Source: an uncultured bacterium
Lineage (GTDB): Bacteria; AUK180
Length of the DNA: 38,075 bases
NCBI GenBank assembly: GCA_937863565.1
Contig: CALMGJ010000026.1
Coordinates: 1 to 38,075, forward strand
Direction: 5' to 3'
Below are positions 1 to 38,075 of the stretch, in pieces. The notes below the pieces were generated by a model. It did not search any database and was not told the origin of the DNA. It saw only the letters and a list, made by a program, of their open reading frames with translations. Position 1 is the stretch's first letter. Each line of letters starts with the position of its first letter. The translations under genes and the position numbers were made by a program.

Positions 1-256
1 TGTCCGAGAAATGTGTGCTTGTGACAAATGGGAAGTTTTCTCCGTATATGTAATCTGGCGACTCATCCTCGTTTTTGCTCTCCCTTTTAATGATGCACAG
101 AGAACGGGCATCTCCATTCTCATTTACTTCTCCCCATATGAATGTTTTCCCAAAAATAGGAGATGATTGTTCTATTAAATATTCATGAACTGGTTGTTCA
201 TAGCAATATAATAAAGTAATCACAAAAAAGGCAAGGTAAATAATAATACGCTTCAT
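1..256 (-). CDS. Partial (runs off window) secreted protein, N-terminus only; possibly Zn-dependent phospholipase C/S1-P1-like fold
   Basis: Not in the ORF track. Manual translation from ATG at 256 (ATGA overlap with the upstream stop) is open to the window edge: MKRIIIYLAFFVITLLYCYEQPVHEYL...EDESPDYIYGENFPFVTSTHFSD. Signal-peptide-like start. The fold guess is inference from the H...ED..D...THF.D pattern. Confidence 0.6.
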   Translation of the reverse strand, partial: MKRIIIYLAFFVITLLYCYEQPVHEYLIEQSSPIFGKTFIWGEVNENGDARSLCIIKRESKNEDESPDYIYGENFPFVTSTHFSD

Positions 257-1050
257 TTAAATATTACCTCAAAATTCATTCCTATTCTATAAGGGGATGA
301 GCCCTTTGTATAGTTATTAAAAAATAATTTAAATATGAGTTGGTTGATTTTATACAACAAACCAAATCTATGATAAGTTATAAAGAATTGCTCTGCTTCT
401 TTATGCCGGAGTTCTGTTTCATAATTGAGTCCAATATTAAAGCGTAGAAAATATTTTATTTTTATTAGTATGGCAAAGTCTAAAGCAAGTCCAACATGAT
501 AAGATAAGTGCTTCTTTTCATGCTCATAGTATACTGTTTCTTCTTCGCGTAAGAGAGAGCCCAAGGGATCCCAATATCCAAAATCAGGGAAATATCTAAT
601 CGGTATCTGTAAATATATTCGAGAGTGCTCTGAAATTATCGAAATAAACCGCCCTTGGAAGAACATGTAATATCGGAGTTTATTGTATATAACTTCTTCT
701 TCCGTTATTGAGCAACTTGAAAAATCCGTTGTCCATTCCCAGGTTTCTGTTTTTAGTTCTTCTGTAAAGAATTTTGCTTGTGACACAAATCCCAATTCAA
801 ATCTATTAAAGACGGGGAATTGATATTGTACCGTAATATCGCCAATGGTGTTGAGATCATGACAATAATAGACTTCGGTATATGCATCTATATTATAATT
901 CATCTCCGCAAGGACGGAGCTTCTTAGTTTATGATAATTCTCATACTCAAAATCAATGTAATCATTGTATGATAACCGTAAAGTTAAGGTGTTTGCTTCA
1001 AATGATAATACTGTATTAAATAGTACCAATAAAAATATTATTCTTTTCAT
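253..1050 (-). CDS. Hypothetical secreted protein, possibly an outer-membrane beta-barrel
   Basis: About 265 aa ORF with signal peptide MKRIIFLLVLFNTVLS, aromatic-rich alternating strands and C-terminal IGMNFEVIFK. ATG at 1050 overlaps the upstream TGA (GTG at 1053 is the alternative). AT-rich. Confidence 0.6.
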   Translation of the reverse strand: MKRIIFLLVLFNTVLSFEANTLTLRLSYNDYIDFEYENYHKLRSSVLAEMNYNIDAYTEVYYCHDLNTIGDITVQYQFPVFNRFELGFVSQAKFFTEELKTETWEWTTDFSSCSITEEEVIYNKLRYYMFFQGRFISIISEHSRIYLQIPIRYFPDFGYWDPLGSLLREEETVYYEHEKKHLSYHVGLALDFAILIKIKYFLRFNIGLNYETELRHKEAEQFFITYHRFGLLYKINQLIFKLFFNNYTKGSSPYRIGMNFEVIFK

Positions 1051-2006
1051 CACTCTGCCTCACAAGAGAATATCCTCATAAATCCCTCTTCGCCCGGATG
1101 CTCGGAATTAATGCCCGTGAACCATATCCTTATCTTGCCGCTTTCACTCATCCCGCAGGCGCCCCCCGCTCCGTATTTATAGTGTGTTTCATCCTTCCCG
1201 ATCACCGGCTCTTCGCTCATCTCAAGTATCCTGTTATCCTTCGACATTTCACCCGTGTGTACAGTGAGGTATCCATTCTCATCCTTGCCCCCGCAAAGGA
1301 ACAGCTTCGTTTTATCCTTAATGAACACTTTAAGCGAGAATATCCCTCTTGTCGTCCATCTTCCTCTATCCCCTGCTTTCACGAAACTTCCCGTATAATG
1401 CCATTCTATGCCGTTTTTAGATCTCAGCATATTCACATTCTCCCCGTCCGAATACCACATCAGATAATTATTATCCTCCTTTATGACCCAGGGCTCCCTT
1501 ACCCTTTTTTCTCCGTTCACCTTCCCGTATACGGGTAAAACCCTCTGTGTCCAGTTCTTCCCGTCTTCGGATTCCGCGTAGAAAATGAAGTTGTCCTCAT
1601 GCGTATTCCCCGCATACCACATCCTGTATATGTCCTTTCCTGTTTTTTTGTCCTTTTCATACAATACGCAGGGTTCCATAAGGTCTATCAATCCAAGATC
1701 AGTCAGTATGCCGCTATCAAGAACAACACCCTTTTTTATCCAATTGATGCCGTCATCCGATTCCGCAAGTCCTATTCTTGCCTTCTCATCCTTTCCATAT
1801 CCGGTATAAAACATCAGATATGTCCCGTTCACCTTCAATACGCAGGGATCGGATACGAAATACCCGTCGAACTCTCCCGGAAGTCCCGCATCGAGCGCAA
1901 GTTGCGGGGAAGATATTTCGGTTTCTCCCGCGAATAGTGAAATTTGTATTGAAACGAACAGCAGAACCGATATAAGGATGAATCCCCGAAGCCTCTGAAT
2001 GTTCAT
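1050..2006 (-). CDS. Secreted five-bladed beta-propeller glycoside hydrolase-like protein (GH32/GH43/GH130-like)
   Basis: Signal peptide; repeated blades SDPCVL..YLMFYTG..IGLAESDDGINW, EPCVL..YRMWYAG..YAESEDGKNW, EPWVI..YLMWYS..SKNGIEW; AGGAGG RBS at 2011-2016 (minus strand). Confidence 0.75.
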   Translation of the reverse strand: MNIQRLRGFILISVLLFVSIQISLFAGETEISSPQLALDAGLPGEFDGYFVSDPCVLKVNGTYLMFYTGYGKDEKARIGLAESDDGINWIKKGVVLDSGILTDLGLIDLMEPCVLYEKDKKTGKDIYRMWYAGNTHEDNFIFYAESEDGKNWTQRVLPVYGKVNGEKRVREPWVIKEDNNYLMWYSDGENVNMLRSKNGIEWHYTGSFVKAGDRGRWTTRGIFSLKVFIKDKTKLFLCGGKDENGYLTVHTGEMSKDNRILEMSEEPVIGKDETHYKYGAGGACGMSESGKIRIWFTGINSEHPGEEGFMRIFSCEAE

Positions 2007-2027
2007 ACCGCCTCCTTTTATTGTATT

Positions 2028-2057
2028 ATTATACTTCTTTCAATTTAATTTAGTCAA
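2028..2057 (-). promoter_or_regulatory. Putative sigma70 promoter for the GH-like gene and downstream genes
   Basis: Minus strand TTGACT (2057-2052), 18 nt spacer, TATAAT (2033-2028), upstream of the AGGAGG RBS. Confidence 0.65.
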
Positions 2058-2128
2058 GTTTTTCTTTGGAAAATTGTTCCTTGAGATGTGTTCGGTTCAG
2101 TATCTTTTAACCCGTGATCATTTTCTGC

Positions 2129-4036
2129 TTATCTATATTTTCCGAGTATTTCGAGGGCGGCCTTTTTTTTCGCGGGATCGGCGTCTTTGACGCCGGTATA
2201 TTTTCCGAGAAAATACCGCGCCTTTTCCCTGTCGCCCGCGGCATCGTAGATCACGCCCTTATAGAAAAGTATGTCGGGCCCGGAACGGACCCTTTCCGCC
2301 TCGATGATATAAGAAAGCGCCGCGCCGAGGTCGTTTTTCTCATAGGCCTTTAAAGCGGCAAGGACATTGACATTGTAAAGATTCGCTTCCATGCCGGGAT
2401 CCTTCTCTATGGCATAACCTTTCTTATAATATTCCGCCGATTTTCCGAACTCTCCTTTTCCCGAGAAATAATATCCGAGATTGTAAAAAAGATAGGCGTT
2501 ATGATCGCCCGTCGTTTCGGCTTTTTCAAGAAAGGTCATCTCCCCCGTTCTCAGGAACGAGAAATAGTGGCAGGTCGATACGAGATTGAGGAGCGCGGTC
2601 CCGCGCGCAATTTCCGGCGTTTCGATCTCCGTTCCCGGGCATTTTGAGGAATCTTTGGCAAAATACGGACCGCAGGGAACAAGCCGCGAGTCGATCTCCT
2701 CTATTCCCGAGTACGAATGGTAATAGATATTCTCAGTCCTCTGAAATAATGCGATCTCATTTTCCTTCCGCTCTTTCAACGATTCCGGCTGCCTGATAAT
2801 ATCATTGCGCGAGTATATACCGATATCGGGCCTGAAGCGCCTTACATATTTCTCATACAGGGTTATGAATGTGGGATTATCTCCCTTGACCACGAGAACG
2901 GCATTTTCCGGAAGGTCCTTCATCAATGCAATGCCGTAATTTTCATAGAACCCTCCGTCACGGACTGCCATTCCGCGAAAAGAAAAAAGTACAAGGGCGG
3001 CGGCAAGCAGCGTGTTCGCGATCATCGCGTGTTTCTTTTTAAGAAGACTCAGAAGGAACGCGTAAACAACGGCGGCGAAAGGGACTCCCGAGACGAAATA
3101 CTGGAGGAACACCTCCGCCTTCCTATATGTGAACGCGGCGGGGACAAGGAAGACGATCAGCGGAAAAGAAAAAAGAAGCAGGATAAAAACGCTTCTTACC
3201 GGCGCAGAGGCCTTTTTCATGAAAACCGCGGCTGCGGCCGCTATAACGGTGAAAACGACGCCCCAGCCCGCAATGAAAATAAGATAGAGATACCTCATCT
3301 TATCCCCGATCATACCGAGTCCCAAAAGGATCGGTTCATAATCGCGTCTCAGGATATAATCCAGGAAACGGTTGCCGTCCGCCGAAAAATTCCAGTTGTA
3401 AACTTCTGCATACCTTGCCCTGAAGGGAGCGTATAGACACAGGGCCAGCGGGAGCGTAAAGCAGAGGAATCCCGGCAGCGAGGGCCGGAATTTTTTTAAG
3501 ATCAGAATAACCGTTCCGGGAATGAAGAAAAAAAGATAGGCCTGATGCGACACCAGCCCGAGGCCCGATACAAAAAAGAAGAGCGGGCCGAATTCCCGTT
3601 CTCCGGCGGCGATCTTTATATGAAGATACAGTCCTGCGGAAAGGAGAAAAAAATAAAGGGCGTATACTTCGGCCACGGTGGAGGTCTCCCAGAACGGCGA
3701 CGTGAAGATCAAAGGCAATACGGCAAAAACGAGATGGTGCTTTTTGAAAATGTTTAAAATGGAGAGCATGAGGAAATATATTCCGCCGAGCGAGAAAAAA
3801 ACCGAAAAAAGATTGAAAAGGTATCCCTTCGCACCCGGAAAAGGAAGGCACAGAACGCGCATAAGCATAAGATAAAGAGAATATCCCGGAGGATGGGAAA
3901 GCGAATCGGTGAGGGCGGCGGTGATAAGTTCCGCCGAATCCCCTATTTGAACGGTTCGCGGGACCGTGGGAATGAGCACCGCGGCGGCGATCAGAAGAAC
4001 TGCGGCAAGGACGGGCGCATCGGATCTTTTTTTCAT
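2129..4036 (-). CDS. DUF2723 / TMEM260-like GT-C glycosyltransferase with C-terminal TPRs
   Basis: N-terminal GDSAELITAA...SHPPGYSLY, W..ST.AEVY, GLGLVSHQ, many TM helices, GDN..F..LY and RPDI motifs, TPR-like tail (YNLGYYF..KGEFGKSAEYYKKG). ATG 4036 preferred (GGGGA upstream) over the track's 4066. Confidence 0.8.
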   Translation of the reverse strand: MKKRSDAPVLAAVLLIAAAVLIPTVPRTVQIGDSAELITAALTDSLSHPPGYSLYLMLMRVLCLPFPGAKGYLFNLFSVFFSLGGIYFLMLSILNIFKKHHLVFAVLPLIFTSPFWETSTVAEVYALYFFLLSAGLYLHIKIAAGEREFGPLFFFVSGLGLVSHQAYLFFFIPGTVILILKKFRPSLPGFLCFTLPLALCLYAPFRARYAEVYNWNFSADGNRFLDYILRRDYEPILLGLGMIGDKMRYLYLIFIAGWGVVFTVIAAAAAVFMKKASAPVRSVFILLLFSFPLIVFLVPAAFTYRKAEVFLQYFVSGVPFAAVVYAFLLSLLKKKHAMIANTLLAAALVLFSFRGMAVRDGGFYENYGIALMKDLPENAVLVVKGDNPTFITLYEKYVRRFRPDIGIYSRNDIIRQPESLKERKENEIALFQRTENIYYHSYSGIEEIDSRLVPCGPYFAKDSSKCPGTEIETPEIARGTALLNLVSTCHYFSFLRTGEMTFLEKAETTGDHNAYLFYNLGYYFSGKGEFGKSAEYYKKGYAIEKDPGMEANLYNVNVLAALKAYEKNDLGAALSYIIEAERVRSGPDILFYKGVIYDAAGDREKARYFLGKYTGVKDADPAKKKAALEILGKYR

Positions 4037-4113
4037 CTTTATCCCCGGGTCAAGAACCCGCTTCAATATTTCTGGGTATCTGCCTTGAGAATTGCGGCAA
4101 TTCTTTTATTCGG

Positions 4114-4383
4114 TTATATGCTTCTTTCGTCCTTATACGAAATATCGGGCCCCTGGACCTTTGCGATCTTCTCCTCATTGCCGACGAGAAATTCGGATAT
4201 ATGTCCCAGGTCGTTCAGGTGAATGATCCCCGTTTCGGCGATATCCTCAACGGAGAGTTCGGACTTGAAGACGGTCACGCCTTCGAGCGTTCCGGCCGCT
4301 TTCAACGCTTCGTAACTTTTTTCGCAGAGAATGTTTATCAGATATCTGCCGTTTTTCAATTCTTTTACGAGAAGATATTTCAT
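4114..4383 (-). CDS. Small hypothetical protein
   Basis: 89 aa ORF with GGAGG RBS just upstream, co-oriented with its neighbours. No family recognised. Confidence 0.55.
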   Translation of the reverse strand: MKYLLVKELKNGRYLINILCEKSYEALKAAGTLEGVTVFKSELSVEDIAETGIIHLNDLGHISEFLVGNEEKIAKVQGPDISYKDERSI

Positions 4384-4435
4384 AATGCCTCCGTTTTACT
4401 AAATGATTTTACTGGAAAAAAGAAAAAAAAGCAAA

Positions 4436-5068
4436 TCACTCGTAAACGCGGTCGTTCACCTGAAGGCGAGTTACATAGATGATCTCGCAGGCCCCTCCGG
4501 CCTCATCATCCCTCGTCATGCTCGTTCTCCAGAAGAACCGGTTTCCCTTCATCACGCCGTCGATATCGATAAGAAAACCTTCAATATATACAAGGTCGTA
4601 TTTTTTGATTTTTTTCAGCGCTTGCTTAATATTCTCGTTCCGCGGCACAGCATGATTATTGCAGGAATGCGACCTTACATATTCGCGCGTTACAAGAAAA
4701 TTCTCGTCATAGCGGTATTCATACCATCTTCCGCTCTGTCTGATCCCCAGCCTCTTCAAATGTTCGGGTTTAGAGATCTTCCCCCAGGCCAAGGCAAGGT
4801 CCACCGGAGCAAGTGCGGCATCGTCCTCAAGCCAGTAGCTCTTTTTTGAAGCCACACGGGCATGGATATAGTATTCCGCTTTCGGAGTGACGGTAAAAAG
4901 CCCGTTTTTAGTCCTTACCGTAAAGGTCTCGGGTTCCTTTATATTGATCTGTTCGGGCTCGCCGAACTCTGCCTTTTCTGGAAACATGGCATAATTGCCC
5001 GAAGGGTTTCCTCTGCAGCAGAGTATGAACACGGCACCGAGAATGATGAGCTTTTTATACGATTCCAT
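4436..5068 (-). CDS. Conserved hypothetical lipoprotein
   Basis: MESYKKLIILGAVFILCC lipobox-like start; motifs PVDLALAWG, QSGRWY, NNHAVP, WRTSMTRDD..GGACEIIYV look like a conserved uncharacterised family. Start could be 5110. Confidence 0.65.
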   Translation of the reverse strand: MESYKKLIILGAVFILCCRGNPSGNYAMFPEKAEFGEPEQINIKEPETFTVRTKNGLFTVTPKAEYYIHARVASKKSYWLEDDAALAPVDLALAWGKISKPEHLKRLGIRQSGRWYEYRYDENFLVTREYVRSHSCNNHAVPRNENIKQALKKIKKYDLVYIEGFLIDIDGVMKGNRFFWRTSMTRDDEAGGACEIIYVTRLQVNDRVYE

Positions 5069-5171
5069 GTTATATTTTAACGGATTTTCCGAATTTTTCA
5101 AGAAAATCATCTAAACATTCATTTTTTCCAATTATAGCCATTTTTTAACGTGCGCAGGAGCGTTTCTCCAC

Positions 5172-5200
5172 TTGTAAAAAAGCCGAATTAATGGTAAAAT
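5172..5200 (+). promoter_or_regulatory. Putative sigma70 promoter (extended -10) for the long plus-strand gene run
   Basis: TTGTAA (5172-5177), 17 nt, TAAAAT (5195-5200) preceded by TG at 5192-5193; GAGG RBS before ATG 5218. Confidence 0.65.
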
Positions 5201-5217
5201 AAAAAGAGGCGTATTGT

Positions 5218-6249
5218 ATGGAACCACTACAGGACATATTAAAGAAAACTTCCGTTTCCGGACACGAGGGGGAACTGGGCAGTTTTATCATGGAAAGTTT
5301 CAAAAAGTGCCGGTTGAAAACGGAAACCTCCAAATGCGGCAATATTATCGGTGTTAAAAAGGGCTCTTCCGATAAAAGAAAGGTCCTTATCGACGCTCAT
5401 TACGATCAAGTAGGCCTTATCGTTAAGAAGATAGACGGTCCTTTCCTCCGGATCAAGAACATAGGCGGGATCGATTACCGTGTTCTCCCCGGCAGCGAGG
5501 TCAGGGTCTACGGTAAAAAGGTTCTGAGGGGGATCTTTGCGGCAAAGCCGCCTCATCTTCTCAGGAAGGGCGAAACGGATAAGGCCATTTCGTCTGATGA
5601 TCTGCTTGTCGATACCGGGCTTGATGAGAAAGAACTTAAAGATAATGTTTCCCCCGGGGATATCGTCGCCTATAATGTAGAACCCTTCACTTCCGGCAAA
5701 TATACGTTCGGAAGCGGGATCGACAACAGAGCCGGCGCACTGGTCCTTCTTAAACTTGCTGAATTTCTCCGCGACCACGAGGTGCGGGACACTGTTGTTC
5801 TGAGAACAACCGTAATGGAAGAGACAGGAGGACGCGGCGCGGCCATGGAAGAGGATTTCGATATCGCCGTCGTGATAGACGCCACATTCGCCAAGCAGCA
5901 GGGCACGAAGGACGATTGCGTTTTCAATCCCGATGACGGGATAACGCTTTCATACGGTCCCAATTATTCGAGACGGCTCACGAAAGAGATCGAAGAGATC
6001 GCAAAAAAACACGGGATCAAGACCCAAAGAGAGGTCGAGGAGAGCGTGAGGGGCACCAATGCTTTTCGTTATGCCGTGCTTTCCGGAGGCCATGAAGTGA
6101 TAGGGATCTCCTATCCGATGTACAATATGCATGCTCCCTGCGAAGCGGTTAAAAGCTCCCTTGTCGACAATATGGCCGATATGCTCATGCATTTCATCAT
6201 TGAATCGTCCGATGCAGGCCGGCACAAGACGGAAGGAGGAACAAGATGA
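5218..6249 (+). CDS. M42 family (TET-like) metallo-aminopeptidase, paralog 1
   Basis: SVSGHE, DAHYDQVG, IGGID, DNRAG, MEETG, IDATF and NMH metal-ligand motifs. Confidence 0.85.
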   Translation: MEPLQDILKKTSVSGHEGELGSFIMESFKKCRLKTETSKCGNIIGVKKGSSDKRKVLIDAHYDQVGLIVKKIDGPFLRIKNIGGIDYRVLPGSEVRVYGKKVLRGIFAAKPPHLLRKGETDKAISSDDLLVDTGLDEKELKDNVSPGDIVAYNVEPFTSGKYTFGSGIDNRAGALVLLKLAEFLRDHEVRDTVVLRTTVMEETGGRGAAMEEDFDIAVVIDATFAKQQGTKDDCVFNPDDGITLSYGPNYSRRLTKEIEEIAKKHGIKTQREVEESVRGTNAFRYAVLSGGHEVIGISYPMYNMHAPCEAVKSSLVDNMADMLMHFIIESSDAGRHKTEGGTR

Positions 6250-7271
6250 AATTCGCCTTGGAACTTTCGGATGAATTCGGACCTTCCGGACAGGAAGAAC
6301 GCGTTGCCGCTCTTATCAAAAAAGAACTTTCCGGCGCATCCCTTTCATTTGTGAGCGATCCCCTGGGTTCCCTGATCGCCGAGAAGATCGGAAGATCCAA
6401 AGGCCCCGGAATAATCCTTTCCGCACATATGGATGAAGTCGGTTTCATGATCTCACATATCCACGAGGACGGCACTCTTTCTTTCAGGATCATAGGCGGG
6501 ATCGATAAAAGAGTACTTCCCGGAAAGACCGTCGTGATAGGAGACGGCCGGGTAAAGGGTGTGATCATGGTGCCTCCGGTCCATCTTTCCAAAGGCGATG
6601 ATCCTTACGAAGCGGAGGACCTGCGGATGTTCATCGGTGCAGGATGTCTCGAGGAAGCCTCCGAGAGGGTCGGGGTCGGAGATTGCGCCGTTTTCGCAAC
6701 AAAGGCATGCAGAACGGGTGAAAGGCTCATGGGGAAGGCTTGGGATGACCGCATCGGCTGCTTTGTTCTGACCGAGATACTTAAAAAGAACTGGGATATA
6801 AACATAACCGGAATATTCACTGTTCAGGAAGAAGTGGGTTTGAGGGGTATTCAGACCGCGCTGCATCATGTGAAAGGCGAATTCGGGTTCGCCGTGGAAG
6901 GAACGACATCTTACGAAATACCCGCGGAGCCCGAGGTTTCACCCTCAACATGGCTTTCAAAAGGACCTGCGATAACGGCAATGGACAGGGCCTCGATCGG
7001 ATCCCCTTCGCTGAAAAAACTTCTGGAAGAAGTGGCAAAAAAGGGAAATATTCCCTTTCAGTACAAGAAGACGGCAACGGGCGGGACCGAAACGAAATTC
7101 CTTCAGCAGAACCGGACCGGCATGCAGGCAATATGCCTTTCCGTGCCTGTGCGTTATATACATTCACCGGCAGGCATCTGCTCCGAGGATGACGTGAAAA
7201 ATACCGTGCTTCTTCTCGAGAAGACGATGCGGCTTCTTGAGGCTAAATTAAAAAAAGTGTATGGAGGATGA
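6246..7271 (+). CDS. M42 family (TET-like) metallo-aminopeptidase, paralog 2
   Basis: GPSGQE, SAHMDEVG, GKAWDDRIG, QEEVGLRG, VEGT, RYIHSP; ATGA overlap with paralog 1. Confidence 0.9.
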   Translation: MKFALELSDEFGPSGQEERVAALIKKELSGASLSFVSDPLGSLIAEKIGRSKGPGIILSAHMDEVGFMISHIHEDGTLSFRIIGGIDKRVLPGKTVVIGDGRVKGVIMVPPVHLSKGDDPYEAEDLRMFIGAGCLEEASERVGVGDCAVFATKACRTGERLMGKAWDDRIGCFVLTEILKKNWDINITGIFTVQEEVGLRGIQTALHHVKGEFGFAVEGTTSYEIPAEPEVSPSTWLSKGPAITAMDRASIGSPSLKKLLEEVAKKGNIPFQYKKTATGGTETKFLQQNRTGMQAICLSVPVRYIHSPAGICSEDDVKNTVLLLEKTMRLLEAKLKKVYGG

Positions 7272-7274
7272 TAT

Positions 7275-8288
7275 ATGTCTTTTGATACGGCATTACTGAA
7301 AAAACTGACAGAGGCCTTCGGCCCTTCGGGGAGAGAGGGCGATGTCGAGAGCATCGTCACCGAACATCTCAAATCGCTCAAACTTGCACCGAAAAAAGAC
7401 CAGAACGGAAATGTCAGCGTGACACTTGGTAAGGGCGGCAAGAAGATCATGCTCGCGGCCCATATGGACGAAGTGGGCGTGATGGTCTCATATATAGACG
7501 AGAAAGGTTTTCTGAAGATATCGCCGGTCGGGTTCATCTACCCCGAACAGCTTTTGGGCAACAGGGTCCTTTTCGACAACGGAAAGTGGGGTGTTTTTTC
7601 CTTTGAAAAGACGATGCCTAAAGTGAAGGTGGATATGGATTCGGTTTTCGTGGATGTCGGGGCAAAAGACAGGGCCCGGGCGGAAAAGGATTTTCCCGTA
7701 GGGACCTTCGGCGTATTTCATCGCGAACTGACTGAACTTGAGGGCGGAAGGATGCTCGCCAAAGCCTTTGACGACCGGATCGGGGTTTATATTCTTATCA
7801 AAACGATCGAGGCGCTTAAGGACAGGGAGCTCAAGAACACCTTGCATTTCACTTTTACCGTTCAGGAGGAGTTCTCCGGCCTCGGGGCGCAGACCTCGGG
7901 ATATGCTTTCGCTCCGGATATGGCGATAGCTGTAGATGTGACCGATTCCGACGATACGCGCGAGAAAGTACACCTCAATATGGTGCTTGACGGAGGCCCT
8001 GCGGTCAAAGTGATGGATTCCTCCCTGATCTCGCATCCCGCACTGAAGAACTATTTCATCGGTGTCGCAACTGAAAAGAAGATACCTTTTCAGCTGGAAG
8101 TGCTTCCATTCGGCGGCACGGACGCGGGAACGCTTTCGCTTCTCCATAAAGGGGTGCCGGCCATCTGCATATCCATTCCCACAAGATATATACACACGCC
8201 CTCGGAGATCATATCCAAGGATGATGTGAATAATTCCGTGAGGCTTCTCGAAGAGGCGCTTATAGGGAAAATAGGCGAGATCATATGA
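7275..8288 (+). CDS. M42 family (TET-like) metallo-aminopeptidase, paralog 3
   Basis: GPSGRE, AAHMDEVG, KAFDDRIG, QEEF, AVDVT, GGTDAG, RYIHTP; GGAGG RBS. Confidence 0.9.
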   Translation: MSFDTALLKKLTEAFGPSGREGDVESIVTEHLKSLKLAPKKDQNGNVSVTLGKGGKKIMLAAHMDEVGVMVSYIDEKGFLKISPVGFIYPEQLLGNRVLFDNGKWGVFSFEKTMPKVKVDMDSVFVDVGAKDRARAEKDFPVGTFGVFHRELTELEGGRMLAKAFDDRIGVYILIKTIEALKDRELKNTLHFTFTVQEEFSGLGAQTSGYAFAPDMAIAVDVTDSDDTREKVHLNMVLDGGPAVKVMDSSLISHPALKNYFIGVATEKKIPFQLEVLPFGGTDAGTLSLLHKGVPAICISIPTRYIHTPSEIISKDDVNNSVRLLEEALIGKIGEII

Positions 8289-9094
8289 AACCGGAGTTAA
8301 AAGCGGCAGAGCACATTCGTAAAAGATTCAAGGAAAGAACGGATTGGGCTCTCGTGCAGGGCTCCGGCATCAATGCCTTTCCTGAAGGGACAGAGGCGGC
8401 CGCAACTTTCCGGTATTCCGATATACCGGGGTTCCCCGTTTCAACCGTTGCCGGTCACAAGGGCGAACTTGCTTTCGTAAAATTCAAGGATTCTTTCATA
8501 GCCGTGTTCAAGGGAAGAGTACATTACTATGAGGGCTATTCTTCCTGGGATACCGTTTTCCCTATGCGTTTGGCAAAAGAGCTCGGAGTGAGGAACGCGG
8601 TCCTGACCAACGCCGCCGGATCACTTGATAAAGATATCGCGCCCGGCGATCTTGCGGTGATTCGCGATACGATCAATTTTGCTCAGGTGAACCCCTTCAT
8701 CGGAGTGATCCCGGAAGAAGGAGAGCGTTTCATAGATATGGGGAATGCCCTTTCACCTGATCTTATCGATACGGCAAAGACCGTATTCCAAAAACTCGGG
8801 TTGCCGTTTAAACAGGGTGTCTACGTGTATCTTACCGGCCCGTGTTATGAAACTAAGGCCGAGGTGAGAATGCTTTCGGGTATAGGCGGAAGCCTTGTGG
8901 GTATGTCCACTGTGCCTGAGATCATCTTCGCCAAACAGGCCGGTATAAGAACGTTTGCGTTGTCTTTATGCACGAATTTCGCCGCCGGAATGTCCGGCTC
9001 TTCTTTAAGTCATGAGGAAGTGATTGAAACAGGCAGAAAGGCACAGGGAGATCTTGTGCGTTTTTTCAGGGAATTCTTTGATGTTCTACTCTAA
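8285..9094 (+). CDS. punA: Purine nucleoside phosphorylase (trimeric family)
   Basis: GSG, IPGFPVSTVAGHKG, GRVHYYEG, TNAAG, GPCYET.AE, VGMSTVPE, TN.AAG, LSHEEV. Confidence 0.9.
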   Translation: MKPELKAAEHIRKRFKERTDWALVQGSGINAFPEGTEAAATFRYSDIPGFPVSTVAGHKGELAFVKFKDSFIAVFKGRVHYYEGYSSWDTVFPMRLAKELGVRNAVLTNAAGSLDKDIAPGDLAVIRDTINFAQVNPFIGVIPEEGERFIDMGNALSPDLIDTAKTVFQKLGLPFKQGVYVYLTGPCYETKAEVRMLSGIGGSLVGMSTVPEIIFAKQAGIRTFALSLCTNFAAGMSGSSLSHEEVIETGRKAQGDLVRFFREFFDVLL

Positions 9095-11216
9095 AGAAAA
9101 CTGGAAAAAATACTATATCAACGAAAAGCTCTCCCAAACGCTTTCTCTGAATTACGCCACCGAAAGCGATATTGTGGATTATTACCTCAGAAGGGGAAAG
9201 GAGGGCTTTCTGCCATTTCTCGACAGGGACTTTCCGCTTTTTTTCGAATACCAGAGCGTTAAAAATATAAATAAAGCCGCGGTCTTTATAGACAATCATT
9301 TCTCGAATAATGAAAAGACCCTTGTCATCTACGATAAAGATCTAGACGGATACGGGGCGCAGAGAATATTCGAGATACTCAATGAGGAGTATTACCGCAA
9401 CGGGAACGTTACCGCCAAGGAATTCTGGAACAATATCCCTATTTTTTCCGAGGATGACGCGAAGCAGGTCCTGAGCGAGGAGTATGAAACGGTCATCTTC
9501 CTTGACATGGGCCAGAATTCCACGGAAGGCCTGAGCTGTCTTGTAAGACAAGGGAAGAACGTTCTGGTCATAGACCATCATCTGCAGGATTTCTATGCCG
9601 TGCCGAAGGTTATCTACCTCACTCCTAATTTCTGCAAAGAGGGTTATCCCTCGGCGGCAGGACTCGTTTATCTTCTGCGCAGACAGGTCGAGCGGCGGCG
9701 TCTGGAGGACTTCAAAAAGACATATGTGATCCTGGACATAGAGACGACCGGGCTAGATCCTTCAAGCGACGACATCATCGAGATCGCCGCGGTGAAGATA
9801 GAGGGCGGGGAGATATGCCAGCGTTTTGAAGCGCTTTTAAAAACAGATAAGGAGCTTCCTAAGGAGATCAGCGCGATCACCGGGATCACGCGGCAGGCGA
9901 TCGACGAAGAGGGAAAGAACCCGGAATCGATGATCAGACTTTTGCGGTATTTCATCGGCGAATCCGAAGTGGTTGCGCATAATCCGTCCTTCGACCTCAA
10001 TTTTCTCAACGCACATTTCAAAAGATACAAGATCGTGCCGGTGGATCTAAATAGGGCCGTTGATACGGTAGAACTTTCCCGCAAGTTCGTAAAAGGACTG
10101 CTTTCGTATTCCCTCGAAAGCGTTGTGAAGAATCTTTTCCTTTACGAGGGGAAGTTCCACAGGGCTTTTCTTGATGTTGAAGCGACATACCGCCTCTTTT
10201 TGGAACTTTTGAAGAAAAAGAACAATATGCGCACATTCGTGCGGGACGAAGCCCTTCTCATCTATTATGTAACGACATTCTCAGACCGTATGATAATGGA
10301 CGGCGTTAACTATTTCTTTCTGAAGAAGATCGATAATTTCATCTGTTTCCCTGATGTCGTGAAGGATACCAGCTATTCGGGCAATCTTATAAATACTTAC
10401 TATATGTTCGACAAGCTCGTGGCCATCCTGAATTCCAAATACAGGGAGAATGAGACGGAACAGATCGATGCCTTTTTCCGCAGCAAGGAACTGAATATCT
10501 TCGCCAGAAGAGGAGAACCCGCGGCAGATTCCTCAAAGGTGCTCACCAATGCGCGTGAATTGAACCCGAATGGCAGGGTCAGGGTCTTTATCATCGAGAA
10601 GAAATTCCTCGACAGGAAGGGGGCTGTGGCGGCGCAACTTTCGAAGAACACGGAAGCGCCCTCGGTCATCCTGGTTCAGGACAGTCCTCTTTACGGTTCC
10701 GCCCGCTTCCTCGAATCCGATATTCTCAAGTTCTTCAAGCAGAACGAGGACCTCTTCATAACCTTTGGCGGGCACGGAAAGGCGGTTGGATTCACTATTG
10801 AGAATTTCAAGGTTCCCGAGTTCATAGAAAAATTCGAGATCTGGTTCAGCATCTATGACAAAAGCCATGAACCGCAGAACATCTACTTCGACGAAAAACT
10901 CCCTCTTGAAGAAGTATCGGAGAACATTAAAAGACTTGTGAAAATGTGCGGGCCTTACGGCGGTCCTTTCACTCCGCCCACTTACTATGATTTCCCCGTT
11001 CGGATCACCAATATAAGACGTTACGGCGGACAGGGGAAATCGCTTTTTCTGGAATTGGAGAAAGCGGGGGCCGTATTTTACGGGATCTCGCCGTTCAACG
11101 GCAAATACGGTCCGAAATTGAAAACGGACGGGATATATAAGATATTGTACACCCCCATGCTGAAAAAATATCAGGATAGGGATATCGTCCACATTTACGA
11201 TCTGGCGGAAATATAA
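9081..11216 (+). CDS. recJ: RecJ-like ssDNA exonuclease (DHH + DHHA1) with an inserted DnaQ-like DEDDh 3'-5' exonuclease domain
   Basis: DHH-family motifs YDKDLDG, LDMG, IDHH (9573-9581), SAAG.VY; insert LDIETTG..IIEIAAV..VAHN..FD..FL..DT..HRA..D (about 9720-10210); then RecJ-like T.SD, GAVAAQL, GSAR, FGGH..AVG. ATG 9081 preferred over GTG 9024. Confidence 0.75.
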   Translation: MFYSKENWKKYYINEKLSQTLSLNYATESDIVDYYLRRGKEGFLPFLDRDFPLFFEYQSVKNINKAAVFIDNHFSNNEKTLVIYDKDLDGYGAQRIFEILNEEYYRNGNVTAKEFWNNIPIFSEDDAKQVLSEEYETVIFLDMGQNSTEGLSCLVRQGKNVLVIDHHLQDFYAVPKVIYLTPNFCKEGYPSAAGLVYLLRRQVERRRLEDFKKTYVILDIETTGLDPSSDDIIEIAAVKIEGGEICQRFEALLKTDKELPKEISAITGITRQAIDEEGKNPESMIRLLRYFIGESEVVAHNPSFDLNFLNAHFKRYKIVPVDLNRAVDTVELSRKFVKGLLSYSLESVVKNLFLYEGKFHRAFLDVEATYRLFLELLKKKNNMRTFVRDEALLIYYVTTFSDRMIMDGVNYFFLKKIDNFICFPDVVKDTSYSGNLINTYYMFDKLVAILNSKYRENETEQIDAFFRSKELNIFARRGEPAADSSKVLTNARELNPNGRVRVFIIEKKFLDRKGAVAAQLSKNTEAPSVILVQDSPLYGSARFLESDILKFFKQNEDLFITFGGHGKAVGFTIENFKVPEFIEKFEIWFSIYDKSHEPQNIYFDEKLPLEEVSENIKRLVKMCGPYGGPFTPPTYYDFPVRITNIRRYGGQGKSLFLELEKAGAVFYGISPFNGKYGPKLKTDGIYKILYTPMLKKYQDRDIVHIYDLAEI

Positions 11217-11219
11217 GAA

Positions 11220-14200
11220 TTGAAGGATTTTTTTTATTCTCTTGAGAGCTTTAACGAATTCTTCCGGGTTTTCTGCAGAAAGGGAGGCCATACCTGCAAG
11301 ATATCGTCCGACTTGAACGTCGTCAATCTTCTTTATTCATACCTTTCATTCCGGAAATCAGGATATAATACTTTCTTTTTCACATTCTCCCCTATAGACG
11401 CCGAACGGGCGGCCGCTTTCCTTGATTCCTGTTTTCCTCAAGAAAACGGGGTCATCCATGTATATCCCGATGAAGACGGGCCCGCCCTGGACAGGCTTTA
11501 CGGAATCTATGCCGCCGGTGCGCCCTCTTTCATCATCGCTCCGTTCGAATTCGCTTTTTCATATATCCCTGATAAAAAGGAGCTTTTCAGCAATGTTCTT
11601 TCCCTGAAAAAGGGCGTGAGCACGGGAAGCGGGCTCGGTGATTTTCTTACCGAGAACGGATACATTAGAAATGCCGCCGTATGGGAACAGGGGGAGTTCT
11701 CTTCAAGGGGGGATATTACAGACATATTTCCTTTCGGCGCCGATTATCCCGTGAGGATCGAGCTCTTCGGGGATTCGATCGAGGCCATCTATACTTTTGA
11801 TCCCGCCAAACAGGAAAAATTGGACGATATGGACGGACTTTTTCTTATGCCCCGGAGCAAACAGCTCAAAAGAACGAAAAGGCTGATGCAGATCGCGGGA
11901 AAGAACGACTGTATCGTTTTGAACAATATCGAACTCATCCTGGAGCGTATGAATTTTCTTTTCCGGCAGAAAGCGGTGGGACGCATCGAAGAACCTGTGG
12001 AGCAGTTCGAGACGATCACTGCAAAGAGGAATCTCATTAAGATCTACAAGGTTATGGCCTCCGCGGATTTCGAACTTGAGATCAGCTCTTTCGGGTTCAC
12101 GAATTTTTCGAATAACATAGAACTCTTCGCCAGGAACTTCGAAAGCTGGATAGCGGATAATTACAGGATCGTCTTTTTCGTCAGGAACGACGAGCGAATA
12201 GCGGCGCTTGAAAAGATCCTTTTCGAGTTCGATTCTTTTCTGAAGCACCGGAAATCGGTCACCTTCCTGCGCGGCGATTTCGAGAAGGGCTTCATCCTCC
12301 TTAACGACAGGATCGTTGCTATTTCGGAAAGAGATATCCTCGAAATAAAAAAGAAAGGCATACTGGACAGCGGCATCAGGCAGAGCATAGACGAAGAACT
12401 GAAGAACATTTCACCCGGGGAATATGTCGTTCACGAAGATTACGGCATAGGCCGGTTCGCCGGCATCGTTACAAAAGGCATCGCGGGCTCTTTCGGAGAT
12501 TTTTTCGCCGTAGAGTACAGGAATGCGGAAAAACTCCTCCTTCCAGTCGGACGCATCTATAAGATCCATAAGTATATATCGGGAGGCGTATCAAAACCCG
12601 AACTGGACACCCTGAGAGGGGATTCCTGGGATAAGAAAAAGAGATCTACTGTAAAAAGCCTTGAGAAGATGCTCGTGGAGGTCGCCCGTCTTTACGCCGA
12701 AAGAGAGATCATGAAAAGCTTCCCCTTTCCCGGGGATGACGAAATGCAGAAGGCCTTCGAGGACGATTTCGCGTTCGAAGAGACGGAAGACCAGAGAAAG
12801 GTCACCGAAGAGATCAAAAAAGATATGCGCTCCGAGAAACCGATGGACAGACTTCTTGTGGGAGATGTGGGGTTCGGCAAGACCGAGATCGCGATGCGCG
12901 CCGTATTCAAGGCGGTTTATCACGGAAAACAGGCTGCAGTGCTGGTCCCTACGACAGTACTCGCCGAACAGCATTTTATAACCTTCAAGGAACGCTTCGA
13001 GAGATACGGCATCATGACGGTTATGCTTTCCAGGATAACGCCGAAGGAAGAACTGAAGCGGATTATCGATGATATTTCAAAGGGCAGAGCGGGCATAGTG
13101 ATCGGGACTCACAGGATATTTTCCAAGGACATTTCCTTCAAAGATCTCGGGCTTCTGGTGATCGACGAGGAACAGCGCTTCGGTGTGAAGGCAAAAGAGA
13201 GGATCAGGCTTGTAAAGAAGAACGTTCATACGCTGACGATGAGCGCCACCCCGATCCCGCGCACGCTCTATTTCTCTCTATCCCAGATCAGACCGCTTTC
13301 GCTGATCGAGACCGCACCCCCGGGCCGGATGCCGATAAAGACCTTTGTAAGTATATTCAATAAGGAAATGCTCCGGGCCGCGATACTCGAGGAGGTCAAG
13401 CGCGGAGGGCAGGTATTCTTCATCCATAACCGGATCGATGAACTTGAAGAGGTGGGTTCAATGCTCTCGGAAATGCTTCCCGGGATAAGGATCGCCTCCA
13501 TGCACGGAAGGAAGGATCCGCGAGAGATCGAGGAGACGATGACCGGATTCCAGGAGGGCCTTTACGATATCCTGGTTTCAACCACGATCATAGAGATAGG
13601 GATCGATCTTCCGAACGTGAACACGATCATAATCAATAACGGTGAGAATTTCGGCCTGGCGCAGTTGTACCAGCTGCGGGGAAGGGTAGGCAGATCCTAC
13701 CGGCAGGCTTATGCGTATATTTTTGTTTCCTCTCTGGATAAGATGAATCCCGATGCCGTAAAGAGGCTTTCAGCGATAAAGGAGCATCAGATGCTCGGTT
13801 CCGGGTACGAACTTGCCGTGAAGGATATGGAAATACGGGGGATCGGAGACCTTTTCGGAGCAAGACAATCCGGTAATATGTCCTGCATCGGCCTCGGTAT
13901 GTACATGAAAATACTCAATACACTTGTGGAGAAGATCAAAAAGAACGAAAAAATGCTTGAGGAGATCGATGTGGATATCGGCATTATGCCATATATCCCG
14001 AAAGAGGTCGTCCGGTATGAGGCAGAAAGGCAGCGCATCTATCTTGATATAATAAATGCGGGGGACGAGGATAGTTTAAATTCAATAAGGGAGAGAATGT
14101 CCCGTGTTTATAGTCCGATGCCGGACGCCCTTATCACTCTTTTCGATTACCAGTGGATCAGAATAAAGGGGATCGGCGCGGGAATAAACAAGATCGTGCT

Positions 14201-14375
14201 GAAGAACAATGCGCTTTATTTCAGGTCCGAAAAGAACGCCGAGATCATCCATACCGTTCTGAAAAAGCAGTATCAGCTTGATATTTCGATCAAGGGGCCC
14301 GTTGTAAGCATGAGCATCACTGAAGAGAATATCATTGAGAAAGTAAAAAATATATTGAAAAATTTGCCTTTATGA
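11220..14375 (+). CDS. mfd: Transcription-repair coupling factor
   Basis: GEFSSRGDITDIF (UvrB-homology), GEYVVHEDYGIGRF (RID), GDVGFGKTE, DEEQRFG, SATPIPRTL, QLRGRVGR, DMEIRG.GDLFG..QSG; TTG start. Confidence 0.95.
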   Translation: MKDFFYSLESFNEFFRVFCRKGGHTCKISSDLNVVNLLYSYLSFRKSGYNTFFFTFSPIDAERAAAFLDSCFPQENGVIHVYPDEDGPALDRLYGIYAAGAPSFIIAPFEFAFSYIPDKKELFSNVLSLKKGVSTGSGLGDFLTENGYIRNAAVWEQGEFSSRGDITDIFPFGADYPVRIELFGDSIEAIYTFDPAKQEKLDDMDGLFLMPRSKQLKRTKRLMQIAGKNDCIVLNNIELILERMNFLFRQKAVGRIEEPVEQFETITAKRNLIKIYKVMASADFELEISSFGFTNFSNNIELFARNFESWIADNYRIVFFVRNDERIAALEKILFEFDSFLKHRKSVTFLRGDFEKGFILLNDRIVAISERDILEIKKKGILDSGIRQSIDEELKNISPGEYVVHEDYGIGRFAGIVTKGIAGSFGDFFAVEYRNAEKLLLPVGRIYKIHKYISGGVSKPELDTLRGDSWDKKKRSTVKSLEKMLVEVARLYAEREIMKSFPFPGDDEMQKAFEDDFAFEETEDQRKVTEEIKKDMRSEKPMDRLLVGDVGFGKTEIAMRAVFKAVYHGKQAAVLVPTTVLAEQHFITFKERFERYGIMTVMLSRITPKEELKRIIDDISKGRAGIVIGTHRIFSKDISFKDLGLLVIDEEQRFGVKAKERIRLVKKNVHTLTMSATPIPRTLYFSLSQIRPLSLIETAPPGRMPIKTFVSIFNKEMLRAAILEEVKRGGQVFFIHNRIDELEEVGSMLSEMLPGIRIASMHGRKDPREIEETMTGFQEGLYDILVSTTIIEIGIDLPNVNTIIINNGENFGLAQLYQLRGRVGRSYRQAYAYIFVSSLDKMNPDAVKRLSAIKEHQMLGSGYELAVKDMEIRGIGDLFGARQSGNMSCIGLGMYMKILNTLVEKIKKNEKMLEEIDVDIGIMPYIPKEVVRYEAERQRIYLDIINAGDEDSLNSIRERMSRVYSPMPDALITLFDYQWIRIKGIGAGINKIVLKNNALYFRSEKNAEIIHTVLKKQYQLDISIKGPVVSMSITEENIIEKVKNILKNLPL

Positions 14376-14383
14376 CATATAAT
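14355..14383 (+). promoter_or_regulatory. Putative internal sigma70 promoter inside the mfd 3' end
   Basis: TTGAAA (14355-14360), exactly 17 nt, TATAAT (14378-14383). ATG at 14390 falls at the expected +1. Confidence 0.6.
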
Positions 14384-14389
14384 TATAGT

Positions 14390-15283
14390 ATGAATAAAAT
14401 TCTTCTTCCGCTGGCCGTATTGTTGGTCATGGTGGCCTGTGCTCGACCCGGTAAAGGGAAGATCGATGCGAATGAAGAGGTCATTGCTTCCTTCGGGAAC
14501 GAGAGGATCACGGCCTCAGAACTCGATGCCCTGCTTTTCGCTTTTCCCGATATCAAACAAAGAGTGCTCATGAACAGAAAAAATGCTGACCAGTTCCTCC
14601 GCAGCTATCTTGAGACCCTGGCGCTTTTCGCAAGCATCAGAAAGGAGCTTGAAGCACTGCCCGACCAGGATAAATACAGCTATTCGATGGAAAAATACAG
14701 CGAATTCGGGCTGAAGGGCCGCATGATCGAATTTTTCGTTGAACACATGCGCAATGAGAAGGATTCGGACCGTGATGCGCTTATGGAGTTTTACAAAAAG
14801 AACAAGTACCTTTTTGAGACAGTATCCTTTTACTCTATCTGCCTTCCCTATAAGAATGCGGCCGAAAAGCAGGCAAAGCAAGGTCTTGCGGAATTCATCA
14901 TGAAGAGCATCCGGAACGGTGAACGCTTCGAAACGCTTTTTACAAAATACAATGAGCTCCAAAGCAATCTTCTTTTTTATGACGGCGTGAAAAAGGCCGA
15001 TTTCGGTTTTATGAGGGACGATGAGGTCAAGGCCGGCACAGTGACCCTTTATGATTTTGAAAACCGCCTGTACATCATCTATCTCGCTTCTTATAAAGGC
15101 TTCGACGAGAACTACGACGCGATCCTCTATAAATATTCCCTTGAGCATTACAATGATGATCTGAAAGCCTTAAAGGAGAAGAAATTCAAAGATACGGAGT
15201 TCATATCCAATTCCTCCATTCTCTTCCGCAACAGAAAAGAGGTTTACCCGGAGGGGGGAACGCACCTCAAATGGAAAGAGTGA
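14390..15283 (+). CDS. Divergent PrsA/SurA-like (parvulin-type) foldase lipoprotein
   Basis: Lipobox LVMVAC; VIASFGNERITASEL N-domain, FYKKNK.LF, and AE.I...IRNGERFETL parvulin-like helix; sits directly after mfd. Alternative start 14372. Confidence 0.6.
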   Translation: MNKILLPLAVLLVMVACARPGKGKIDANEEVIASFGNERITASELDALLFAFPDIKQRVLMNRKNADQFLRSYLETLALFASIRKELEALPDQDKYSYSMEKYSEFGLKGRMIEFFVEHMRNEKDSDRDALMEFYKKNKYLFETVSFYSICLPYKNAAEKQAKQGLAEFIMKSIRNGERFETLFTKYNELQSNLLFYDGVKKADFGFMRDDEVKAGTVTLYDFENRLYIIYLASYKGFDENYDAILYKYSLEHYNDDLKALKEKKFKDTEFISNSSILFRNRKEVYPEGGTHLKWKE

Positions 15284-16131
15284 AACGGGCAGCGCTTTTC
15301 GGCATTCTCCTTTTTACCATATCCTGCAGTAAAACGAGGGATCCGCAGAAGAGTCTGGTCATTGCGAAAATAGACGGACGCAAGATATATGAAAGCGATC
15401 TTCTGGATTATTATTCGGACAGCGATCTCAAAACAGCGGCGCCGAATGTAAAAAGAAAGCTTTTACTCAACATGATAATGGATATTGTTGTATCCGATGA
15501 GATAAAGAACGTCAAGATCGATGACGAGGAATTCCGGGATATCATCAGTAATATTTCCGGAGGCAATTATTCCGAAGCCCTTCTTGAAACGGTGCGAAAG
15601 GTGATCATGCTTAAAAGATACCTCAAAGAAACATCGGATATACGCGTTTCAGATGAGGAGATCGCCGACTACTACAAAAAGAACGAGAGTGGTTTCATTA
15701 CCAAGGAAGCGGTTCTGGTGTATCAGCTTTTCTTCAAAGACCGCGCAACGGCCGAGAAAGTAATAAGGTCCATCAAAGGGGATGTTAATAGATTCAAAGA
15801 ACTATCCCTTGTGCATAACGAGGAACCTTATAAATCTAAAAACGGGCTTCTCGGATGGGTTGAACACGGAGACCTGCCGTTCGAGCTTGAAGAGGCTGTT
15901 TTTTCCGTTAAGGAAGGCCAGTTCACAAAACTCGTCCCGAGCGAGTACGGATTCCACTATTTCTATATCGAGAAAAAAATAGGAAGTTCCGCAAAGACCC
16001 TTGAGGAGGCCAGCGACAATATCCGCCGCGAGCTGTTCGAGGAGAAGCTGAATGAACGGTACGATGCGCTTGTGAAAAAACTTCTTGAAACAAAGCATAT
16101 TTCGATCAATGAGGTTTATATCTACAGATGA
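15271..16131 (+). CDS. PrsA-like peptidyl-prolyl cis-trans isomerase lipoprotein (PpiC/parvulin)
   Basis: Lipobox FTISC; VIAKIDGRKI, VSDEEIADYY, NGLLGWV..GDL..ELEEAVF.VKEGQ....V.SEYGFH. Confidence 0.85.
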   Translation: MERVKRAALFGILLFTISCSKTRDPQKSLVIAKIDGRKIYESDLLDYYSDSDLKTAAPNVKRKLLLNMIMDIVVSDEIKNVKIDDEEFRDIISNISGGNYSEALLETVRKVIMLKRYLKETSDIRVSDEEIADYYKKNESGFITKEAVLVYQLFFKDRATAEKVIRSIKGDVNRFKELSLVHNEEPYKSKNGLLGWVEHGDLPFELEEAVFSVKEGQFTKLVPSEYGFHYFYIEKKIGSSAKTLEEASDNIRRELFEEKLNERYDALVKKLLETKHISINEVYIYR

Positions 16132-16553
16132 AATTGGCCGCGAAATGCCTTATTGCCGACTTCCCGCATAAATGTAAATACTGCTCTTTTGTGCCTTCTC
16201 TTAAGAACGATTATCAGAAAAGACTGCTTATTCCGTTCTGCTTCAAGGAGTATTCGTATTCCAGCGATGAGATGTTCCTTTTCAATGAGGAGATCGTCGG
16301 CGGCGACGGGAATGATGTTCTTTCGGGGAAGGCCAGGGTGCTCTTCGAGAACGGGATCGATGTTTCTTCAATGATAAAGGACGGTTTGCAGAAGATCATC
16401 CGTCTTATGGATTCCATGGAAGTTTACGATATCATTCTTCCTGCGAATAATACTCTTTGCGGCACAACTTTCATAGCGGATGGCACTTTTTCCGGCGGAT
16501 ATATCCGCGGTGACAGCATTATGACCGCGTACTTAAAAAAATATAGGAGCTGA
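16128..16553 (+). CDS. Divergent DUF523 (YbbK/TudS, 2-thiouracil desulfidase-like) protein
   Basis: EIVGGDGNDVLSGKARV...GIDVS and CG...IADGTFSG...G.S.MTAYL match DUF523 hallmarks; Cys kept in AKCL, PFCFKE and TLCG. Confidence 0.7.
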   Translation: MKLAAKCLIADFPHKCKYCSFVPSLKNDYQKRLLIPFCFKEYSYSSDEMFLFNEEIVGGDGNDVLSGKARVLFENGIDVSSMIKDGLQKIIRLMDSMEVYDIILPANNTLCGTTFIADGTFSGGYIRGDSIMTAYLKKYRS

Positions 16554-16556
16554 CAT

Positions 16557-19520
16557 ATGTTGAAAAAGCGATTGATGACCCTGATCGCCATAATATTGTT
16601 GATACCGGGCATATCCCGGGCCAGGGAGTTCTCTATCGGAGGAAAAGGGCAGATCATGCCCGCTGTCGCCGATGTTGACTATGATGAGATCCCCGAGATC
16701 ATTATCGTCAAGGAGAACGGTGAGGTTTATATTATCAATTCCGAGAACCTGGACACATACTCGTCCTTCTACTATTCGAACTGGACGCGGCAGAAAGATG
16801 TTTTTCTGAATTCAAAGGATGACAGGATATTCGGAGTGAGGATCCCCTTCAAGGGGGAGACCGGTGTGATCTCCGCATTCGTCTTTGACGTGAACGAAGA
16901 CGGCATCGATGATATTATTCTCGGGTTTAAAAGCGGAAGGATCATTGCATTGAATTATTACGGGGTTTCTCAGAGCATCGCGAAGGGAGAGGATCCCGTC
17001 ATCGCCACACACATCATCTGGGAGAACAGACTTGAGGCGGACGAGATCACGGGAGGATTCTCGCTTTTCCAAAGCGGCTCGATTTATCATCTTGCCGTAG
17101 GGTCAAAAACGGAGTATCTCTATTTCATTAATCTGAAGACAGGTATTTTTTCGGGGAAAGTGGACCTTTTCAAGTTCAGCACCGTGCCGGACAGGATGGC
17201 CGTTGAATGCGCGCCTCTCATCATCGATGTGAACGGGGACAGGGTGATGGACATTGTTGCCGCCAGCAACAGCGGATCCGTAACGGCTCTGGACGGCAGA
17301 ACGAAAACAAAAATATGGACCTATACAAAGAAAAATTCTCCTATTCTATTCTCGCCGACATATTTTACCGACCTTTCCGGCCGCAAAATGCTCATCCTTC
17401 CATTCAAGGAATACAGGATCGCTGCCGTGGCGGCTGAAACGGGCAAGGAATTATGGACCCTTAATACAGGCGCTCCGATACTGAGTTCGGTAATAGCCGC
17501 GGATATAGACAAAGATTCGGAACTTGATGCCGTATTCGCTTCCAGCGACGGGAAACTCTATTGTGTGGATGCCGGTAACGGGGCCATCAAGTGGACATAC
17601 GATACGATCAAGGTCCATGCACCCGTTGTGGTTTTTGACTTCAACAAGGATATGTTCCCCGATATCATCCTTTCGAACGAGAACGGGATCATGGAAGTGA
17701 TCAATTCCAAGACCAGGACCCTTCTGCCCAAGTATAAATTCGTCACAAAAGGCGTGCAGACGATCAAAACGCAACCGATCCTCGGGGATTTGAACCGTGA
17801 CGGAATTCTTGATATCGGCGTAAGTTCCAGCGACGGGATGTTCTATTTCTTTTCTGATCCCGAGAATTATGAGATCGAGGAAGGGCAGCTTCTTAACGTG
17901 GCCGAGAAGGGCGATGTTTTCCATACGGGGAATATCCGCGAGAATTCAAAGAACAATGCGAAGATAAACTCGTATCTTCTGAATGCACGGAAAAAACGGT
18001 TTTACAAAGAAGCTCAGGATTTTCTCAATACCGAGAACATAACGAACGCGGCCGTATATTTTAAAAAAGTTATAAATATTGATCCCGAATACGAGGATGC
18101 CGCGGCGCAGTTCGGCAAGATCAAGGATAAATTTCTCTCCTATGAATACACTGCCTATGTAGATGCGTTGAAGAACGATGACTTGAAGAAGGCGATCAAG
18201 ATCTTGACCGAGGTAGAAAACACGTCCGCCGACTTTGATAAGATCCCCGAGATGAAAACCATGCTCGAGAAGAAAAAGGAGGATTTTAAGAAGGCCGATG
18301 AGATCTTCGCTGAAGGCAAGAAAGAGATAGAAAAGGGACAGATCGTATCCGGATATGAAAAGGTGGAAAAGGCCAAAGCGCTCAACACGACGAACAGAGC
18401 GTACGATAAATTGCTTGAGGAATATCAGTACCAGATGACCCTTTACAGGGCTCTTGTAAGCGCCGTCACCGCCAAGAACTGGAAGGCCGCGCAGGATAAT
18501 TTCAAGAAATTGACCGCCAAGGACCCGGATTTTCCCGGCATCGCAACTTATAAGAACCAGATCTTCATAAATAAAAACCTGCCTCTTTTTATAATCGGCG
18601 CTGTACTGCTTGTTGCTGCATCCATAGGGATCACGATCGCGATAAAGAAAAAGAAAAAACTTACCGAAGAGATGCTAAAACAGAAAGTGATCGAAAGCAA
18701 GGTCGAGATAGCATCCGATACTCACTTCGAGGAATCTGCAGAAACGGAAGAGGGGGCCGCAGGCTACGGCGGCGGGCTCAGTGTGGACCATCTTGATGCG
18801 CATGGAATAGATCTTGCCGCACCCGGGCAGCAGGAAGTTCCCGCAAGCGAGCCGGACAGTTATGTTGAAACGAGCCAGGCGGATGAAGGCGGCATAGAAC
18901 TTGGCGGGATCGATCTCGGGGTCGATCAGCCGGAAAGCGGCGGGCTTCCCGGGATGGCCGAAGAAGGGCTCTCTTCCGATATGGAAGAGCATTGGGGTTC
19001 CGAAAGCGGGTTGGGCGAATCCGGCAGCGATATGGAAACGGAAAACCTTGAGGTTCGGATCAACATGGCGAAACAGATGTATGAAAATGAGAACTTCGAA
19101 GAGGCAAAGGAGGAGTTTGAAAAACTTTCCGAAAAGGAATCCCCGTTCAGGTTCCGGGTGCTGGCATACCTGGGGTTCTGTTATTACGCATTGGGCAATA
19201 CAGACCTCTCCATGGAGGTGATCAAAAAGATCCCTTACCAGAAAGAAGAGATCCCCGTAGAGGAGAGAAAGGAGATCCTTAACATCCTTGCAGACGGTTT
19301 TCTCAAGAATGGTCTGGGTAAACCGGCAATGGGGGTTTTGAAGAAAGTGCTCGAGCTCGCGGATGGGGCGGATAAGAAGAATATCCTCTACAAGATCGGG
19401 TCTTTGAACGTGGAGATGGGAAATAAATCCGAGGCGGTAAAGTATTTCAAGGAACTTTTCCTTATTGATCCGAATTACAAGGATGTGAGTGAAAAACTGG
19501 ATGAACTCGGATTTTCGTAA
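16557..19520 (+). CDS. Large single-pass membrane protein: FG-GAP/PQQ-like beta-propeller, TPRs, TM helix, acidic linker, cytoplasmic TPRs
   Basis: Signal peptide; six or more D.N.DG..D-type repeats (DVNEDGIDD, DVNGDRVMD, DIDKDSELD, DFNKDMFPD, DLNRDGILD); G...W.Y docking motifs; TM LPLFIIGAVLLVAASIGITIAI then KKKKK; E/G/D/S-rich linker; terminal IDPNYKDVSEKL TPR. Confidence 0.8.
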   Translation: MLKKRLMTLIAIILLIPGISRAREFSIGGKGQIMPAVADVDYDEIPEIIIVKENGEVYIINSENLDTYSSFYYSNWTRQKDVFLNSKDDRIFGVRIPFKGETGVISAFVFDVNEDGIDDIILGFKSGRIIALNYYGVSQSIAKGEDPVIATHIIWENRLEADEITGGFSLFQSGSIYHLAVGSKTEYLYFINLKTGIFSGKVDLFKFSTVPDRMAVECAPLIIDVNGDRVMDIVAASNSGSVTALDGRTKTKIWTYTKKNSPILFSPTYFTDLSGRKMLILPFKEYRIAAVAAETGKELWTLNTGAPILSSVIAADIDKDSELDAVFASSDGKLYCVDAGNGAIKWTYDTIKVHAPVVVFDFNKDMFPDIILSNENGIMEVINSKTRTLLPKYKFVTKGVQTIKTQPILGDLNRDGILDIGVSSSDGMFYFFSDPENYEIEEGQLLNVAEKGDVFHTGNIRENSKNNAKINSYLLNARKKRFYKEAQDFLNTENITNAAVYFKKVINIDPEYEDAAAQFGKIKDKFLSYEYTAYVDALKNDDLKKAIKILTEVENTSADFDKIPEMKTMLEKKKEDFKKADEIFAEGKKEIEKGQIVSGYEKVEKAKALNTTNRAYDKLLEEYQYQMTLYRALVSAVTAKNWKAAQDNFKKLTAKDPDFPGIATYKNQIFINKNLPLFIIGAVLLVAASIGITIAIKKKKKLTEEMLKQKVIESKVEIASDTHFEESAETEEGAAGYGGGLSVDHLDAHGIDLAAPGQQEVPASEPDSYVETSQADEGGIELGGIDLGVDQPESGGLPGMAEEGLSSDMEEHWGSESGLGESGSDMETENLEVRINMAKQMYENENFEEAKEEFEKLSEKESPFRFRVLAYLGFCYYALGNTDLSMEVIKKIPYQKEEIPVEERKEILNILADGFLKNGLGKPAMGVLKKVLELADGADKKNILYKIGSLNVEMGNKSEAVKYFKELFLIDPNYKDVSEKLDELGFS

Positions 19521-20253
19521 TCATTACCTCATTAAATGCGCTTATGACGGTTCGGATTTCTACGGATGGGCGATACAGAACGATAAAAGGACCGTGCAGG
19601 GAGAGTTCAAGAAGGCCTTAGATTCCATCTTCGGGGAATACGAATGGTCCGTTGCCGGAAGGACCGACCGCGGCGTTCATGCCAAGGGGCAGGCTGTGGC
19701 GCTTTCCATCGGCTATCCATTCGCAGCTGATAAAGTAAAGGAGATGGTCACAAGAAGGCTTCCCCCGTCCATCCTGGTCGGGACCGTCCGCAAACGTTCC
19801 AGGAAACTTGACGCAAGGAGGGAGGCAGCGTCGAGAACTTACAAGTATTTTATGAAGGATATAAGCATGTTCTCCCCGTTTGAACGCAATTACTGCGTTT
19901 TCGAGGACCTGTCCTCGGTGAACTGGGAGACGGTTAAGCATGGAATGTCGCTTTTTATCGGGGAGCATGATTTCCGCAATTTCTGCAAGGAGGACGATTC
20001 AATAAGATCCTATGTGCGCATAGTATTGTCGTTCGACCTTAAGCTGCGAGACAGAGCGGCCGTGTTCACGATAGAGGCGAATGCCTTTCTTTACAATATG
20101 GTGCGGAAGATAATCGGCGCCCTTCTTCTTGCAGGGCGCGGAGCGATAGAACTTGATACACTGAAGACGATGCTCGACTCTTCGGAAAACAAGCGTTATC
20201 TTATAAAAAAAGCACCACCCAACGGTCTTTATTTATGGAAAGTGACTTTTTAA
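19501..20253 (+). CDS. truA: tRNA pseudouridine(38-40) synthase
   Basis: AYDGSDFYGW.IQ..RTVQ, AGRTDRGVHA.GQ, GEHDFRNF, ANAFLYNMVR, APPNGLYL. Start 19501 or 19489. Confidence 0.95.
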   Translation: MNSDFRNHYLIKCAYDGSDFYGWAIQNDKRTVQGEFKKALDSIFGEYEWSVAGRTDRGVHAKGQAVALSIGYPFAADKVKEMVTRRLPPSILVGTVRKRSRKLDARREAASRTYKYFMKDISMFSPFERNYCVFEDLSSVNWETVKHGMSLFIGEHDFRNFCKEDDSIRSYVRIVLSFDLKLRDRAAVFTIEANAFLYNMVRKIIGALLLAGRGAIELDTLKTMLDSSENKRYLIKKAPPNGLYLWKVTF

Positions 20254-21392
20254 AAAAACTTGCCCGAGCAGTACTGAAGAACGAGAGGGCGGCGGCAACA
20301 ACGCTTTATGCCCTGATCGTCCTGACGGGTATCCTTTTTATAATCTCCGGATCGCTCGTCATGATACCCGGAATGATCTTATGCATTGTCGCGTTCTTCC
20401 TGTTCCACCTGTTCCGTTTCAAGCACAAGCGCATCGAGAATAAGTATAATGATCTCATGGAGGAGATCGAGGGTTTCATCAGTGATCTTGAGGCGGGTGC
20501 CTTGAAAAACGATTACCGTCACCTTTCCGGTGTTTCGGCAAAGATCATGGAACTTTCCGCACAGCTTGACGGAGTACAGCGGGATTGCGATTCAAGAAGC
20601 GAAAGGATCCTTTCCCATATCAGGAACTTCTCGAAGAATATTTCAGACAAGATACAATTCATGTCGAGAGAAGAAATGGCCTTTGACTTCGAGGAGGATT
20701 TCTCTGTTGCGGAGATCGAGGAAATAGAGCTGCTTTCCGAAACCAATCTCGCGCTCATAGAGGAGAAGGTCTCGACCCTGACCGAATCGTTCAACGATAA
20801 TTATAACCATTTTGCAAAGATAACGGATTTCATTTCCACCTTGTTCGAGAAAATACTGAATATCGGACAGATCAATCAGATCTTTTTCACTTTGTTCGAT
20901 AATATCAAGCTCGTTTTCATCAATATACAACTGGAAGCCATAAAAAAGGGAAGATCGGCAGAGGAGTTCATGGTCATTGCGGAAGAGCTGAAGAATATTC
21001 AGGAATCGGGAATAAAGAATATCCAGAATCTTAAAGGCGTCACGGAATTTGTGGGCGGAATGCAGGAGATGAACAAAGTGACAGGGGAATTGAAGATCTC
21101 TTATGAGAATCTTCTTCAGATGATCAATTCCTTTAATGTCGATATCGGCGAGCTTCGCGCAAAAGTAGGGGAAAGCGAGGAGGGGAACCGGGAGCTGATA
21201 AAGAAATATAACGGGCTGAAAAATGCCATCTCTGAGATCCGGGAGAAGTGGGTCCGCAATCTTGGAAAGATGAAGGAATGCAGGGAATATGCCGTTCAGT
21301 ACGTGAACAGGGCGAATACGCTCGTTTCCGAGGCCGGCCGGATAAACAATGAGATACTGAGATTATATGAGCTTATAAGGAGTACGGAATGA
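20235..21392 (+). CDS. Degenerate methyl-accepting chemotaxis protein-like membrane coiled-coil protein
   Basis: Two adjacent N-terminal TM helices, long coiled coil, and hairpin-tip-like NIQLEAIKKGRSAEEFMVIAEELKNI (canonical NAAIEAARAGE.GRGFAVVADEVRKL). Confidence 0.55.
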   Translation: MESDFLKKLARAVLKNERAAATTLYALIVLTGILFIISGSLVMIPGMILCIVAFFLFHLFRFKHKRIENKYNDLMEEIEGFISDLEAGALKNDYRHLSGVSAKIMELSAQLDGVQRDCDSRSERILSHIRNFSKNISDKIQFMSREEMAFDFEEDFSVAEIEEIELLSETNLALIEEKVSTLTESFNDNYNHFAKITDFISTLFEKILNIGQINQIFFTLFDNIKLVFINIQLEAIKKGRSAEEFMVIAEELKNIQESGIKNIQNLKGVTEFVGGMQEMNKVTGELKISYENLLQMINSFNVDIGELRAKVGESEEGNRELIKKYNGLKNAISEIREKWVRNLGKMKECREYAVQYVNRANTLVSEAGRINNEILRLYELIRSTE

Positions 21393-22501
21393 AAAAGTTC
21401 TTTTTAACCGTTCTGCTCTGCACAGCGATCCTGTCATACGGCAAACAGCAGATCGTATTCTGGCATGTGTTCGCTGAACCGCTCCGGGGAGGCCTGGAGA
21501 AGCTTGTTGCCGAGTATAATGCTTCCCAGAAAGAGACGGAGATCAAGCTTCTCAGCGTTGACGGCTACGATGAGCTGTTTAAGAAGATCAAGGGACTTTT
21601 CATTTATAAAGCCGCACTGCCCGATATCTTTCTCGGTTACTCATCCTGGCTTTCTCAGATCCCCGTAGACAGATTAATGGTCTGCGGAGATATACTTTCG
21701 AAGGATATTTCGGGAAGAATGAACGAACAGCTTCTCATCGATGCTCAATACGCCGGAAAGCAGTACGGTCTTCCTTTCAATAAGAGCATACTCATGATGT
21801 ACGCTAATGAAGATATTCTGAAAAAGGCCGGTATCGATCTCGGAACGGCAAGGGCGGAAGACCTTTATTCCATACTTGAACAGATCCGGAAGAAAACTGG
21901 AAAGACCCCGCTCGCGTATAATGGAGGGGTGTGGTTCTTTCAGAATATGCTGGCCAATATGGGGGGGCGGGACCCTTGCGATTTTAAAAGCGAGGCGGGC
22001 GTGAAGGTCCTTGACTGGATAAGGACCGGTTTTAAAAAGAAGCTCATATATATAAGAAGCGGATTTTCCTTTCAGGACCTCTGGACATCTCAGGAAGCGG
22101 CTATCGTGTTCAGTTCGATCGTTTCTCTCCAGTATATGAAGGATAAGATATCATTTTCGTACAAAAGATACAATTTCCTGAAAAGCGATGACGGCATCAC
22201 AAGGTCCGTGCTGGCCGGTTCCAATCTATATGTCTCAAAGGACGCGGCAAAAATAAAATATATTTCCGATTTTGTAAACTGGCTGTACTCCAAGGGAAAA
22301 TTGGAAGAATGGATCTATGCCAATGATTACCTTCCTCTCTCTCCGGAAGATAAGGGCGGAGACATTTATAAGGACCTTAATCTTCTATCCGAACCGAATG
22401 ACGATAATTGGTTCATCTTGAGGCAGAAATATTCGAATGTGATCAAAAGTTCCATAGCAACAGGTGAATCCTCAAAAGCGCTTCTTGATGCCATTGATTA
22501 A
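21389..22501 (+). CDS. ABC transporter extracellular solute-binding protein (UgpB/family 1-like)
   Basis: Signal peptide; IVFWH, LVAEYNASQ, LPDI, GKQYGLPFNKS...MYANEDILKKAG, GSNLYV, YLP. Confidence 0.8.
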   Translation: MKKFFLTVLLCTAILSYGKQQIVFWHVFAEPLRGGLEKLVAEYNASQKETEIKLLSVDGYDELFKKIKGLFIYKAALPDIFLGYSSWLSQIPVDRLMVCGDILSKDISGRMNEQLLIDAQYAGKQYGLPFNKSILMMYANEDILKKAGIDLGTARAEDLYSILEQIRKKTGKTPLAYNGGVWFFQNMLANMGGRDPCDFKSEAGVKVLDWIRTGFKKKLIYIRSGFSFQDLWTSQEAAIVFSSIVSLQYMKDKISFSYKRYNFLKSDDGITRSVLAGSNLYVSKDAAKIKYISDFVNWLYSKGKLEEWIYANDYLPLSPEDKGGDIYKDLNLLSEPNDDNWFILRQKYSNVIKSSIATGESSKALLDAID

Positions 22502-23882
22502 CCATGCCGGGAAGACCGGCATTTATCTGGCACTTTTTGCTCTTTATTTCTTCTCATTCCCGAACGAGATCATAAAGGAACCCCTTTTTTTTCAGGGGTT
22601 TTTTCCTTTCGTTTACTATTATATCCTATTCAGGAACCTTGAAAAGATAAGGAAACTCCCCTTTTTTATTTTGCATACCGCATTGAATTTTTGTCTTCTT
22701 TCATGGCTCGTGCATACCATACATCAATTCGGCGAAATGTCCATGTTCCTGTCCCTGGGAGGCGTATTCCTTATCTCTCTCTACCTTTCCGTCTATCCGC
22801 TTCTCTTTTTGGACGCGGCGCAAAGGATAAAGCGGTATCCGTTCCTCTTTCCCGTAATATTCACGGTGCTTGAACTCATCCGCGGCTCTTTGTTCACCGG
22901 CTTTGCTTTCAATACGCTCGGATATTCGCTTTACAAACTACGGCTTTTGATCCTGCCGGCCAGGTTCTATACTGTTTACGGTGTCGGATTTTTCGTAGTA
23001 TTGTGTGCGGCTCTCCTTTCCATTAGAAGCCGGAAGAGTTTGATCGCCCTTCTTTTCATGGCAGCTGTTTATTTTATTCCGCTTTTAAAACCGGTTCCGG
23101 TGAAACCTCCCGGGATCAGGATAGCGCTTCTTCAAACCTCTTTCGAACCGGAGGATAAACGGAAGGACCTGTACGGCGTTTTCTATGATTATCATCTTAT
23201 CCCGACGATGAATTTTCTTGACGGCGGCCATGCGCCCGATCTGATCGTATGGTCCGAAACCGCCATGCCGGATGTCTTTTCGGTGATGTCGTCACAGACT
23301 CAGCTTCTGGCTTCGATGTGCAGGCGTTTTGATACTTCGCTCATCAGCGGATGCAGCCTGATAAGGGACGGTAAAGCTTATAATGCCGCTTTCATGATGG
23401 AGACCGGCGGCGAGATCGAAGATTTCTATGCGAAGATGCATCTGGTGCCGTTCGGAGAATTTTTCCCGTTCAAAGAACTACCCTTTTTCAAAAATATTTA
23501 CGGACATTTCCTTGATTTTGAAAGGGGGAAGGACCTGCAGCTTTTTGAAGCGGACGGGGTTCGAGTGTTCACTCCCATTTGCTATGAGATCGCGTTCGGG
23601 AGCATCGTAAGAAAAGCGGTGCGGGCGGGCGCAGAGATCATAGTGAATATATCGAATGACGGGTGGTACGGATACAGTTCAGGCCCGGTTGCCGAAATAC
23701 CGTTCTGTATTTTTCGGGCCATTGAATCGGGAAAATGGGTAATGAGGGCCATTAATCGTGGATGGGGGCTTGTCGTTGCGCCTGACGGCAGGATCATCTG
23801 CAAGAACAAGCCCACGGGATGGGGCTTCATTCTTGTAAATGAAGCAGGTCAAGCAGATTTTTATAGATCAAGAGAGAAGTGA
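22488..23882 (+). CDS. lnt: Apolipoprotein N-acyltransferase
   Basis: TM region with ELIRG.LFTGF...LGYS; nitrilase triad WSETA, YAKMHLVPFGE, ICYE; NISNDGWYG, FRAIE. Start uncertain (22464 or 22488). Confidence 0.9.
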   Translation: MPLINHAGKTGIYLALFALYFFSFPNEIIKEPLFFQGFFPFVYYYILFRNLEKIRKLPFFILHTALNFCLLSWLVHTIHQFGEMSMFLSLGGVFLISLYLSVYPLLFLDAAQRIKRYPFLFPVIFTVLELIRGSLFTGFAFNTLGYSLYKLRLLILPARFYTVYGVGFFVVLCAALLSIRSRKSLIALLFMAAVYFIPLLKPVPVKPPGIRIALLQTSFEPEDKRKDLYGVFYDYHLIPTMNFLDGGHAPDLIVWSETAMPDVFSVMSSQTQLLASMCRRFDTSLISGCSLIRDGKAYNAAFMMETGGEIEDFYAKMHLVPFGEFFPFKELPFFKNIYGHFLDFERGKDLQLFEADGVRVFTPICYEIAFGSIVRKAVRAGAEIIVNISNDGWYGYSSGPVAEIPFCIFRAIESGKWVMRAINRGWGLVVAPDGRIICKNKPTGWGFILVNEAGQADFYRSREK

Positions 23883-24648
23883 GCGTCCCCACGCCGTTCT
23901 TGACCGGCGTCAGCGTTATATCGGAATCCTCAATATCCCCGGTATCAACATCTCCCGTAAATCCCGTTTCAGTTTTATTTATACCCACATCGATAACAAG
24001 CTGACCCGGAGAGAAATGACCGCGTTTGAAAAATCCCGGGCGGCCTATCGCACATATAACGCAATCGGCAGCTTTCGTCAGCGACGCGATATCCGCTGTT
24101 TTCGAGTGGCATATCGTCACCGTTGCATTGATCGAAAGAAGGAGCGGGACGAGCGGTTTCCCTACGCGCACGGAGCGGCCGCAGATCACCGCGTGCTTCC
24201 CGGACATATCGCCTCCGAAGAATTCAGAGGCGATAAGAAAAACGCTTTTTGCCGTGGCCGGAGCGATATCGGTAAAACCCCAGAACAGCGAACCGGCAAG
24301 CCTGTATCCGGAACAGTCCGCGTCCTTGTTCAAAGGCATCCCGGAGGAGACATGCCTGAAATCCAGGTCGGCGGGGTAAGGTGAAAGTGCAATCGCTGAA
24401 ACCGAGGGGTCCCGGTCAATCTTTTTGATAACGGAATCGAAGCCCGCTTTTCCGGAATACCTTTCTATCTTCGCGGGAATACCTAATTTTTTTCCCTTTT
24501 TTACGAGTGAATCCGCATAGTATTCAGCATCCGGGCTTTCCGTACCGAGCAGGATCAGAAGAGAGACCGGCTTCGCGGCCGAGGTTGCCATTCTTCCGAT
24601 CTCTGCGGTCAGGTTGTCTTTAAGTTTTGATATATCGTATGTTTTCAT
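23827..24648 (-). CDS. folD: Methylenetetrahydrofolate dehydrogenase (FolD family), divergent
   Basis: KDAD, PATA, GKHAVICGRSVRVGKP, ATVTICHSKT, AIGRPG, VIDVGIN, GDVD, TPV.NGVG.LT. Confidence 0.9.
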   Translation of the reverse strand: MKTYDISKLKDNLTAEIGRMATSAAKPVSLLILLGTESPDAEYYADSLVKKGKKLGIPAKIERYSGKAGFDSVIKKIDRDPSVSAIALSPYPADLDFRHVSSGMPLNKDADCSGYRLAGSLFWGFTDIAPATAKSVFLIASEFFGGDMSGKHAVICGRSVRVGKPLVPLLLSINATVTICHSKTADIASLTKAADCVICAIGRPGFFKRGHFSPGQLVIDVGINKTETGFTGDVDTGDIEDSDITLTPVKNGVGTLTSLLIYKNLLDLLHLQE

Positions 24649-24651
24649 GTT

Positions 24652-25500
24652 TTAAACGAGTATTTTCAAAGCCTTATCCAGTAAAGTCATTTTAAATCCC
24701 GATGTCGAGAAAAGGTCTCCGTCCTTCTGAAAATAGAGTTGTTCCGCGCCCTTGTATTCAACTACCCTGCACGAATATATATGCACATGTTTATTGTGAA
24801 TATGTGTCCCGAAATAGATCGTGGGAAATATTGTGATGAGTTCGAGTTTAGGAGCTCCGCTTACAAGGACGATCTCCATTTTACCGTCGTCCAGCTCGGA
24901 GTTTGGAGAGACCTTCATCTTATTCCCGAAATATTTTCCGTTGGAAAATAAAATAAGTGACACATCCTGATACTGCTTTCTGCTGCCGTCAACGGTGAGT
25001 TCGATATCGAAGGGTTTGTGTTTGAGCACCGATTTGTAGAAGCCGCCGAGGTAATTCCGCTCTTTTTTGATAAGCATGATCACTTCGCTGTCAATGCCCG
25101 TTCCCATCGAATTAAGAAAAAAACTGTCATTGACCTTTATCACATCGATGGGCCTTTCTTTTTTCAGATGCATGCTTCTGAGGATCGCGAACGGCGTGCC
25201 TCTGAACTTGAGCGTTCGGGCAAAATCGTTCCCTGAGCCCATCGGGATGATTCCGAGAGCCGATTCGCCGCCGATAATGCCGTGCAGTATCTCGTTGAGC
25301 GTACCGTCACCCCCTACAGAGACGATCTTGCCTATACCGCTTTTCATCGCCTTATAAGCTATCTCCGCGGCATGGAAAACCCCTTTTGTTATCTCTATGT
25401 TCGCTTCATCGCGGAACTGGTATTTGATGATATGGAGCACCCTGTTGAGATTGGACTTTATCTTCAGGAGTTTGGCGTTCGGATTGATGATGAATTTCAT
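24652..25500 (-). CDS. Diacylglycerol kinase family (YegS/DgkB-like) lipid kinase
   Basis: IINPNA, VGGDGTLNE, LGIIPMGSGNDFAR, G.GIDSEV, NGKYFG, LDDG, DGD. Confidence 0.9.
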   Translation of the reverse strand: MKFIINPNAKLLKIKSNLNRVLHIIKYQFRDEANIEITKGVFHAAEIAYKAMKSGIGKIVSVGGDGTLNEILHGIIGGESALGIIPMGSGNDFARTLKFRGTPFAILRSMHLKKERPIDVIKVNDSFFLNSMGTGIDSEVIMLIKKERNYLGGFYKSVLKHKPFDIELTVDGSRKQYQDVSLILFSNGKYFGNKMKVSPNSELDDGKMEIVLVSGAPKLELITIFPTIYFGTHIHNKHVHIYSCRVVEYKGAEQLYFQKDGDLFSTSGFKMTLLDKALKILV

Positions 25501-26351
25501 TTCAAGAGACCGGCAACATCCTGAGGCAGGGCCGCGACGGGAATACCCATTCCCAAGAGCGCTTCTATCTTGGCCTGAGCGGTGTCGGAACTGCCGGAGA
25601 TGATCGCGCCCGCATGTCCCATCTTCTTACCGGCAGGTGCCGATTTTCCTGCAATGAAGGCACAGGCCGGTTTTTTCAATTCTTCTTTAATGAATTGAGC
25701 CGCTTCAATCTCGTCATTGCCGCCTATCTCTCCGATGATCACGACCGAATCCGTTTTTTTATCGTTTTTGAATTTTTCAAGAAGGTCTAAAAACCTGCTG
25801 CCGATTATCGGGTCTCCGCCGATACCTATAACCGTGGACTGACCGATGCCTTTTTCTGTAAGGGCATAAACAACCTCATAGGTCAGAGTACCGCTTCTGG
25901 AGATGACGCCCACATTCCCCTTTTTGAAGATACTGCCGGGAAGGATGCCTATCTTCGCCTCCCCCGGAGTTATGATGCCGGGACAGTTCGGGCCTATTAT
26001 AGTAATGCCGCGGCCTTTGATGTGATTTTTTACTTTCATCATCTCAAGAGTGGGGATGCCTTCGGTTATAACGGTTATCAGTTTTATCCCGGCTTCCACT
26101 GATTCCCAAAGAGCATCTACGGCGAAGGCGGGGGGAACGAATATGCATGCGGCATCAGGCTTCATCTCCATCGCATCCGATACCGTATCGAATACCGGAA
26201 CTCCGTTCATCTTTTGTCCGCCCTTTCCCGGTGTTACGCCTGCGATCACCTTTGTGCCGTACTCCATCATCATCTTTGTATGGAAGGAACCGTCTCTTCC
26301 CGTTATCCCCTGCACGAGCACCCTTGTTTTCTTATCCAGCAATATGCTCAT
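25497..26351 (-). CDS. sucD: Succinyl-CoA synthetase alpha subunit
   Basis: MSILL..TRVLVQGITG, GVTPGKGG, ITEGIP, IGPNCPG, SRSGTLTYE, GIGGDP, MGHAGA (phospho-His). Confidence 0.97.
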   Translation of the reverse strand: MSILLDKKTRVLVQGITGRDGSFHTKMMMEYGTKVIAGVTPGKGGQKMNGVPVFDTVSDAMEMKPDAACIFVPPAFAVDALWESVEAGIKLITVITEGIPTLEMMKVKNHIKGRGITIIGPNCPGIITPGEAKIGILPGSIFKKGNVGVISRSGTLTYEVVYALTEKGIGQSTVIGIGGDPIIGSRFLDLLEKFKNDKKTDSVVIIGEIGGNDEIEAAQFIKEELKKPACAFIAGKSAPAGKKMGHAGAIISGSSDTAQAKIEALLGMGIPVAALPQDVAGLLK

Positions 26352-27490
26352 TTCACACCCCCGCATTTTTCAACGGCCATTTTCACCGCCTCCTGCATGG
26401 AAGATGTCGCGGGGAGTTTCAGTCCTTTAAGTATCTCAACTCCTTCACTTTGATTCGTACCTGTAAGCCGGATCACGATAGGAAGGCTTATCGGGCTTTT
26501 TAAAAGGGCTTCTTTAATGCCTTTCGCCACATCGTCGCAGCGTGTTATACCTCCGAATATATTGAAAAGGATCGCCTTCACCCTTGGATTTCTCGTGATG
26601 ATCTTAAGGGCATTGACCACCTTATCGGGATTTGAGGAGCCCCCGATATCGAGGAAGTTCGCAGGATCGCCGCCGAAATGCTTGATCATGTCCATCGTGG
26701 CCATTGCCAGGCCGGCACCGTTCACGATACATCCGATATCGCCGTCCAGCGCGACAAAGCTGAGATTAGCGTTCTTGGCATCGATCTCATCGCGGTTCTT
26801 ATCGTCCTGATTTGCGAACCGCTCCATCTCCTTGAGGAAGGGAAAACCGTTATCATCGATAACGGTCTTGGAATCGAGCGCAAGAACCCTCTTTCCCGAA
26901 GTTATGATGAGCGGGTTTATCTCTACTAGGGAAAGATACAGTTCATTGAACATTTCGTACATTTTCCCGGCGATATGCTTCATCTGGTATATCACGCTCT
27001 GGTCGCTGATCTCGAGATGCCTGAAAAGTTTAAGGAAATGGTGGGATCTTAGGCCGATGAGCGGATCGATGTCCATCTTGAGAACGGCTGCGGCATCCTT
27101 TTTCGCGACTTCTTCGATATCCATTCCGCCCTGTCCGCAAGCGATTAGCGTTATCTTCTCCGTTGCCCTGTTGGTGAGGATGGACATATATATCTCTTTA
27201 TCAATGTTAACGCCTTCTTCGATAAGCACCTTCTCAACGGCAAAACCTTTTATCCGCAGAGAGAACACGTCGTCAACCGCGCGATCCAGTTCCGCCTCGT
27301 TTTTTACGACCTTTATTCCGCCGGACTTCCCCCGGCCGCCGGTCAGAACCTGGGCTTTTACAACAACAGGGAAGCCTGCCTGCAGTGCATAGCCGACAGC
27401 ATCGCTTCTGTTCACGGCCAATTTCCCTTTAGGGATCGGGATCCGGTATTGAGCGAACAGCTCCTTGCCCTGATATTCGTACAGGTTCAT
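26348..27490 (-). CDS. sucC: Succinyl-CoA synthetase beta subunit
   Basis: MNLYEYQGKELF, VVKAQV.TGGRGKSGG, EINPL, GCIVNGAGLAMATMD, PANFLDIGG, NIFGGITRCD, RLTGTN. Confidence 0.97.
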   Translation of the reverse strand: MNLYEYQGKELFAQYRIPIPKGKLAVNRSDAVGYALQAGFPVVVKAQVLTGGRGKSGGIKVVKNEAELDRAVDDVFSLRIKGFAVEKVLIEEGVNIDKEIYMSILTNRATEKITLIACGQGGMDIEEVAKKDAAAVLKMDIDPLIGLRSHHFLKLFRHLEISDQSVIYQMKHIAGKMYEMFNELYLSLVEINPLIITSGKRVLALDSKTVIDDNGFPFLKEMERFANQDDKNRDEIDAKNANLSFVALDGDIGCIVNGAGLAMATMDMIKHFGGDPANFLDIGGSSNPDKVVNALKIITRNPRVKAILFNIFGGITRCDDVAKGIKEALLKSPISLPIVIRLTGTNQSEGVEILKGLKLPATSSMQEAVKMAVEKCGGVK

Positions 27491-27499
27491 ATCGAGCTC

Positions 27500-28324
27500 C
27501 TATCTTAAATATTTTAAAATGATCACTTTGTTTTTCATTTTCAGGACCTCTTCAGCGGATAAAGATATTTCGGACATTTCCTCCTTATCGCCGTACAAGG
27601 CAATGAATTTTTCCGGCCCGGTGATCGGGAAATCCACCTTATCGGTCTTGAAATGCATTGGAACAATGATATTGGGAGCGATTCCGTCAAGGATCTCACC
27701 GGCCTTTTGATGATCTATTGTAAAATGGCCGCCCACCGGGATCAGGACGATATTCGCGCCCTTCAAGGCGTTCATGATCTTCTCGTCAGGCATGCATCCC
27801 TGGTCCCCCAGATGCACAAGAACAAGTCCCGAAGCGAATCTGATCTTCGTGATCAGATTCGCCCCGCGCTCCTTGCCGCGCTTTTCATCATGGAATGACG
27901 CGTACATCGTTATGCTATTGTCCCCTTCTCTGTATTCCCCTTCTTTATCGATTATCCGCGGTGTATTTTTCGCTCCGGCCGCATGGTTATGATCCGCATG
28001 AGAATGAGAGACCGTGACAATATCGGCTTCGGCATCAACGGGAGCATACCGCAGTGAATTCCCGAAAGCGCCGGGTTCATACGGGTCCGTGATCACGGTT
28101 ATCCCGTCATTGATGAGAAAACAGGAATGCCCGAGCCATTTAATGTTCATTACACCCTCCTTCATTGTTTGTTCAACGGACAGGCCTCCTGCAGCGGAGC
28201 TCTCCGGCGCCGGGAGCGGTCTTTTCCGTCCGTTCCCCGCGCCGCCGCATGTCAGAAGGACCGCGGCCAGCATCAAGACTCCTGCCCTGAGAAGCGCTTT
28301 ATCCGTTCTTTCTTTTCCAGTCAT
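27500..28324 (-). CDS. MBL-fold metallo-hydrolase (Lactamase_B_3-like), with a possible lipoprotein N-terminal extension
   Basis: WLGHSCF, TDPY, SHSHADHN, HD, HLGD, IPVGG.FTI, PMHF. Catalytic-domain ATG at 28150 has a strong RBS; an in-frame upstream ATG at 28324 adds a LLTC lipobox leader. Confidence 0.85.
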   Translation of the reverse strand: MTGKERTDKALLRAGVLMLAAVLLTCGGAGNGRKRPLPAPESSAAGGLSVEQTMKEGVMNIKWLGHSCFLINDGITVITDPYEPGAFGNSLRYAPVDAEADIVTVSHSHADHNHAAGAKNTPRIIDKEGEYREGDNSITMYASFHDEKRGKERGANLITKIRFASGLVLVHLGDQGCMPDEKIMNALKGANIVLIPVGGHFTIDHQKAGEILDGIAPNIIVPMHFKTDKVDFPITGPEKFIALYGDKEEMSEISLSAEEVLKMKNKVIILKYLR

Positions 28325-28754
28325 AAGGGATCTCTGACGTATCCCACGCCAGCCTGTATTCGTCGGGCTGATCCCGGTTATAAGGTTCCGTGACGATATT
28401 GAGCACGATGCTTTCATGTTCGGATACGCACATGAACCCGTGGTATACGTGAGCGGGTATTTTTATCAAAATGGGATTTTTCTCCCCTGCGTAGAACTCG
28501 TTCGTTTCCCCTTTCGTTTTTGATCCGGAACGGCTGTCATAGAGGACTATCTTCATCATTCCCGATATCACCGCCATGTAGTCGTCCTGTTTTTTATGGT
28601 AATGCCAGGCCTTGACAATATCGGGATACGCCGATGTGACATATGCCTGTCCGAACGCGGAAAAGATCCCGTCGTCACGCCTCAGCACTTCCAGCAGATT
28701 TCCCCTTTCATCACAGCGCCATTTCAGGGCTTTGATCTCAACACCTTCGATCAT
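28299..28754 (-). CDS. rmlC: dTDP-4-dehydrorhamnose 3,5-epimerase family cupin
   Basis: MIEGV, DERG..LE, FGQAY, VKAWHYH..Q.D, IP..VYHGF, IPYDW; GGGGAG RBS before ATG 28754; adjacent to rmlA. Confidence 0.85.
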   Translation of the reverse strand: MIEGVEIKALKWRCDERGNLLEVLRRDDGIFSAFGQAYVTSAYPDIVKAWHYHKKQDDYMAVISGMMKIVLYDSRSGSKTKGETNEFYAGEKNPILIKIPAHVYHGFMCVSEHESIVLNIVTEPYNRDQPDEYRLAWDTSEIPYDWKRKNG

Positions 28755-28758
28755 AATA

Positions 28759-29832
28759 TCACTCCCCCAGTACGATCCGTGAATTATCCCCCACCATGAA
28801 CGAATTGTTCTTGGGTTTTTCGGATACGGCAAGTATGCTAACGTTCTTTCCGATCAGAGAATCGGTAAGCCTTTTTTTTATATCCTTTATTTCGGCGGCC
28901 TCGAGCACGATGGAATTCTCCACTTCGCAATGCGATAAAGTCACGCCGTTCGCGATGGCGGAATAAGGGCCGATATAGGCACTGTTTATCTTCACATCAT
29001 CCCCGATCACGAGAGGTCCCCTCAGAACAGAATTGCGGATCACGCATTTCTTTCCGATCTTCGTTCGCCCTTCGATTCTTGAAGCGGTAACCTTCGTTGT
29101 TCGCGGAATGTCTCCGGCATTCTCTGCATCCAGGATTATCCTGTTGGCCTCGAGTAGATCCTCAAGTTTCCCGGTATCTTTCCACCAGCCGTCCACGAAA
29201 GAGTGCCCGAGATTATATCCGTTCTCGAGAAGACCTTGAATAGCCTCTGTGATCTCATATTCGCCCCTTTTTGACGGTTTCAATTTTCTGATTATGTCAT
29301 GGATCCTGCCATTGAAAATATATACTCCGCATAAGGCCCATTTAGAAGGCGGGTCTTTCGGTTTTTCTACAAGACGGACGATACGGTTCTTTTTGAATTC
29401 CACAACGCCGAACAGCCGCGGGTCCTCAACCTTCGTGAGCAGGATCTTTCCGTCTAGCTTTTTTTCCTCGAACTCGCGGATGAAACCCTTAAGGTCATGA
29501 TTGAGCAGATTATCTCCGAGATAAAGTATGAACGGCGATCTTCCGAGGAATTTTGCTGCACAGAGGACGGCATGTGCGATCCCGAGAGGTTCGGGCTGTC
29601 TTATAAATTTGATCCTGGCCTTTCCCCACTTTGCAGCGGCTACGGTCGACCGTATCTCATCAATGCTGTCTCCTGCCACAATGCCGATCTCGTTGACGCC
29701 CGAAGCGATCAGTTTTTCGATGCCGTAGAACAGGATCGGTTTATTCGCGACCGGGATAAGCTGTTTCGAGGATGTATATGTGAGCGGTCTTAATCGCGTT
29801 CCCTTGCCGCCGCTTAATATGAGGCCCTTCAT
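28759..29832 (-). CDS. rmlA: Glucose-1-phosphate thymidylyltransferase, long form
   Basis: GLILSGGKGTRLRPLT...KQLIPVANKP, Q.EPLGIAHAV, YLGDN, EKP, RGEYEIT, WWKDTG; C-terminal hexapeptide-repeat domain. Confidence 0.92.
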   Translation of the reverse strand: MKGLILSGGKGTRLRPLTYTSSKQLIPVANKPILFYGIEKLIASGVNEIGIVAGDSIDEIRSTVAAAKWGKARIKFIRQPEPLGIAHAVLCAAKFLGRSPFILYLGDNLLNHDLKGFIREFEEKKLDGKILLTKVEDPRLFGVVEFKKNRIVRLVEKPKDPPSKWALCGVYIFNGRIHDIIRKLKPSKRGEYEITEAIQGLLENGYNLGHSFVDGWWKDTGKLEDLLEANRIILDAENAGDIPRTTKVTASRIEGRTKIGKKCVIRNSVLRGPLVIGDDVKINSAYIGPYSAIANGVTLSHCEVENSIVLEAAEIKDIKKRLTDSLIGKNVSILAVSEKPKNNSFMVGDNSRIVLGE

Positions 29833-29839
29833 GCCGAGA

Positions 29840-30388
29840 TCAGAAAGTCTGTCCGCCTTTGACCCGGAGGGTGAACTCGCCGAAGACCGCAGATGCCTTT
29901 ATGATAAGGTGGGGCGCCTTTTCATCCATATCCGGCGATCTGTAGTTATGAGCGCCGAAGGCCACATTGTTCCCGTCGGGAATATTAGCGCTTCCGAATG
30001 CCGCGGAGGTCTCGAGGACATATGGCATGCCTTCCGGGATGGTCAGTTCTCCGGAACCGAAAACCACATTCACTTCCACAAATGTGTTCTTTTCTATTTT
30101 GTCGATCTGGGAGATATCGATCTTCCCGCTTCCAAAAAGGACATTATATCTGTACGGACCGGCGGGATCCACGATATACTTTTCCTCGAACATGACCGAA
30201 TTCTTGTTCTTTTTTATAAATGAGGTGCCTACGAGCAATTTTATCCCGAGATAGATGATGAGAAGCGCCAGAATGATCCTGAACATGGGTATCTTCACGC
30301 CGAAGATAACATTCAGTATGATCCCTACTCCGAGAAGGATCAGTATCAGCCCCCAGAACAGCCCGCTGCAGATGAATCCGCATTTCAT
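29840..30388 (-). CDS. LiaF-like (DUF2154-type) membrane protein
   Basis: FWGLILILLG TM hairpins followed by repeated V.FG...ID / VVFG.GEL.IP / AAFG / AVFGE beta-strand motifs; AGGAGGAG RBS before ATG 30388. Confidence 0.7.
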   Translation of the reverse strand: MKCGFICSGLFWGLILILLGVGIILNVIFGVKIPMFRIILALLIIYLGIKLLVGTSFIKKNKNSVMFEEKYIVDPAGPYRYNVLFGSGKIDISQIDKIEKNTFVEVNVVFGSGELTIPEGMPYVLETSAAFGSANIPDGNNVAFGAHNYRSPDMDEKAPHLIIKASAVFGEFTLRVKGGQTF

Positions 30389-30448
30389 ATTACTCCTCCT
30401 TTTTAAGATCAATGCCCTGCTCTTATGAGCAGGATATATGTCCGCCTT

Positions 30449-30477
30449 ATTATACAACAAATATTGGACTTCGGCAA
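30449..30477 (-). promoter_or_regulatory. Putative sigma70 promoter for the liaF-like/rmlA/rmlC/.../folD run
   Basis: Minus strand TTGCCG (30477-30472), 17 nt, TATAAT (30454-30449). Confidence 0.65.
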
Positions 30478-30491
30478 AAACATGCTGTAAC

Positions 30492-30507
30492 CCGGCCTGA
30501 AAGCCGG
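30492..30507 (-). terminator. Possible terminator hairpin after mscS
   Basis: CCGGC-N6-GCCGG inverted repeat just after the mscS stop. The U-tract is weak and offset. Confidence 0.3.
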
Positions 30508-30515
30508 CGGAACAA

Positions 30516-31352
30516 TTACTGCCGGCGGCCGGCGATTTCTCCGCCGCTGTCCTTTAAATGAACGTTCAGGCTCTTGAACGGTATCTCGATGCCTTTTTCG
30601 TCGAACCTCAATTTGGCTTCTTCATTGAGGGCGTACAGAACATCCCAATAATTCTCTTTTTTCACCCAGACCTTCATGACGAGGTCCACGGAACTCTCAC
30701 CGAGCTTGCTTACCGCAACTACAGGGGCGGGATCCTTTAATATATCGGTATGGGATGCGATCAGATCGCCCAGTACATCCTTGGCCAATTTAAGGTCTGC
30801 GTCATACGCTATTCCCACAACAAGGTCCAGTCTTCTTGTATCCATCGCCGAATAATTTATTATATGCGAAGAGATCACGCTATTGTTCGGTATCGATATC
30901 TTTTTATTGTCGAAAGAAAGAAGCACGGTATGGAAAATATCCACCTCTTTAACGCTTCCGTCAACACCCGCCACCGATATATAATCTCCAACATCGTACG
31001 CCTTGAAGAAGATCAGCATGATGCCGGCCGCAAGGTTCGCAAGGGAGTCCTTGAAGGCAAATGCGATGGCAACACCTGCGGATCCCAGGATGGCAATGAA
31101 TGATGTGGTCGGGATCCCCAGCTTTCCCAGCGCCATCAGGACCACCATCACTATGATAAGGTAGTGTATCACGTCGGCAAGGAAGCGTGTGACCGTAGCT
31201 CTAAGTTGGATCTTTGAGGAGGCTTTTAAGAAAACCCTTTTTATCCCTCCTGCGAAGAGGAGACCGACAGTGAAAATGATGACCGCATATATGATGTTCG
31301 GCCCGTATTTCTTTATGAATTCGATCAGGATATCAAGAAGGTCTTTGATCAT
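30516..31352 (-). CDS. mscS: Small-conductance mechanosensitive channel
   Basis: Three TM helices, LGSAGVAIAFAFKDSLANLAAG, VGDYI, G.V.EVDIFHT, IPN, INYS...RRLDL.VGIAY, GIEIPF. Confidence 0.93.
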   Translation of the reverse strand: MIKDLLDILIEFIKKYGPNIIYAVIIFTVGLLFAGGIKRVFLKASSKIQLRATVTRFLADVIHYLIIVMVVLMALGKLGIPTTSFIAILGSAGVAIAFAFKDSLANLAAGIMLIFFKAYDVGDYISVAGVDGSVKEVDIFHTVLLSFDNKKISIPNNSVISSHIINYSAMDTRRLDLVVGIAYDADLKLAKDVLGDLIASHTDILKDPAPVVAVSKLGESSVDLVMKVWVKKENYWDVLYALNEEAKLRFDEKGIEIPFKSLNVHLKDSGGEIAGRRQ

Positions 31353-32581
31353 ATCGCGCTTGGCAGAATGAATCCGGCTTCATTGCCGTCGCTGCTGTAC
31401 CGGAGGGATCCCATTTGGACGAATTTGATCTCGCCTTCCCGGCCGGTTTCAAGGTCCGTTACGACGGTTAATTCCTTTTTCAGGAAATCCGCCTTTTCAA
31501 CCGAACCCACCGCGATCGCAAAGCCGTCGGCATCGGCAAGGCCGACAAATGTTTTCTCGAGGTATGAGGGCCGGCAGTATCTTGCCCTGTATGAAGCGGC
31601 GATCTCGCCGGCCTTGGCAGGAGTTGTATCTTCCTTGAAAATAATGACATGCCCTTCCCAGGCCGGGAGTTTTTCGGCATACAGGATCTCGTTTTCCTTT
31701 GTTTCGAGCGGCTTGCCCGAGCCGAGGAATACCCTTTCGAACTTAAAGCCCGAGAACGGGAGCGCGATCTTGCGCGAGCCGGCAAAACATCTTCTCGAGA
31801 TCTTTTCCCTGAGTTCTTTTCTTACCGTTTGCGAGGTCGGGGTGGCCTTTCTCGAGACGCTCAATCTTACGATCTTTTCATCCGGCATATGTGCCGTAAG
31901 ATGTTCAAGTTCGCTGTCCCTTTGCATCAGTATCGCAAGATCGGGGTCCACTATTTCGAGTTTTGCCTTTTTTAAACATCTTGCCCCGTCGCCGTGTGTC
32001 CAGCCGGTGGTATTGACGATGAAACAATCGGTATGTTTTTCGGCATACGCCGCGATCTTTGCAATGCCGGCCAAAAATACGGTGAAAAGACCGCCCGGCG
32101 AATGGTTCCCGATAAAATACTGTTTTTGAACCGGTACGTCCGGGAGAGCGAAATAGTGTTTATCGAATATCCCGAACCCTATCGTTCCGGGAGCGCCGAT
32201 ATCGGATTGCCCCGTATCGCTGTCTATGATGCCTGTTCTTTTGTTCATGGCGGTGAGGCGGTTGGCAAGGAATATAGAGAAGAAGGATTTTCCCGTATCC
32301 ACCTCGCCGAGTATAACGACTCTTTTGATGTTTTCTTTCGCTATCCGTTCGGCAATGGCATACCAATTCTCCGGGATCGTATTATGGTCTAATTTCTCGA
32401 ATTTTTCGTTGGAAGGAACGAGTTCCCCGGCCTCTTTGCATATAAACGGCATCTGTTTACCTTCGGGGATATTTATTTCTCCGGACTTGAAGATCGCGCC
32501 GATGAGTTCGAAGGATCCGCTCTTGATTTCAACTTTTATCTCGCCTTTTGCAAGATAGATATCTCCTTTGTTGATCTTCAT
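31349..32581 (-). CDS. Clp1/Grc3/Nol9-family polynucleotide 5'-hydroxyl kinase
   Basis: P-loop GEVDTGKS (32308-32285), DSDTGQSDIGAPGT, VNTTGW, lid RKELRE; N-terminal beta-rich domain and C-terminal VGL.D.DG...VG domain of full-length Clp1/Grc3 proteins. Confidence 0.88.
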   Translation of the reverse strand: MKINKGDIYLAKGEIKVEIKSGSFELIGAIFKSGEINIPEGKQMPFICKEAGELVPSNEKFEKLDHNTIPENWYAIAERIAKENIKRVVILGEVDTGKSFFSIFLANRLTAMNKRTGIIDSDTGQSDIGAPGTIGFGIFDKHYFALPDVPVQKQYFIGNHSPGGLFTVFLAGIAKIAAYAEKHTDCFIVNTTGWTHGDGARCLKKAKLEIVDPDLAILMQRDSELEHLTAHMPDEKIVRLSVSRKATPTSQTVRKELREKISRRCFAGSRKIALPFSGFKFERVFLGSGKPLETKENEILYAEKLPAWEGHVIIFKEDTTPAKAGEIAASYRARYCRPSYLEKTFVGLADADGFAIAVGSVEKADFLKKELTVVTDLETGREGEIKFVQMGSLRYSSDGNEAGFILPSAI

Positions 32582-32967
32582 CTTTCCTTCACCTCGTAAA
32601 CGAGAGTAGGCCAGATCTCTTCAAGCGTTGAGGCATTTATCTTGACCGTCTTTATTATCATATTTTTCCCGATCTTTTTTCCGCTCACGGATACGCTGTC
32701 CCCTGAGACCTTTTCAGCAACGCCGTATATCTCTTCCTCTTCAAGAACAAAAAGGTATTTTTGAGCCTGCTCAATTTCTTCCGGCTTTATTTCCTTCGTT
32801 ACCGAACCAAGACACATTGCAACGATCCCCGGAAGGATCGGCACCCTTTTTCTCAGCAATGAGGCCTCTCTGATGACATCGGCAATGAATTCCATGTTTC
32901 TGTATCTGACGAACAGGGAATCGATATAATCAAGTATGCCTACGAATTCATTCTCCCAGTAACTCAT
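32578..32967 (-). CDS. Hypothetical protein (129 aa) coupled between the DHH and Clp1 genes
   Basis: ATG 32967 lies 1 nt past the DHH stop with GGAG upstream; its stop overlaps the Clp1 ATG (ATGA). No family recognised. Confidence 0.75.
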   Translation of the reverse strand: MSYWENEFVGILDYIDSLFVRYRNMEFIADVIREASLLRKRVPILPGIVAMCLGSVTKEIKPEEIEQAQKYLFVLEEEEIYGVAEKVSGDSVSVSGKKIGKNMIIKTVKINASTLEEIWPTLVYEVKER

Positions 32968-32968
32968 A

Positions 32969-34273
32969 TCACACTCCGTATTTTGCTTTATCGAAACCGG
33001 ACAGCATCTCTTTCGCCATTGAAAGGAACTCATTAAGCGCGTTCACATATGAATAATCCGCGATCTTGACATTGCACTCTGCCGCCTTGGGATGTCCTCC
33101 GCCGGAAATGAATTGTTTTTTATCGTCCGTAACGGTGGATCTCAGTTTTTCCGCCAGCGTGCCGCACAGTTTTCCCGAGTGGACAACACCGCCGGTGGCG
33201 CGCACGGAAAAATGGACGCCGTATCCGATCTTAGCGGCCATGATCAGGATGGCATCTCCCCCTTCGGCAAGATCGAACAGCGCGACCGAACCCAGCATCG
33301 GCATGAGGTTCATCTCTATGCCGGCATAGAGGAACACCCGCGTATCCTCGATCCGGCCCGCTTCCACTGCCGTGGAAAGGAGATCGAGCCCTCTCAGCCA
33401 GTCGTCCTCGAAGCATTTAAGTATCTTCATCGCATGGTCTTTGTGGCCTTTTATATTAAGAAGGTCTTTCTCGCTTTTGAATTTTTTCAGCGGTTGCTTC
33501 GCCTTTCTGAGCCCGATAAGCATTTCGAAGGCCAAGCGGGGCTGGAAAATATCCTTGAGCGACGGGTCCTTGTCATTGTAGAAGAACTGGAAGGCGCCGC
33601 CGGAGATCGCGTGAAGGTCGTGGGTATACCTTGAAAGAAGCGTGCTGTGTTCTTTCTGTGACGCTTCGAACATCGTCGGGGGAAGGTCCGTCCTTTTTTT
33701 CACATATTCCGGATGGTTCGCGGCAAACTCGTCATATAGCGGCCTCACATAATCGGAAACGCTGTCTATGGCCGGGTCTATCGCCCAGTCGCCTTTAAGC
33801 CCCGCCATGGCATAAAAGTCGAGGATATCATCCCTCAGGCCCATCGCAGTTGCGATATTGTGGCAGATATATGAGGCCGAACAGTATGAATTGGGTTTTA
33901 GGGAGGGATTATACCACATCACCTTCTCCGGGACAGCCGGGGTGAAGTGGTGGTCGATGGTTAAAAATTTCACCTTCTCCGAAAAATATTTGTCATATTC
34001 CGACAGTGTTCCCTTGTCCGTTATTATTATCGCTTCATAATTGCCTTCCGGGATATCCTCTTTCCTCAGCGCAAAAGCGGAGGGGAACTCGAGACGGTAA
34101 TCGATCTTAAGATATTCGAATAGCTCGCTCATTATTGCGGCCGAGGAGATCCCGTCGGGATCGTCATGCGAAAAATACAGTATTTTCTTACCCGCAAGGG
34201 ACACGAGAAATTCGGTGATCTTCTTAAAATTCTCATCATTGCTCAAATTCGCGATGAATTCTTTATAGCTCAT
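32969..34273 (-). CDS. DHH/DHHA1-family phosphoesterase
   Basis: SHDDPDGISSA, ITDKG, IDHH, CSASY, AGLKGDW, FSVR, SGGGHPKAA; GAGGTG RBS before ATG 34273. Confidence 0.88.
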   Translation of the reverse strand: MSYKEFIANLSNDENFKKITEFLVSLAGKKILYFSHDDPDGISSAAIMSELFEYLKIDYRLEFPSAFALRKEDIPEGNYEAIIITDKGTLSEYDKYFSEKVKFLTIDHHFTPAVPEKVMWYNPSLKPNSYCSASYICHNIATAMGLRDDILDFYAMAGLKGDWAIDPAIDSVSDYVRPLYDEFAANHPEYVKKRTDLPPTMFEASQKEHSTLLSRYTHDLHAISGGAFQFFYNDKDPSLKDIFQPRLAFEMLIGLRKAKQPLKKFKSEKDLLNIKGHKDHAMKILKCFEDDWLRGLDLLSTAVEAGRIEDTRVFLYAGIEMNLMPMLGSVALFDLAEGGDAILIMAAKIGYGVHFSVRATGGVVHSGKLCGTLAEKLRSTVTDDKKQFISGGGHPKAAECNVKIADYSYVNALNEFLSMAKEMLSGFDKAKYGV

Positions 34274-34300
34274 AGACACCTCTTTATTCCTAAACTATAT

Positions 34301-34328
34301 ATTATACGGGATTTGAAAAATATTGCAA
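34301..34328 (-). promoter_or_regulatory. Putative sigma70 promoter of the DHH-unknown-Clp1-mscS operon
   Basis: Minus strand TTGCAA (34328-34323), 16 nt, TATAAT (34306-34301). Confidence 0.6.
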
Positions 34329-34353
34329 ATAAGCTGCGGACGGCGGCTCTGCT

Positions 34354-34460
34354 TTCCAATATTCATTCTCCATTCTTTTTTACCCGTTAGCCCCCGGGGA
34401 TCTGACTGCTATTTTTTATTTTCTTATTCCTTGTCCATTCTTCATTTTTCATTCTTCATT
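34354..34460. repeat. Degenerate heptamer tandem repeats (consensus CTTCATT / AATGAAG)
   Basis: 34433-34460: GTCCATT CTTCATT TTTCATT CTTCATT; 34354-34374: TTCCAAT ATTCATT CTCCATT. Confidence 0.5.
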
Positions 34461-34970
34461 TCGCCGCGCCTTTTCCCACTGTTCTTTTCTTATCTCTATC
34501 AGAATGCCTTTTTCGCTTCTTTCCACTTCCCTGAAGCCGTATTTTAAAAGCATCCGGAGGCCGGCGGGATTCCCTGCCCACAGGAGGTCCCGCATTACTT
34601 GTCCTTGGCGCTTTTCGAAAAAATATTTCAGCATGAGCTCTACGCTCTCTCTTCCGTATCCCCTGCCCCTGTATGCATATCTTATCTTTACATTGAACAT
34701 GGCCGCGCCCGTTTTACTGTTGAGATCGTGAAAACTCACTTCTCCCACGCAAGCCCCGCTGCCGTTCTCGTAGATCAGAAAATAGGCGTTTCTGTCCTTA
34801 CCCGCCACGAACATTTTATCATACCAGATTTTATAGCGGCCGTGGTTTATAGGATATGTTCCGCCCACATCACGCATGGTCTCTTCGTCCTCCCAGATGT
34901 TTTTAACGTGAAGGTAGCCGTTCTCATCGGGTTCGGCAAGCTCAATGAGTTTCCCCTTTAATCTCAGCAT
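34449..34970 (-). CDS. GNAT family N-acetyltransferase (RimJ/RimL-like)
   Basis: YRGRGYGRE acetyl-CoA motif A, N..GL..L.KYGF motif B, VGEVSF. Confidence 0.85.
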   Translation of the reverse strand: MLRLKGKLIELAEPDENGYLHVKNIWEDEETMRDVGGTYPINHGRYKIWYDKMFVAGKDRNAYFLIYENGSGACVGEVSFHDLNSKTGAAMFNVKIRYAYRGRGYGRESVELMLKYFFEKRQGQVMRDLLWAGNPAGLRMLLKYGFREVERSEKGILIEIRKEQWEKARRNEE

Positions 34971-34973
34971 TTC

Positions 34974-35885
34974 CTATTCGCTCCTTTTTTTTGCTTTAAT
35001 CCCGATCATTTCGATATCGGGAAAATTCTTTTTCACCGCCGAGATGCCTGAAATGAATGCCGATGTTGACAGTATATCGGACATCAGAGGTTCATCGCAG
35101 ATGACGGTAACAGCCCTGTAAAAAGCGGCGGGATAACCGGTCGCAGGGTCGAAGATATGGCAGTATCTTCTGCCGTTCATCTCAAAATACCTTTCATAAT
35201 CCCCGGATGTTGCAACGCATTTGTTCCTGATCGTAATTATTTTCCCGTATTCCCCGGCAGCAGAGTCGGGATCCTGTATCCCGATCTTGAAATTCCTTTC
35301 CCCTCGGCCCATGACATTGCCTCCGAAATTGAGAAGATAGGTCTTCACCCCCCTTTCCTCGAGATATTTCCCTGCAAGTTCCAGAAGAAATCCTTTTCCG
35401 CAACCGCCAAGGTCAACAATACAGTCCGAGATGCGGAGTTCATTCTCTTTCAAGGTGATATTGCCGCGGCCGACGACTTTCTCGAGTTCCTCTTTCGCAG
35501 GCACCCTGTAATTCCTGTCGGTGAATCCCCAGATATCGCAAAGGCGGCCGGAAAGCATATTGAAACCGGGGGCTTGTTTTTCTATATCGAGAACGCGCGC
35601 GATCAGATCCGTATACCATTCAGGCGCTTGTACGGATCCGGTTTCATTTAATCTTCCGGTAAGCGAGGCCGGCGCATGCCTGTCTATTTCGAATGCGTAT
35701 TTTTCCAGATACGCTTCAAGTTCAGAAAGAAGGTTCTCCCGGCATTTTTCATATACCTTGACCGTAAAATATGAATCCGCCATGAAAAAACCGTGTTCCG
35801 TAACAGGCTCCTTTTTGCATGACAGCATAGAAATAAGGAGAAGGAATATGAATCCTTTAGTCAAGCAGCCCGAAGATCTGTTCAC
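34974..35885 (-). CDS. apbE: FAD:protein FMN transferase (ApbE family) lipoprotein
   Basis: Lipobox MLSC; DLGGCGKG, LLNFGGN, IGIQDP, VATSGDYERYF..NGRRYCHIFDP.TGYP, SDILST. Exact start uncertain. Confidence 0.92.
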   Translation of the reverse strand: MNRSSGCLTKGFIFLLLISMLSCKKEPVTEHGFFMADSYFTVKVYEKCRENLLSELEAYLEKYAFEIDRHAPASLTGRLNETGSVQAPEWYTDLIARVLDIEKQAPGFNMLSGRLCDIWGFTDRNYRVPAKEELEKVVGRGNITLKENELRISDCIVDLGGCGKGFLLELAGKYLEERGVKTYLLNFGGNVMGRGERNFKIGIQDPDSAAGEYGKIITIRNKCVATSGDYERYFEMNGRRYCHIFDPATGYPAAFYRAVTVICDEPLMSDILSTSAFISGISAVKKNFPDIEMIGIKAKKRSE

Positions 35886-37539
35886 GGAGGAACTCCATGG
35901 TCTTTCTTACTGTTTCTTCTCCGAAATCGAATTTTATGCCGGCAGCTTCATATATCTCGGGAATGGGTTTCGAATATGAGAGAGAGAGGGCTTTTTTATA
36001 TTTGGCAAGGCCGATGACGGGGTCATTGCTGTAATTGCGCCATACCTGAAGCGCTCCCAGCTGGGCAATACCGTACTCAATGTAGTAGAATGGGGCGTCA
36101 AAGATATGAAGCTGCTTATGCCACATCGTCCTTTCGAACTCCTCTGTTCCGGAAACATCGATATTCCCCCCGAACTCCTTTCTTATACCGAGCCATTTAT
36201 CCTCTCTTCCGGCCGGGCCGGCATGAGGATTTGTGTATACCCATTGCTGGAATGAATCAATGGACGACATCCAGGGGAAAAACTTGACAATACCCTCAAG
36301 CTCCCCGAATACTGCGAGTTTGAGGCATTCCGGATCTTTATAAAAAACATCGAGGTTCTTGAGATTTAGAAGCTCCATTGACATCGAGGCAAGCTCGGCA
36401 ACCTCGGACGGAAGTTCAAGATAACGGTACAGGTCCTCGTTCTTACCGAGGAAAGTATGGGCGGCATGTCCGGACTCGTGAAGAAGCGTGAAAAGATCAT
36501 TATTGAGTCCGACGGCATTCATGAAAATGAACGGCATTTTCGTCCGGGGCAGGGGATAATTATATCCTCCTGGAGCTTTGCCGGAACGCGAATCGAGATC
36601 GAACATGTCATTTTTTTTCATTACCCTTATATTATCCGCGAAGGCGGGATCGAGACGCGACAGGATCGCCTCTGTTTTTTCAAGAAATTCCTCGCTGTCC
36701 TTGAAGGGCCTCAGTTCTTTGTCTGAGAGAAAATCCACCTCTGTATCCCATGGCCTGACCTCGTCCAGGTCAAGACGTTCCTTTCTGATATTGAGAATTT
36801 CATTCCAGAAAGGTACTATGATCATTTTTACGGATTCGTGAAATTCCACGCAGTCCGCCGGAGTATAATCGAAGCGTTTGAGTTCCTTATGCTTGAAGTC
36901 CCTGAAGTTCTCGAACCCGGCATTCAATGCCATTCTGTGTCTGACGGAAACAAGTTTATCGAACACTCCATTCAATTCCCCGGCTTTTTCGCGGCGGGCC
37001 CGGTTCAAGGCCATATACGCTTCCCTGCGGACCTCTCTGTTTTTATCTTTGAAGAATATTGCCATCTTTTGAGGAGTATAGCTGTTCCCCCGGAATTCTA
37101 CGGATATCGAACCGGAAATCTTGAAATATTCATGCCCTAATTTATCCGCTTCTACAAAAAGAGGAAGGTTCTTCTCGCTGAATATCTCGGAATCGTTTTT
37201 TAATATGCGGAGGAGATTTGCATATCTGTTCCCCGGCAGGGCGGCGGCGAATTCACTCTCGATGATCTTCTTTAATATCTCGAAAGCGTATTTTTTTGAC
37301 GGAGATACAACGGTCTCATTGAATTTTTCGTATTCGTCACCGTACTCCTTATTCCCTGTATATCTCGTCATTTTTATATAGGCGCGTGCAAGCTCCTCGG
37401 AGATGATCACGGCAAGTTCCGAATCATCTTTTATCAATTCTTCAAGATCGGATAGGGAATCGATGTTCCTTCCGAGCAGTTCTTCGGATACGTTTTTTAC
37501 TTCTTCCCAATTAAAAGGATCGAATTTCCCGAGACTCAT
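35857..37539 (-). CDS. M3 family oligoendopeptidase (PepF/M3B-like)
   Basis: KRFDYTP, RPWD, GKAPGGYN, PFIFMNAVG, TLLHESGHA.H (HExxH), EVAELASMSME, W.KQLHIF..PFYYIEY; GGAGG RBS. Confidence 0.93.
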   Translation of the reverse strand: MSLGKFDPFNWEEVKNVSEELLGRNIDSLSDLEELIKDDSELAVIISEELARAYIKMTRYTGNKEYGDEYEKFNETVVSPSKKYAFEILKKIIESEFAAALPGNRYANLLRILKNDSEIFSEKNLPLFVEADKLGHEYFKISGSISVEFRGNSYTPQKMAIFFKDKNREVRREAYMALNRARREKAGELNGVFDKLVSVRHRMALNAGFENFRDFKHKELKRFDYTPADCVEFHESVKMIIVPFWNEILNIRKERLDLDEVRPWDTEVDFLSDKELRPFKDSEEFLEKTEAILSRLDPAFADNIRVMKKNDMFDLDSRSGKAPGGYNYPLPRTKMPFIFMNAVGLNNDLFTLLHESGHAAHTFLGKNEDLYRYLELPSEVAELASMSMELLNLKNLDVFYKDPECLKLAVFGELEGIVKFFPWMSSIDSFQQWVYTNPHAGPAGREDKWLGIRKEFGGNIDVSGTEEFERTMWHKQLHIFDAPFYYIEYGIAQLGALQVWRNYSNDPVIGLAKYKKALSLSYSKPIPEIYEAAGIKFDFGEETVRKTMEFLREQIFGLLD

Positions 37540-37982
37540 TTTTTACCTCCCCTTGTCTTTTTAATCTTGGAAAGGATGAATGGTTTTCCGGGTGTGCATT
37601 TTTTCAGGTTCATAGCGGCATCGTTCACGGCGGGGCCGATGATATCCGTAAAATTCATTGCCGGGTGACCAAGTTTCACCACAACCGCAGGACCGGTGGA
37701 CATTGATATCTTAAATCCCGTCTCTATCCCGTTCAATGTGAACCGGCAATTGAGGATCATTTCTTCAGCTGCGGTCAGGGCATTTTTCTCGTCCTGGAAA
37801 TAGAAAAGAACGCTGTCGCCGATATATTTCACTATCTTGCCCTTATGCCCGAGGATGATCCCGCCGGCTTTTTTAAATACCTTGTTCAGGAAAGATGCCT
37901 GGGCTGATGCATTCAGCTTGCCTGCTGCCTCCATGTATCTGTCAAGATCTGCAAAGCATGCCGTGATCGTTTTCTCTTTCAT
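37536..37982 (-). CDS. Stand-alone class III adenylate/guanylate cyclase catalytic domain
   Basis: FADL, GKIVKYIGDSV, STG, DIIGPAVN.AA; GAGGTG RBS before ATG 37982. Confidence 0.8.
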   Translation of the reverse strand: MKEKTITACFADLDRYMEAAGKLNASAQASFLNKVFKKAGGIILGHKGKIVKYIGDSVLFYFQDEKNALTAAEEMILNCRFTLNGIETGFKISMSTGPAVVVKLGHPAMNFTDIIGPAVNDAAMNLKKCTPGKPFILSKIKKTRGGKK

Positions 37983-38041
37983 AAGCACCTCTTTTGATAT
38001 CTTGTTTTTTTCTATATATATTCTAAGATAAAAGCCGACCT

Positions 38042-38075
38042 CTATTTGATGATCATGAACTTCCCGGTCAGTTCC
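38042..38075 (-). CDS. C-terminal end of an upstream gene (partial)
   Basis: Frame reads ...ELTGKFMIIK-stop(TAG at 38044-38042), resembling the ends of secreted proteins with a C-terminal Ig-like sorting domain. Only 10 codons are visible. Confidence 0.35.
   Translation of the reverse strand, partial: ELTGKFMIIK

Follow-up and report, generated by a model that had tools for sequence, protein, structure and literature searches.

A RecJ nuclease with a complete DEDDh exonuclease domain nested in its DHH domain

Introduction

RecJ and the DEDDh exonucleases are both well-known families. The DHH site of RecJ degrades single strands 5'-3', and DEDDh domains are 3'-5' exonucleases. The Pol III epsilon protein (DnaQ) is a free-standing subunit with a clamp-binding motif and an alpha-binding tail, and ExoVII (XseAB) attacks single-stranded DNA from both ends. 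The DHH-DHHA1 nanoRNases NrnA and NrnB, which are not known to have an OB domain or a DEDDh insert, turn short oligomers into mononucleotides; they prefer substrates of 2-5 nt and accept RNA. In PolC, the DEDDh domain is embedded in the host enzyme (excerpt of PMC12926913).

Here we describe a gene in a window of 38,075 nt (positions 1 to 38,075 of contig CALMGJ010000026.1) from an uncultured bacterium (GTDB AUK180; assembly GCA_937863565.1). Its product is confirmed as a RecJ, with DHH, DHHA1-like and OB domains, that carries a complete DEDDh exonuclease in a loop of the DHH domain. Database entries name such proteins plain RecJ or RNase H-like, and no published description of a RecJ-DEDDh fusion was found in the main text of the open papers searched; the supplements of PMC12926913 and PMC3919608 may list DnaQ-like architectures.

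Domain architecture and fold

The fusion gene (9081..11216, forward strand) was delimited as an open reading frame and by domain searches, and encodes 711 residues. ATG 9081 is favoured over TTG 9024 as the start because relatives in the host family begin at the equivalent methionine. Upstream, also in forward orientation, lie three M42 aminopeptidase genes (5218..8288) and punA (8285..9094; purine nucleoside phosphorylase, PRK08202, 294 bits, above cut-off), whose 3' end overlaps the fusion gene by 14 nt. Downstream, mfd (11220..14375, forward strand; transcription-repair coupling factor, TIGR00580, 882 bits) begins 3 nt past the stop codon, in agreement with the initial annotation. An M42 gene also lies upstream of the fusion in host-family relatives and in a relative of the same class (G008).

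Pfam detects DHH at residues 80-202, RNase_T at 216-373 (E 1e-31, covering all 164 positions of the model) and RecJ_OB at 604-703, while TIGR00644 (recJ) matches in two stretches. The N-terminal part of the DHH domain (9318..9695, forward strand; residues 80-205) contains D85, D87, D89, D142 and D165-H166-H167 and has lost the EGYG loop that bears the counterpart of Tyr114. The DEDDh insert (forward strand), initially placed at about 9720-10210, spans 9726-10199 by Pfam and 9702..10232 by structure. It is followed, with approximate bounds, by the C-terminal part of the DHH domain with its linker (10233..10565, forward strand; residues 385-495; metal ligand D402, N451 and R455) and by a DHHA1-like domain (10566..10880, forward strand; residues 496-600). 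The latter went undetected by Pfam DHHA1 in the search of the protein; it is recognized from a TIGR00644 stretch (514-669), from structural alignment to RecJ and from its GSAR (S540, R542) and GGH (H565) motifs. The OB fold (10881..11213, forward strand; residues 601-711; RecJ_OB E 1.9e-7) completes the protein, with no domain beyond it. The insertion site lies between positions matching residues 202 and 212 of Deinococcus radiodurans RecJ, ahead of the equivalent of metal ligand D223 (here D402), and the insert is therefore nested inside the DHH domain.

All the motifs from which the fusion had originally been recognized stand where expected: DHH at 165, SAAG at 191, DIE at 219, AHN at 299, FD at 304 and HRA at 360 with D365, then, in the RecJ part after the insert, TFSD at 399, GSAR at 539 and GGH at 563. 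The AlphaFold model (pLDDT 88.3, dipping at 430-438 and 475-482; pTM 0.85) shows flanks that fold as a RecJ core, with 484-522 residues aligned to solved RecJ structures (522 with 8y30, rmsd 4.3, Z 21.5) and an alignment to residues 1-560 of Staphylococcus aureus RecJ. The insert superposes on the DEDDh domain of 8h18 with Z 25.4 and rmsd 1.9. The nested architecture proposed in the initial annotation is thus borne out by domain search, motifs and model alike.

Both active sites look intact. The DEDDh site comprises D219 and E221 (ExoI, D-x-E), D305 (ExoII) and H360 with D365 (ExoIII, H-x4-D), and these five residues are all present in 43 of 46 intact fusions. The RecJ metal ligands D79, D81, D83, D135, H159 and D223, together with D158 and H160, correspond here to D85, D87, D89, D142, H166, D402, D165 and H167; all eight are present in every one of the 46.

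Distribution of the insert and of a second RecJ

The insert occurs at an identical position in 6/6 host-family genomes and in Elusimicrobiota, spirochaete-phylum and other genomes, and an eroded remnant is found in many more genomes than the intact insert. That similar fusions might already exist in databases proved correct, with at least 41 full-length proteins across phyla. These counts, from a full HMMER protein search, are lower bounds; word-index searches gave only 4 and 7 strong matches and under-reported the family. A scan of named genomes gave mostly plain RecJ among the matches listed, so that the phyla concerned are at least those named here. Most RecJs sampled from the spirochaete phylum carry 100-170 additional residues, explained here as an eroded DnaQ-like domain; in one eroded group of seven proteins, with the motif DSDLDG, the DEDDh match is weak (probability 21.5, 28 columns).

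A plain recJ accompanies the fusion in 7/7 host-family genomes. In three genomes outside the family (G008, G016 and G035) no strong recJ match other than the fusion was found.

Gene neighbourhood and a possible role in salvage

Across phyla, the conserved neighbours are nucleoside phosphorylase genes. The gene punA lies beside 20 of 28 intact-insert loci (two of them duplicates) and pdp beside 17 of 34 eroded loci, compared with punA or pdp beside 1 of 55 plain-RecJ loci. In samples that overlap this set, a phosphorylase neighbours 12/12 intact and 14/17 eroded loci in Elusimicrobiota, and 4/10 intact and 16/40 eroded loci in the spirochaete phylum, compared with 0/7 plain-RecJ loci; it is missing from the other 6/10 intact spirochaete-phylum loci and from both copies of the G016 locus. 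Nucleoside phosphorylase is an old, cross-phylum neighbour of this RecJ subfamily. Since the link persists at eroded inserts, it is a feature of the subfamily as a whole and not of the proteins with both sites in particular, and it may be inherited gene order. The link to mfd drawn at the outset does not extend as far: mfd adjoins the fusion at five host-family loci and at 0/21 intact loci outside the family, and was rejected as a conserved partner there.

The explanation we put first, and consider evenly poised between right and wrong, is that the protein degrades short single-stranded fragments from both ends, down to mononucleotides that can be salvaged. From its residues and fold, one polypeptide would combine two metal-dependent exonuclease sites that work in opposite directions, single strands being trimmed at the 3' end by the DEDDh insert and at the 5' end by the DHH site, as in their families. 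The gene neighbours suggest that its main job would be to convert loose fragments, such as debris of repair, replication or uptake, to mononucleotides, which after an assumed dephosphorylation would supply the purine and pyrimidine nucleoside phosphorylases encoded nearby. The DEDDh site would go on serving, as it did ancestrally, for general 3'-5' trimming in the cell, and the second RecJ of the host family would presumably carry out long-range 5' resection and the usual repair. Against this explanation, xseA is present in 5/5 genomes checked, so that a two-ended nuclease is not otherwise lacking.

The same two activities could instead serve excision repair, removing strands 5'-3' and 3'-5' in mismatch, base-excision or transcription-coupled repair, with salvage incidental. 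Escherichia coli divides these strand-removal steps among RecJ, ExoVII, ExoI and ExoX. The adjacency of mfd in the host family favours such a role, as do the action of RecJ in recombination and mismatch repair (parts of PMC4846377 and PMC2779866) and the trimming of repair intermediates by the DnaQ-like RNase T (part of PMC3942315). In the genomes outside the family that have no other strong recJ match, the fusion must do ordinary RecJ work. However, the mfd neighbour is confined to the host family, which has lost processivity residues and has a plain RecJ, and degradation of 3' tails would be expected to counter their making by RecJ for recombination. We consider this alternative unlikely, although it is the one to be taken most seriously.

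Proofreading and stand-alone DEDDh proteins

The initial annotation had also raised a proofreading-like activity. The insert could serve as an auxiliary proofreader that a RecJ scaffold brings to gaps or forks, comparable to the non-canonical DnaQ of mycobacteria. It is the only PF00929 match in the source genome, where a search for DEDDh domains found no separate dnaQ, and the same holds for 7 of the 10 other genomes examined; Pol I of the source genome has no detectable 3'-5' exonuclease domain, and among solved sequences the PolC exonuclease 2p1j is the nearest to the insert. The mycobacterial protein, moreover, can do without its clamp motif and occurs alongside an active PHP proofreader (excerpt of PMC11348249). 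In Elusimicrobiota, stand-alone DEDDh proteins occur in 1/12 intact-insert genomes, compared with 15/17 genomes with eroded inserts and 21/21 without a RecJ match.

Several observations weigh against this role. DnaE of the source genome retains all nine PHP ligands (motif as given in an excerpt of PMC12926913) and a pattern search of proteins P0001-P0003 found no clamp-binding motif, which together make replicative proofreading unlikely. Pol I exonuclease motifs look intact in two of five insert-bearing genomes, and 18/40 spirochaete-phylum genomes with eroded inserts have no stand-alone DEDDh match. The complementarity between insert and stand-alone protein is significant on raw counts (Fisher p 2e-5 and 0.04) but not in a tree-aware test, which has low power with only two independent pairs. 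We judge an auxiliary proofreader improbable.

A related proposal, that the fusion compensates as a general rule for a dead Pol I exonuclease, was rejected, as the motifs of the latter look intact in G035 and G008. Another, that stand-alone DEDDh proteins are copies excised from RecJ, found no support, 18 of 20 Elusimicrobiota ones forming their own group (95*) outside the inserts.

Remodelling of the RecJ half

Functional residues were mapped by reference to D. radiodurans RecJ, which is impaired by alanine at Y114, R109, V224, F269, R313/314 or K353 (excerpt of PMC4846377). In the 5'-phosphate pocket R280, S371 and R373 are kept and R109 is lost; the basic K86, at the Y80 position, may make up for that loss. 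The alignment further gives V224 to R403 and F269 to D444, and, in a gateway region where it is gappy, R313 to A475, R314 kept as R476, and K353 to Q519. The gateway helix is about 13 residues shorter than in relatives. Among five aligned host-family proteins, the Y114 loop is absent in 5/5, V224 is R in 5/5, F269 is D or N, and, again in a gappy alignment, R313 is lost in 3/5 (K in two) and K353 is lost; the eight catalytic positions together with N276, R280, S371, R373 and H397 are invariant, against identities of 34-61% by region. Replacement of Y80 by R or K and loss of R109 extend to the whole subfamily.

The RecJ part has diverged more than the insert, as first noted: the branch to the host family is 1.7-1.9 changes per site for RecJ and 0.47 for the insert. 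The TIGR00644 score is 119 bits, below the curated cut-off of 396.9, which same-insert relatives exceed (G008 552, G035 461, G016 458). Purifying selection nevertheless acts on RecJ and DEDDh parts alike, with dN/dS of 0.08 in the N-terminal DHH part and, between G004 and G001, 32 synonymous and no non-synonymous changes in the RecJ parts (G006 was left out beyond about residue 589, a contig-end effect). Judged by these residues, the host-family RecJ half is remodelled, not decaying: catalytic residues are kept, and DNA-stacking and RNA-excluding residues are lost. This combination, with a plain second RecJ in all host-family genomes, is new.

The long branch, the low score and the alteration of most positions at which alanine impairs the D. 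radiodurans enzyme would also suit a RecJ half that is catalytically idle, a DNA-binding scaffold for a DEDDh site that is the only activity. The invariance of its catalytic positions and the purifying selection on it make this quite improbable. As for the earlier suggestion that the insert may be the dominant activity, the greater divergence of the RecJ part is confirmed, whereas the kept DHH site and its purifying selection speak against the suggestion in its strong form. That the fusion is an assembly chimera or chance juxtaposition has next to no likelihood even for what is apparently a draft assembly of 38 contigs, since the same architecture spans both junctions in 6/6 host-family genomes (one split over two contigs), the full-length proteins represent at least 38 separate 50%-identity clusters, and GC/GC3 of the insert (0.478/0.612) matches that of its flanks (0.454/0.585 and 0.471/0.626).

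For an enzyme that clears fragments from both ends, loss of base-stacking and gateway residues and of the RNA-excluding tyrosine suggests that the fused RecJ half is probably distributive on short oligonucleotides, possibly including RNA, with which the missing Y114 equivalent would be consistent. It is possible, though on balance doubtful, that the first members of an old RecJ subfamily, one of Spirochaetota, Elusimicrobiota and several uncultured phyla, were two-headed, recycling single-stranded nucleic acid into nucleoside catabolism; that most spirochaete RecJs keep a dead DnaQ-like head; and that the host-family DHH half, freed by the second RecJ, was rebuilt as an RNA-tolerant short-oligomer nuclease, a single chain then attacking scraps of DNA and RNA at either end and reducing them to mononucleotides.

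Comparison with known systems

Solved RecJ proteins (TIGR00644; D. radiodurans 5f54/5f55/5f56, Thermus thermophilus 2zxo, S. aureus 8y30) share with the fusion the order and fold of the DHH, DHHA1-like and OB domains, and their metal ligands, R280, S371, R373 and H397 are kept. The fusion differs in the 170-residue DEDDh domain that stands where D. radiodurans RecJ has a short loop (202-212), in lacking a C-terminal SSB-binding domain, and in a host family that has a second, plain RecJ.

The DEDDh domains of PolC (2p1j, 9qpc), DinG (8zef, 9ii8) and Cas2-DnaQ (8h18, 8fyc) have the same complete site and fold (Z 25, rmsd 1.8-2.0 A) and are likewise modules on another nucleic-acid enzyme. Their hosts are a polymerase, a helicase and an integrase, whereas the host here is predicted to be an exonuclease of opposite polarity. 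DEDDh chemistry is shared with E. coli DnaQ (epsilon) and mycobacterial DnaQ, and an active PHP proofreader coexists with the insert as it does with the mycobacterial protein. Unlike DnaQ, the insert is nested and not free-standing, lacks a detected clamp motif and scores far below the TIGR01406 cut-off (77.5 versus 222.7 bits).

Working analogues are ExoVII, which is unrelated and separately encoded, and the nanoRNases, whose model was not among the best 25 NCBIfam matches of the fusion protein.

A natural single-chain enzyme with opposed, predicted exonuclease sites would allow destruction of 3' tails beside the enzyme that makes them to be studied directly. Its eroded counterpart bears on how RecJ is read in the spirochaete phylum, and the gene order across phyla connects RecJ, a textbook repair nuclease, with the catabolism of nucleosides. 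Another close system is the RecJ-DEDDh of Elusimicrobiota, with the same architecture, insertion site and nucleoside phosphorylase neighbours. Its RecJ half is canonical. In the present fusion that half has been remodelled and the genome has a plain RecJ as well, which makes it a clear example of remodelling confined to one half of a fusion when another copy is at hand.

A RecJ subfamily with a nested DEDDh exonuclease

The 711-residue fusion protein (positions 9081–11216, forward strand) carries all the RecJ and DEDDh motifs listed in the initial annotation, and the nesting proposed there agrees with the order of its Pfam domains: DHH (residues 80–202), a full-length match to RNase_T, the DEDDh domain (216–373), and RecJ_OB (604–703). 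The recJ model matches the protein in two separate stretches (119 bits, cut-off 397). When D. radiodurans RecJ was compared with a profile of 46 fusions, the alignment ran to residue 202 and restarted at 212; the insert takes the place of a short loop that precedes the metal ligand D223 (fusion D402) and therefore lies within the DHH domain.

A search of 40 other genomes revealed the fusion in all six other members of the source family (44–56% identity), in the class relative G008 and in two unrelated genomes, G016 and G035, while in a second class relative, G007, a single contig partly matched both the RecJ part and the insert. Its occurrence in independent family, class and unrelated genomes excludes the assembly artefact that had been feared. 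The suspicion that similar fusions exist in databases proved right: the best 150 matches from an HMMER search of 1.84 billion representatives, with three proteins added from another search, include at least 41 full-length proteins with the whole insert at the identical site. Another 32 with a shorter or altered insert were set apart, and two partial intact proteins and a repeat-like hit were excluded. In the 46-protein set, formed by the 41 and five genome-derived rows, all eight DHH residues are kept in every protein and all five DEDDh residues in 43; the latter are complete in none of the 32 altered inserts. By the depositors' own labels, intact forms come from sources including Elusimicrobia, Ca. 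Dependentiae, Ca. Hydrogenedentes and Ca. Calescamantes, the last being the label of a member of the cluster nearest to the window's protein, and altered forms from sources including Endomicrobiaceae and Spirochaetia. The fusion is real and widespread among little-studied phyla. It is apparently undescribed in print: the accessible main texts searched, subscription papers lying outside, held no account of it (including PMC12345164 and PMC3942315), and the accessible portions mention no DHH in PMC12926913, no DEDD or DnaQ in PMC11229311, and contain no domain discussion in PMC2779866.

Erosion of the insert

In profile comparison with the intact domain, a spirochaete-like group of altered inserts matched with probability 88.8 over 116 columns, two further groups with 97.8 and 95.7, a mixed group with 84 over 32 columns and a fifth with 21.5; reversed and unrelated controls all stayed below 0.5. 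The phylum of G035 is taken as Spirochaetota because the G035 protein clusters with a record bearing that name. Its 61 sampled genomes yielded 57 RecJ genes (one not fetched, three without a RecJ match), of which 10 are intact, 40 altered and 7 plain. Among 51 Elusimicrobiota genomes, 12 are intact, 17 altered, 21 without a RecJ match and one matches nothing. Those 21, without a match at E 1e-12, all have a stand-alone DEDDh gene and are possibly a lineage that lost recJ.

A quick, unrooted tree of the RecJ part, on which L028 is labelled altered although another analysis shows it intact, contains a branch (support 99) with 74 plain RecJs and a single intact fusion on one side and, on the other, 48 intact, 53 altered and 10 plain forms. 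This split is consistent with one old insertion followed by many losses. Protein P0151 has an intact insert at the same site, yet its RecJ groups with plain RecJs, reflecting a second insertion, recombination or tree error.

Gene neighbourhood and proposed role

The purine nucleoside phosphorylase gene punA overlaps the start of the window's fusion gene. It lies within 20 of 28 intact loci (two are duplicates; loci of 3–12 kb, some ended by contig ends), nine of which also contain pdp, the pyrimidine counterpart. Altered loci contain pdp in 17 of 34 cases, while punA or pdp occurs in only one of 55 plain-RecJ loci, and that one falls within the subfamily on the tree; in the source genome, pdp lies on a contig other than the fusion's. 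The link covers at least three phyla and, since it outlasts insert erosion, marks the RecJ subfamily; it may reflect gene order inherited among kin.

In their respective families, DEDDh sites cut from 3' ends and the RecJ site from 5' ends. We propose that the fusion would attack single-stranded scraps at both ends, the resulting mononucleotides passing on to nucleoside catabolism, and that in the source family resection would have been taken over by a plain RecJ, the fused DHH site acting on short, perhaps RNA, substrates; for this combined proposal we see an even chance. A two-way excision-repair nuclease is unlikely as the alternative: the adjacency to mfd noted at the outset recurs, but its five loci all belong to the source family. 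Recycling and repair are compatible with each other.

Other gene arrangements were also observed. At L161:2153–4035 (genome G108), the anti-phage genes MADS3 and MADS4 stand between pdp and the fusion gene, apparently as an island inserted in a conserved cluster. In one spirochaete-phylum group (L027, L107, L108), a gene for aspartate carbamoyltransferase, an enzyme of pyrimidine synthesis and hence nucleotide metabolism, replaces punA upstream. Upstream of punA in the window are three tandem M42 aminopeptidase paralogues (5218–8288, forward strand), 27–34% identical to the third. At 31349–34279 (reverse strand) three genes are consecutive, encoding a Clp1-type kinase (Pfam CLP1_P, E 7e-33), an unknown of 151 residues and a DHH/DHHA1 protein; the last has a weak archaeal-RecJ match, and a PDB sequence search with it gave none.

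Other exonucleases and polymerases

Of the separate recJ or dnaQ considered initially, a plain recJ was found in the source genome (95.5% complete) but no dnaQ, the insert being its sole PF00929 match. The insert likewise stands alone in seven of the ten further genomes checked, whereas G001, G004 and G042 each carry another such match. An auxiliary proofreader of the mycobacterial type, as presented in the accessible part of PMC11348249, is nevertheless improbable. The source DnaE has nine of nine PHP ligands, and those of five Elusimicrobiota DnaEs match, one position in one being unmatched by the pattern used. Pol I 3'-5' exonuclease motifs are missing in G000 (the source genome), G004 and G133 and present in G035 and G008; the domain is undetectable in source Pol I (C30:67295–69796) and likewise in that of G004. 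xseA occurs in all five genomes checked.

A stand-alone DEDDh gene occurs in 1 of 12 intact-insert versus 15 of 17 altered-insert Elusimicrobiota genomes, and in 2 of 10 intact versus 27 of 47 remaining in the spirochaete phylum. The direction of these counts is suggestive, but they contain just two independent pairs. Derivation of the stand-alone genes from RecJ inserts was not supported by a tree. Besides the main DnaE, the source genome encodes a stand-alone PHP-domain protein (C29:52586–53410, 431-residue frame) and a second DnaE-like gene (C29:4542–6221, 908-residue frame) with a degenerate N-terminus.

A remodelled RecJ half

A plain recJ (383–467 bits) accompanies the fusion in all seven family genomes, while in G008, G016 and G035 the fusion is the sole strong recJ match. 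The source copy (C34:5983–7533, 549-residue frame) has all canonical residues and clusters with plain RecJs; about 4.7 kb downstream lies a gene whose beginning resembles, by motif, a SurE nucleotidase.

The greater divergence of the RecJ part, noticed initially, is upheld. Compared with 44 other intact fusions, the window's fusion shows mean identities of 22% in DHH-N, 34% in the insert and 19% in DHH-C plus DHHA1 (47%, 36% and 33% for the G008 protein), and the family RecJ part lies on a branch of length 1.7–1.9, while the family insert groups as sister to the G008 insert (support 96, stem 0.47). Residues mapped from D. radiodurans RecJ, following the accessible part of PMC4846377, show that five aligned family proteins keep all metal ligands, N276, R280, S371, R373 and H397. 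They lack the loop of Y114, credited there with ribose exclusion, carry R in place of V224 and D or N in place of F269, have lost K353, and have a gateway helix about 13 residues shorter. Subfamily-wide, R109 is lost and R or K mostly takes the place of Y80, perhaps as a compensatory exchange.

The G004 and G001 fusion genes differ by 43 synonymous changes and one non-synonymous change, and dN/dS between G003 and G005 is 0.08 in the N-terminal DHH, 0.03 in the insert and 0.25 in the OB domain, indicating purifying selection on both RecJ part and insert. Together with the long branch, this suggests a burst of change in the RecJ half, followed by conservation. An idle RecJ half serving as scaffold, set against the lost residues on one side and the retained ligands and this selection on the other, is very doubtful.

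Comparison with known nucleases

The window contributes a RecJ variant with a remodelled RecJ half, backed by a plain paralogue; in the fusion both active sites are complete and both folds intact, and they have been conserved over a long time. In the AlphaFold2 model (pLDDT 88.3, pTM 0.85; 46-row alignment), the flanks are predicted to fold as the RecJ core that had been anticipated, matching S. aureus RecJ 1–560 (522 residues, rmsd 4.3, Z 21.5) and also D. radiodurans RecJ 3–533, while model residues 208–384 match the exonuclease domains of DnaQ, DinG and PolC (Z 25, rmsd 1.8–2.0).
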